This document shows, in pieces, positions 1 through 10,681 of a stretch of 10,681 nucleotides of DNA; the first letter of the stretch is position 1, and every line of letters starts with the position of its first letter. The notes beneath the pieces were generated by a model, which saw nothing but the letters and a program-made list of their open reading frames with translations, had not been told where the DNA came from and did no database searches. Origin of the DNA: a virus. Taxonomy: Duplodnaviria > Heunggongvirae > Uroviricota > Caudoviricetes. The DNA lies in IMG/VR virus record IMGVR_UViG_2713896775_000011, positions 1 through 10,681 of that record, one strand, 5' to 3'. Made by a program: the position numbers and the translations under genes.

Positions 1-258
1 GGAGGCGTACCGAATATTGGCGATATCCGCATCACTGGTGGAGATGGAGGCGACGGTCAGTCCGGAAATATCGGCGTCAGCGGTGAAGGCGGAACATCGC
101 ACTGGGGCGGCGGTGGACGCGCAGGCGCTGGCGGTGGTGTTAGTGGTAAGGCATATGGTTCAGGTGGCGGTGGCGCATACGATGCCGGTTATAGCGGAAC
201 CAGTATGACAGGCGGGAAAGGTGCTGCTGGGATTTGTATTATCGAGGAGTTTGCATAA
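1..258 (+). CDS. Tail fibre protein, C-terminal fragment (5' end lies outside the window); glycine-rich distal region
   Basis: Frame 1 is open from the window edge to TAA at 256-258 and translates to GGVPNIGDIRITGGDGGDGQSGNIGVSGEGG...GKGAAGICIIEEFA. The stop overlaps the ATG of the downstream assembly gene (TAATG), the usual fibre/chaperone arrangement. Assignment rests on position and composition, not on a recognised motif. Confidence 0.5.
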   Translation, partial: GGVPNIGDIRITGGDGGDGQSGNIGVSGEGGTSHWGGGGRAGAGGGVSGKAYGSGGGGAYDAGYSGTSMTGGKGAAGICIIEEFA

Positions 259-668
259 TGAATGCGTCATATGCAGTTATTGAAAATGGGATGCTTGTGA
301 ATGTCATTGTCTGGGATGGCGAGGATGAATTCACAGTGCCGGATAATCAGCAGCTCATTAATATTTCTGATATCAGTGAGCATCCCGGAATCGGCTGGGC
401 GTATTCAGACGGGGGATTTACTGCGCCGCTCCCTCCGGAACGTTCTCATGATGAACTGGTAGCTGACGCTGAACAGAAAAAACAGTCGCTGATAGACGCA
501 GCAATGACCAATATCAGCGTGATTCAGTTAAAGCTGCAGGCCGGGCGCAAACTGACGCAAGAAGAAACTACCCGACTTAACGTTGTGCTGGATTATATCG
601 ACGCTGTGACGGCAACAGATACCAGCACCGCACCGGATGTCATCTGGCCTGAACTGCCGGAGGAGTAG
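258..668 (+). CDS. Tail fibre assembly protein (Tfa / P2 gpG-like chaperone), 136 aa
   Basis: ATG at 258-260 (the ORF track start at 234 is a TTG). The C-terminal half (...AEQKKQSLIDAA...TATDTSTAPDVIWPELPEE) matches the conserved Tfa C-terminal domain ending in a (D/S)TS-APD-I-WP motif; the N-terminal ~60 aa is divergent. Stop TAG at 666-668. Confidence 0.8.
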   Translation: MNASYAVIENGMLVNVIVWDGEDEFTVPDNQQLINISDISEHPGIGWAYSDGGFTAPLPPERSHDELVADAEQKKQSLIDAAMTNISVIQLKLQAGRKLTQEETTRLNVVLDYIDAVTATDTSTAPDVIWPELPEE

Positions 669-795
669 GCCATTCAATATCTGGCGCACTGGAGGTATCA
701 ACCAGCTCCAGTGCATCCAGATAATCCAGCCACAGATTAAACTGCACTTTTCATCATCAGGCAATCGTCCAGGCGCGAGCCTGGATGCTGGCATC
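640..795 (-). pseudogene. Remnant of a second, inverted tail fibre assembly gene (tfa'), 5'-truncated and frameshifted
   Basis: Minus strand 750->640 translates KVQFNLWLDYLDALELVDTSSAPDIEWPTPPAVQAR*, the canonical Tfa C-terminus. It is preceded by three in-frame TGA codons (759-751); an upstream Tfa-like segment (...LPDDEK) sits in another frame, implying a frameshift near 751-757. Its 3' end overlaps the + strand tfa by about 29 bp, convergently. Confidence 0.45.
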
Positions 796-827
796 TCTGC
801 CCAATTTAAATTTGAGAGGTAATTATG

Positions 828-1303
828 TTAACAGTTAATCCACCAGTATGTGCCGGGTGCCTGCGGGTAAGTGGCGGCGGCAACCTCGTGAACCATCCCC
901 CAATCCAGAGCTGTGGAGGCATTGGCTATGGTGGCGGCGGAGATAACCTCCTTCCACTCATTGCGGCTCTTACTGAGCTCAATCTGACTCTCCAAAATAT
1001 CGACAAAACGCTCCAGGTCATTATTGAGACACGCGCTCCACTCACTGACGCGTGAGTGATCCACGCTTGGGCCCATCAAGCCCCAGTGAAAAGGATGCAG
1101 TAAGAACCGACTCCCAGGATTCGCCTTACGTTCAGACCCTGCAAGAAAAATGATATTAGCGACTGATTCAACATTGCTAAGGTTATGGGTCTTTACTGGG
1201 ATTGGTAGGGCCTTTAGAAAGTGATAAGCAGTAAAACCTGCAACGAGGTCACCGCCCGGACTGGAAATGTAAATGTTTAACTCAGTCGCCCCCTGATTGA
1301 TAG
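828..1303 (-). pseudogene. ClpP-fold (Clp protease-like) serine peptidase, 5'-truncated fragment
   Basis: The minus-strand ORF contains NIYISSPGGDLVAGFTAYHF...VESVANIIFLAGSERKANPGSRFLLHPF...ALDWGMVHEV, which aligns with the ClpP core (YINSPGG...AG...Y...GQAASMGAFLLTAG...SRVMIHQP...EYGLVD), including the Ser and His positions. Only about 25 residues precede the SPGG motif, against roughly 90 in ClpP. The only in-frame start is a GTG at 1358 with no SD, lying inside the invertase remnant. Confidence 0.55.
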
Positions 1304-1543
1304 CTCCGAGAACTGATTGTTGAACGAACAAAAGCTGGCCTGGAAGCTGCTCGCGCACAGGGACGAATTGGTGGACGACGTCCCAAACTTACACCAGAAC
1401 AATGGGCGCAGACGGGTAGGTTAATAGCGGCAGGGGAATCGCGCCGGAGGGTTGCCATAATTTATGATGTTGGGATATCTACGCTTTACAAAAAATTCCC
1501 AGCGACCAGAGATAAGAATTCCGGCACGCATGGCCGGTTATAA
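1304..1543 (+). pseudogene. Serine-recombinase DNA invertase (Pin/Gin/Hin family), C-terminal remnant only; catalytic domain absent
   Basis: Frame 2 from 1304 (directly after TAG 1301-1303) to TAA 1541-1543 reads LRELIVERTKAGLEAARAQGRIGGRRPKLTPEQWAQTGRLIAAGESRRRVAIIYDVGISTLYKKFPATRDKNSGTHGRL. This closely matches the C-terminal hinge and HTH domain of Gin/Pin as I remember them. There is no start codon, and no frame upstream carries the N-terminal catalytic domain. Confidence 0.85.
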
Positions 1544-1628
1544 CCGTGCTGGCCGTGTGTATCGAGTACGGTCACTTTTAACGGTGCTGTAGCACGGTCA
1601 GTTATGGTGGTGTATTACGGAAGACGAA

Positions 1629-1650
1629 GCGGGCAATGGCCCGCTTTTCT
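1629..1650 (+). terminator. Rho-independent terminator-like hairpin (gcgggc-aatg-gcccgc followed by TTTTCTT)
   Basis: Perfect 6-bp GC-rich stem at 1629-1634 / 1639-1644 followed by a T-tract on the + strand. It lies just downstream of the invertase remnant and abuts the stop codon of U. Confidence 0.4.
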
Positions 1651-2099
1651 TATATCGAAAGGTTGGTTTTCACCAGAGAGAAGAGATCGTCGGTGGTGGT
1701 TTCAGCCAGCTTTTCCCGTATGTCCTCGCTTACCCGTTTCAGGTTGAGCGTGAAATCAATTTTCTTTGCCTTCCCGTCCTTAAAAAACTCCGTCCGGTTT
1801 TGCGTGATCTGCTCAATTACATACATGCCGTAGATCCTGCCCGTGCCTTCTATCAGGGGCCACGGGCGCCCGGAAAAAGCCATAGTTTCCAGCATGACAA
1901 GCGACACATCACCGCCGCTTATTTCGGGGTACAGCGTGCCGCTGAGTACGAACGGTTCTTCATCTGCGCCGATGAACTGATAGCGCGGGGATTTCCCCAC
2001 GCGATCGTTTTTGACGTGCCGCCAGGAGTTGGTTTTATTCGCACTCTGGTAAGGTGTGGTTTGCAGTGAAAAGGGGAACATCCCCAGAATCATCATCAT
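1650..2099 (-). CDS. U: Phage tail protein gpU (P2 U-like), 149 aa
   Basis: MMMILGMFPFSLQTTPYQ...SWRH...FIGADEEPFVLSGTLYPEISGG...RPWPLIEGTGRIYGMYVI resembles P2 gpU as recalled. It sits immediately downstream of the tape measure gene with a 9-nt gap and an AAGG SD. Confidence 0.85.
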   Translation of the reverse strand: MMMILGMFPFSLQTTPYQSANKTNSWRHVKNDRVGKSPRYQFIGADEEPFVLSGTLYPEISGGDVSLVMLETMAFSGRPWPLIEGTGRIYGMYVIEQITQNRTEFFKDGKAKKIDFTLNLKRVSEDIREKLAETTTDDLFSLVKTNLSI

Positions 2100-2108
2100 G
2101 ATATTGCC

Positions 2109-5054
2109 TTAGACGTGATCGGTCAGTTGGGAGCGCTTGCGCCGGTCGGCCTGTTGCTTCGCTAACGCAAGTTCTTCGCGCACGCGCCTGATAATGGTTT
2201 CTTCATCCAGTTTCTGGCCGCTAAAGTCGAAGTTAAGGTTATATACATCGCCACCCGGAGCAGGCATCAGCGCAGCGACGGAAGCCGCAGACGGAGACGC
2301 CGAAACAGGCATCCGTGCGGCGGGCTTCTCAACCTGCCAAGGCGTAACGGAAGCGATCAGCGATCCGGCCTGCTGCGTCACCCAATCCGTAAGGGATGGT
2401 AGCTGGCGCTGCGCCTGCTTAAGCGGTTCCGAATATCCGCCCCGGATCGGGATATAGGGCTGCTTATTCTTGAAGACGATTTCGCCGGGCCCGTCTTTCT
2501 TCTCCGTGGTATTGGTGGCGATCTTGTCCAGGCTGCTGCTCATCTTCGGCACGATGTTGGCCGGGCCCTTGAGCGAGTTAATTAAGCTTTCCTGCTTTTT
2601 CTGCTGGTCAATGGCCTGCTGTTGCTTCTGGTTGGTTTTCTTCTGCTGATCGTCTTTCGGCGACCAGTTCCAACCCTTTTTAACCATTTTCTTTTGCTGC
2701 GGATCCCACTCCCAGACAACAGGGTCTTTGTGCATACTTTCCGCAGCTTGCTGCGCTGCTTTTGTTGCGTCGGGGATGGCGCCGAGTTTCTCAAGTATCC
2801 ATCCAATCCCGTTAGCGACGGCTTGAATAGGTAGCGTCAGCGCGCTAATTGCGGCCCCTACAACCTTGCCGAACGTTTCCCCGGCACTGGTGCAGGATGC
2901 CAGCGCTTCACTGGAAAACTGGATCGGTTCCAGCAGTTTGGTAAACCATTCCCAGACCCCACTGATCGCGTTGCCGATACTGTCAAAAATCGGGGCCAGT
3001 GGTGCAAATACGGCGTTAAATGCCTGCGTGATTGGTTGAAGGCCAGTCATCAGGCCGGTAAAGAAGCCGCTGAAAAACGCCTGTATGGGTTGCCAGAATT
3101 TAATGACGGCCACTGCTGCCGCAGCAAAGAGCGCAATCAGCCCCCAGACGGGCGCAGAAATACCAGCCAGTAGAGTAATAAGCGGGCCGAATACCATGCG
3201 ACCGGCGCTTAATAATGCCTGCATAGGCGAGCCAGCAAGCCACTGGAACGCACCACCCAGGCGCATTACTCCGCCAGTCAGCCGCGCTATTCCTCCTTCC
3301 CCAGCCAGCGTGGTGAAGCTGAGGCGAACAAGTGCCATCGGGCCCAGCACTGCGCCGATGGACAGCATCAGGCCACCCACGACAACCAGCAACGCGCCTA
3401 TGGCTGCGGTGACTTTCATGATTGAACCAACCAGCGCCGGGTTTGCCTCAACCCAACGCCGGACGCTGCCAACCACCTTACTGACGGTAAGCATGATATC
3501 CATCAGCGGTTCGCGGAGCGTTTCCCCTGCTGAACTGAATGCGTTAACCGCGCCGGTTTTGGTCAGTTGCCACTGAGCAGAAAGGGAGGCTTTATTGATA
3601 TCGGATTCCCGATTCATGGAACCTTTAGCGGCAGCACCCTGCGTCAGTTCGATCTGGCGCCGAAGTTCGGGCAGGTTGTTCGCAAGTTTCTGTGCATCAT
3701 CCCCGAACTCTTTACCGAAAATCTGGGTAAGGTTGGCTACCTGCTTATCTGGTGCAAGTTTTTTGGACGCTTCCAGCACTGAAATGATCGTGCCCATCGC
3801 GTCCACTGACATGCTTTTCTGGACTTTCTCAGCATTGACGCCGATCTCATCCAGAGCACCCAAAAATTTATCGCTTTGTACTGTGGCGATCGACAGTTCA
3901 CGCACCATTGCATTGGTGGCGCTGGCTGCAACTTCGGCAGGTGATCCAAGCGTCAGAAAGGTGGAGCCCAGCGCGGCGGCTTGCTTGTAATCCAGTTGGC
4001 TGGCAAGCCCGCCAACGCGCTGGAGCACGTCGATAATATCGGAGCCTTTCGACTTCGCGTTATCGTCCAGGTAGTTTATGGCGTCGCCCAACTGTTCAAT
4101 ATTCTGGGTAGGGATTTTATACAGCCCGGCAATCTTACCGAGACTTTCAGAAAGCTGATCGGCGGGCAGTTCAAAGGCTACCGAAGCCTTTGCCGCCATG
4201 CTGGCAAAAGCCAGCAGATCGGCTTTTTGCTTTTGCCACGGATCATTGCTGTTTGCGACGCCCATACGCGCGCCACCTTCGACCAGTGCGGCATAGTCAA
4301 CAGCACCGTTTGCCATTGGCAGCTTTTCGCTGGCATCCATGATCGCCCGCTGCATTTCTTCATATTGCGGGGTGCGGTTGCCGCTGTCGTCACGCAAGCC
4401 GTTTACCTGTTTGGCTACGCCCTTCATTGCGTCTTCAAGGCTGCTGTAGGATTTAACCGCAGCGGCGACAGGTGCTAGGGTTGCCGCCCCTACTGCGGCG
4501 GTTTTCATCCCCCCGCTCATCATCTTTTCGCCGGTTTCTTTGGCGCGGCTGTAACGGGCCTGCGCCTGGTTAACAGCGTCAAGCCGTCGCTGCTGTTCGG
4601 CAAGCTGGCGGTTGTATTGCGCGGTGCGCTGGTTGATCTGTTCCGTCGCCCGGCTGGCGCTGCTGATCGCAATGCCTTCGCTGTAGAAGCTGGCCCGCAA
4701 CTGGTTAAGCTGCGTCTGCTCGCCTTTCTGCTGCTGGGTTAACTGGCGAATGGCTGCACGTTGCTGATTGAGGGCGGCAACCTGTTCGGCGCTGCGCTGG
4801 CGTAACGGGCCATAGGCCGCCGCCATTTGCCGGGCCTGTTCTTTCGCCTGGGCCAGTTGTTCGGTGGTTTTTTTATTGGCTGCGGTGAGGCGGTCAAAGC
4901 TGGTTGCCTGACGCTCAAGCCCTTTAATGCTGGTTTTAGTCTGGTTGATTTGAGACGCCAACGCGGCGGCACTCTGGCGCGCCGCGTTGACAGGGCGGGA
5001 CATATTATTCAGGGCGCTGAATGCCACCCTGATATTTAAATTGCGGTCTGCCAT
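2109..5054 (-). CDS. T: Tail tape measure protein (P2 gpT-like), 981 aa
   Basis: Long ORF in the T position between E/E' and U. It has a coiled-coil, Q/A-rich N-terminus, a central hydrophobic helix-rich segment and a K/Q-rich C-terminal part. ATG at 5052-5054 is immediately preceded by the E' stop; a GGAG-type SD lies upstream. Confidence 0.9.
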   Translation of the reverse strand: MADRNLNIRVAFSALNNMSRPVNAARQSAAALASQINQTKTSIKGLERQATSFDRLTAANKKTTEQLAQAKEQARQMAAAYGPLRQRSAEQVAALNQQRAAIRQLTQQQKGEQTQLNQLRASFYSEGIAISSASRATEQINQRTAQYNRQLAEQQRRLDAVNQAQARYSRAKETGEKMMSGGMKTAAVGAATLAPVAAAVKSYSSLEDAMKGVAKQVNGLRDDSGNRTPQYEEMQRAIMDASEKLPMANGAVDYAALVEGGARMGVANSNDPWQKQKADLLAFASMAAKASVAFELPADQLSESLGKIAGLYKIPTQNIEQLGDAINYLDDNAKSKGSDIIDVLQRVGGLASQLDYKQAAALGSTFLTLGSPAEVAASATNAMVRELSIATVQSDKFLGALDEIGVNAEKVQKSMSVDAMGTIISVLEASKKLAPDKQVANLTQIFGKEFGDDAQKLANNLPELRRQIELTQGAAAKGSMNRESDINKASLSAQWQLTKTGAVNAFSSAGETLREPLMDIMLTVSKVVGSVRRWVEANPALVGSIMKVTAAIGALLVVVGGLMLSIGAVLGPMALVRLSFTTLAGEGGIARLTGGVMRLGGAFQWLAGSPMQALLSAGRMVFGPLITLLAGISAPVWGLIALFAAAAVAVIKFWQPIQAFFSGFFTGLMTGLQPITQAFNAVFAPLAPIFDSIGNAISGVWEWFTKLLEPIQFSSEALASCTSAGETFGKVVGAAISALTLPIQAVANGIGWILEKLGAIPDATKAAQQAAESMHKDPVVWEWDPQQKKMVKKGWNWSPKDDQQKKTNQKQQQAIDQQKKQESLINSLKGPANIVPKMSSSLDKIATNTTEKKDGPGEIVFKNKQPYIPIRGGYSEPLKQAQRQLPSLTDWVTQQAGSLIASVTPWQVEKPAARMPVSASPSAASVAALMPAPGGDVYNLNFDFSGQKLDEETIIRRVREELALAKQQADRRKRSQLTDHV

Positions 5055-5515
5055 TTAGTGATCTCCACCACTGCGCGCAGCCGCCTGATCACGCCATAAC
5101 AGTATTTCCTGTACCGTCATGGCGTCCATCTCTACCGGCCGCCAGTGGAATATGACGGCGATATCTGCCATCAGGTCTTCTATGCGTTCGCAGGGGCATC
5201 GGATGATTCGTTGCCCGTATCCGTCGCGGTCAGATCCGAAGAGGGTTGCAAAAAATCAACCACCGCGTTGGCTAGCTGGCAAAAATCCCAGGTATCCATA
5301 CGGGCAATCTCATCGGCGGTTAGTGCCGGAGCGGTAACGCGGGGCAGCAGAATAACCAGCGCGTCATAGTTGGAAGTCAGCACGTCATAGGCTTTTAAGC
5401 CGCGCAGTGATCCAGCCTGTTTAAGCACGGAAGTGATCGCCACTTCGGTGATTTTGGTCTTACCGCGCGTAATAGGGGCGGTAAGAATAACGGTGTTTTC
5501 TTTGGTCTTGCTCAT
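5055..5515 (-). CDS. E': gpE+E' fusion product made by programmed -1 ribosomal frameshift (about 152 aa)
   Basis: The slippery heptamer TTTTTTG lies on the minus strand at + coordinates 5249-5255, inside E codons 88-89. The -1 frame from 5249 stays open for 64 codons (ATLFGSDRDGYGQRIIRCPCERIEDLMADIAVIFHWRPVEMDAMTVQEILLWRDQAAARSGGDH) and stops at TAA 5055-5057, directly abutting the T start codon. Confidence 0.7.
5180..5515 (-). CDS. E: Tail assembly chaperone gpE (P2 E-like), 110 aa
   Basis: MSKTKENTVILTAPITRGKTKITEVAIT...LRGL...ALVILLPRVTAPALTADE resembles P2 gpE. AGGAAA SD upstream; stop TAG at 5180-5182. Confidence 0.85.
   Translation of the reverse strand: MSKTKENTVILTAPITRGKTKITEVAITSVLKQAGSLRGLKAYDVLTSNYDALVILLPRVTAPALTADEIARMDTWDFCQLANAVVDFLQPSSDLTATDTGNESSDAPANA
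5249..5255 (-). promoter_or_regulatory. -1 programmed frameshift slippery site (TTTTTTG) for E/E'
   Basis: Heptamer read directly on the minus strand within E; its position near the E 3' end and the open -1 frame match the P2 E/E' and lambda G/GT paradigm. Confidence 0.65.
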
Positions 5516-5529
5516 GGTGCCGGGTTTCC

Positions 5530-6045
5530 TTATAGGCCGATGTTAGCGCGGTGTTTTTCCAGCACATCCACACCGGCAACTTTGTAGATCATGTTGAGCA
5601 CATCAACTTCGATAATCTCTTCGCCGTTGATGGTCAGCTTGTAATAGGTGTTTTTCAGGGTGTACTTATGCGAAGTGTCATCCCCGACTTTTGCCGAACC
5701 GGGATCCAGTTCAGTGAAGCGGCCACGCGTCTGGATTTCGCACGGTACAGCGTCGCCGGTTGCGTCGTCCTGATAGGAGCCAGCAAAACGTGTTTGCATC
5801 CCGTCCGCAGTGGTAACGCCCCATTTTTTCAGCAATCCGGCATCCAGACCGCCAAGCGTGATATCCATATCCAGGGCGCCAGCGTCGAAGCCAAGATCCA
5901 CCGCAACCGAACCCGGCATACCACCCGCCTGGTAGTCTTCGGTTTTTTTTGTGAGTTTGGCGGGGGTGATTTCCGGCACCATGCCGAAGTAGTTATCCCC
6001 GTCAAAGAACATATTGAAATATTTGAGTTTCTTAGGCAGTGCCAT
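5530..6045 (-). CDS. FII: Tail tube protein (P2 gpFII-like), 171 aa
   Basis: MALPKKLKYFNMFFDGDNYFGMVPEITPAKLTKK...RFAGSYQDD...LEKHRANIGL resembles P2 FII, including the ...HR.NIGL C-terminus. It lies 12 nt downstream of FI. Confidence 0.9.
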   Translation of the reverse strand: MALPKKLKYFNMFFDGDNYFGMVPEITPAKLTKKTEDYQAGGMPGSVAVDLGFDAGALDMDITLGGLDAGLLKKWGVTTADGMQTRFAGSYQDDATGDAVPCEIQTRGRFTELDPGSAKVGDDTSHKYTLKNTYYKLTINGEEIIEVDVLNMIYKVAGVDVLEKHRANIGL

Positions 6046-6057
6046 AAGCGCCCCCGG

Positions 6058-7251
6058 TTAGTTATTCACTGCGCTGGAAAACGTAGCGAAATATTCGTCG
6101 GTGAACTCCTGTACCAGGCTGAGATTTTCCAGCGGTGGAACAGGGGTGTAGTTGTACTTAATGGTCAGTTGACCATTGCGCAGGGTTTCCGAGGTATTCG
6201 GTTCCGGGTCATACCAGCAGCGGGCGCCCAGCAGCTTGCCAGCCGTCACATATGAGGTCAGCTTCTTATTGATGCCGTCCACAATGTCCTTAACCAGCGA
6301 CGGGGTAAGCGGTTTATCAACATAGGCGAAATGGGCTTCGGCGACGGTATCCGCAACGATCTGCGCGGTTCGGGTATAGCTTTCGAAGATATACGTTTCC
6401 GCGTCGCAGGTACGCGATCCCCAGATGCGGTAGCCGTCCTGCTTGATCAGCGTGGTAACGCCTGCTGCGTTCAGTTCGTCGGCGTCGGTATCGGTGCCCT
6501 GCAACGTGAAATAGATATCCCGATCCATCCCCAGCACGTTATTAACGGGCACGTTGGAAATGGTTTTATGCCAGCCCTGCGTTGCGTCGATTTTGGCGCG
6601 CATCCCAACAGCATGGGCACCCACGGGCACGGTGGCATTGGCCCCGGCGTTGGTGTCGTAGCAGATGAAATTAGGCCAGATAACCATCATTTCACGCTGG
6701 GAGAACTGTTCGCGGTATTCCTTCACTTCGGCGATTGTGTTGCAGCCGTTCGCAGCCACGTAAGCAAATGCGCGCAGCTTTTCGGCAATGACGCCGAGTT
6801 GTGCGGCTACCGCTTCCGTATCAAGCCCAGGAACAGCCAGTACACGCGGGCGCACGCCTACGCGCATTTCGGCAGACAGCAGCGCGTACATGCCGGTAAA
6901 GCGCCCGTTTGCATCGGTGCCGCCAATAACCAGTTGATCCTGTGTCTGTGCGGTACCGCCTTCTGGTGGAACAATTTTTGACGCATCGGCAACGCGGATC
7001 ACAATGGTTTGCGGGCTGGTCTGGTCTGAAATCGCTTTCAGGGTGGTAAACAGGGTGCCGGTTTTACCTGCCTTGCCCAGCATGTTAGCCACGCGGGTGA
7101 TCAGTACAGGGGTATCCAGCGGGAACGCTGTTTCGTCCGCATCATCAGCGGTGCAGACAACGCCGATCACCGCCGAATCAATGTCGGTGATCATCGTGCT
7201 AAGGTCGGTGGTTTCCGTGACGGTTACACCGTGATGGTAGTTAGTGGCCAT
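6058..7251 (-). CDS. FI: Contractile tail sheath protein (P2 gpFI-like), 397 aa
   Basis: MATNYHHGVTV...VIGVVCTADDAD...VPGLDTEAVAAQL...KLRAFAYVA...WHKT.SNV...YTPVPPLENL matches P2 FI (MSDYHHGVQV...) along its length as recalled. GAGG SD upstream of ATG 7249-7251. Confidence 0.9.
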   Translation of the reverse strand: MATNYHHGVTVTETTDLSTMITDIDSAVIGVVCTADDADETAFPLDTPVLITRVANMLGKAGKTGTLFTTLKAISDQTSPQTIVIRVADASKIVPPEGGTAQTQDQLVIGGTDANGRFTGMYALLSAEMRVGVRPRVLAVPGLDTEAVAAQLGVIAEKLRAFAYVAANGCNTIAEVKEYREQFSQREMMVIWPNFICYDTNAGANATVPVGAHAVGMRAKIDATQGWHKTISNVPVNNVLGMDRDIYFTLQGTDTDADELNAAGVTTLIKQDGYRIWGSRTCDAETYIFESYTRTAQIVADTVAEAHFAYVDKPLTPSLVKDIVDGINKKLTSYVTAGKLLGARCWYDPEPNTSETLRNGQLTIKYNYTPVPPLENLSLVQEFTDEYFATFSSAVNN

Positions 7252-7323
7252 GTATTTGCCTCGCCAGTTTAATGACTGCGAATATCATTGCGGCAATGGC
7301 AGGCCGATGCGATGAATAAGGGT

Positions 7324-7341
7324 TGTCAGCAACCTGCAACA
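7324..7341. promoter_or_regulatory. Ogr-type late-promoter activator site: dyad TGT-N12-ACA
   Basis: tgt(7324-7326)-cagcaacctgca-aca(7339-7341) matches the TGT-N12-ACA element of P2 late promoters. Its centre lies 81 bp from the FI ATG and 76 bp from the D ATG, between the two divergent genes. Confidence 0.4.
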
Positions 7342-7408
7342 ATGACGGGGCGTTGTTCATGCGCGCGCGCGTGGCGACGATGTACCCCATCATGATGAAG
7401 GGGTTGAT

Positions 7409-8527
7409 ATGGACACGACAGAAAACCGATATTCGCCGCGCCCGGCGTTCAGTATTGAAATTGAAGGTAATCAGCTTACGGCGCTGGATAACCGGCTGAT
7501 CTCCCTTTCCCTGACAGATAACCGGGGCTTTGAAGCGGACACGCTGGATCTGACTCTGGATGATGTAGACGGGCAGGTAGCATTACCATCACGCGGCGCA
7601 AAGATATCGGTGGCGCTGGGCTGGGATAATGATCCATTGGTTTTTAAGGGCGTCTATACGGTTGACGAGATCGGACACGCCGGCCCGCCTGACCAGCTAA
7701 CGATCAGTGCCAGAAGTGCAGATTTCCGCGATACCTTCAACGTGAAGAGGGAATATAGCTGGCACGATATTACCGTGGGGGATGTGGTCGCCAGCATTGC
7801 CAGCCGCTACGATCTGCGTGCGGGTGTCAGCGAAGAACTGGCGAAGATTGAGATAGACCACGCCGATCAGACGAGTGAATCAGATATCAGCTTCTTAACG
7901 CGCATGGCCGAAATGCTGGGCGCGGTGGCAACCATTAAAAACGGTATGCTTCTGTTTATCACGCCGGGCAAGGGAGTGACGCAAAGCGGCAAGCCGTTGC
8001 CGGTGATCGAGATCGTCAGGTCAAGCGGTGATAAACATCGGTTTAACGTAGCTGACCGCGACGCGTACACGGGCGTAACTGCATACTGGCTTGATCTCAA
8101 CTTTGGCAAAAAACCATCCACTACCGTGAAGAAAACCACCCGCAGACGACGAACCAGCCAGGCCAAAAAGAAAGAGCCCGCATCAAGCAAAAAAGAGGGT
8201 GATTATCTGGCCGGGGCCGAAGGTAACGTTTTTGTTATCCGTAAAACCTTCAAGACGGAAAAGGCGGCGAAGCGGGCCGCTGCGGCTAAGTGGCGGGAGT
8301 TGCAGCGTGGAGCGGCGACGTTCAGCATCACCCTGGCGCGTGGCCGCGCGGATTTGTACCCGGAACAGCCTGCCAGCGTCTACGGCTTTAAGTCCACGAT
8401 CGACAGTGGGAACTGGACGATAACGCGGTGCGTTCACGATATTGGCGGGGGAGGGTTTACCACATCGCTGGAACTGGAAGTAAAAATCGACGACTGGACA
8501 GCGGAGAGTGACGATTCAACGTCTTAA
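7409..8527 (+). CDS. D: Phage tail/late protein gpD (P2 D-like), 372 aa
   Basis: MDTTENRYSPRPAFSIEIEGNQLTALDNRLISLSLTDNRGFEADTLDLTLDD... is characteristic of the P2 gpD family. AAGGGG SD 5 nt upstream of the ATG. Confidence 0.9.
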   Translation: MDTTENRYSPRPAFSIEIEGNQLTALDNRLISLSLTDNRGFEADTLDLTLDDVDGQVALPSRGAKISVALGWDNDPLVFKGVYTVDEIGHAGPPDQLTISARSADFRDTFNVKREYSWHDITVGDVVASIASRYDLRAGVSEELAKIEIDHADQTSESDISFLTRMAEMLGAVATIKNGMLLFITPGKGVTQSGKPLPVIEIVRSSGDKHRFNVADRDAYTGVTAYWLDLNFGKKPSTTVKKTTRRRRTSQAKKKEPASSKKEGDYLAGAEGNVFVIRKTFKTEKAAKRAAAAKWRELQRGAATFSITLARGRADLYPEQPASVYGFKSTIDSGNWTITRCVHDIGGGGFTTSLELEVKIDDWTAESDDSTS

Positions 8528-8575
8528 GCGTTATACTTGCGTTGATATTAACCAGTCCTGAAAGGAGGCCCGCGT

Positions 8576-8818
8576 ATGGCAATGCGCTGTCCTCGCTGCC
8601 GTGCAATAGCAAAAACCAGAACCAGCGTTGAGCTGAGTTTGCTTGTACGGCGCAGCTATCACCAGTGTCAAAATATGTTGTGCGGGTACTGTTTCACCAG
8701 CATGACGGAAATAGACGGTTCACTAAATCAGACCCAGCCAGCGCCCGGCGCGATGGTGCCACAAGAAGCTTTTCCACGAAGTCACCACGGCGAAGATCAG
8801 TTATCGCTGGCATTATAA
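8576..8818 (+). CDS. ogr: Ogr/Delta-family zinc-finger late-gene transcriptional activator, 80 aa
   Basis: MAMRCPRCRAIAKTRTSVELSLLVRRSYHQCQNMLCGYCF has the Cys-x2-Cys...Cys-x4-Cys Ogr signature and resembles P2 Ogr (MFHCPLC...RYHQCQN.NC). Strong AAAGGAGG SD 7 nt upstream. Confidence 0.85.
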   Translation: MAMRCPRCRAIAKTRTSVELSLLVRRSYHQCQNMLCGYCFTSMTEIDGSLNQTQPAPGAMVPQEAFPRSHHGEDQLSLAL

Positions 8819-8820
8819 AA

Positions 8821-8850
8821 GCGGCCCCTAAATGGGGCCGTTATTTATTT
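8821..8850. terminator. Bidirectional rho-independent terminator shared by ogr (+) and the convergent membrane-protein gene (-)
   Basis: gcggcccc-taaa-tggggccg hairpin followed by TTATTTATTT on the + strand and by CTTTTA on the minus strand. The minus gene's stop codon (8845-8847) lies inside the T-tract. Confidence 0.6.
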
Positions 8851-9492
8851 CATGTTTATGGCTACAAACCTTGATCGTGTAAGGTTTTCACTTAAATATT
8901 GATCGCCACTATCCCCGGCCTTTTTGCCCCAGATATCACACGAAGATTCACCGCCCTGAAAAACGTAGCCTTTGGTTAAAATGTCGTTAGTCACATAAAT
9001 ATGATCGAATAAACCAGCCTTCCAAGCCCTGTTAGATTCCCCGTGATTGAAATAGCTGATGCATACGGACTGAACGGCACTTTTCGCCTGTAGTTCTTCT
9101 ATGCTGTCAAAATTGAATGCAACTACTAAGGCTTTGTTGTAAATGACTGGTTTAACTGTGAGATTCAGATCTCCGAGCGCCTTGGATAAGGCAAGGGGAA
9201 GTTGATTAGTCGCTTCTGAAAAGTCGATAGTGGTTGTTAATTGTTCTTTGGGTTTAGCCGCGGGTTGTGTTTGTTCTGTGTTTGTCACTGCTGGCTGGGG
9301 TTTATTTTCAGCAACAGCTTTCGGCGCGACTGGTGCAACCATTGAACCTATGATTGCTGCCAAGAGGCACACCCCGAAGTAGATAGCAGATGAGCGCTTT
9401 CGATTTGGCATAAAAACCCATTTGGGATTGATTAGCCCAACCCAAAAAGCGATCCCAGCAACAGCGGCGATAACGGTGATGATTGTTTCCAT
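8845..9492 (-). CDS. Hypothetical membrane-anchored protein, 215 aa (two predicted N-terminal TM helices, Pro/Gln-rich linker, globular C-terminal domain)
   Basis: ATG at 9490-9492 with a GGAGGG SD 7 nt upstream. Hydrophobic segments IITVIAAVAGIAFWVGLI and AIYFGVCLLAAIIGSMVAPVA. The DNA looks clearly AT-richer than the flanking tail genes and fieF (by eye). No family recognised. Confidence 0.6.
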   Translation of the reverse strand: METIITVIAAVAGIAFWVGLINPKWVFMPNRKRSSAIYFGVCLLAAIIGSMVAPVAPKAVAENKPQPAVTNTEQTQPAAKPKEQLTTTIDFSEATNQLPLALSKALGDLNLTVKPVIYNKALVVAFNFDSIEELQAKSAVQSVCISYFNHGESNRAWKAGLFDHIYVTNDILTKGYVFQGGESSCDIWGKKAGDSGDQYLSENLTRSRFVAINMK

Positions 9493-9670
9493 TGAGTACC
9501 CTCCGTATTAAGGCGGGTATTATTGTCGATGGTGCTCAAAAACGGAACAGCCAAGCGCGGTGCGCCTGGCTGCTTCTTTGTCGAAGTGTAGTCAAAATGT
9601 AGACGAAGTTTAGAATAAATCCTTTTATTCCATTATGTTACTGGCTGGATTTCTTCACCATCCCTGTCTT

Positions 9671-9698
9671 CCCCCACATGATGTGGGGGTTTTTTTTA
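9671..9698 (+). terminator. Rho-independent terminator (cccccacat-g-atgtggggg followed by T9) with no + strand gene upstream in the window
   Basis: Perfect 9-bp inverted repeat followed by nine T residues on the + strand, about 80 bp upstream of fieF. Confidence 0.5.
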
Positions 9699-9778
9699 TC
9701 CTCAATTTGCCTGCTGCTTAATGCATTGCAGATGATTTGCTTCCGTTATACTAGCGTCAGTTGATAGCGGGAGTATTT

Positions 9779-10681
9779 ATGAATCAATCTTATGGACGGC
9801 TGGTCAGTCGGGCGGCGATTGCTGCGACGGCGATGGCTTCGTTGCTATTGCTGATTAAAATTTTTGCATGGTGGTATACCGGGTCGGTGAGTATTCTCGC
9901 CGCGCTGGTGGATTCGCTGGTGGATATCGGCGCGTCGTTGACGAATTTACTGGTGGTGCGATATTCCCTGCAACCTGCCGACGATAATCACTCGTTTGGT
10001 CACGGTAAAGCAGAGTCCCTCGCGGCGCTGGCGCAAAGTATGTTTATCTCCGGTTCGGCACTATTCCTGTTTTTGACGGGTATTCAACATCTGATATCTC
10101 CAACACCGATGACAGATCCAGGCGTCGGGGTTATCGTGACAATTGTGGCGCTAATTTGTACGATTATCCTTGTCTCGTTTCAGCGTTGGGTGGTGCGGCG
10201 GACGCAAAGCCAGGCGGTGCGGGCTGATATGCTACATTACCAGTCTGATGTTATGATGAACGGCGCAATTCTGCTGGCGCTGGGGTTGTCCTGGTACGGC
10301 TGGCATCGCGCCGATGCTCTGTTTGCATTGGGAATCGGCATCTATATTTTATATAGCGCGTTACGCATGGGATATGAGGCGGTACAGTCATTACTGGATC
10401 GCGCATTGCCTGATGAGGAACGGCAAGAAATTATTGATATCGTGACTTCCTGGCCGGGTGTTAGCGGCGCTCACGATCTTCGCACGCGGCAGTCAGGGCC
10501 GACCCGCTTTATTCAGATTCATTTGGAAATGGAAGACTCTCTGCCTTTGGTTCAGGCACATATGGTGGCGGATCAGGTAGAGCAGGCTATTTTACGGCGT
10601 TTTCCGGGATCGGATGTAATTATCCATCAGGACCCCTGTTCCGTCGTACCCAGGGAGGGTAAACGGTCTATGCTTTCATAA
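9779..10681 (+). CDS. fieF: Cation-diffusion-facilitator ferrous-iron/zinc efflux transporter FieF (YiiP), 300 aa
   Basis: [56 protein letters not shown]... matches E. coli FieF as recalled, including the CDF signature and the HxxxD metal site. True start is ATG 9779 (GGGAG SD 5 nt upstream); the ORF track start at 9761 is a TTG. Confidence 0.95.

Follow-up and report, generated by a model that had tools for sequence, protein, structure and literature searches.

A probable fossil of a Din-family invertible tail-fibre switch, with a truncated ClpP-like accessory gene, in a P2-like prophage of Escherichia coli

Introduction

The P segment of the e14 element of E. coli K-12 and its Pin invertase form a tail-fibre switch (stfP-tfaP / tfaE-stfE / pinE), a type of system to which Mu G/Gin, P1 C/Cin and Salmonella Hin also belong. 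Its parts are arranged as a constant part of the fibre gene, a crossover site, a variable fibre end, tfa, a convergent second copy (tfa') and an outward-reading invertase gene, and tfa and tfa' overlap by 29 bp. An intact switch is also carried by E. coli 1332KP (NZ_CM173849.1, hereafter L002), in a prophage of the same P2-like type as the one described here. The L002 switch consists of the fibre gene, a tfa of 197 aa, an inverted tfa' of 146 aa, a gp53-like alternative fibre end and a recombinase of 193 aa, with an inverted pair of crossover sites (TTCTCCCAAACCAACGTTTT) at 2121-2141 and 3945-3965, and it has no ClpP-like gene.

Here we describe the corresponding region of a P2-like (Senquatrovirus-type) prophage that is integrated next to fieF in E. 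coli. The window, by which we mean the whole 10,681-nucleotide stretch that was analysed, has the same order of parts as e14. An earlier note, made from the letters of the window alone, had proposed that the region is a decayed switch with a layout of the Mu G or e14 P type; all of the elements that it named were found, and L002 shows what the full architecture looks like in this type of prophage. With a probability of roughly 0.85, we conclude that an invertible tail-fibre host-range switch of the Din family (Pin/Gin/Cin/Hin) has left here a fossil that no longer functions. It is a case of ordinary prophage decay: half of the switch has been overwritten by a small ClpP-like accessory gene, and a deletion of 374 bp, apparently later, has broken this gene in turn.

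Results

The left end of the window (1..258, + strand) is the 3' end of a tail-fibre gene and encodes a glycine-rich, C-terminal receptor-binding end (PHROG tail-fibre families, E=4.5e-28). The whole gene is present in a sibling contig (L183), where it encodes a protein of 631 aa with Phage_tail_fib, Phage_fiber_2 and Gly_rich_2 domains. Its TAA stop codon (256-258) overlaps the ATG start codon of tfa, which encodes a tail-fibre assembly chaperone of 136 aa (258..668, + strand; Caudo_TAP, E=2.5e-21). Since this exact protein falls in a cluster whose 648 members are about 136-138 aa long, its length is normal for the family, and tfa is probably intact. It would be expressed, in this fixed orientation.

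Convergent with tfa lies the remnant of the inverted second chaperone gene, tfa', of which the last 35 codons and the stop codon are left (640..747, - strand; Caudo_TAP, E=3e-9). This remnant aligns with residues 112-146 of the L002 tfa' (146 aa) at 97% identity, and three in-frame TGA codons (751-759) lie directly upstream of it. The 3' ends of the two genes overlap by 29 bp, the same as in intact switches, e14 included. That only the last codons of tfa' survive had been noticed before; the number given then, about 37, is corrected to 35 by the alignment to L002. Only one fibre end and one tfa are present, rather than two convergent fibre-end/tfa pairs, and a tblastn search of the window with a gp53-like alternative fibre end gave no match at E<=1. 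A spacer (748..827) with a hairpin (CCAGGCGCGAGCCTGG, 769-784) separates the tfa' remnant from the stop codon of the ClpP-like gene. Its last part, 792-827, belongs to the 3' flank that is conserved together with the accessory gene unit: when the unit of L001 and L003 is compared with an unrelated context, L020, homology begins at the equivalent of window position 792.

The place where the alternative fibre end would sit is occupied by the remnant of a ClpP1-like accessory gene (828..1307, - strand), comprising codons 25-183 and the stop codon of a gene for 183 aa. The Pfam CLP_protease domain is matched above its cut-off both by the form in the window (E=3e-12) and by the full-length protein (E=5e-13). 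An AlphaFold model of the window ORF has the ClpP fold, with PDB 9uxt as the top Foldseek match (TM 0.84) followed by canonical ClpPs at a TM of about 0.75, and the protein also matches 9uxt in sequence (E=3e-36). The family match and the fold bear out the suggestion that a ClpP-like fragment stands in this slot, and 828-1303 thus does have ClpP-family similarity and is not a tail-fibre C-terminal domain. It is a fragment, as had been said, and not a random one: 87% of the length of an accessory gene remains, the intact 183-aa form of which occurs elsewhere. Positions 762-1307 are 100% identical to intact copies and carry no further mutation.

The ORF as called is longer (828-1358, - strand, 176 aa, GTG start), and only 828-1307 of it is native sequence. 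According to the ORF list, the remainder (1308..1358, - strand) is a read-through extension, antisense to the invertase remnant and reaching up to the GTG; it adds 17 foreign N-terminal residues, and the GTG has no Shine-Dalgarno sequence upstream. The catalytic residues Ser72 and His95 are invariant in the family alignment and are retained in the window copy. The Ser-His-Asp triad is incomplete: at the Asp position this protein has Ala, members of the family have Ala, Ser or Gly, and PpClpP1, a homologue discussed below, has Pro. In the same alignment the family begins about 38 residues after the start of the E. coli ClpP precursor, and the N-terminal axial loops are absent. This is a family of N-terminally truncated ClpP paralogues without the triad Asp.

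To the right of the ClpP-like gene, 78 residues of a Pin/Gin/Cin/Hin invertase remain (1307..1543, + strand), comprising the helix-turn-helix DNA-binding domain only (HTH_7, E=6.5e-12). They correspond to residues 116-193 of the 193-aa L002 recombinase (96% identity by tblastn). A domain search of the remnant found no Resolvase (catalytic) domain, whereas the intact L002 protein has both Resolvase and HTH domains. The invertase had been described as reduced to its C-terminal 80 residues or so; the reduction is real, and by alignment the number is 78. The 5' 345 bp of the gene are missing from the window, and no intact invertase is encoded here. In Hin, Gin and Cin, the 5' part of the invertase gene contains the Fis-dependent recombinational enhancer.

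Exact mapping of the flanks on E. coli CX12 showed that 374 bp are missing from the window at 1307..1308, with a microhomology of 1 bp (C) at the junction. The earlier note had supposed that one deletion removed the 5' ends of two divergent genes, and the comparison with CX12 bears this out; the junction, which had been placed at 1303/1304, is in fact at 1307/1308 (with an ambiguity of 1 bp), 4 bp further right. The deletion allele is present in at least five draft assemblies and in none of 5,426 complete genomes; GCA_021541255.1 and GCA_001309535.1 are examples of carriers. An assembly artefact can be dismissed, since independent assemblies have this allele with 100% identity. The deletion appears to be recent. 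In the undeleted cassette, pin begins at nucleotide 155 of pinE (K-12 e14 reference) and contains an internal stop codon, which suggests that the invertase was already dead before the 374 bp were lost.

The invertase remnant, which is 84% identical to pinE, has two origins. Positions 1308-1407 match the e14-type cassette with no mismatch, and positions 1413-1543 are the resident P2-like prophage's own gene; between 1391 and 1655 there is a single mismatch to the resident type, at 1412, a position that also differs from the e14 type. The right-hand recombination crossover is therefore placed within pin, at 1391-1407. The cassette that runs from the fibre end to the dead pin is 98% identical in e14-like (L003, L005) and lambdoid-remnant (L004) contexts, where the ClpP-like gene is complete (183 aa) and pin is already a pseudogene. 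The comparisons suggest that it entered the P2-like prophage by recombination. The left part of the region is imported from another prophage type, so that the invertase remnant combines two pin alleles in a mosaic. The left edge of the cassette coincides with the crossover site.

The surroundings are those of L002, with baseplate genes J and I and the fibre gene, and with gpU, T and E on the opposite strand; from 1308 rightwards the window is 97.8% identical to L002. The match of the backbone to L002, together with tfa' and invertase stubs in the same order and orientation, indicates descent from an intact switch, and the remnants match far beyond chance level. A terminator-like hairpin with a T-run (1626..1647, + strand), a consensus match only in a pattern scan, separates the invertase remnant from the convergent gpU gene (1650..2099, - strand; Phage_P2_GpU, E=4.7e-39). 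This is the first resident tail-module gene to the right of the switch and marks the right-hand limit of the region. The position of the FI-to-U tail block on the minus strand was considered as a product of the invertase and discarded, the same arrangement being normal in the invertase-less Salmonella phages SEN4 and SEN5. Elsewhere in the window, a PADLOC scan of the ORF at 8845-9492 gave no match.

No crossover site was found within 3 mismatches anywhere in the window, and the AAACCNNGGTTT core has only a chance-level match, inside gpD. The right-hand site is also missing in undeleted relatives. The position of the left site falls outside the window, and its state was taken from L183, which is 100% identical to the window: it is degenerate (CAATATCTTGGTCTGAGCGATG), with 6 of 22 positions changed. 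The right-hand crossover site, the alternative fibre end and the catalytic domain of the invertase are all gone, so the switch is locked, as had been anticipated.

The ClpP-like gene is a stand-alone accessory gene of many enterobacterial prophages. It is found after tfa, between lysis genes and terminase, beside the N gene and within a Mu-like tail module, and in every called-gene context examined it lies outside the head module, on the strand opposite to both of its neighbours. A census of 80 IMG/VR loci by ORF strand, in which spurious antisense ORFs contaminate the counts, contained no locus whose flanks share, for the most part, the strand of the gene. Neither the full-length nor the window protein matched any family of PADLOC-DB v2, and a literature search on ClpP-like prophage accessory or defence genes and on WP_016244976, the accession of the intact protein, returned nothing relevant. 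A promoter scan for the ClpP-like gene gave no convincing candidate in the window or in the intact cassette.

Discussion

Compared with e14, this region has lost the right-hand crossover site, the alternative fibre end, codons 1-111 of tfa' and the catalytic domain of the invertase; a ClpP-like gene stands in place of stfE, and the host element is a P2-like prophage. The few genomes compared suggest the following order of events. First, a unit some 650 bp long with an opposed ClpP1-like gene would have replaced parts of the switch in an e14-like or Mu-like element. Codons 1-111 of tfa', the right-hand crossover site and the alternative fibre end would have been lost in this step, as would the promoter and the first 51 codons or so of pin, and the segment would have been frozen in a single orientation. 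Homologous recombination would then have copied the cassette, from the glycine-rich fibre end through tfa, the tfa' stub and the ClpP-like gene to the dead pin, into the P2-like prophage; its left edge would lie where the fibre gene once had its crossover site, and its right edge within conserved pin, at 1391-1407 of the window. Finally, the recent 374-bp deletion at 1307/1308, across 1 bp of microhomology, would have removed the start codon, ribosome-binding site and first 24 codons of the ClpP-like gene, the intergenic region and a further piece of the pin remnant. At present, the fibre and tfa genes would be expressed from the late operon in one fixed configuration.

Could the segment nevertheless still invert, driven in trans by another Pin-family invertase that acts on cryptic crossover sites? 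Din-family invertases (Gin, Cin, Pin and Hin) complement one another across elements, and E. coli genomes often carry several of them, pin-like matches being present in 1,168 genomes. However, the search of the whole window for crossover sites gave nothing beyond the chance-level core, the right site is gone even in undeleted relatives and the left one is degenerate, and inversion would have nothing useful to swap in because the alternative fibre end is absent. This alternative is close to refuted. It is less far-fetched, although still unlikely, that the chimeric 176-aa ORF (828-1358) continues to be expressed from its GTG as a working ClpP1-like subunit. It stays open across the junction, its 160 retained codons are 100% identical to intact copies, Ser72 and His95 are still there, and the allele persists in at least five assemblies. 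In the AlphaFold model the ClpP fold is kept and residues 9-21 of the chimeric N-terminus form a helix with a pLDDT of around 85; residues 1-6, however, have a pLDDT below 50, and a model guided by the family alignment cannot report destabilisation. Transcription might be supplied by read-through from the late tail operon (FI to U), which is on the same strand, and this is conceivable since only on the + strand is the hairpin at 1626-1647 followed by a T-run. Against this, the deletion has taken the AAGGAG ribosome-binding site and the ATG along with the promoter region of the native gene, and it has cost the protein its first strand and part of its first helix; no purine-rich ribosome-binding site precedes the GTG at 1358. 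The perfect identity of what remains is equally explained by a recent deletion, and other broken alleles (one frameshifted in L001, and others in the cluster that encode 146 and 157 aa) suggest relaxed selection. The copy in the window is most likely a pseudogene that is no longer expressed.

The best PHROG match of the protein, to head maturation protease families (phrog_94, E=1e-27), and a match to NCBIfam Clp_rel_HeadMat (E=1.6e-13) raise the alternative that the gene is not an accessory gene and encodes a prohead (head-maturation) protease of a phage that has been displaced. The NCBIfam match, however, scores 51 bits, far under the cut-off of 120 bits. The protein is a stand-alone ClpP core of 180 aa without a scaffold or capsid fusion, its gene-called contexts place it away from the head module and opposed to both neighbours, and its nearest characterised relative is a cellular, tetradecameric ClpP1, all of which makes this origin very improbable. 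We retain the reading of the gene as an accessory gene that has landed in a dead switch.

That nearest relative, PpClpP1 of Pseudomonas plecoglossicida (PDB 9UXT), is like the prophage protein a ClpP paralogue of 183 aa in which the N-terminal axial-loop region is absent, Ser and His are conserved and the triad Asp is replaced. The two differ at the third triad position, where PpClpP1 has Pro and the prophage branch Ala or Ser, and in that PpClpP1 is chromosomal, in the P. putida group, whereas the enterobacterial branch is carried by prophages and the window copy is truncated. That PpClpP1 might itself be prophage-borne was ruled out by its chromosomal, non-phage neighbourhood, which is conserved throughout that group. 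PpClpP1 is reported to assemble into a homotetradecamer whose pore is wide and whose peptidase activity is weak; it needs Ser and His and can do without the third triad residue (PMC12900304). Its N-terminal truncation abolishes ClpX binding, so that it does not bind ClpX alone, and with canonical ClpP it forms more active mixed tetradecamers (PMC12900304). The double-heptamer assembly is experimental only for this homologue (PMC12900304).

By analogy, we tentatively suggest, as a possibility that we consider doubtful, that the intact 183-aa protein is a phage-borne modulator of the host ClpP machine, and that mixed tetradecamers with host ClpP could alter ClpXP/ClpAP degradation in the lysogen. 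Such a role would fit the occurrence of a single opposed gene in unrelated prophage types, the exchange of near-identical cassettes and the repeated inactivation of the gene (by the frameshift in L001, the deletion described here and the alleles of 146 and 157 aa). This pattern of spread and inactivation resembles that of a conditionally useful but costly accessory gene. If the suggestion is true, the prophage could profit through superinfection exclusion, through control of lysogeny or by interfering with its competitors.

For annotation, the calls of "ATP-dependent Clp protease proteolytic subunit" and "recombinase" at this locus should be corrected to remnants. The tail fibre is set in one host-range state, and phase variation is not to be expected. 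Conserved tfa and pin act as recombination handles, by which a fibre-end cassette and any cargo that has landed in it move among e14-like, lambdoid and P2-like prophages.

Accessory genes of P2-like prophages are known from the hotspots Z/fun and old/tin, which carry anti-phage systems (PMC9122126, PMC13586616). Clp, protease and invertase are not mentioned in these two papers, and the ClpP-like gene differs from the hotspot systems in having no PADLOC match. It is like them in being a single opposed accessory gene, swapped between elements by recombination, and in its site in the P2-like prophage, downstream of the fibre gene and tfa.

The switch is predicted to be locked

The P2-like prophage of E. 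coli 1332KP (L002), the backbone of which is 97.8% identical to that of the window from 1308 rightwards, carries a complete host-range switch. Besides the fibre and a 197-aa tfa, this comprises a 146-aa tfa' convergent with that tfa, a gp53-like sequence as the alternative fibre end, and a recombinase of 193 aa. Its crossover sites (AAAACCTTGGTTTGGGAGAAG and CTTCTCCCAAACCAACGTTTT) form an inverted pair; one is within the fibre gene, and the second immediately precedes the recombinase. No site of this type was found in the window at up to three mismatches, nor was any trace of an alternative fibre end. A sibling contig (L183) matches the window at 100% identity for 4,358 bp and reaches 2.2 kb further left; at the left-site position it has CAATATCTTGGTCTGAGCGATG, with 6 of 22 positions changed. 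Since the window lacks both a site and an alternative fibre end, and the left site of the sibling is degenerate, inversion is not possible, bearing out the proposal of the earlier note that the switch is locked.

All of the elements listed in that note were found. The 3' end of the fibre gene (1-258, + strand) is followed by tfa (258-668, +), the 136-aa product of which matches Caudo_TAP (E=2.5e-21). Although RefSeq flags tfa homologues as partial, we treat the gene as intact because the exact protein falls in a cluster of 648 members, all of about 136-138 aa. The tfa' remnant (640-747, on the opposite strand to tfa) retains 35 residues, 97% identical to residues 112-146 of the 146-aa tfa', and three in-frame TGA codons lie immediately upstream of it. 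The ClpP-like ORF occupies 828-1358 (-), and the invertase remnant runs on the + strand from 1307 to a stop at 1541-1543; its 78 residues are 96% identical to residues 116-193 of the 193-aa recombinase, with HTH_7 the sole domain left. Judged from these sequences, no part of the region works as a switch: a single orientation of fibre and tfa is left, and what survives of the ClpP-like gene and the invertase are remnants.

The window is assigned by its sequence to an E. coli chromosome, and fieF (9761-10681), to the right of the prophage end, shows 99% identity or more in 5,118 of the 5,427 E. coli records that match. The prophage, of which the window holds the right-hand part, is P2-like and of Senquatrovirus type; Salmonella phages SEN4 and SEN5 are its relatives (94% identity over 1452-9700). 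On the minus strand lie gpU (1650-2099), the tape measure (2109-5054), the E-type tail assembly chaperone (5180-5515), the tube (5530-6045) and the sheath (6058-7251). This FI-FII-E-T-U block (1650-7251) opposes gpD (7409-8527, +) and ogr (8576-8818, +), as well as the baseplate and fibre genes, a strand layout that differs from that of canonical P2. We considered whether the opposed block was a product of the window's invertase switch, but rejected this because SEN4 and SEN5 share the layout yet have no invertase; it is therefore a trait of the lineage.

Origin of the cassette and the final deletion

Positions 1-1310 share approximately 98% identity with a cassette that elements of other types also carry, namely two e14-like elements and a lambdoid remnant. 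The e14-like order is ymfQ, the stfP constant part, crossover site, glycine-rich fibre end, tfa, tfa' stub, ClpP-like gene and dead pin. In all these element types the ClpP-like gene is complete (183 aa, WP_016244976.1), and the recombinase is an annotated pseudogene without its N-terminus and with an internal stop. The cassette is colinear with e14 of K-12 up to the stfP crossover site and homology restarts at pinE nucleotide 155, pointing to replacement of the part between by the ClpP-like unit; tfa' codons 1-111, stfE, the right-hand site, the pin promoter and the first ~51 codons of pin would have been lost. The unit, from 36 bp past the stop to 62 bp before the start, is conserved in an unrelated E. 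coli element (L020); there it comes after a glycine-rich fibre gene, and pin is absent from the vicinity.

The sequence common to P2-like and e14-like elements has its left edge exactly at the crossover site. At the other end, 1308-1407 agrees with e14-type sequence without a mismatch but differs from L002 at 22 positions, whereas 1413-1655 agrees with L002 without a mismatch and differs from the e14 type at dozens of positions. This places a recombination crossover within 1391-1407, inside pin, the right edge of the imported cassette; the 78-codon stub is a chimera of e14-type and resident pin sequence. Just right of this interval, position 1412 is A in the window and G in both parental pin types; since PO06101 also has A, this is a private substitution of the recombinant lineage. 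In the e14-like element of E. coli EC1722-1 (L003), a gene for a GIY-YIG protein (5448-6221 of that locus) matching defence system PD-T4-3 (E=2e-140) directly follows the dead pin, in the slot of mcrA in K-12 e14, and is itself followed by a cytosine methyltransferase and then a type II restriction enzyme. The e14 end looks like a defence hotspot.

Four complete E. coli genomes (PO06101, CX12, CX08 and N2512) carry the prophage with the cassette, and all align to the window in two pieces. Exact mapping of the CX12 flanks shows the window to lack 374 bp at 1307/1308, where the microhomology amounts to 1 bp. The missing stretch held the ATG and codons 1-24 of the ClpP-like gene, its AAGGAG ribosome-binding site, an intergenic region of ~110 bp and, from the pin remnant, the first ~190 bp with the internal stop. 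The earlier note had one deletion truncating both genes; this describes the last step correctly, but the invertase was dead beforehand. Over 762-1307 the retained ClpP-like sequence agrees with intact copies at every position, which marks the deletion as recent. At least five independent draft assemblies carry the exact 176-aa chimeric ORF in this same setting, indicating that the deletion is not an artefact; none of 5,426 complete genomes carries it. A 7-bp direct repeat, CTGATTG, lies ~10 bp to each side of the junction (1291-1297 and 1313-1319); as both copies are kept, a simple slip between them was rejected as the route.

The window and CX12 are identical over 762-2400, and of the 25 positions at which they differ within the cassette, 24 lie in the fibre end and tfa (1-583, ~4% divergence), which suggests that the receptor-binding end underwent separate recombination or diversification.

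Could the truncated ORF still yield a ClpP-like product? The frame remains open and late-operon read-through on its strand is conceivable, but the native start signals are deleted and the GTG at 1358 has no ribosome-binding site ahead of it, making such a product unlikely. We regard the locus as a well-documented case of prophage decay and of cassette exchange via conserved tfa and pin flanks; the intact ClpP1-like family elsewhere is the sole part worth pursuing.

A prophage-borne ClpP-like family

The ORF matches Pfam CLP_protease (E=3e-12), and the best superposition of its AlphaFold model (pLDDT 82) is with PDB 9uxt (TM 0.84), followed by canonical ClpPs. The gene is rare (26 of 5,426 genomes); the PO06101 copy is independently frameshifted, and the protein cluster includes 146- and 157-aa alleles. 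Its homologues (50-99% identity) are spread across Enterobacterales, are present in Chromobacterium as well, and turn up in at least 124 IMG/VR viral contigs. Each of the six gene-called contexts examined shows a lone gene within a prophage, oriented against both neighbours. An Enterobacter P2-like prophage has it after tfa, and lambdoid prophages of Klebsiella (two homologues) have it between the lysis genes and terminase; in a Proteus-type phage it adjoins the N gene, in Pantoea it lies within a Mu-like tail module, and in Chromobacterium it follows a glycine-rich fibre gene. Such a pattern is the signature of an accessory gene. A head protease was rejected on account of these contexts, despite weak similarity to head proteases in PHROG and NCBIfam. 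The family had no PADLOC match, and a literature search found nothing tying it to phage biology.

In two unrelated loci, the Mu/e14-like tail module of L020 (2831-4588) and a Chromobacterium prophage (L013, 5001-8495), the gene is convergent with, and just downstream of, a Gly_rich_2 (glycine-rich) fibre gene, which hints at an old linkage between the two. Elsewhere in the window, a 215-aa ORF without assigned function (8845-9492, -) lies between ogr and the prophage end adjoining fieF, oriented against its neighbours, and may be another accessory gene; it matches only PHROG families of no known function, has no match in Pfam, NCBIfam or PADLOC, and carries a hypothetical-protein annotation in relatives.

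Ser72 and His95, both catalytic, are invariant across the family; the Asp of the triad is replaced by Ala, Ser or Gly, and the axial-loop region found at the N-terminus of canonical ClpP is missing. The nearest characterised relative is ClpP1 of Pseudomonas plecoglossicida (9UXT, E=3e-36), an N-terminally truncated Ser-His-Pro protein that assembles into a weakly active homotetradecamer with a wide pore, does not bind ClpX alone, and combines with canonical ClpP into mixed tetradecamers that are more active (PMC12900304). However, P. plecoglossicida ClpP1 is encoded by a chromosomal gene of the P. putida group and is not a phage gene, whereas the ClpP-like homologues examined here are prophage-borne.

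Follow-up and report, generated by a model that had tools for sequence, protein, structure and literature searches.

The window analysed here is a stretch of 10,681 nt that comprises the tail half of a P2-like prophage, and its right end adjoins the host gene fieF (Table 1). At the left end, the 3' end of a tail-fibre gene is followed by a tail-fibre assembly gene. The counterpart of this fibre gene on the comparison contig L001 (2433-3659) is labelled by PGAP as a glycine-rich domain protein, and its version on contig L043 is a 631-aa Phage_tail_fib/Gly_rich_2 protein. The next feature, tfa', is the remnant of a second, inverted assembly gene. PGAP describes its L001 equivalent (4041-4177) as a frameshifted tfa without N-terminus, and an inverted repeat (587-604 / 713-730) is located between tfa and tfa'. 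Hence, tfa' is a leftover from an invertible host-range segment. Further to the right lies what remains of a serine DNA invertase. Its catalytic domain is absent, and the HTH_7 match corresponds to the resolvase helix-turn-helix. In E. coli CX12 the invertase remnant is longer and is annotated by PGAP as 'recombinase family protein', with an internal stop and a missing N-terminus.

The tfa' and invertase remnants flank the ClpP-like ORF on which our study is focused. Therefore, this ORF is set in a decayed invertible tail-fibre cassette (tfa, inverted tfa' remnant, invertase remnant), at the boundary between gene G and the tail module. A preliminary description of the same DNA had assigned the ORF to a tail-fibre accessory locus. 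The ORF does lie beside the fibre-assembly gene, but its immediate setting is the decayed cassette, which is also found in e14-like prophages. The whole arrangement of tfa, tfa' remnant, short ClpP gene and invertase remnant (252-1543 in the window, 3743-5291 on contig L002) is 95-97% identical between P2-like and e14-like E. coli prophages. Apparently, an invertible host-range cassette, now frozen, was transferred between tail modules that are unrelated. In this cassette, the short-ClpP gene occupies the place where the alternative fibre exon would be expected.

Table 1 Features of the window around the ClpP-like ORF and in the tail module
Feature	Position	Strand	Basis or remark
Tail-fibre gene, 3' end, glycine-rich C-terminal domain	1..258	+	Gene extends beyond the left window end
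Tail-fibre assembly (chaperone) gene, gpG/Tfa-like	252..668	+	Pfam Caudo_TAP, E 2.6e-21
tfa', remnant of a second, inverted tail-fibre assembly gene	640..776	-	PGAP on L001 4041-4177
Native part of the short-ClpP gene, codons 24-183 and stop; Ser72, His95, Ala149	828..1307	-	CX12 comparison, Pfam CLP_protease, relationship to 9UXT
Junction of the 374-bp deletion, 1 nt microhomology	1307	.	Left and right match ends against L001
Non-native 5' extension of the ORF, ~16-17 codons from the GTG	1308..1358	-	No counterpart in the intact protein
Serine DNA invertase (Pin/Gin/Hin type), C-terminal remnant, 78 codons	1307..1543	+	Pfam HTH_7, E 9e-13
P2 gpU-like tail gene, other edge of the cargo slot	1650..2099	-	PF06995 Phage_P2_GpU on the identical L043 gene
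Tape measure	2109-5054	-	
Tail assembly gene	5180-5515	-	
Tube	5530-6045	-	
Sheath	6058-7251	-	
gpD	7409-8527	+	
Ogr	8576-8818	+	

Two other features of the window deserve a comment. The sheath, tube, E, tape-measure and U genes (1650-7251, minus strand) are opposite in strand to the fibre genes (1-668, plus strand) and to D-ogr (7409-8818, plus strand). In P2 itself, all these genes run in one direction. The same FI-U strand arrangement is observed in CX12 and in P2-like prophages of Enterobacter, so the inverted orientation is a lineage trait; a search for inverted repeats on either side of this block that could account for it found none. In addition, a 215-aa ORF with a hydrophobic N-terminus (8845-9492, minus strand) is located at the prophage end, between ogr and fieF. 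Neither Pfam nor PADLOC gave a match for it, its only counterparts in PHROGs, phrog_3403 and phrog_3807, are of unknown function, and it may be another cargo gene.

The ClpP-like ORF extends exactly from 828 to 1358 on the minus strand and encodes 176 aa from a GTG start. It matches Pfam PF00574 (CLP_protease) with an E-value of 3.3e-12 and 47.1 bits, for a gathering score of 20.2, and this significant profile match confirms the ClpP fold that had been proposed from the letters of the sequence. Residues 20-161 of the ORF cover profile positions 42-180 of 182; therefore, the N-terminal quarter of the domain is missing. The ClpP and ClpP-related models of NCBIfam gave sub-threshold matches only, the best being Clp_rel_HeadMat (NF045542, 48.4 bits for a cut-off of 120). 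Residues 17-176 are 100% identical to residues 24-183 of an intact 183-aa protein, WP_016244976.1, and ORF residues 65, 88 and 142 correspond to Ser72, His95 and Ala149 in the numbering of the intact protein, which is used below. By sequence and fold, the fragment belongs to peptidase family S14, without the triad aspartate and without the N-terminal docking region. Antisense to the ClpP remnant, the plus strand has a 76-aa glycine-rich ORF with an ATG start (825-1055). As the minus-strand frame is the one conserved in homologues, this is most likely a shadow ORF.

Comparison with related prophages explains the missing N-terminus. Megablast of the window against 5426 complete E. coli genomes retrieved the same prophage, at 99.7-99.8% identity, in strains CX12, CX08, PO06101 and N2512, where 1475 bases of the record match 1101 bases of the query. 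CX12 has the ClpP-like gene in complete form, as a CDS of 552 bp that encodes WP_016244976.1, and about 110 bp separate it from the longer invertase remnant. Positions 1-1307 of the window match L001 3402-4708 (98%), and positions 1307-2200 match L001 5082-5975. Relative to CX12, the window thus lacks 374 bp; the two sides of the deletion meet at base 1307, with one base of microhomology. The loss takes in codons 1-23 with the ATG, the ribosome-binding site (AAGGAG), all intergenic DNA upstream of it and a piece of the invertase remnant. This agrees with the earlier remark that the ORF has no N-terminus and only a GTG start, which is not the native one. Upstream, the window reads ...CCAATTCGTCCCT-GTG and the intact CX12 allele AAGGAGATAGTG-ATG; no Shine-Dalgarno sequence precedes the GTG at 1358, and a sequence scan of the minus strand upstream of the ORF found weak terminator-like hairpins only and nothing promoter-like. 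The deletion joined codon 24 of the short-ClpP gene to the antisense strand of the dead invertase gene, and the first 16 residues of the ORF are, as read from the sequence, an accidental translation of that strand.

The remaining 480 nt show 0/480 differences from the intact CX12 allele, which indicates that the loss is recent and that the allele persists through recency, not selection. The gene is full length (552 bp) in all its carriers among the complete genomes (26 of 5426). In draft assemblies, at least seven contigs encode the truncated protein between gpU and the fibre-assembly gene, as in the window, so that the deletion is inherited and recent and not an assembly artefact; GCA_021541255.1 is one assembly with the deletion allele. 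In these draft assemblies, gene callers annotate the 176-aa GTG ORF as a CDS. The AlphaFold model of the intact protein places strand β1 of the core at residues 2-7 and the first helix at residues 13-28; the window copy lacks this strand and most of helix 13-28. With the start signals, strand β1 and most of the first helix gone, the window copy is a pseudogene, and very probably non-functional. Overall, the likely source of the ORF is a cargo gene, solitary in prophages, that encodes a 183-aa short ClpP of the PpClpP1 type (see below) and of which the 3' 87% is left; our confidence in this is good.

We then turn to the intact protein. A phmmer search of WP_016244976.1 against solved structures gave chain A of 9UXT (183 aa, 'Clp protease') as the best match with an E-value of 9.8e-38; other ClpPs were at 4e-09 or weaker. 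9UXT is ClpP1 of Pseudomonas plecoglossicida (PpClpP1; PMC12900304). The AlphaFold2 model of the intact protein (pLDDT 92.8, pTM 0.88, from a 29-sequence alignment) has the ClpP α/β fold with a handle helix at 108-132. Foldseek ranked 9uxt_A first for this model, with a TM-score of 0.92, and canonical ClpPs were at ~0.82. Hence, the structure prediction called for in the preliminary description also returned a ClpP fold, and the full-length homologues proved to be paralogues of ClpP rather than fibre domains.

By alignment, Met1 of the intact protein falls at about residue 39-40 of the E. coli ClpP precursor, and the N-terminal axial loops, which in ClpP gate the pore and are the docking site of ClpX/ClpA, are absent. 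Ser72 and His95 are the counterparts of Ser97 and His122 in mature E. coli ClpP. The first two positions of the catalytic triad are therefore kept, as had been stated earlier. The catalytic aspartate of E. coli ClpP (RDR motif) aligns with the second alanine of an AAT motif, Ala149. The aspartate is indeed missing, but the histidine previously suggested in its place is, by alignment, this alanine. In short, the Ser-His-Asp triad of ClpP is reduced to Ser and His, with Asp replaced. Across an alignment of the family, the serine is found in 298 of 299 sequences and the histidine in all 299. The third position is A, S, G or T in 57 of 58 enterobacterial relatives and Pro in 110 of 120 Pseudomonas sequences, and is highly variable in other groups. 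The intact allele thus has the characters of the PpClpP1 type: 183 aa, a truncated N-terminus, Ser and His, and a non-acidic third residue.

When 1.84 billion cluster representatives were searched exhaustively with phmmer, 578 clusters were returned at E-values up to 1e-10. Among the matches listed, most are ~180-195 aa long and align from query residue ~3-7; short ClpPs therefore constitute a sizeable family. In PHROGs, the protein matches phrog_94 'head maturation protease' (E 1e-27) over positions 111-256 of a 622-position profile. Since PHROGs groups it with head-maturation proteases, its evolutionary origin could be a prohead protease domain. Three pairwise comparisons between intact copies gave dN/dS values of 0.06-0.09; distant homologues were saturated and closer pairs were used instead. 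Judging from these ratios, the intact copies are under strong purifying selection.

We sampled about 13 genomic contexts in Enterobacterales and Chromobacterium. A scan of contigs with back-translated patterns retrieved only 6 loci, the patterns being narrow, and look-ups of the exact proteins were relied on. All contexts are prophages (a prophage or a tailocin for Chromobacterium), and the short-ClpP gene is always alone. At least seven different insertion slots are used, in P2-like, e14-like, P22-like, lambdoid and Mu-like prophages. In P2-like prophages of E. coli and Enterobacter, the gene lies between gpU and the fibre-assembly gene, and in e14-like prophages of E. coli it lies in the same tfa'/invertase-remnant cassette as in the window. 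In E. coli 100416, whose prophage has a Mu-like tail, it is inserted at the prophage end between a fibre gene and DinI/HumD genes. In phiv205-1 and EC.P3, the latter inferred to be P22-like from its matching gene layout, the preceding gene encodes an 82-aa RHH protein of the Arc/Mnt type and is divergent from arc-ant; the short-ClpP gene overlaps its stop codon. The same pair of small ORF and ClpP gene is found in PhiR12_1, with a lambda-like tail, beside an antirepressor gene and inserted between tail genes K and L. Lambdoid prophages of Klebsiella and Leclercia carry the gene between the lysis cassette and the terminase genes, and those of Proteus carry it beside the N gene. Finally, it is positioned between the tape measure and a DNA-circulation gene in Pantoea (Mu-like tail), and between lysis and fibre genes in Chromobacterium.

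In most contexts, the short-ClpP gene is antisense to the flanking phage genes. In the P2-like slot, it is on the same strand as gpU, downstream of it, and converges on the fibre-assembly gene. No recurrent partner gene was found near it across the sampled contexts, and in none of them does it adjoin portal or capsid genes; the intact CX12 locus contains only cassette remnants around it. The conserved neighbours that were to be looked for beside full-length homologues did not appear in these contexts, and the idea that the fragment derives from a multi-gene 'system' fails, the intact gene being solitary in every sampled context. On the other hand, the view that it is a relic of a cargo gene located just after the tail-fibre assembly gene, foreign to the P2 tail, is borne out. 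The preliminary description had also presented the Z/fun locus as a published anti-phage hotspot of P2-like prophages. The published hotspot is the gpA-gpQ (old/tin) locus next to cos; in the preprint of Rousset et al., it is gpA-gpQ, not Z/fun, that is the P2 hotspot, Z/fun is mentioned only as variable, and Clp is not mentioned.

Several copies have neighbours of interest in their own right. In phiv205-1, EC.P3 and the lambda-like-tailed phage, the start codon of the short-ClpP gene overlaps the stop of the 82-aa ORF (L003 4705-5489; same coordinates on L004 and L005). On L003, this ORF is the Arc/Mnt-type gene divergent from arc-ant, and the overlap suggests translational coupling with a maintenance repressor. 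A SocA/Panacea-domain ORF is found just downstream of the short-ClpP gene on the same contig (6133-6408). The E. coli 100416 copy, 88% identical (L047 5001-6408), adjoins cargo genes of the DinI family and HumD (UmuD-like), which modulate the SOS response. LexA and UmuD' are turned over by ClpXP, and this turnover may be relevant to the copy beside the DinI/HumD genes. A cargo-rich lambdoid prophage of the Klebsiella type with a short-ClpP gene (L023 13375-16387) has, in addition, a colicin gene and a trio of genes for a methyltransferase, a ParA-like ATPase and SIR2_2. In Pseudomonas, the short-ClpP gene is chromosomal, among metabolic genes. There, the PpClpP1-family gene (L027-L034, ~6001-6552) is consistently flanked by genes for KGG-repeat stress proteins and by a DUF6555 gene. 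This hints that the Pseudomonas short ClpP could belong to a stress regulon, a link not discussed in the 9UXT paper (PMC12900304).

Four other explanations of the ORF were weighed. Translation from the GTG at 1358 could still yield a functional protease, or else a subunit that binds ClpP and regulates it, given that the frame is open and annotated as a CDS in draft assemblies, that Ser, His and the handle helix are kept, and that the truncated allele persists in several isolates. Against this, the deletion took away the original start together with the AAGGAG and everything upstream, and the GTG lacks a Shine-Dalgarno sequence; strand β1 and most of helix 13-28 are swapped for 16 unrelated residues; all 26 complete genomes that bear the gene retain the full 552 bp; and the lack of any substitution attributes persistence to recency and not to selection. 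We consider a working product very unlikely. A chance ORF antisense to the 76-aa plus-strand ORF (825..1055), or else a tail-fibre or fibre-chaperone domain, would suit the location inside a tail-fibre cassette and the glycine-rich frame on the other strand. However, the ORF aligns end to end with ClpP, with invariant Ser and His, and homologues at 50-90% identity keep the minus frame open over ~180 aa with dN/dS below 0.1, which leaves such a reading a practically negligible probability. The Pfam, phmmer, Foldseek and dN/dS results refute it.

The two remaining alternatives concern what the intact gene was. That the ORF is what remains of a ClpP-type head-maturation (prohead) protease displaced to the tail region could be argued from Clp_rel_HeadMat being the best NCBIfam match, from the phrog_94 match at 1e-27 and from one phage GenBank record that labels a homologue so. 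Yet the NCBIfam score reaches 48 bits for a cut-off of 120, the phrog_94 match is limited to positions 111-256 of 622, full-length homologues of ~180 aa have no scaffold domain and never lie beside portal or capsid genes, and a cellular paralogue of ClpP is the nearest relative among solved structures. Moreover, Leclercia prophages (L040-L042) have, in addition to the short ClpP, a separate ClpP-type protease of 282-284 aa between portal and capsid; therefore, the short ClpP is not their head-maturation protease, and such an origin for the window ORF is extremely improbable. Some of the slots would be compatible with the protease effector of a multi-gene anti-phage system whose partners were lost here: in model phages they are used by exclusion genes, namely downstream of mnt (sieA in P22), between lysis genes and terminase, and beside N. 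But the contexts that we sampled share no recurrent neighbour, only cassette remnants surround the intact gene in CX12, and neither the window ORF nor five members of the family had any match to PADLOC-DB 2.0.0 models at E-values up to 1. There is, in our estimation, only a slim chance that such a system existed.

The reading that we retain, a pseudogene of a solitary cargo gene, raises the issue of what the intact gene does. It is, from its sequence contexts, a moron: solitary, in variable slots of unrelated phages and oriented independently of the flanking operons. A prophage gene that is solitary, under selection and found in varied slots would be kept by temperate phages for its effect in the lysogen. 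The intact gene would then be expressed from the repressed prophage, and we regard lysogenic expression as somewhat more likely than not, in view of the gene orientation and of its apparent coupling, in P22-like phages, to a gene that takes the place of mnt; P22 lysogens make Mnt. Against this, a simple scan found no sigma-70 consensus promoter upstream of the intact gene.

By analogy with PpClpP1, 14 subunits would assemble into a ClpP barrel devoid of the N-terminal gate and of the ClpX-docking loops, with Ser72-His95 active sites that have no acidic third residue. Such a gate-less barrel could be a weak, ATPase-independent peptidase. Alternatively, the protein could co-assemble with host ClpP and change the output of ClpXP/ClpAP in lysogens; that it works through mixed rings is a tentative idea, somewhat short of an even chance. 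The analogy is with a protein that is ~40% identical, chromosomal, and has Pro instead of Ala at the third position. The sieA- and bor-type slots suggest exclusion of other phages or tuning of lysogeny/stress regulators as possible effects, and exclusion as the actual benefit appears unlikely. Taken together, it is doubtful, yet conceivable, that the enterobacterial branch is a partner-less, lysogen-expressed supplier of gate-less subunits that enter or replace host ClpP rings and re-tune ClpXP/ClpAP. If subunits do enter the rings, the prophage could benefit through superinfection exclusion or through control of lysogeny/SOS regulators. The gene would then define a new single-gene class of phage-encoded modulators of a host protease, absent from current defence catalogues, and the window copy would be a recently inactivated example.

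The short gate-less ClpP is a protein type described in 2026, with a sequence already annotated in RefSeq, and it was characterised purely as a chromosomal Pseudomonas paralogue (PMC12900304). Our analysis adds that a sister branch of the PpClpP1 type is carried by many kinds of temperate phages of enterobacteria as a cargo gene that stands alone and is strongly conserved, in places where model phages keep exclusion and conversion genes. A search for phage-borne or defence-related ClpP found no relevant paper or defence-database entry, the 9UXT paper being the sole relevant one (PMC12900304), and this widespread phage-cargo branch appears undescribed in the searched literature. As the window locus holds only a decayed gene, its direct value is a correct annotation: 828..1358 is a pseudogene, not an 'ATP-dependent Clp protease subunit'. 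The locus itself is a case of routine decay, a dead copy, and is valuable as a lead to a phage-borne ClpP paralogue. If the phage gene tampers with the host ClpP machinery, it would offer a testable new route of phage-host manipulation.

Comparison with known systems places the intact protein closest to PpClpP1. The latter lacks the N-terminal helical/axial-loop region and has a 'triad' made of Ser73, His96 and Pro151. It forms a homotetradecamer with an axial pore of 42.7 Å and has weak peptidase activity, for which Ser and His are needed and Pro is dispensable. It does not bind ClpX, and with canonical ClpP2 it forms a mixed tetradecamer that degrades substrates faster in the presence of ClpX (PMC12900304). 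Like the intact phage protein, PpClpP1 has 183 aa, begins ~25 residues into mature ClpP without axial loops, and has the same Ser and His positions with a non-acidic third one. However, the two are only 39-41% identical, with Pro151 in one and Ala149 in the other. In addition, the PpClpP1 gene is chromosomal in Pseudomonas, whereas the enterobacterial branch is prophage-borne and the window copy is also truncated.

Canonical E. coli ClpP (S14) has the same fold as the intact protein (TM ~0.82), belongs to the same Pfam family and aligns at Ser97/His122. In contrast, identity is ~19-21%, the RDR motif with Asp171 is replaced by AAT, and the N-terminal gate/docking region is absent in the intact protein. 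The head-maturation proteases (NF045542, phrog_94) share a homologous protease domain with the short ClpP and both are phage-borne, but the short ClpP has no scaffold or C-terminal extension, scores below the cut-off and lies outside head modules. Finally, the likeness to the morons sieA of P22 and bor of lambda is positional only, with no relationship in sequence or fold. The same slots are used: orf59a-sieA occupies the slot downstream of mnt in P22, and bor lies between Rz and the terminase genes in lambda. Most short-ClpP copies in such slots are solitary and antisense to their neighbours.

Follow-up and report, generated by a model that had tools for sequence, protein, structure and literature searches.

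Lineage-native inversion of the FI-U tail gene block in a P2-like Escherichia coli prophage and a predicted bidirectional late control region between FI and D

The window analyzed in this work, i.e., the whole stretch of 10,681 nucleotides of the IMG/VR virus record IMGVR_UViG_2713896775_000011, carries phage tail genes in the order V..G rightward, U-T-E/E'-FII-FI leftward and D-ogr rightward. Its genes and the features of the left junction are as follows (coordinates, strand, identity and best profile match):

234-668, plus strand: tail-fibre assembly (G-like) ORF (phrog_188, 2.6e-30, profile positions 43-182 of 207)
828-1306, minus strand: ClpP-like protease cargo gene with the 5' end deleted (Pfam CLP_protease, 3.3e-12)
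1307-1543, plus strand: C-terminal remnant of a Hin/Gin-type DNA invertase, converging on U (Pfam HTH_7, 1e-12)
1626-1647, no strand: GC-rich terminator-like hairpin, 9-bp stem followed by a T-run on the plus strand
1650-2099, minus strand: tail gene U (phrog_76, 1.9e-64)
2109-5054, minus strand: tape-measure gene T (phrog_28, 3.7e-156)
5055-5515, minus strand: tail chaperones E and E+E', the E ORF at 5180-5515 (phrog_103, 2.8e-34)
5530-6045, minus strand: tail tube gene FII (phrog_55, 9.1e-66)
6058-7251, minus strand: tail sheath gene FI (phrog_23, 2.6e-123)
7409-8527, plus strand: tail/baseplate hub gene D (phrog_52, 3.8e-155)
8576-8818, plus strand: ogr, zinc-finger late-gene activator (phrog_603)

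Homologues of FI, FII, E, T, U, D and Ogr are all present at full length (PHROG matches from 1e-14 to 1e-156), and the tail genes of the window constitute a P2-like (Peduoviridae) tail module. A -1 slippery heptamer, TTTTTTG, is located upstream of T at 5255-5249 on the minus strand, with E' extending to the stop codon at 5057-5055; as this heptamer is identical to the annotated P2 frameshift site, a programmed -1 frameshift is predicted for E/E', and the E' piece is also included in the annotation of phage SEN5. The Ogr protein is identical to that encoded in the E. coli CX12 genome, where it is annotated as 'ogr/Delta-like zinc finger family protein', and a promoter/terminator scan placed a promoter-like site upstream of ogr (8508-8537) and a bidirectional terminator downstream of it (8820-8842). 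The Rfam scan of the entire window returned no family match. In the annotated record of P2, the genes H, G, FI, FII, E, T, U, D and ogr all reside on one strand, so the FI-U block of the window is inverted relative to P2: the one-strand operon FI-FII-E-T-U-D is not found here, FI-U and D being on the minus and plus strands, respectively. The initial annotation of this DNA had described the same picture, namely FI-U on the minus and G, D and ogr on the plus strand, junctions at about 1544-1650 and 7252-7408, U ending against an invertase remnant, and FI and D diverging across 157 bp. Analysis of ORFs and PHROG matches confirmed the gene identities and strands, the spacer is exactly of this length (7252-7408), and the HTH_7 remnant adjoins the 3' end of U.

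The G-like ORF is the final gene of the rightward V-W-J-I-H-G block and lacks the N-terminal ~40 residues, as follows from both the PHROG profile match and the CX12 annotation ('tail fiber assembly protein, missing N-terminus'). For the two cargo ORFs, PADLOC and Pfam revealed a Clp-protease domain only, with no PADLOC match and nothing defence-related. Alignment with CX12 showed a 375-bp deletion between positions 1306 and 1307, which took the 5' end of the ClpP-like gene and further shortened the invertase remnant. The frame of the latter, counted from position 1322, encodes the C-terminal HTH_7 domain of resolvases/invertases and ends with a stop at 1541-1543; in CX12 the same place is annotated as 'recombinase family protein, missing N-terminus'. 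The left junction is marked by the hairpin at 1626-1647, with the invertase remnant and U converging from its two sides. Phage P88 has an analogous hairpin between its invertase and U, the P88 invertase being intact, situated at the position of the remnant and likewise convergent with U.

Comparison with P2-like phages, the check that the initial annotation had proposed, revealed that Salmonella phages SEN4 and SEN5 are collinear with positions 1452-9700 of the window across both junctions at 93.9% nucleotide identity, with strands annotated alike, while the first 1.45 kb of the window have no match to these phages. P88 and 3LV2017 are annotated with the inverted FI-U layout as well, and the FI/D junction is collinear with the window in Chuche, KSP20, phiT5282H, Klebsiella Kp48xx, Shae_phiSM and others. 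Among complete E. coli genomes, 31 matched the junction query over at least 80% of its length (nearly all at no less than 95% identity), and in 16 of the genomes 80% or more of the entire window is present next to fieF. The block was inverted in all 80 IMG/VR loci, whose D identity ranges from 65 to 100%, as well as in 44 of the 52 species-level loci across Enterobacterales, which were taken from one-genome-per-species contigs (in two others it is inverted and D is split; the collinear order was seen in none). Retrieval from IMG/VR with D of P2 as the query gave only loci at least 98% identical to P2, which were uninformative on diversity and were left out. The P2-type collinear order was found in P2, 186, SEN8, Kapieceevirus, Duonihilunusvirus, RSA1 and a Mannheimia phage. 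All sampled relatives with D identity of at least 61% show the orientation of the window, which upholds the alternative named in the initial annotation, a layout native to the lineage. The inverted order is the normal, ancient order of a large P2-like branch including SEN4/SEN5, P88 and their relatives; in this respect the finding is ordinary. The papers on SEN4/SEN5, P88, PP4 and the Citrobacter prophage make no mention of the inverted block. The carriers of this order, in which it is fixed and ancestral, are Enterobacterales phages including Senquatrovirus, Xuanwuvirus (P88), Reginaelenavirus (3LV2017) and KSP20. According to the ICTV genus criterion, members of a genus share genome-wide nucleotide identity of at least about 70%; for Senquatrovirus, the 93.9% identity to SEN4 extends over 8.2 kb of the window, which comprises the right end of the prophage only. 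Taken together, we are highly confident that the window represents the right end of a P2-like (SEN4/SEN5-type) E. coli prophage at fieF with the lineage-native inverted order and a predicted bidirectional FI/D spacer. The features of this spacer are the following:

7252-7408, no strand: divergent FI/D region of 157 bp, putative control region and right junction
7281-7286, minus strand: predicted -10 element GATATT of the leftward late promoter PF, a conserved GATnAT-like hexamer in the box-anchored alignment
7324-7341, no strand: TGTCAGCAACCTGCAACA, a TGT-N12-ACA dyad, predicted Ogr site, single match in the window
7353-7381, plus strand: predicted rightward late promoter PD, with elements at fixed box offsets in 15 diverse relatives

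The spacer is 157 bp long in P88 too, and its length varies from 140 to 174 bp across the inverted clade. The TGT-N12-ACA box is kept in 55 of 58 unique clade spacers at 73-77 nt from the FI ATG (a raw estimate of 69 nt was obtained in a few loci with a mis-set FI start), and in the P88-like members it is degenerate by one mismatch. From the box centre to the FI ATG there are 81.5 nt in the window versus 82.5 in P2 PF and 186 pJ, and the predicted PF geometry agrees with the P2 PF start site. Since a generic sigma-70 scan of the spacer did not recognize the late-promoter architecture, giving only two matches of low value, box-anchored comparison was used instead. It revealed a conserved -10-like hexamer on either side of the box, ~44 nt away and approximately 35 nt past the respective box end; the transcription starts are predicted near 7274 for PF and near 7388 for PD. 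The PD elements comprise the -35-like TTGTTC (7353-7358), a (GC)5 run (7361-7371) and the -10-like GACGAT (7376-7381), followed by the ribosome-binding site of D, AAGGGG, at 7398-7403. This layout nearly matches PV and PP of SEN5 (box, TTGTT and (GC)n), the TTGTT + (GC)n element being conserved and common to PD, PV and PP in the inverted clade. In the L065/L071 subgroup the predicted PD start coincides with the annotated ATG of D, so that either the mRNA is leaderless or the start codon of D is mis-set. A 50-aa ORF at 7241-7393 on the minus strand, annotated as hypothetical in SEN5, was rejected as a gene: it has no family match and overlies the promoter region, and the spacer length differs by non-multiples of three among close relatives.

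The 157-bp spacer probably acts as a bidirectional late control region, in which a single palindromic, putative Ogr box (7324-7341) is located ~56-58 bp from each of the two predicted starts, PF (~7274) and PD (~7388). We infer that one common Ogr site drives the divergent late promoters of FI and D, the Ogr dependence of PD and both start sites being predictions from sequence. With one box serving both promoters, FI-U and D(-ogr) would both be turned on late, and it is presumably due to such a bidirectional region that the inverted arrangement works. On balance, yet with considerable reservation, we favour a joint proposal: that the activation of two divergent promoters by one Ogr box evolved independently for a second time in the FI/D spacer, that the inversion could be fixed because the box is bidirectional, and that TTGTT + (GC)n is an element of the core promoter hitherto undescribed for Ogr-type late promoters. 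In the open literature searched, we found no discussion of the clade-wide inversion or of the promoter logic of the spacer.

The layout could be native to the lineage with D nevertheless transcribed from an independent promoter (either constitutive or under some other control) and with the dyad serving PF alone. Such an organization would agree with the box-D ATG distance varying more (55-82 nt) than that between the box and the FI ATG (80-88 nt in most loci), and with the -35-like TTGTC on the D side, an element normally absent from P2 late promoters. However, the -35-like and -10-like elements of the D side stay at fixed offsets from the box even when the leader length changes, the box + TTGTT + (GC)n layout also precedes V and P in SEN5, and the symmetric geometry of 111-114 bp is the same as in P2 PP/PO. 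Considering these facts, we regard an independent promoter of D as unlikely and proceed with the common Ogr site.

In the phylogenetic trees of FI, FII, U and D (neighbour-joining, 19 taxa, without bootstrap), every inverted genome fell into one clade nested among the collinear ones, with the window inside it, which points to a single old and fixed inversion; the origin in one event is suggested by this sequence comparison. In the ancestral FI-FII-E-T-U-D operon, the FI-U segment would have been inverted once, breaking the translationally coupled U/D junction and bringing the PF promoter region immediately in front of D. The spacer between the invertase and FI in SEN8 is ~100 bp long, and since the sequence between the box and D is not simply derivable from the short invertase-FI spacer of the collinear relatives, the event may have been other than a clean two-break inversion.

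A Hin/Gin-type invertase next to the block raises the question of whether FI-U is a programmed invertible segment of this enzyme or, in a weaker form, whether the invertase produced the ancestral inversion via a cryptic site. The intact invertase gene of P88 directly adjoins the left junction, and the collinear SEN8 and YenM_201.16 have the invertase immediately upstream of FI, so the left breakpoint adjoins the invertase gene. Against this role, neither the window nor P88 has inverted repeats flanking the block: none links 1544-1650 with 7252-7408 in the window, none was found at the P88 junctions, and the long repeats of P88 are only those of the H/G tail-fibre segment. Hix/gix-like cores (AAACCNNGGTTT, up to two mismatches), which the initial annotation had suggested looking for at the junctions together with short inverted repeats, occur at chance frequency (five matches versus 4.6 expected, none meaningful), and comparison with the annotated 'Mu-like crossover site' of 186 gave no usable match. 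The invertase of the window is a non-functional remnant with the C-terminal HTH domain alone left (1307-1543), and the opposite orientation was observed in none of the ~130 inverted-clade loci. Thus, the block shows no crossover sites, no functional invertase in the window and no occurrence in both orientations, i.e., none of the hallmarks of Hin/Gin/Cin-type invertible segments, and we find a role of the invertase in either form very improbable.

A recent inversion in this prophage alone (the initial annotation had read the locus as an inversion of ~5.7 kb) was suggested by the order unlike that of P2 and would suit the decayed surroundings (the truncated G-like gene, the ClpP-like and invertase remnants and the 375-bp deletion), but it is hardly credible: SEN4/SEN5, which are inducible, and dozens of independent genomes have identical junctions, the intact P88 has the same FI..U orientation (intact relatives of this kind being what the initial annotation had named as refuting its reading), the spacer is a conserved and organized promoter region rather than a scar, and no inverted repeats link the two junctions. 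Mis-assembly or mis-joining of the contig at 1544-1650 or 7252-7408, also considered in that annotation, has nothing in its favour beyond the departure from the P2 order and is practically negligible, as both junctions recur, exact to the base, in complete genomes of independent assembly and likewise in phage genomes, KMi029 matches positions 1308-10681 unbroken at 99.1%, and the junction segment matches strain 730V1 at 99.3%. Hence, the strands, spacer and junctions initially reported stand, while their reading as a recent rearrangement gives way to that of an old, clade-defining inversion.

For genome scanning this means that P2 cannot serve as the template everywhere: FI-U is inverted throughout an entire branch of Peduoviridae in Enterobacterales, and a scan should report such a layout neither as a rearrangement nor as an error of assembly. 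The locus also provides a modest example of an operon which was split by inversion and is predicted to be still co-regulated, as a symmetric activator site moving with one half of the operon could serve the stranded D on its other side. The prediction of the shared site is easily testable in SEN4/SEN5 or P88.

Among known systems, SEN4/SEN5 (Peduoviridae, Senquatrovirus) have the same gene order and strands as the window, and SEN5 has the same 157-bp spacer and TGTCAGCAACCTGCAACA box. They differ in that an intact tail-fibre assembly gene is directly convergent with U in SEN5, whereas the window has the ClpP-like and invertase remnants there, and in the host, the window prophage residing in E. 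coli at fieF. Escherichia phage P88 and Klebsiella phage 3LV2017 share the inverted FI-U and the divergent FI/D junction, but their FI and D proteins are only 56-63% identical to those of the window. The F operon of P2 and 186 (transcribed from PF or pJ, respectively) comprises homologous genes (FI 53%, D 49%) with the same internal FI..U order, the same E/E' slippery heptamer, and ogr following D with its own promoter-like site and terminator; in these phages, however, the operon ends with D, which overlaps the stop of U, while in the window it is detached, lies on the strand opposite to FI-U and, having its own ribosome-binding site and a predicted promoter, heads its own transcription unit. 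The closest parallel to the spacer is PP/PO of P2, for which the P2 record has a single annotation, 'activator binding site; pO, pP promoters', with both divergent starts at a distance of 55.5 nt from this site. The P2 sites were mapped experimentally and serve P and O, whereas those of the window, predicted from sequence, would serve FI and D; in both cases one dyad is located midway between divergent late units, ~55-58 nt from each start, with the starts separated by 111 bp in P2 and by a predicted ~114 bp in the window.

The window represents the right end of an E. coli P2-like prophage, since its tail genes are followed by ogr and then by the host gene fieF, which has at least 99% identity in most E. 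coli genomes. The ORF listing and the PHROG profile searches agreed with the initial annotation on genes and strands, and the features are as follows.

234-668, plus strand: G-like tail-fibre assembly ORF (PHROG)
828-1306, minus strand: ClpP-like gene (Pfam CLP_protease, 3.3e-12; PHROG 'head maturation protease')
1307-1543, plus strand: C-terminal HTH domain of a Hin/Gin-type invertase (Pfam HTH_7, 1e-12)
1626-1647: GC-rich hairpin between the invertase remnant and the U stop codon
1650-2099, minus strand: U (PHROG)
2109-5054, minus strand: T (PHROG)
5180-5515, minus strand: E (PHROG)
5530-6045, minus strand: FII (PHROG)
6058-7251, minus strand: FI (PHROG)
7409-8527, plus strand: D (PHROG)
8576-8818, plus strand: ogr (PHROG)
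8820-8842: bidirectional terminator 3' of ogr
8845-9492, minus strand: 215-aa leftward ORF between ogr and the attachment site
9671-9689: hairpin with a T-run, within ~9656-9700, upstream of fieF
9761 onward: host gene fieF

FI and D diverge across a spacer of exactly 157 bp (7252-7408), the length read initially, and E contains a P2-type slippery heptamer, TTTTTTG (5255-5249), which suggests that the E/E' frameshift arrangement is retained. The tail module is homologous to that of P2 (53% identity for FI, 49% for D). The opposition of the U-FI block to the P2 order, as described initially, stands, while its reading as a rearrangement or artefact is not supported, since the order is clade-wide. 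The P2 feature of a single F operon is absent from the window, which is a trait of the clade and no anomaly.

The inverted block is the usual arrangement in a known phage lineage, a reading offered initially as an alternative, and the prophage belongs to the Peduoviridae, being of the SEN4/SEN5 type. SEN4 and SEN5, two inducible phages of Salmonella, are collinear with window positions 1452-9700 at 93.9% identity, and their annotation has V to G and D running rightward and U-T-E'-E-FII-FI leftward, with a spacer of 157 bp. The layout is also present in P88 (Xuanwuvirus) and Klebsiella phage 3LV2017 (Reginaelenavirus), and a 1.3-kb query across the FI/D junction was collinear in Chuche, KSP20, phiT5282H, several Klebsiella phages, Shae_phiSM and others. 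In 31 complete E. coli genomes one place covered at least 80% of this query, nearly always with 95% identity or more. Sixteen complete genomes had at least 80% of the whole window beside fieF, among them KMi029, which matched positions 1308-10681 as a single piece (99.1%). A search of IMG/VR with the D protein gave 80 loci (65-100% identity), and in all of them U-T-E-FII-FI lay directly upstream of D on the opposite strand. A survey of one genome per species (52 loci) covered the Enterobacterales hosts Salmonella, Citrobacter, Hafnia, Enterobacter, Pectobacterium, Photorhabdus, Xenorhabdus, Yersinia, Providencia, Morganella, Brenneria, Serratia, Klebsiella, Erwinia, Pantoea and Edwardsiella; the order was inverted in 44 loci and inverted with an interrupted D in two, six held D remnants without tail genes, and none had the collinear FI-U/D order. 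Many public genomes show this arrangement in their annotation, and the literature searched, with Casjens and Grose (2016) outside its scope, yielded no published comment on it.

D fragments without nearby FI-U genes occurred in Yersinia ruckeri, Erwinia amylovora, a Brenneria and a Providencia (L214, L215, L218, L222), three of the four genomes also keeping ogr; these fragments look like remnants of prophage ends. In the relatives' loci L004-L024 the tape-measure gene T was mosaic with respect to window 2109-5054: where D was 96-100% identical, T was only 60-100% and U 78-100% identical, a mismatch that speaks for recombination inside the inverted block.

Seven phages have FI-FII-E-T-U-D annotated in collinear order (P2, 186, SEN8 of Felsduovirus, a Kapieceevirus, a Duonihilunusvirus, Ralstonia phage RSA1 and a Mannheimia phage). 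In them the U stop overlaps the D start and the invertase, where present, directly precedes FI on the same strand. In each of four neighbour-joining trees, of FI, FII and U from inside the block and D from outside it, all 12 sampled inverted genomes formed one clade amid collinear genomes. The simplest history would be that the FI-U segment inverted once, in the ancestor of the clade, with one breakpoint at the U/D junction and the other separating the PF promoter of FI from the invertase/tail-fibre region; as the trees carry no bootstrap support, we only infer this single event from the sequences. An ancient inversion by the invertase is improbable and found no support: the junctions, where inverted repeats and hix/gix-like sites had been proposed as a check, are not connected by inverted repeats in either the window or P88, whose only long inverted repeats are those of the H/G tail-fibre segment, and hix-like cores occur at chance frequency. 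The same findings bear on the block as an invertible switch, for which we likewise found no support: the opposite orientation is absent among ~130 clade loci, and the invertase of the window is only a remnant. Mis-assembly and a recent private inversion are excluded, an inversion having been the reading favoured initially, because the junctions recur in phages, E. coli genomes, IMG/VR and the species survey; intact SEN4/SEN5 and P88 in the same orientation are the kind of evidence that had been named initially as refuting it.

The interval from the G-like gene to U holds a short antisense remnant of a tail-fibre-assembly gene, the ClpP-like gene and the invertase HTH domain. U does end against this invertase remnant, as initially described, with the hairpin in between. 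Relative to E. coli CX12 (L003 4307-4681), alignment revealed a deletion of 375 bp at window 1306|1307, by which the ClpP-like gene lost its 5' end and the invertase pseudogene a further part; the listed ORF 828-1358 hence begins with an artefact of fusion. In this prophage the tail-fibre/invertase region is decaying, the tail genes remaining intact. The ClpP-like gene, without a PADLOC match, occupies the site of the invertible alternative tail-fibre genes of relatives such as P88, and its position is the counterpart of the P2 Z/fun cargo site.

At the right end, the 215-aa ORF matched only phrog_3403 and phrog_3807, both of unknown function, gave no Pfam or PADLOC match and has a GC content of 0.43-0.46, lower than in the phage genes; it probably represents cargo, a moron, in the ogr/att hotspot. 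The attR core likely lies at ~9656-9700, the SEN5 match stopping at 9700 and host-flank matches starting at 9656.

TGT-N12-ACA is the activator motif of the P2 family. Its sole occurrence in the window, the predicted Ogr box, is at 7324-7341, inside the FI/D spacer. Of 58 unique clade spacers, 55 have the box, nearly always at 73-77 nt from the start codon of FI (raw offsets of 69 in a few loci reflect an FI start mis-set by the tblastn estimate), and P88-like boxes are degenerate. In a box-anchored comparison of 15 diverse spacers, conserved -10-like hexamers lay ~35 nt outside each box end. The elements in the window are as follows.

7286-7281, minus strand: GATATT, -10-like hexamer on the FI side
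7353-7358, plus strand: conserved -35-like TTGTC/TTGTT, 5' of GACGAT
7361-7371: alternating GC run, (GC)4-5 in PD/PV/PP, between TTGTT and the -10 of the predicted D promoter, PD
7376-7381, plus strand: GACGAT, -10-like hexamer on the D side
7398-7403, plus strand: AAGGGG, Shine-Dalgarno of D

Leftward transcription is predicted to start near 7274 and rightward transcription near 7388, ~114 bp apart, with the box centre 56-58 nt from each start. It seems fairly probable from these motifs that FI-U and D(-ogr) are both driven from a single shared Ogr site, which would keep D co-regulated with the other tail genes despite the split; the degenerate boxes of P88-like members and, in one subgroup, the coincidence of the predicted PD start with the annotated D ATG are caveats to this model. 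A 50-aa ORF (7241-7393, minus strand; annotated in SEN5 as hypothetical protein SEN5_27) over the FI start and most of the spacer is probably not a gene, because it has no family match and spacer lengths of close relatives differ by non-multiples of three.

The GC run is kept across the clade in the D-side alignment. In SEN5 (L001), GC runs lie at 76-83, 6361-6370 and 17890-17899; the box, TTGTT and (GC)n also stand 5' of V and P, at the late promoters PV and PP, and every GCGCGCGC in 30.5 kb of SEN5 adjoins one of three intergenic boxes. In the SEN5 P/O spacer (L001 40-170) the annotated P and O start codons are 99 bp apart with the box mid-way; P2-like geometry would put the transcription starts at or inside these codons. 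At least one of the two is probably annotated too far upstream. The sole mildly new element is the predicted bidirectional Ogr-dependent promoter with its GC-run signature. Its geometry is close to that of known systems: the FI ATG is 81.5 nt away from the box centre, the equivalent spacing for the activator sites annotated at P2 PF and 186 pJ being 82.5 nt, and P2 has a single annotated 'activator binding site; pO, pP promoters', 55.5 nt from each divergent start, the PP and PO starts being 111 bp apart as compared with the ~114 bp predicted here.

Follow-up and report, generated by a model that had tools for sequence, protein, structure and literature searches.

The late promoters of phage P2 are the closest described systems for the locus reported here. 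Their activator, Ogr, is reported to bind inverted repeats that are centred near -55 and to act through the alpha subunit of RNA polymerase (PMC3152322). In the P2 record NC_001895 a single 'activator binding site; pO, pP promoters' is annotated at 3057-3087, together with mapped divergent starts at 3016 (minus strand, P operon) and 3127 (plus strand, O operon), which are 111 nt apart. The P|O dyad, TGTgtcagtgataagCCA, has its centre at 3071.5, and the -10 hexamers TAGCCT and GAAACT are located at 44-49 from this centre, one on each side. A start rule that places the first transcribed base at position 56 counted outward from the dyad centre (55.5 nt from the centre) gives both annotated P2 starts exactly. 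P2 itself is thus an established example of a dyad common to divergent late promoters, and the novelty implied by an earlier note on the present DNA was overstated, since P2 already has a shared dyad at P|O. In Smp131, a P2-like phage of Stenotrophomonas, the elements PP' and PO' are likewise listed as one 18-mer read on both strands (nt 4398-4381 and 4381-4398), and rearrangements of the tail genes go with re-assigned late promoters in this phage (PMC3931495).

The other P2 promoter that bears on this study is pF, which drives the operon FI-FII-E-E'-T-U-D in one direction only. In the literature searched, including papers on SEN4/5 and on the diversity of P2-like phages, we found no description of a promoter shared by FI and D or of an inversion at this place, nor did we find a note on an FI|D promoter in the phage records examined (SEN4/SEN5, P88, phiT5282H and KSP20).

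Gene layout around the FI|D spacer

The sequence analysed in this study (the window, 10,681 bases) is a P2-family prophage. Its relevant genes, taken from the open reading frame list and a Pfam scan unless another source is given, are the following.

1650-2099, minus strand: U
2109-5054, minus strand: T
5180-5515, minus strand: E
5530-6045, minus strand: FII
6058-7251, minus strand: FI (tail sheath, by its sheath Pfam domains), first gene of the inverted FI-FII-E-T-U operon (1650-7251)
7409-8527, plus strand: D (baseplate hub / late control D; Pfam Phage_GPD)
8576-8818, plus strand: ogr homologue of 80 aa, the presumed activator (Pfam Ogr_Delta, E 1.5e-13)
8820-8842, plus strand: terminator-like hairpin just 3' of ogr, the likely end of the D-ogr unit (terminator scan)
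from 9761, plus strand: host-like cation-efflux (fieF-like) gene

A spacer of 157 nt (7252-7408) separates FI on the minus strand from D on the plus strand, and according to Pfam late (morphogenetic) genes lie on both of its flanks, FI being the sheath and D the baseplate hub. The whole FI-FII-E-T-U block is inverted relative to P2, and D-ogr keeps the P2 orientation. The statement of the earlier note that D, the last gene of the FI operon in P2, is here detached and divergent agrees both with the P2 reference record, where the F operon ends with D, and with the open reading frames of the window. An identical inverted layout is found in SEN5, Serratia phage KSP20, Escherichia phage P88 and Enterobacter phage phiT5282H. 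The FI|D region shows 97.8% identity with the Salmonella phages SEN4/SEN5 (Senquatrovirus) over a 901-base stretch spanning the spacer, and positions 1452-8820 of the window align with SEN5 at 92.9%. Like P2, the window phage encodes a presumed cognate zinc-finger activator of the Ogr family; its product scores 50.9 bits against Pfam Ogr_Delta (cut-off 26.3), and the zinc-finger cysteines CX2CX22CX4C can be read from its translation.

The dyad and the predicted promoter geometry of the spacer

The features identified in or beside the spacer are listed below; the starts are predictions from the P2 start rule.

7276-7278, minus strand: predicted start of the FI operon, about 7277
7284-7289, minus strand: FI-side -10-like hexamer AATGAT, 2.9 bits, 44-49 nt from the dyad centre
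7324-7341: Ogr-type dyad TGT-N12-ACA, TGTcagcaacctgcaACA, the proposed shared activator site, centre 7332.5
7353-7358, plus strand: D-side -35-like hexamer TTGTTC, positions 21-26 from the centre, with a 17-nt spacer to the -10
7361-7371, plus strand: alternating GCGCGCGCGCG tract in the D-promoter spacer, read from the sequence and present in the SEN5 P-side and V promoters too
7376-7381, plus strand: D-side -10-like hexamer GACGAT, 1.6 bits, 44-49 nt from the dyad centre
7387-7389, plus strand: predicted start of D, about 7388

The dyad reads TGTCAGCAACCTGCAACA and, when its flanks are included, forms TTGT-N12-ACAA at 7323-7342, the same type as the P|O and V dyads of SEN5. It had been described in the earlier note as the only TGT-N12-ACA of the spacer and nearly equidistant from the ATG of FI (81) and that of D (76); our search of both strands confirms the first statement and extends it to the whole 10,681-base window, and the distances measured from the dyad centre are 81.5 nt to FI and 76.5 nt to D. 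As a count in the window this single dyad is unremarkable, with 2.02 occurrences expected by chance and at least one in 179 of 200 shuffles, although the same rate corresponds, by our own arithmetic, to only about 0.03 per 157-nt spacer. It is the conservation of its position, described in the next section, and not the window count, that makes the dyad stand above chance.

The -10-like hexamers on the two sides of the dyad keep the P2 distance, and the two predicted starts lie 111 nt apart, again as in P2. The predicted leader of FI is 26 nt long, with a Shine-Dalgarno sequence GAGG at 7259-7262, and that of D is 21 nt long, with AAGGGG at 7398-7403. Neither the FI-side predicted promoter, TCGCAT-17-AATGAT, nor the D-side one, TTGTTC-17-GACGAT (6 of 12 consensus matches), passes a 9-of-12 sigma-70 scan; a weak sigma-70 match is what is expected of activator-dependent promoters, and it is found on both sides. 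The two -10 scores of the window are weak in themselves, and we estimate that a few per cent of random sequence would reach them by chance at a fixed position. The D side closely resembles the P-side and V promoters of SEN5 in its order of elements, TTGT-N12-ACAA..GTTGTT..GCGCGCGCG..-10. The P|O spacer of SEN5, too, has just one dyad, flanked at 44-49 by TAGCCT on one side and by AATGAT on the other.

The locus therefore invites comparison with P2 pP/pO on several points. Both have one Ogr-type dyad between two divergent late operons, with -10 hexamers belonging to weak sigma-70 elements at 44-49 nt on both sides, and in both the dyad centre would be 55.5 nt from each start; these starts are experimentally mapped in P2 and predicted in the window. 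The genes served differ, being terminase/portal versus capsid, lysis and tail completion in P2 and the tail sheath operon versus D in the window, and the P2 P|O dyad is imperfect (TGT-N12-cCA) whereas that of the window is perfect. Smp131 resembles the window in that its divergent late promoters share a TGT-N12-ACA-like element, but it belongs to a phage of another host clade, its shared site is at P|O rather than FI|D, and its promoters were assigned by sequence inspection only.

On this basis we propose that the FI|D spacer contains back-to-back Ogr-dependent late promoters sharing one activator site, a reading to which we assign a probability of about 0.78. By extension from P2 biology, the Ogr homologue would bind the dyad, whose centre lies 55.5 nt upstream of both the leftward and the rightward predicted start, and the bound protein would recruit RNA polymerase via alpha to two weak sigma-70 promoters, marked by AATGAT and GACGAT in mirror image. 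The leftward transcript would then carry FI-FII-E-T-U and the rightward one D, probably running on into ogr. The suggestion of the earlier note that one symmetric site could serve both FI and D and so keep D late is supported by three independent comparisons, namely the P2 precedent, the geometry and the co-variation of half-sites within genomes. By analogy, the locus would represent a further case of the bidirectional Ogr-dependent late promoter already known at P2 pP/pO, and since P2 itself has the shared dyad there, the understanding of P2 late control is unchanged. What the locus may add is that a palindromic activator site would let a phage survive the inversion of an operon: after the FI-U flip the same dyad could serve the stranded D, and only a weak -10 at the mirror position would be needed.

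Other sequence features of the spacer were considered as well. The near-palindrome CATTGC-G-GCAATG, which the earlier note placed in the FI leader, is indeed present (7286-7291 / 7293-7298), but it is upstream of the FI start predicted at about 7277, overlapping the predicted FI -10 and spacer, and in the related loci compared it is not conserved beyond the closest relatives. We have rejected it as an operator or leader structure for these two reasons, and it is probably incidental. A terminator-like match at 7334-7321 consists only of the dyad arms, without a real T run.

Conservation in relatives and competing readings

A scan with the D protein, using one genome per species, returned 52 loci, and FI is divergent upstream of D in about 45 of them. 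These roughly 45 loci, with D identity down to about 60%, all come from Enterobacterales and represent Salmonella, Citrobacter, Hafnia, Enterobacter, Pectobacterium, Photorhabdus, Xenorhabdus, Yersinia, Providencia, Morganella, Brenneria, Serratia, Klebsiella, Erwinia, Pantoea and Edwardsiella. Essentially all of them have a dyad whose distance from the FI ATG is 78.5-87.5 nt. About half of the loci carry the form TGT-N12-ACA; the Erwinia/Pantoea/Enterobacter group has TCT-N12-ACA, and Providencia has TTCTC-N10-GAGAA. Among IMG/VR sequences FI and D are divergent in 80 of 80 loci, and in 77 of these the start codon of FI lies 80.5-85.5 nt from a perfect T[GC]T-N12-ACA. Across 122 related loci (31 sequence clusters, ranging from Salmonella to Xenorhabdus) the divergent arrangement of FI and D has no exception, and the dyad stays in position. 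There is one dyad per spacer, a few loci having overlapping duplicate matches, and outside the conserved columns the spacers of relatives are almost unalignable. SEN4/SEN5, P88 and phiT5282H (Senquatrovirus, Xuanwuvirus, Novemvirus) and KSP20 match the window in the inverted FI-U, the divergent D, the dyad and its geometry, with the difference that P88 and phiT5282H have TCT instead of TGT half-sites. If the proposal holds, the predicted starts near 7277 and 7388 would have counterparts across widespread Enterobacterales prophages of these three genera.

The type of half-site at FI|D is that found at P|O in the same genome. In SEN5, TTGT-N12-ACAA occurs at P|O, at V and at FI|D, and in phiT5282H and P88, TCT-N12-ACA occurs at both P|O and FI|D. 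Pairing of the IMG/VR D and P loci by contig gave three shared contigs only, two of them SEN5-like, and one contig, 2648501375_000008, has TGTCG..CGACA at both places. Nineteen non-redundant P|O spacers have one such dyad each, between P and O. Matching half-site types at FI|D and P|O are the pattern expected from a common activator site.

These data bear directly on the suspicion that the spacer dyad is a chance match or a relic on which neither promoter depends. Such a suspicion is reasonable from the window alone, where there is one match against 2.0 expected and where the half-sites are only 3 nt long. It is hard to reconcile, however, with a position kept in 122 loci whose surrounding spacers have almost fully diverged, with half-sites that track the P|O dyad of the same genome, or with a geometry identical to that of the mapped P2 promoters, and we regard it as highly improbable.

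The four Providencia loci are a separate observation. In them a different dyad, TTCTC-N10-GAGAA, occupies the usual position, at about 80 nt from the start codon of FI, and three of them have ogr 1.3 kb further away from D. This points to an activator whose specificity has changed.

An ungapped, dyad-anchored profile of 25 clusters was built from the related spacers. Apart from the dyad, its best-conserved columns include A, T and T at -49, -48 and -45 and A, A and T at +45, +48 and +49, which, read outward from the dyad on either side, are A2, A5 and T6 of a -10 hexamer; in 27 of 31 clusters both flanks have A45 together with T49. When a -10 weight matrix was slid over offsets 20-84 from the dyad centre on each side (122 loci, 31 clusters), its only peak was at 44-49 on both sides, at +1.1 and +2.0 bits against backgrounds of -7.6 and -6.6 (sd 1.7), with z about 5 each. 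On either side a hexamer resembling a -35 occupies positions 21-26, separated by 17 nt from the -10, and conserved -35-like positions are seen at 20-23 on both sides; on the D side TT at +21/+22 is among the best-conserved columns and TTGTnn is common there. In the same profile conservation is higher for the right half-site (GACAA) than for the left one, and the dyad may for this reason not be functionally symmetric.

We also noted that the alternating GCGCGCGCG tract fills the -35/-10 spacer in SEN5 at 3012-3022 (P-side) and 9299-9309 (V), that most relatives, including distant ones, have it, and that the FI-side and O-side promoters lack it. We dropped the idea of the FI|D cassette being a duplicate of P|O, as the GC tract pairs D with P and the asymmetry of the dyad (the GACAACAAAA side) pairs D with O.

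Conserved columns of this kind might instead reflect coding constraint, for the RefSeq record of SEN5 annotates an open reading frame here, SEN5_27, which in the window would encode a 50-aa protein (7241-7393, minus strand), and in 17 of 25 clusters the corresponding dyad-anchored frame is open over nearly the whole central 150 nt (at least 43 of about 49 codons). Translations of this type, however, have no conserved start or length, share only the residues that the dyad and the GC tract dictate, and in many cases are interrupted by stop codons. The start codon of SEN5_27 would also lie at 15 nt from that of D, too close for a promoter to fit between them. Because a conserved start, length and peptide are absent among relatives, we reject a small protein gene of the SEN5_27 type, and coding constraint is a most improbable source of the conserved features.

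A more serious competitor is that the dyad serves FI only, as the counterpart of P2 pF, and that an Ogr-independent sigma-70 promoter within the spacer transcribes D and, after it, ogr. The comparison with P2 pF, which the earlier note had recommended, stands in part: in both phages an Ogr-type dyad is found upstream of FI, at about -55 to -58, for a promoter that serves the tail sheath operon in P2 and would do so in the window, but pF is one-directional and ends with D, whereas in the window FI-to-U is inverted, D is outside the operon and a conserved promoter signal is present on the far side of the dyad. Two candidates can be named for an independent D promoter, TCGCCA-16-TATCAT on the plus strand (7261-7288, start about 7295) and TTGTTC-17-GACGAT acting without the activator. 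The former is a 9-of-12 match in the generic scan. In the relatives, moreover, the plus-strand (inward) hexamer of the FI side reaches 4.6 bits against 2.4 bits for the minus-strand one, and in the window the inward TATCAT (7283-7288), one base over, outscores the outward hexamer; on the D side, TTG is conserved at the -35 position.

The -10 consensus is nearly self-complementary, so that each conserved hexamer can be read inward too, one base over. The plus-strand hexamer, however, has no conserved -35 at 17 nt upstream (information content 0.1-0.5 at -75 to -66), whereas the outward hexamer has one, and a purely inward reading of the FI-side hexamer is also opposed by the fact that FI needs a promoter. 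The 6 promoter-like matches of the region come close to the number expected by chance (3.2 +/- 2.0), and for that reason the matches of the generic sigma-70 scan were rejected, with the plus-strand TATCAT kept as a minor rival. The D-side -10 lies at the exact mirror-image distance from the activator site in 27 of 31 clusters, for which an activator-independent promoter would have no reason. As a control, dyads that serve a single direction have no -10-like hexamer on their far side, with -10.7 bits at P2 pF and -10.4 bits at SEN5 pV. An Ogr-independent D promoter is unlikely in the light of these data, and two outward promoters around one shared dyad are the reading that we prefer.

The probable D-ogr unit, the late regulon and related records

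The proposed rightward promoter would have consequences for the activator gene itself. A terminator scan of the interval between D (8527) and ogr (8576) found no terminator-like site, and the hairpin of the unit lies beyond ogr, at 8820-8842; from these two results we infer that D transcripts probably continue into ogr. In P2, where the record names one terminator for the 'ogr transcript and F operon', late F-operon transcripts feed back positively on ogr, and read-through from D to ogr would do likewise in the window. A promoter-like sequence, GTGACG-18-TATACT, is also present at the end of D (8508-8537, plus strand), at the position that the ogr promoter has in P2, and ogr therefore probably has its own promoter as well.

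We also advance a more tentative idea, which we hold to be somewhat less likely than its opposite: that in this large lineage of P2-like phages the late regulon would have become compacted onto two or three Ogr dyads, two of them bidirectional, and that the inversion would have made D-ogr a short Ogr-activated operon with direct positive feedback. The genes S and V overlap in P88 (20208-20211) and in phiT5282H (28647-28650), which leaves no room for a V promoter, and in these two phages all late genes may be transcribed from two bidirectional dyads, P|O and FI|D. If the idea is true, the four late transcription units of P88 and phiT5282H, in which S and V are contiguous, would need no dyads other than P|O and FI|D, and the ogr feedback loop would be uncoupled from the 5.6-kb tail operon. 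Such a D-ogr loop might sharpen the late switch, or might let satellites or relatives trans-activate ogr.

The comparison also leads to corrections of several annotations in reference records. In the SEN5 record NC_028701.2, 'late control protein ogr' is annotated as a 40-aa open reading frame on the minus strand (22160-22279); the Ogr_Delta protein is encoded on the plus strand directly after D, and the ogr call of the record thus looks mis-stranded. In the same record the annotated ATG of O (scaffold) at 3092 falls inside the predicted O-side -10 (AATGAT, 3091-3096), and the P2-like N-terminus of O, MPMTNFFRVAVEGATCDGR, begins about 100 nt downstream of the annotated start, so that this start is probably too early. 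For the SEN5 terminase gene P, the P-side -10, TAGCCT, is identical to the P2 pP hexamer, and the predicted P-side start, 2992, coincides with the A of the annotated ATG; this would mean either that the mRNA has no leader or that the wrong start codon is annotated. The P2 record likewise puts the V start site on the V ATG.

Several further observations concern the remainder of the window, in which an Rfam scan over the full length matched no family. Positions 1-1451 have no similarity to SEN5, which has a tail-fibre assembly gene there, and this segment is probably a cargo slot that resembles the Z/fun position of P2. It contains a 176-aa ClpP-related open reading frame (828-1358, minus strand) that scores under all curated cut-offs, besides open reading frames without an assignment; in a search of the cargo open reading frames with PADLOC and NCBIfam this ClpP-like match was the sole result, PADLOC giving no matches. 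Another variable slot, 8821-9563, separates ogr from the end of the prophage; here a minus-strand open reading frame of 215 aa (8845-9492), in place of SEN5_30, has no Pfam, NCBIfam or PADLOC match. Positions 9564-9700 match SEN5 22796-22932, which adjoins int, and this places the attachment-site junction near 9700, just ahead of the fieF-like gene. Within E, the sequence TTTTTTG (5249-5255, minus strand) is presumably a -1 frameshift site of the P2 type, with E+E' as the expected product; in the SEN5 record the E' part is annotated as a separate 39-aa open reading frame.

What the first reader, a model, noticed from the sequence alone, without database searches (positions are those of the whole stretch)
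8845..9492. AT-rich gene for a 215-aa two-helix membrane protein between ogr and the host junction: candidate moron
In P2 the attachment site follows ogr with no intervening gene. Here a convergent gene with a strong RBS sits between ogr and the host gene fieF, and its DNA is visibly AT-richer than the tail genes and fieF. The product has two N-terminal TM helices, a Pro/Gln-rich linker and a roughly 130-aa domain I do not recognise. Position next to att, atypical composition and membrane anchoring are typical of prophage accessory genes such as superinfection-exclusion or abortive-infection proteins. This is the most plausible place in the window for an undescribed function, but it is a single gene with no recognisable partner.
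Basis: partly seen in the sequence, partly recalled or inferred. Interest (0 to 1): 0.65.

Follow-up and report, generated by a model that had tools for sequence, protein, structure and literature searches.

The report
Prophage accessory gene for a periplasm-facing membrane protein
This is a real, rare accessory gene carried by a P2-like prophage next to its attachment site; it encodes an inner-membrane protein that displays an uncharacterised phage-specific domain in the periplasm, most likely to block infection by other phages, but that function is untested.

Summary
ORF 8845-9492 (-) encodes 215 aa and is the lowest-GC stretch of the window (44.3% against 54.5%, z -4.1). Two alleles give dN/dS 0.11.

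It is phage cargo, not a host gene. It is absent from K-12 and found in 5 of 5426 complete E. coli genomes, always between ogr and attR. It is also on an excised 32.3-kb circular copy of the phage.

The ogr-attP slot is hypervariable. The 42 lysogens at this site carry at least six states: empty, or one of five envelope-protein cargoes.

The protein is a chimera:
- Residues 1-76 are the two-helix anchor of phrog_3403. Its archetype, phage 186 Orf97, is annotated "expression from plasmid blocks 186 infection".
- Residues ~97-215 are a phrog_3807 domain. Elsewhere this is a free-standing secreted 125-148-aa protein with two conserved Cys.
- Every free-standing copy whose context I examined lies beside attP in Peduoviridae, either cI-X-int or D/ogr-X-att.

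Best reading is a lysogen-protecting, periplasm-level superinfection-exclusion protein. This is inferred, not shown. I file it as a new variant of a known kind, of moderate interest.

The parts
8845..9492 (-). Accessory gene for a 215-aa chimeric inner-membrane protein (the stop codon is 8845-8847).
   Evidence: ORF. dN/dS 0.11. Annotated 'hypothetical protein' WP_016246766.1 in RefSeq. Pfam, NCBIfam and PADLOC give no significant match; the best Pfam hit is E 0.14, below its cut-off.
9322..9492 (-). N-terminal anchor module (aa 1-57): TM1 at about aa 3-21, a cytoplasmic K/R-rich loop at aa 22-34, and TM2 at about aa 35-57. It is homologous to the N-terminus of phrog_3403 (phage 186 Orf97 family).
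   Evidence: phrog_3403 matches residues 1-76 at E 2.6e-18. Hydropathy and charge. Alignment with Orf97 and the 237/240-aa proteins shows an invariant loop motif. DNA is 89-92% identical to the 237/240-aa alleles from 9376/9377 up to 9800, i.e. codons 1-38 plus the upstream region.
9205..9321 (-). Pro/Gln/Thr/Ala-rich linker (aa 58-96), low complexity, predicted disordered.
   Evidence: Sequence. pLDDT below 50 in the full-length model. Variable in length and sequence among homologues.
8848..9204 (-). C-terminal periplasmic alpha/beta domain of the phrog_3807 family (aa 97-215), with two conserved cysteines (C144, C185).
   Evidence: phrog_3807 matches at E 6.6e-7 for this domain, and all 15 aligned relatives match (best 1.4e-26). 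The profile search finds free-standing secreted relatives. AF2 pLDDT 84.3, pTM 0.79. No PDB fold match.
9499..9504 (-). Shine-Dalgarno GGAGGG, 6 nt before the ATG.
   Evidence: Read from the sequence. Conserved in the alignment of four alleles. It can pair with the upstream CCCGCC.
8820..8842 (.). Bidirectional hairpin terminator shared by ogr (+) and the accessory gene (-).
   Evidence: Terminator scan on both strands. Free energy -19.8 (+) and -16.5 (-) kcal/mol, z -4.4 and -3.7.
9546..9574 (-). Strong conserved hairpin followed by a T-run, 53 nt upstream of the ATG, at the boundary between the cargo cassette and the attP arm. It is a probable terminator or insulator for the C-int transcript of the circular phage.
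   Evidence: 13 pairs. Free energy -25.3 kcal/mol, z -4.9. Compensatory changes in allele L006. A hairpin precedes TTTTTGTCGAAGTG in the empty, lipoprotein and Zn-ribbon/VasI variants. It is positionally equivalent to the P2 ogr terminator that abuts the Int P arm.
8820..9573 (.). Variable cargo cassette of the ogr-attP slot (754 bp here; 42 bp in 'empty' prophages).
   Evidence: blastn against empty, lipoprotein, Zn-ribbon+VasI-like and 237/240-aa variants. Sequences at the junctions.
9574..9655 (.). Conserved phage arm of attR (the attP arm), present in all cargo variants.
   Evidence: 98% identical in empty and other variants. 42 of 5426 genomes carry this arm joined to the fieF side.
9656..9700 (.). 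45-bp att core. It is identical to the host sequence, lies in the 3' part of the sRNA gene cpxQ, and is repeated at attL.
   Evidence: K-12 homology starts at 9656, and cpxQ coordinates are. A 45-bp 100% repeat lies at the int/cpxP end of the KMi029 prophage. Sequence comparison.
8576..8818 (+). ogr (late-gene activator), the conserved left flank of the slot.
   Evidence: ORF. Annotated as an Ogr/Delta zinc-finger protein.

Best explanation
SHOWN. The gene is cargo of a P2-like (Peduoviridae) prophage integrated into the 3' end of cpxQ, upstream of fieF. It occupies a hypervariable slot between ogr and attP. Homologous recombination between the conserved flanks (the ogr end on one side; the attP arm, hairpin and first ~38 codons on the other) exchanges cassettes in this slot.

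The product is a chimera. It has the two-helix membrane anchor of the phage 186 Orf97 family (phrog_3403), a disordered Pro/Gln linker, and a phrog_3807 domain. In other Peduoviridae that domain is made as a soluble protein with a Sec signal peptide.

INFERRED, topology. The N-terminus and the C-terminal domain face the periplasm and the K/R loop faces the cytoplasm. The two conserved cysteines probably form a disulfide.

INFERRED, function. The protein is made for the benefit of the lysogen and acts in the periplasm or at the outer face of the inner membrane as a superinfection-exclusion factor. The non-enzymatic binding domain would intercept a component of an incoming phage's DNA-delivery machinery, or the host factor that machinery uses. 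Adsorption would occur but genome entry would fail. Tethering by the Orf97-type anchor would hold the domain at the inner membrane, where ejection takes place.
For: Phage cargo:
- Absent from K-12.
- Present in 5 of 5426 genomes, only at this position.
- Present on the excised circular phage in the order C, int, attP, gene, all on one strand (prophage map).
- Lowest GC in the window.

Variable slot: among 42 lysogens at this site the states are empty 3, lipoprotein phrog_2320 10, Zn-ribbon TM protein plus VasI-like protein 3, 237-aa phrog_3403 7, 240-aa at least 3, and this gene 5. All the cargoes are envelope proteins.

Chimera.

Periplasmic domain:
- Relatives carry typical cleavable signal peptides that end just before the domain.
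- Two Cys are conserved, one invariant and one in at least 90% of sequences.
- The positive-inside rule fits this orientation.

Lysogen expression in relatives: free-standing phrog_3807 genes lie 10 bp (43 bp in L016) after the CI repressor gene and 12-50 bp before int or a small ORF preceding it, in 186-like prophages. Others lie at D/ogr-att.

Exclusion precedent:
- The phage 186 record annotates Orf97, the archetype of phrog_3403 (E 2.1e-139), as 'expression from plasmid blocks 186 infection'.
- Vibrio Peduoviridae phage K139 carries, between cI and int, the unrelated small protein Glo, annotated 'periplasmic protein; involved in phage exclusion'.

No conserved catalytic-type residues: the (near-)invariant columns are P, L, C, N and C.
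Against: - No experiment exists on this protein or on any phrog_3807 member. Every database name is 'hypothetical protein'.
- The homology to Orf97 covers only the anchor, not the Orf97 C-terminal domain, which may carry the exclusion activity.
- Glo is not homologous: hhalign probability 8.5% and a different PHROG.
- No sigma-70-like promoter was found on the gene's strand. A strong hairpin with a T-run lies 53 nt upstream, so expression in the integrated state is not established.
- The fold matches nothing known, so the structure gives no functional hint.
- The full-length model is poor (pLDDT 48).
Confidence: 0.45

Rival explanations
1. It is a lysogenic-conversion or immunity factor unrelated to phage. 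The periplasmic domain would bind and neutralise a periplasm-acting toxin or enzyme, such as a T6SS effector, bacteriocin or lysozyme. Alternatively it would alter envelope physiology and so raise the fitness of the lysogen.
For: - The protein is small, non-enzymatic and periplasmic, probably with a disulfide. That is the typical format of periplasmic immunity or inhibitor proteins.
- Another cargo of the same slot is a VasI/TagO-like protein (PF11319, E 2.8e-13).
- All cargoes of the slot are envelope proteins.
- From general knowledge, att-adjacent conversion genes are known in P2-like phages, for example ctx of phiCTX.
Against: - No cognate toxin gene lies nearby.
- The family was found only in or beside Peduoviridae lysogeny/att modules in every context examined, not in T6SS or bacteriocin loci.
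- There is no fold similarity to Ivy, MliC, PliC or known immunity proteins.
- The only functional note on a homologous part (Orf97) concerns phage infection.
Confidence: 0.22
2. The protein serves the phage's own life cycle. It might modulate lysis timing, protect the induced cell, prevent progeny from injecting into already infected or lysed cells, or aid establishment just after infection, when it can be read from the C-int transcript across attP.
For: - In the circular genome the gene is co-directional with and downstream of C and int.
- No promoter of its own was recognised.
- Phage 186 orf97 lies in the SOS-induced p95 operon with tum, so it is expressed at induction.
Against: - The slot is empty in 3 otherwise similar prophages and holds unrelated cargo in others, so the gene is dispensable.
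- A strong hairpin with a T-run separates it from attP and int.
- Relatives sit directly behind the CI repressor gene, which points to expression in the lysogen.
Confidence: 0.15
3. It is an abortive-infection or membrane-disrupting effector. The two-helix membrane module would depolarise the cell when infection is sensed.
For: Single membrane proteins can act as Abi effectors (general knowledge). The anchor loop is unusually conserved.
Against: - No sensor partner is present, there is no PADLOC match, and no toxin-like domain.
- The variable, specificity-bearing part is periplasmic, and in most relatives it is a soluble secreted protein with no membrane module at all. That is hard to reconcile with intracellular sensing.
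Confidence: 0.06
4. It is not a functional gene: either a chance ORF or a decaying remnant of recombination.
For: It is rare, a chimera, and has no recognisable promoter.
Against: - dN/dS 0.11 and a strong SD.
- Full-length homologues 54-58% identical in Citrobacter and Enterobacter, the Citrobacter freundii one at the same position.
- A confident AF2 domain model.
- Conserved Cys and motifs across a family down to 17-39% identity.
Confidence: 0.02

Closest known systems
Phage 186 Orf97 (archetype of PHROG phrog_3403), in the SOS operon p95-tum-orf97
   Same: - The N-terminal two-helix anchor is homologous, with an invariant cytoplasmic loop motif (P..V.MP.RK.SS..Y...C).
- Both are non-essential cargo of Peduoviridae.
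- Full-length Orf97-type proteins (237 and 240 aa) occupy the very same ogr-attP slot in sister prophages and share 89-92% identical DNA over the promoter-proximal region and the first 38 codons.
- The 186 record says that expression from a plasmid blocks 186 infection.
   Different: - The ~150-aa C-terminal domain of Orf97 (SYKHV...TTF[RK]G.N.YG..VK.T motifs) is absent and replaced by a phrog_3807 domain.
- In 186 the gene lies at the other end of the genome, between A and cos, under LexA control.
PHROG phrog_3807: uncharacterised small secreted proteins of Peduoviridae (for example Burkholderia phage KS14 gp9, Klebsiella phage ST437-OXA245phi4.1 gp02, a Serratia phage KSP20 fragment)
   Same: - The domain is homologous, with the same two conserved Cys and motifs.
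- The predicted fold is the same (BFVD hit to KSP20, E 1e-6, TM 0.72).
- The neighbourhood is the same, beside attP, either D/ogr-X-att or cI-X-int.
   Different: - The known members examined here are free-standing proteins of 125-148 aa with a cleavable signal peptide. Here the signal peptide is replaced by a two-helix anchor and a 40-aa linker, so the domain is tethered to the inner membrane.
- Only about 8 such fused proteins exist among 5.8 billion clusters.
Vibrio cholerae phage K139 Glo
   Same: - It is also from Peduoviridae.
- It is a small (137 aa) signal-peptide protein.
- It is encoded between cI/orf2 and int, next to attP.
- It is annotated 'periplasmic protein; involved in phage exclusion'.
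- It has the same format, compartment and genomic logic as the free-standing phrog_3807 genes.
   Different: It is not homologous: hhalign probability 8.5%, phrog_7270, and its sequence looks largely helical (my reading, not a prediction). It is an analogue, not a relative.
Classical envelope-level superinfection-exclusion proteins (P1 Sim, T4 Imm and Sp, HK97 gp15, P22 SieA); from general knowledge
   Same: They are prophage- or phage-encoded, periplasmic or inner-membrane proteins, encoded by single genes, and they act after adsorption to prevent DNA entry.
   Different: No sequence or fold similarity was detected (Pfam; PDB). The target and phenotype of the present protein are unknown.
P2 moron loci (old/tin between A and Q; Z/fun; orf30) and the defence hotspots of P2-like phages
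   Same: It is AT-rich, non-essential cargo at a recombination-prone slot of a P2-like phage (PMC6823313; PMC13586616). [quoted passage not shown]
   Different: The slot is different (ogr-attP), and phage P2 itself has no gene there. The cargoes seen here are envelope proteins rather than the cytoplasmic nucleases and NTPases typical of the A-Q hotspot. None is in PADLOC.

Membership tests
phrog_3403 / phage 186 Orf97 family | N-terminal two-helix membrane anchor with a conserved K/R-rich loop | tested here: met
   hmmscan E 2.6e-18 over residues 1-76. Invariant loop residues in the alignment with Orf97. Hydropathy.
phrog_3403 / phage 186 Orf97 family | Orf97-type C-terminal domain (profile positions ~76-243; SYKHV / TTF[RK]G.N.YG motifs) | tested here: not met
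   The profile match stops at position 75 of 243. The alignments show an unrelated C-terminus. The full-length members L006, L007 and Orf97 match positions 1-243.
phrog_3403 / phage 186 Orf97 family | Blocks phage infection when expressed | not testable with these tools
The primary paper (Brumby et al. 1996, cited in PMC5322425) is not in the library.
phrog_3807 (secreted Peduoviridae proteins, function unknown) | Significant match to the family profile over the whole domain | tested here: met
   E 1.8e-6 for the full protein (residues 98-203) and 6.6e-7 for the domain alone, with all 15 aligned relatives matching. The reciprocal profile search retrieves members at 1e-25 to 1e-27.
phrog_3807 (secreted Peduoviridae proteins, function unknown) | Two conserved cysteines and the P...L / SVC / N..QG[YF] / C[DE]..GK motifs | tested here: met
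   Alignment A3: P15, L38 and C60 invariant; N85 and C101 in at least 90% of sequences. These Cys correspond to C144 and C185 of the full protein.
phrog_3807 (secreted Peduoviridae proteins, function unknown) | Cleavable Sec signal peptide directly preceding the domain (free-standing protein of about 125-148 aa) | tested here: not met
   Relatives have an n-region, an h-region and an AxA-type end just before the (I/V)P motif. The window protein instead has two TM helices and a 40-aa linker.
phrog_3807 (secreted Peduoviridae proteins, function unknown) | Encoded beside attP of a P2/186-like phage, co-directional with cI/int | tested here: met
   Window, KMi029 and the circular phage. Relatives.
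K139 Glo-type periplasmic exclusion protein | Sequence or profile homology to Glo | tested here: not met
   hhalign probability 8.5%. Glo belongs to phrog_7270.
K139 Glo-type periplasmic exclusion protein | Periplasmic location and exclusion of superinfecting phage | not testable with these tools
   Periplasmic location is inferred from the topology and from the signal peptides of relatives. Exclusion needs plating and DNA-entry assays.
Known anti-phage defence systems (PADLOC-DB v2) | Match to any defence-system protein model | tested here: not met
   No family at E up to 1 for this protein, and none for the other cargoes of the slot or for Orf97.
Prophage moron (accessory gene not needed for the phage cycle) | Part of the mobile phage genome, dispensable (present or absent among close relatives), with atypical composition and its own terminator | tested here: met
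   Excised circular phage carries it. Empty and alternative-cargo prophages exist. GC z -4.07. Terminator. An own promoter was not found.

The most novel reading that the evidence does not exclude
phrog_3807 would be a new fold family of periplasmic phage-exclusion proteins, carried in the lysogeny/att module of Peduoviridae across Enterobacterales and Burkholderia. The window gene would be a natural 're-engineering' of it: the domain grafted onto the Orf97 anchor. The anchor's invariant cytoplasmic loop would dock to a host inner-membrane factor used for genome entry. The ogr-attP slot would then be a previously unexploited reservoir of envelope-level, non-cytoplasmic anti-phage proteins, a class that current defence catalogues miss.
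Probability: 0.3. Interest if true: 0.6.

Novelty: new variant of a known kind. Interest (0 to 1): 0.42.

Why it matters
Defence-system catalogues such as PADLOC and DefenseFinder are built around cytoplasmic systems. Envelope-level exclusion proteins are short, fast-evolving and largely unannotated.

This work points to three things:
- A compact, testable candidate: one gene of 648 bp.
- A whole uncharacterised family (phrog_3807) that sits in the lysogenic operon or beside attP of P2/186-like phages in several genera.
- A hypervariable slot (ogr-attP) whose cargoes are all envelope proteins.

If the family is confirmed as exclusion factors, three consequences follow:
- It would add a new fold to the short list of proteins known to block phage genome entry.
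- It would help explain strain-level differences in phage susceptibility, which matters for phage therapy against E. coli, Klebsiella and Citrobacter.
- It would give a natural example of domain shuffling between two accessory-protein families.

If the family is not an exclusion factor, this remains an ordinary prophage moron of unknown function.

Tried and rejected
1. Pfam, NCBIfam and PADLOC scans of the protein gave nothing significant. Pfam on 15 family members gave only noise.
2. The full-length AF2 model was poor (pLDDT 48). Only the domain model is usable.
3. Fold searches:
   - Foldseek against PDB had a best E of 0.39.
   - BFVD returned only family members.
   - afdb50 was not available.
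   - A profile search against PDB sequences gave nothing.
4. K139 Glo as a homologue was recalled from memory, tested and rejected. I keep it as an analogue only.
5. A core host gene is rejected.
6. Promoter search: the consensus scan found no site on the gene's strand, and my manual reading found only a -10-like AATAAT with no acceptable -35. This is left open. No P2 late-promoter TGT-N12-ACA element was seen by eye upstream.
7. An Rfam scan of 8500-9900 gave only sub-threshold hits over the cpxQ terminator.
8. The search for related loci with the diverse alignment failed because no stretch was conserved enough. I replaced it with single-protein scans and exact-protein look-ups.
9. Literature: nothing on orf97 beyond citations of Brumby et al. 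1996. The Christie & Calendar review is not held.
Full report
**1. The observation**

A GGAGGG Shine-Dalgarno lies 6 nt upstream (sequence).

The gene converges on ogr (8576-8818). The two share a bidirectional hairpin terminator at 8820-8842, with free energies of -19.8 and -16.5 kcal/mol. fieF begins at 9779.

The compositional shift is real:
- The gene is 44.3% GC and its C-terminal part 41.7%. The phage DNA to its left is 54.5% and fieF 52.2%.
- GC3 is 0.43 against 0.62 for gene D.
- It is the lowest-GC 648-bp stretch in the window, z = -4.07.

Hydropathy shows two hydrophobic segments at about 3-21 and 35-57. A 14-residue loop with four K/R separates them. A Pro/Gln/Thr/Ala-rich linker and a C-terminal domain follow.

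The gene is under purifying selection. dN/dS is 0.11 against a 92.7-95.5%-identical allele, from 28 synonymous and 12 non-synonymous changes.

In P2 itself the ogr terminator abuts the Int P arm and attP, with no gene between.

**2. Phage cargo, not a host gene**

K-12 has cpxP-cpxQ-fieF with nothing in between. Homology of the window to K-12 starts only at 9656, inside the 3' half of the sRNA gene cpxQ. The 45 bp at 9656-9700 are repeated exactly at the other prophage end, next to int and cpxP, in strain KMi029. They are therefore the att core.

The unique part of the gene occurs in 5 of 5426 complete E. coli genomes, even at blastn 'distant' sensitivity. It is always between ogr and fieF.

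One of the records is a 32,330-bp circular 'plasmid', which is the excised phage. Its order is C repressor, int, attP, this gene, all on one strand and convergent with ogr. The gene therefore travels with the phage.

A Citrobacter freundii homologue, 58% identical, sits at the same ogr-fieF position.

**3. A hypervariable slot**

Forty-two genomes carry this phage arm joined to the fieF side. Comparison of near-identical prophages shows that everything between the ogr stop (8818) and a conserved arm beginning at 9574 is exchangeable. The states found are:

| State of the slot | Genomes |
|---|---|
| Empty (42 bp, just a terminator) | 3 |
| 127-aa lipoprotein, phrog_2320 | 10 |
| Zinc-ribbon membrane protein plus VasI/TagO-like protein (PF11319) | 3 |
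| 237-aa protein | 7 |
| 240-aa protein | at least 3 |
| The 215-aa gene | 5 |

About 11 lysogens were not classified. In one strain an IS4 has landed between ogr and the gene.

Every cargo is an envelope protein, and none matches PADLOC.

In the variants checked (empty, lipoprotein, Zn-ribbon/VasI and the reverse-oriented alleles) the cassette ends with a GC-rich hairpin just before the conserved TTTTTGTCGAAGTG of the arm.

**4. The protein is a chimera of two phage families**

PHROGs gives two non-overlapping hits. Residues 1-76 match the first 75 positions of phrog_3403 (E 2.6e-18). Residues 98-203 match phrog_3807 (E 1.8e-6).

The 237- and 240-aa proteins of sister prophages are full-length phrog_3403 (E 6e-98 and 4e-110). 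So is phage 186 Orf97, the family archetype (E 2.1e-139).

The window shares 89-92% identical DNA with those alleles from the attP arm through the hairpin, the SD and the first ~38 codons. Similarity then stops.

The alignment shows an anchor whose cytoplasmic loop is invariant from Orf97 to this protein, although overall identity is 23%. It is followed by unrelated C-termini.

Cassette exchange by homologous recombination, using the ogr end and the arm/5'-coding region as flanks, explains both the slot's variability and the chimera.

**5. The C-terminal domain**

Full-length relatives are very rare. There are eight in a 5.8-billion-cluster database, from E. coli, Citrobacter and Enterobacter.

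An exhaustive HMMER search of 1.84 billion representatives with a profile of the domain found only 15 hits. Apart from two long repetitive proteins, which I discount as spurious (a 7018-aa protein and a 672-aa coiled-coil-like one), the window protein's own cluster and a 91-aa fragment, they are free-standing proteins of 127-145 aa. Further family members found elsewhere extend the range to 125-148 aa. Their typical Sec signal peptides end just before the domain's (I/V)P motif.

Two cysteines are conserved: C60 is invariant and C101 is present in at least 90% of sequences. These are C144 and C185 of the full protein. No catalytic-looking residues are conserved. All 15 aligned sequences match phrog_3807 (best 1.4e-26). 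Every database name is 'hypothetical protein'.

With this alignment AlphaFold2 gives a confident alpha/beta model, pLDDT 84.3 and pTM 0.79. The full-length model was poor.

The fold matches nothing solved:
- Foldseek against PDB has a best E of 0.39.
- A profile search against PDB sequences finds nothing.
- BFVD returns only family members, such as the Serratia P2-like phage KSP20 and a Klebsiella prophage.
- afdb50 was unavailable.

**6. Where the family lives**

Every context I could inspect is in Peduoviridae and beside attP.

Convergent with, or just after, D/ogr at the prophage end:
- Klebsiella prophages ST437-OXA245phi4.1, ST13-OXA48phi12.1 and ST15-OXA48phi14.1.
- Burkholderia KS14 gp9.
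- Two IMG/VR contigs.

Embedded in the lysogenic operon of 186-like prophages. Here the gene starts 10 bp (43 bp in L016) after the CI repressor gene and ends 12-50 bp before int or a small ORF preceding it:
- Atlantibacter, Citrobacter and metagenomic contigs.

In the circular map of the window's phage the gene is likewise co-directional with C and int, just across attP.

**7. How it most likely works**

Shown: mobile, dispensable cargo; a chimera of a membrane anchor and a secreted-type domain.

Inferred, topology: N-terminus out and C-terminus out. The basis is the positive-inside rule, the signal peptides on relatives and the conserved Cys pair. The domain is therefore tethered in the periplasm at the inner membrane.

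Inferred, function: superinfection exclusion at the genome-entry step. Four observations support this:
- The only functional note on a homologous part is the phage 186 record: orf97 'expression from plasmid blocks 186 infection'.
- Peduoviridae phage K139 carries at the cI-int position a small periplasmic protein, Glo, 'involved in phage exclusion'. I tested Glo for homology and it is not related (hhalign 8.5%, phrog_7270). It is an analogue in format, compartment and position.
- Relatives sit directly behind the immunity repressor, so they are expressed in lysogens.
- The domain looks like a binder, not an enzyme.

I give this reading about 0.45. The rivals are:
- A periplasmic immunity or conversion factor unrelated to phage (0.22).
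- A role in the phage's own cycle or establishment (0.15).
- Abi (0.06).
- Not a functional gene (0.02).

**8. Open points**

- No sigma-70-type promoter was found on the gene's strand.
- A strong, conserved hairpin with a T-run lies only 53 nt upstream of the ATG. It spans 9574-9546, has a free energy of -25.3 kcal/mol (z -4.9), and shows compensatory changes in another allele. In the circular phage it could terminate the C-int transcript.
- How the gene is transcribed once integration has separated it from Pc is unknown.
- The SD can pair with an upstream C-rich stretch, and the pairing is kept in a diverged allele.
- The disulfide could not be verified on the model.

**9. Comparison with what is known, and novelty**

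P2's classical moron regions are tin/old (A-Q), Z/fun and orf30 (PMC6823313).

Systematic surveys place defence hotspots at gpA-gpQ, int-att, int-primase and within the tail genes (PMC13586616; PMC9122126).

[quoted passage not shown] That region includes this slot, so the position is not new.

The gene, its chimeric architecture and the phrog_3807 family are uncharacterised.

I file it as a new variant of a known kind: a prophage-encoded envelope accessory or exclusion protein. It is not a full member of the Orf97 family, because the C-terminal domain fails the test. It is an atypical, membrane-tethered member of phrog_3807.

**10. Verdict**

The function is plausible but unproven, and the interest is moderate (0.42). 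The main value is a cheap, well-defined experiment on a family that recurs in the lysogeny module of P2/186-like phages.

Noticed in passing
window 828-1358 (- strand): A stand-alone 176-aa ClpP-like serine protease (phmmer against PDB: 9uxt 'Clp protease' E 9.6e-31; ClpP1 about 1e-8). It lies between a tail-fibre-assembly-like ORF (234-668) and gpU (1650-2099), which is the Z/fun-equivalent variable slot. The otherwise 99%-identical prophage of strain KMi029 has a DNA invertase and alternative tail-fibre genes there instead. It is another cargo gene of unknown role.
   Followed up: partly
window 9656-9700: The 45-bp att core lies inside the 3' half, including the terminator, of the Cpx-regulated sRNA gene cpxQ (K-12 b4716). 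The prophage is therefore inserted within cpxP/cpxQ's 3' end. The attR copy differs from K-12 by one base in the terminator loop (ATGATG against ATGCTG). Whether CpxQ made from attL is unchanged was not examined.
   Followed up: partly
window 9546-9574 and 9493-9545 (- strand): A strong conserved hairpin with a T-run lies 53 nt upstream of the gene's ATG, with compensatory substitutions in allele L006. A second small hairpin can sequester the GGAGGG Shine-Dalgarno, and its pairing partner co-varies (CCCGCC here, CCCTC in L006). These may be transcriptional or translational control elements.
   Followed up: partly
window 9391-9429 (codons 22-34 of the gene): The cytoplasmic loop of the anchor (P23, V26, M28-P29, R31-K32, S34-S35; also Y38 and C42 in TM2) is invariant between this protein, the 237/240-aa proteins and phage 186 Orf97, although overall identity is 23%. 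That is more conservation than a passive membrane anchor needs.
   Followed up: no
L020 (NZ_JBQJRQ010000002.1, 32,330 bp circular): The assembly of E. coli strain 2020N21-246-1 contains the whole phage as a separate circular replicon labelled 'plasmid unnamed3', in addition to the integrated copy. This suggests the prophage excises spontaneously and is probably active.
   Followed up: partly
L002 4659-5987 (strain GPT21-003_1): An IS4 element is inserted between ogr and the 215-aa gene in one lysogen. It separates the gene from the shared terminator.
   Followed up: no
L005 1921-2897 (E. coli O19:H7 730V1), same slot: An alternative cargo of the slot is a two-gene cassette: a zinc-ribbon membrane protein (phrog_6586) and a VasI/TagO-like periplasmic protein (PF11319, E 2.8e-13; RefSeq calls it 'T6SS-associated protein TagO'). 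A T6SS-accessory-like protein as P2-like prophage cargo is unexplained.
   Followed up: partly
L019 23298-24938 (KMi029 prophage, outside the window): The classical A-Q (tin/old) hotspot of the same prophage carries an ImmA/IrrE-family metallopeptidase gene and a 212-aa hypothetical gene. This is a candidate defence or regulatory pair. It was not examined.
   Followed up: no
window 5180-7251 (-) versus 7409-8527 (+): In this phage the tail sheath, tube, E and T-U genes are on the opposite strand to D-ogr. They are divergent from a 157-bp intergenic region at 7252-7408, unlike a single co-directional block.
   Followed up: no

Follow-up and report, generated by a model that had tools for sequence, protein, structure and literature searches.

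The window (the whole stretch of DNA that was analysed, 10,681 nucleotides) comprises late genes of a P2-like phage, a short non-coding stretch and a gene of the bacterial host (Table 1). The phage genes follow the order of the right end of P2, i.e., tail sheath, tube, tape measure, gpU, D, ogr and attachment site, according to Pfam matches and to the annotation of a related prophage in strain KMi029. Between ogr and the non-coding stretch, the DNA codes on the opposite strand for a protein (orf215) that combines two hydrophobic N-terminal transmembrane helices with a C-terminal domain of ∼120 aa. It has no Pfam or PADLOC match, and only weak similarity, to its N-terminal part, was detected in sequenced phages. 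The initial annotation described this membrane-protein gene as convergent, which holds with respect to ogr only; it is divergent from fieF, from which it is separated by the 286 bp of non-coding DNA (9493-9778) analysed here.

Table 1. Features identified at the right end of the prophage and in the adjoining host DNA (positions are those of the window)
Feature	Position	Strand	Basis
D, P2 gpD-type late gene (tail/baseplate hub)	7409-8527	+	Pfam Phage_GPD (E 1.5e-18); 'phage late control D family protein' in KMi029
ogr, late-gene activator with zinc finger, last conserved P2-type gene before attP	8576-8818	+	Pfam Ogr_Delta (E 1.5e-13); annotation
Bidirectional terminator (hairpin) separating ogr from the convergent orf215	8820-8842		Scan of both strands; -19.4 kcal/mol, z -5.0
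orf215, phage cargo gene (215 aa)	8845-9492	-	ORF and translation; PHROG 3403/3807 (unknown function)
Phage-derived P arm of attR (left arm of attP)	9493-9655		∼98.8% identity to the circular attP record up to 9700; missing from empty sites
Intrinsic terminator, 13-bp stem followed by CCGTTTTT	9546-9574	-	-25.3 kcal/mol, z -4.4
Two direct arm-type integrase repeats (predicted), TGTAGTC (9587-9593) and TGTAGAC (9598-9604)	9587-9604	+	Spacing as in WPhi
att core, 45 bp, CACCATCCCTGTCTTCCCCCACATGATGTGGGGGTTTTTTTTATC, common to attP, attB, attL and attR	9656-9700	+	String comparison, blast break points, alignments
Intrinsic terminator (cpxP/CpxQ), duplicate at attR without upstream gene	9671-9697	+	Consensus scan and fold; same sequence after cpxP
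Host B' flank, untouched upstream region of fieF	9701-9778	+	Identity to PM4-5
fieF, CDF cation-efflux transporter, host gene (ATG at 9779)	9779-10681	+	Annotation in KMi029, K-12-type and PM4-5

Two regions of the phage part differ among relatives. The interval from the ogr terminator to the P arm (8843-9571) is a variable cargo slot, filled here by orf215 and the hairpin that flanks it. Elsewhere, other cargo precedes this P arm (from ∼9572), namely a metallophosphoesterase gene in ABWA45 and a zinc-ribbon and 'TagO-like' pair with its own terminator in 730V1. Further upstream, the minus strand (528-1358) encodes a 176-aa ClpP-like protease (Pfam CLP_protease, E 3e-12) and an adjacent ORF of 88 aa. 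They lie between gpU and a tail-fibre assembly gene, in the accessory slot of the P2 Z/fun type, and gave no PADLOC match. At this slot, the otherwise collinear KMi029 prophage differs in its tail-fibre genes and carries a gene for a recombinase (invertase). The collinearity of the two prophages stops at position 1308, and a 257-bp piece of the window (483-739) is found inverted, with 85% identity, within positions 9900-11700 of the extracted KMi029 locus, which suggests either an exchange of tail-fibre modules or an invertible segment in the relative.

A prophage-host junction between cpxP and fieF

We compared the stretch 8500-10000 with 5426 complete Escherichia coli genomes using Megablast. 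All genomes matched, but only from position 9656 onwards. The alignment to prophage-free E. coli thus locates the identity break point at 9656, in support of the prophage-host junction that the initial annotation had placed upstream of fieF. In K-12-type chromosomes, cpxP is the immediate upstream neighbour of fieF and has the same orientation, as stated there, and its stop codon precedes the shared sequence (the core, see below) by 25 nt. The region 8850-9655 has no counterpart in prophage-free chromosomes, so that the stretch from 8850 to fieF is not collinear with them.

If there were no junction at all, the region would be collinear with ordinary E. coli, and the terminator in front of fieF would belong to an unannotated host gene. 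However, the full 8500-10000 stretch is contiguous in only 4 of the 5426 genomes, and the cpxP-fieF interval is uninterrupted in 4590 of them. In the prophage-free strains checked (K-12-type and PM4-5), cpxP is joined directly to the core. Nothing was found in favour of this reading; it is refuted, and we regard it as practically impossible. The interval is split in the remaining 836 genomes (15.4%), and among the matches listed for these split sites the alignment stops at the edge of the core.

The same junction is found in KMi029, as the right end of a P2-like prophage of ∼31 kb that is inserted between cpxP and fieF and has its integrase and C repressor genes at the cpxP side. This prophage region is collinear with positions 1308-10681 of the window and 99.1% identical to it. 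Positions 1-9655 of the window are the right end of a P2-like prophage, whose length of ∼31 kb is read from this relative. The left prophage end lies outside of the window, and attL was therefore read from the near-identical prophage of this other strain. On the right side, the host flank is the same as in the empty-site strain PM4-5, with 200 bp of identity rightwards of the core. ARAGORN found no tRNA or tmRNA in the window that could be the integration target, in agreement with the earlier remark that no tRNA-like sequence is visible.

A 45-bp core common to all four attachment sites

The phage attachment site was read from a 32,330-bp circular record of strain 2020N21-246-1, which was assembled with both integrated and circular forms. 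This record is an excised phage with its attP, and belongs to a close relative rather than to the strain of the window itself. It carries, in this order, D, ogr, orf215, the P arm, the core, the P' arm and int, and its orf215 protein is identical to that of the window.

The blast alignments break off sharply: the one with the circular phage record ends at 9700, and those with two empty sites begin at 9656, leaving an overlap of 45 bp. By exact string comparison, this core occurs once in the window, at attR, and we observed exact copies of all 45 bp in the attL of KMi029, the attB of PM4-5 and the circular attP. It consists of the terminator with 15 bp upstream and 3 bp downstream. Beyond the 45 bp, attL and attR share 0 bp of identity on either side, attL continuing into cpxP and attR into fieF. 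Leftwards of the core, the attL of KMi029 and attB are identical over 201 bp or more. The other prophage end, where the initial annotation had suggested looking for the same core, thus does carry it in KMi029.

The core had initially been sought in 9493-9670, with the terminator being a piece of host flank torn from cpxP by the insertion and cpxP being left without one. The break point between phage and host DNA, 9656, does lie within that interval. Yet attL keeps a full terminator behind cpxP, both the circular phage and WPhi include the terminator in their attP, phage identity extends to 9700, and 9493-9655 has no counterpart at attL or attB. This placement is refuted by the attL and attP sequences, and we consider it extremely improbable. 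The core includes the terminator, and what precedes it from 9493 on is the P arm of the phage. The term "displaced cpxP terminator" was right as to the identity of the hairpin, but the terminator has been duplicated rather than moved, an identical copy being retained at attL and another being present in attP.

We conclude, with a probability of about 0.96, that 9493-9778 is the attR of a P2-like (Peduovirus) prophage integrated into the WPhi attachment site in the intergenic region between cpxP and fieF.

The attB of K-12 differs from the core at a single base in the loop of the terminator (C instead of A at 9681). The A allele is found in the window, in attL, in attP and in the empty-site strain PM4-5. 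Because it also occurs in an empty site, we interpret the difference as a host polymorphism. Synthetic attR and attL queries with the C allele, designed for mapping the strand exchange, returned no 100% match and no informative lysogens; the A allele thus seems to be present at either prophage end in lysogens of this group.

Integrase, arm sites and a terminator beyond the core

The integrase gene, located outside of the window, was analysed in KMi029 and in the circular record. It encodes a protein of 326 aa with Int_N and Phage_integrase domains that is 67% identical to the integrase of WPhi. We observed two pairs of direct repeats that flank the core in the circular phage. In the P arm, the two repeats are 11 bp apart, the first one beginning 69 bp ahead of the core; in the P' arm, two TGTAGAC repeats with the same 11-bp spacing lie 83 bp past the core. 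WPhi has pairs of TGTGGAC at exactly the same four positions. The arm-type integrase sites of P2-type phages follow the consensus tgTGGaCa (PMC3448106), from which the repeats described here depart at one position. We infer that the integrase binds at these TGTAG(A/T)C repeats.

The P arm also contains a minus-strand intrinsic terminator; in WPhi, the corresponding position is occupied by a bidirectional one. In the circular phage, this hairpin lies downstream of int, across the core, and it probably ends the C-int operon there, being cut off from int upon integration. No terminator on the int strand was found at the attL of KMi029 between the int stop codon and cpxP (32801-32979 of the extracted KMi029 locus). 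The separation of int from a sequence downstream across attP is reminiscent of the sib/int retroregulation of lambda. The analogy is conceptual and purely positional.

The terminator in front of fieF and the small RNA CpxQ

The plus-strand terminator within the core has a stem of 8 bp (9671-9689) with 6 G-C pairs and a 3-nt loop, followed by eight T residues (9690-9697), and folds with -14.4 kcal/mol (z = -2.3 versus shuffles). It was rightly noticed as a strong terminator with no plus-strand gene in front: no co-oriented unit ends at it, and the nearest plus-strand end is that of ogr (8818), ∼850 bp upstream and followed by a terminator of its own. The same sequence follows cpxP in prophage-free strains and at the attL of KMi029. 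This hairpin lacks a gene because the core was duplicated on integration. The "orphan" terminator is thus a by-product copy of the core, and neither a displaced terminator nor the end of a separate gene.

The 3' untranslated region of cpxP is the source of CpxQ, an Hfq-dependent small RNA of ∼60 nt that is released by RNase E, covers nearly the whole of this region and shows higher conservation in enterobacteria than the cpxP gene (PMC9438474). Its 5' end is the seed for nhaB and cfa (PMC6755755). At attR, the 16 nt that precede the core in attB, TTTTCCTTGCCATAGA, are replaced by phage sequence, and this 5' seed is absent. CpxQ is said to measure 58 nt in the 2016 work of Chao and Vogel. The core covers the last 42 nt of this RNA of ∼58 nt; counting 58 nt back from the U-tail in the sequence as we presume it to be, we take the core to be nt 17-58 plus 3 nt. 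The assignment is based on the position, on the literature and on this presumed 58-nt sequence. CpxQ may have a second seed region as well. In terms of known features, the core reproduces the terminator hairpin of CpxQ, its U-tail and 14 nt ahead of the hairpin. The copy at attL is a complete native CpxQ linked to cpxP, whereas the copy at attR lacks the first 16 nt with the published seed, and has phage DNA upstream in place of cpxP and of the context for RNase E processing. A scan with Rfam at the gathering threshold gave no family at this site in the window and none at the intact K-12 locus either, and therefore cannot discriminate CpxQ here. The sole Rfam match in the fetched K-12 host region, ES036 (CssrF; 48.2 bits, minus strand, 4747-4788), is located in the pfkA-sbp intergenic region and is unrelated to the attR junction.

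The initial annotation had also considered that the hairpin might mark the end of a small RNA. This was correct insofar as the core is the 3' part of CpxQ, but the copy in the window is a 5'-truncated duplicate preceded by phage DNA. It could still end a short plus-strand chimeric RNA made at attR, with a phage-derived 5' end and the 3' module of CpxQ, which would be compatible with the attR reading. A sigma-70-like site (TAGTCA-16-TAGAAT, 9589-9616, 9 of 12 matches) lies ∼55-80 nt upstream and is also found in a related prophage, and the 42 nt kept in the core include a terminator/U-tail module typical of Hfq-dependent small RNAs. However, the number of promoter-like sites is within chance (4 found versus 1.8 ± 1.3 expected), and this one overlaps the arm-type integrase repeats, which accounts for its conservation. 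Moreover, the 5' seed of CpxQ is gone, and the 81-nt candidate, its terminator aside, folds like shuffled sequences (z -1.6). We thus consider such a transcript very unlikely, and retain the interpretation of the hairpin as a duplicated part of the core.

Relation to WPhi and to phages integrating at other RNA genes

The core matches the WPhi records AJ245959 and AY135739 at 100%. A query with 8500-9700 matched 62 phage records, the great majority via the core alone, and the identical 45 bp recur across P2-like phages of Escherichia, Salmonella, Yersinia and Enterobacter, with dozens of sequenced examples. According to our reading of the alignments, the attP of WPhi and the attB of K-12 share 47 bp, i.e., two bases beyond the 45. 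On the MG1655 chromosome, the integration site of WPhi maps to coordinate 4104392, and the core of WPhi is shared by L-413C (PMC3448106). In the genome of E. coli W, the prophage Wphi1 is listed at "cpxP-fieF" (PMC3032704). Prophages of ∼31 kb are also located between cpxP and fieF in an O157:H7 strain and in a lineage of Salmonella Infantis.

WPhi (Peduovirus Wphi) thus shares with the phage of the window the core, the host site, the gene order ogr-attP-int-C-cox, a P2-type tyrosine integrase, and arm-type repeats of the same number, orientation and spacing. The two differ in the repeat sequence (TGTGGAC in WPhi), in the rest of the arms, which is too diverged for megablast, and in the interval from ogr to the P arm, which contains a cargo of 0.7 kb (orf215 with its own terminator) in the window phage and a single bidirectional terminator in WPhi. 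The 67% identity of the integrases and the divergence of the arms outside of the repeats mark the window phage as a distinct lineage with the site specificity of WPhi.

Several temperate phages, P2-like and others, integrate at the 3' ends of genes for small, stable RNAs, such as tRNA-Ile for 186, ssrA for Fels-2 and SopEPhi, and cyaR and rybB for P2-type phages (PMC3448106; PMC3032704). In those cases, too, attP carries the 3' part of a conserved RNA, the host gene is regenerated, and a partial duplicate remains at the other end. Unlike these targets, the one described here is not a free-standing RNA gene but the 3' untranslated region of a protein-coding mRNA that doubles as a small RNA. The element, the tyrosine-recombinase mechanism that regenerates the target and the attB are all established knowledge. 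We found no paper in the searchable literature that equates the WPhi core with the 3' part of CpxQ; this overlap is a corollary of two known facts and no discovery.

Proposed integration and its consequences

We propose that a tyrosine integrase would insert the phage at the known WPhi site between cpxP and fieF. The attP holds a 45-bp copy of the host sequence that forms the cpxP terminator and the 3' two-thirds of CpxQ, and recombination within the core duplicates it. At attL, the host provides nt 1-16 of CpxQ and the core the rest, so that cpxP is preserved with its terminator and CpxQ is regenerated in full length. The duplicate at attR lies behind phage DNA and before fieF, where its terminator may have an insulating effect on fieF.

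For annotation, this means that the prophage boundary is 9656-9700 and that the gene-less terminator requires no new gene or small RNA. The site also illustrates the appeal of such targets to phages: the CpxQ region is among the most conserved sequences in the surroundings of cpxP, and a phage that brings along the 3' part of it gains a near-universal landing site in enterobacteria and leaves the host gene undamaged. Lysogeny might also perturb the Cpx envelope-stress circuit, either by a chimeric small RNA from attR or by constitutive, unterminated C-int transcription in the lysogen running antisense into CpxQ and cpxP at attL. Such read-through is conceivable because the int-strand terminator of the P arm would be left behind by integration. 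We think that an effect of this kind is very unlikely; if either of them did occur, Cpx regulation would be changed wherever the site is occupied, which is the case in ∼15% of E. coli genomes.

The site may also be occupied more than once. Some genomes, among them SZQ1, ET650 and 2020N21-246, have 3-4 copies of the core region, and in SZQ1 attL and attR are ∼62 kb apart. This suggests that P2-like prophages are integrated in tandem at one cpxP-fieF site.
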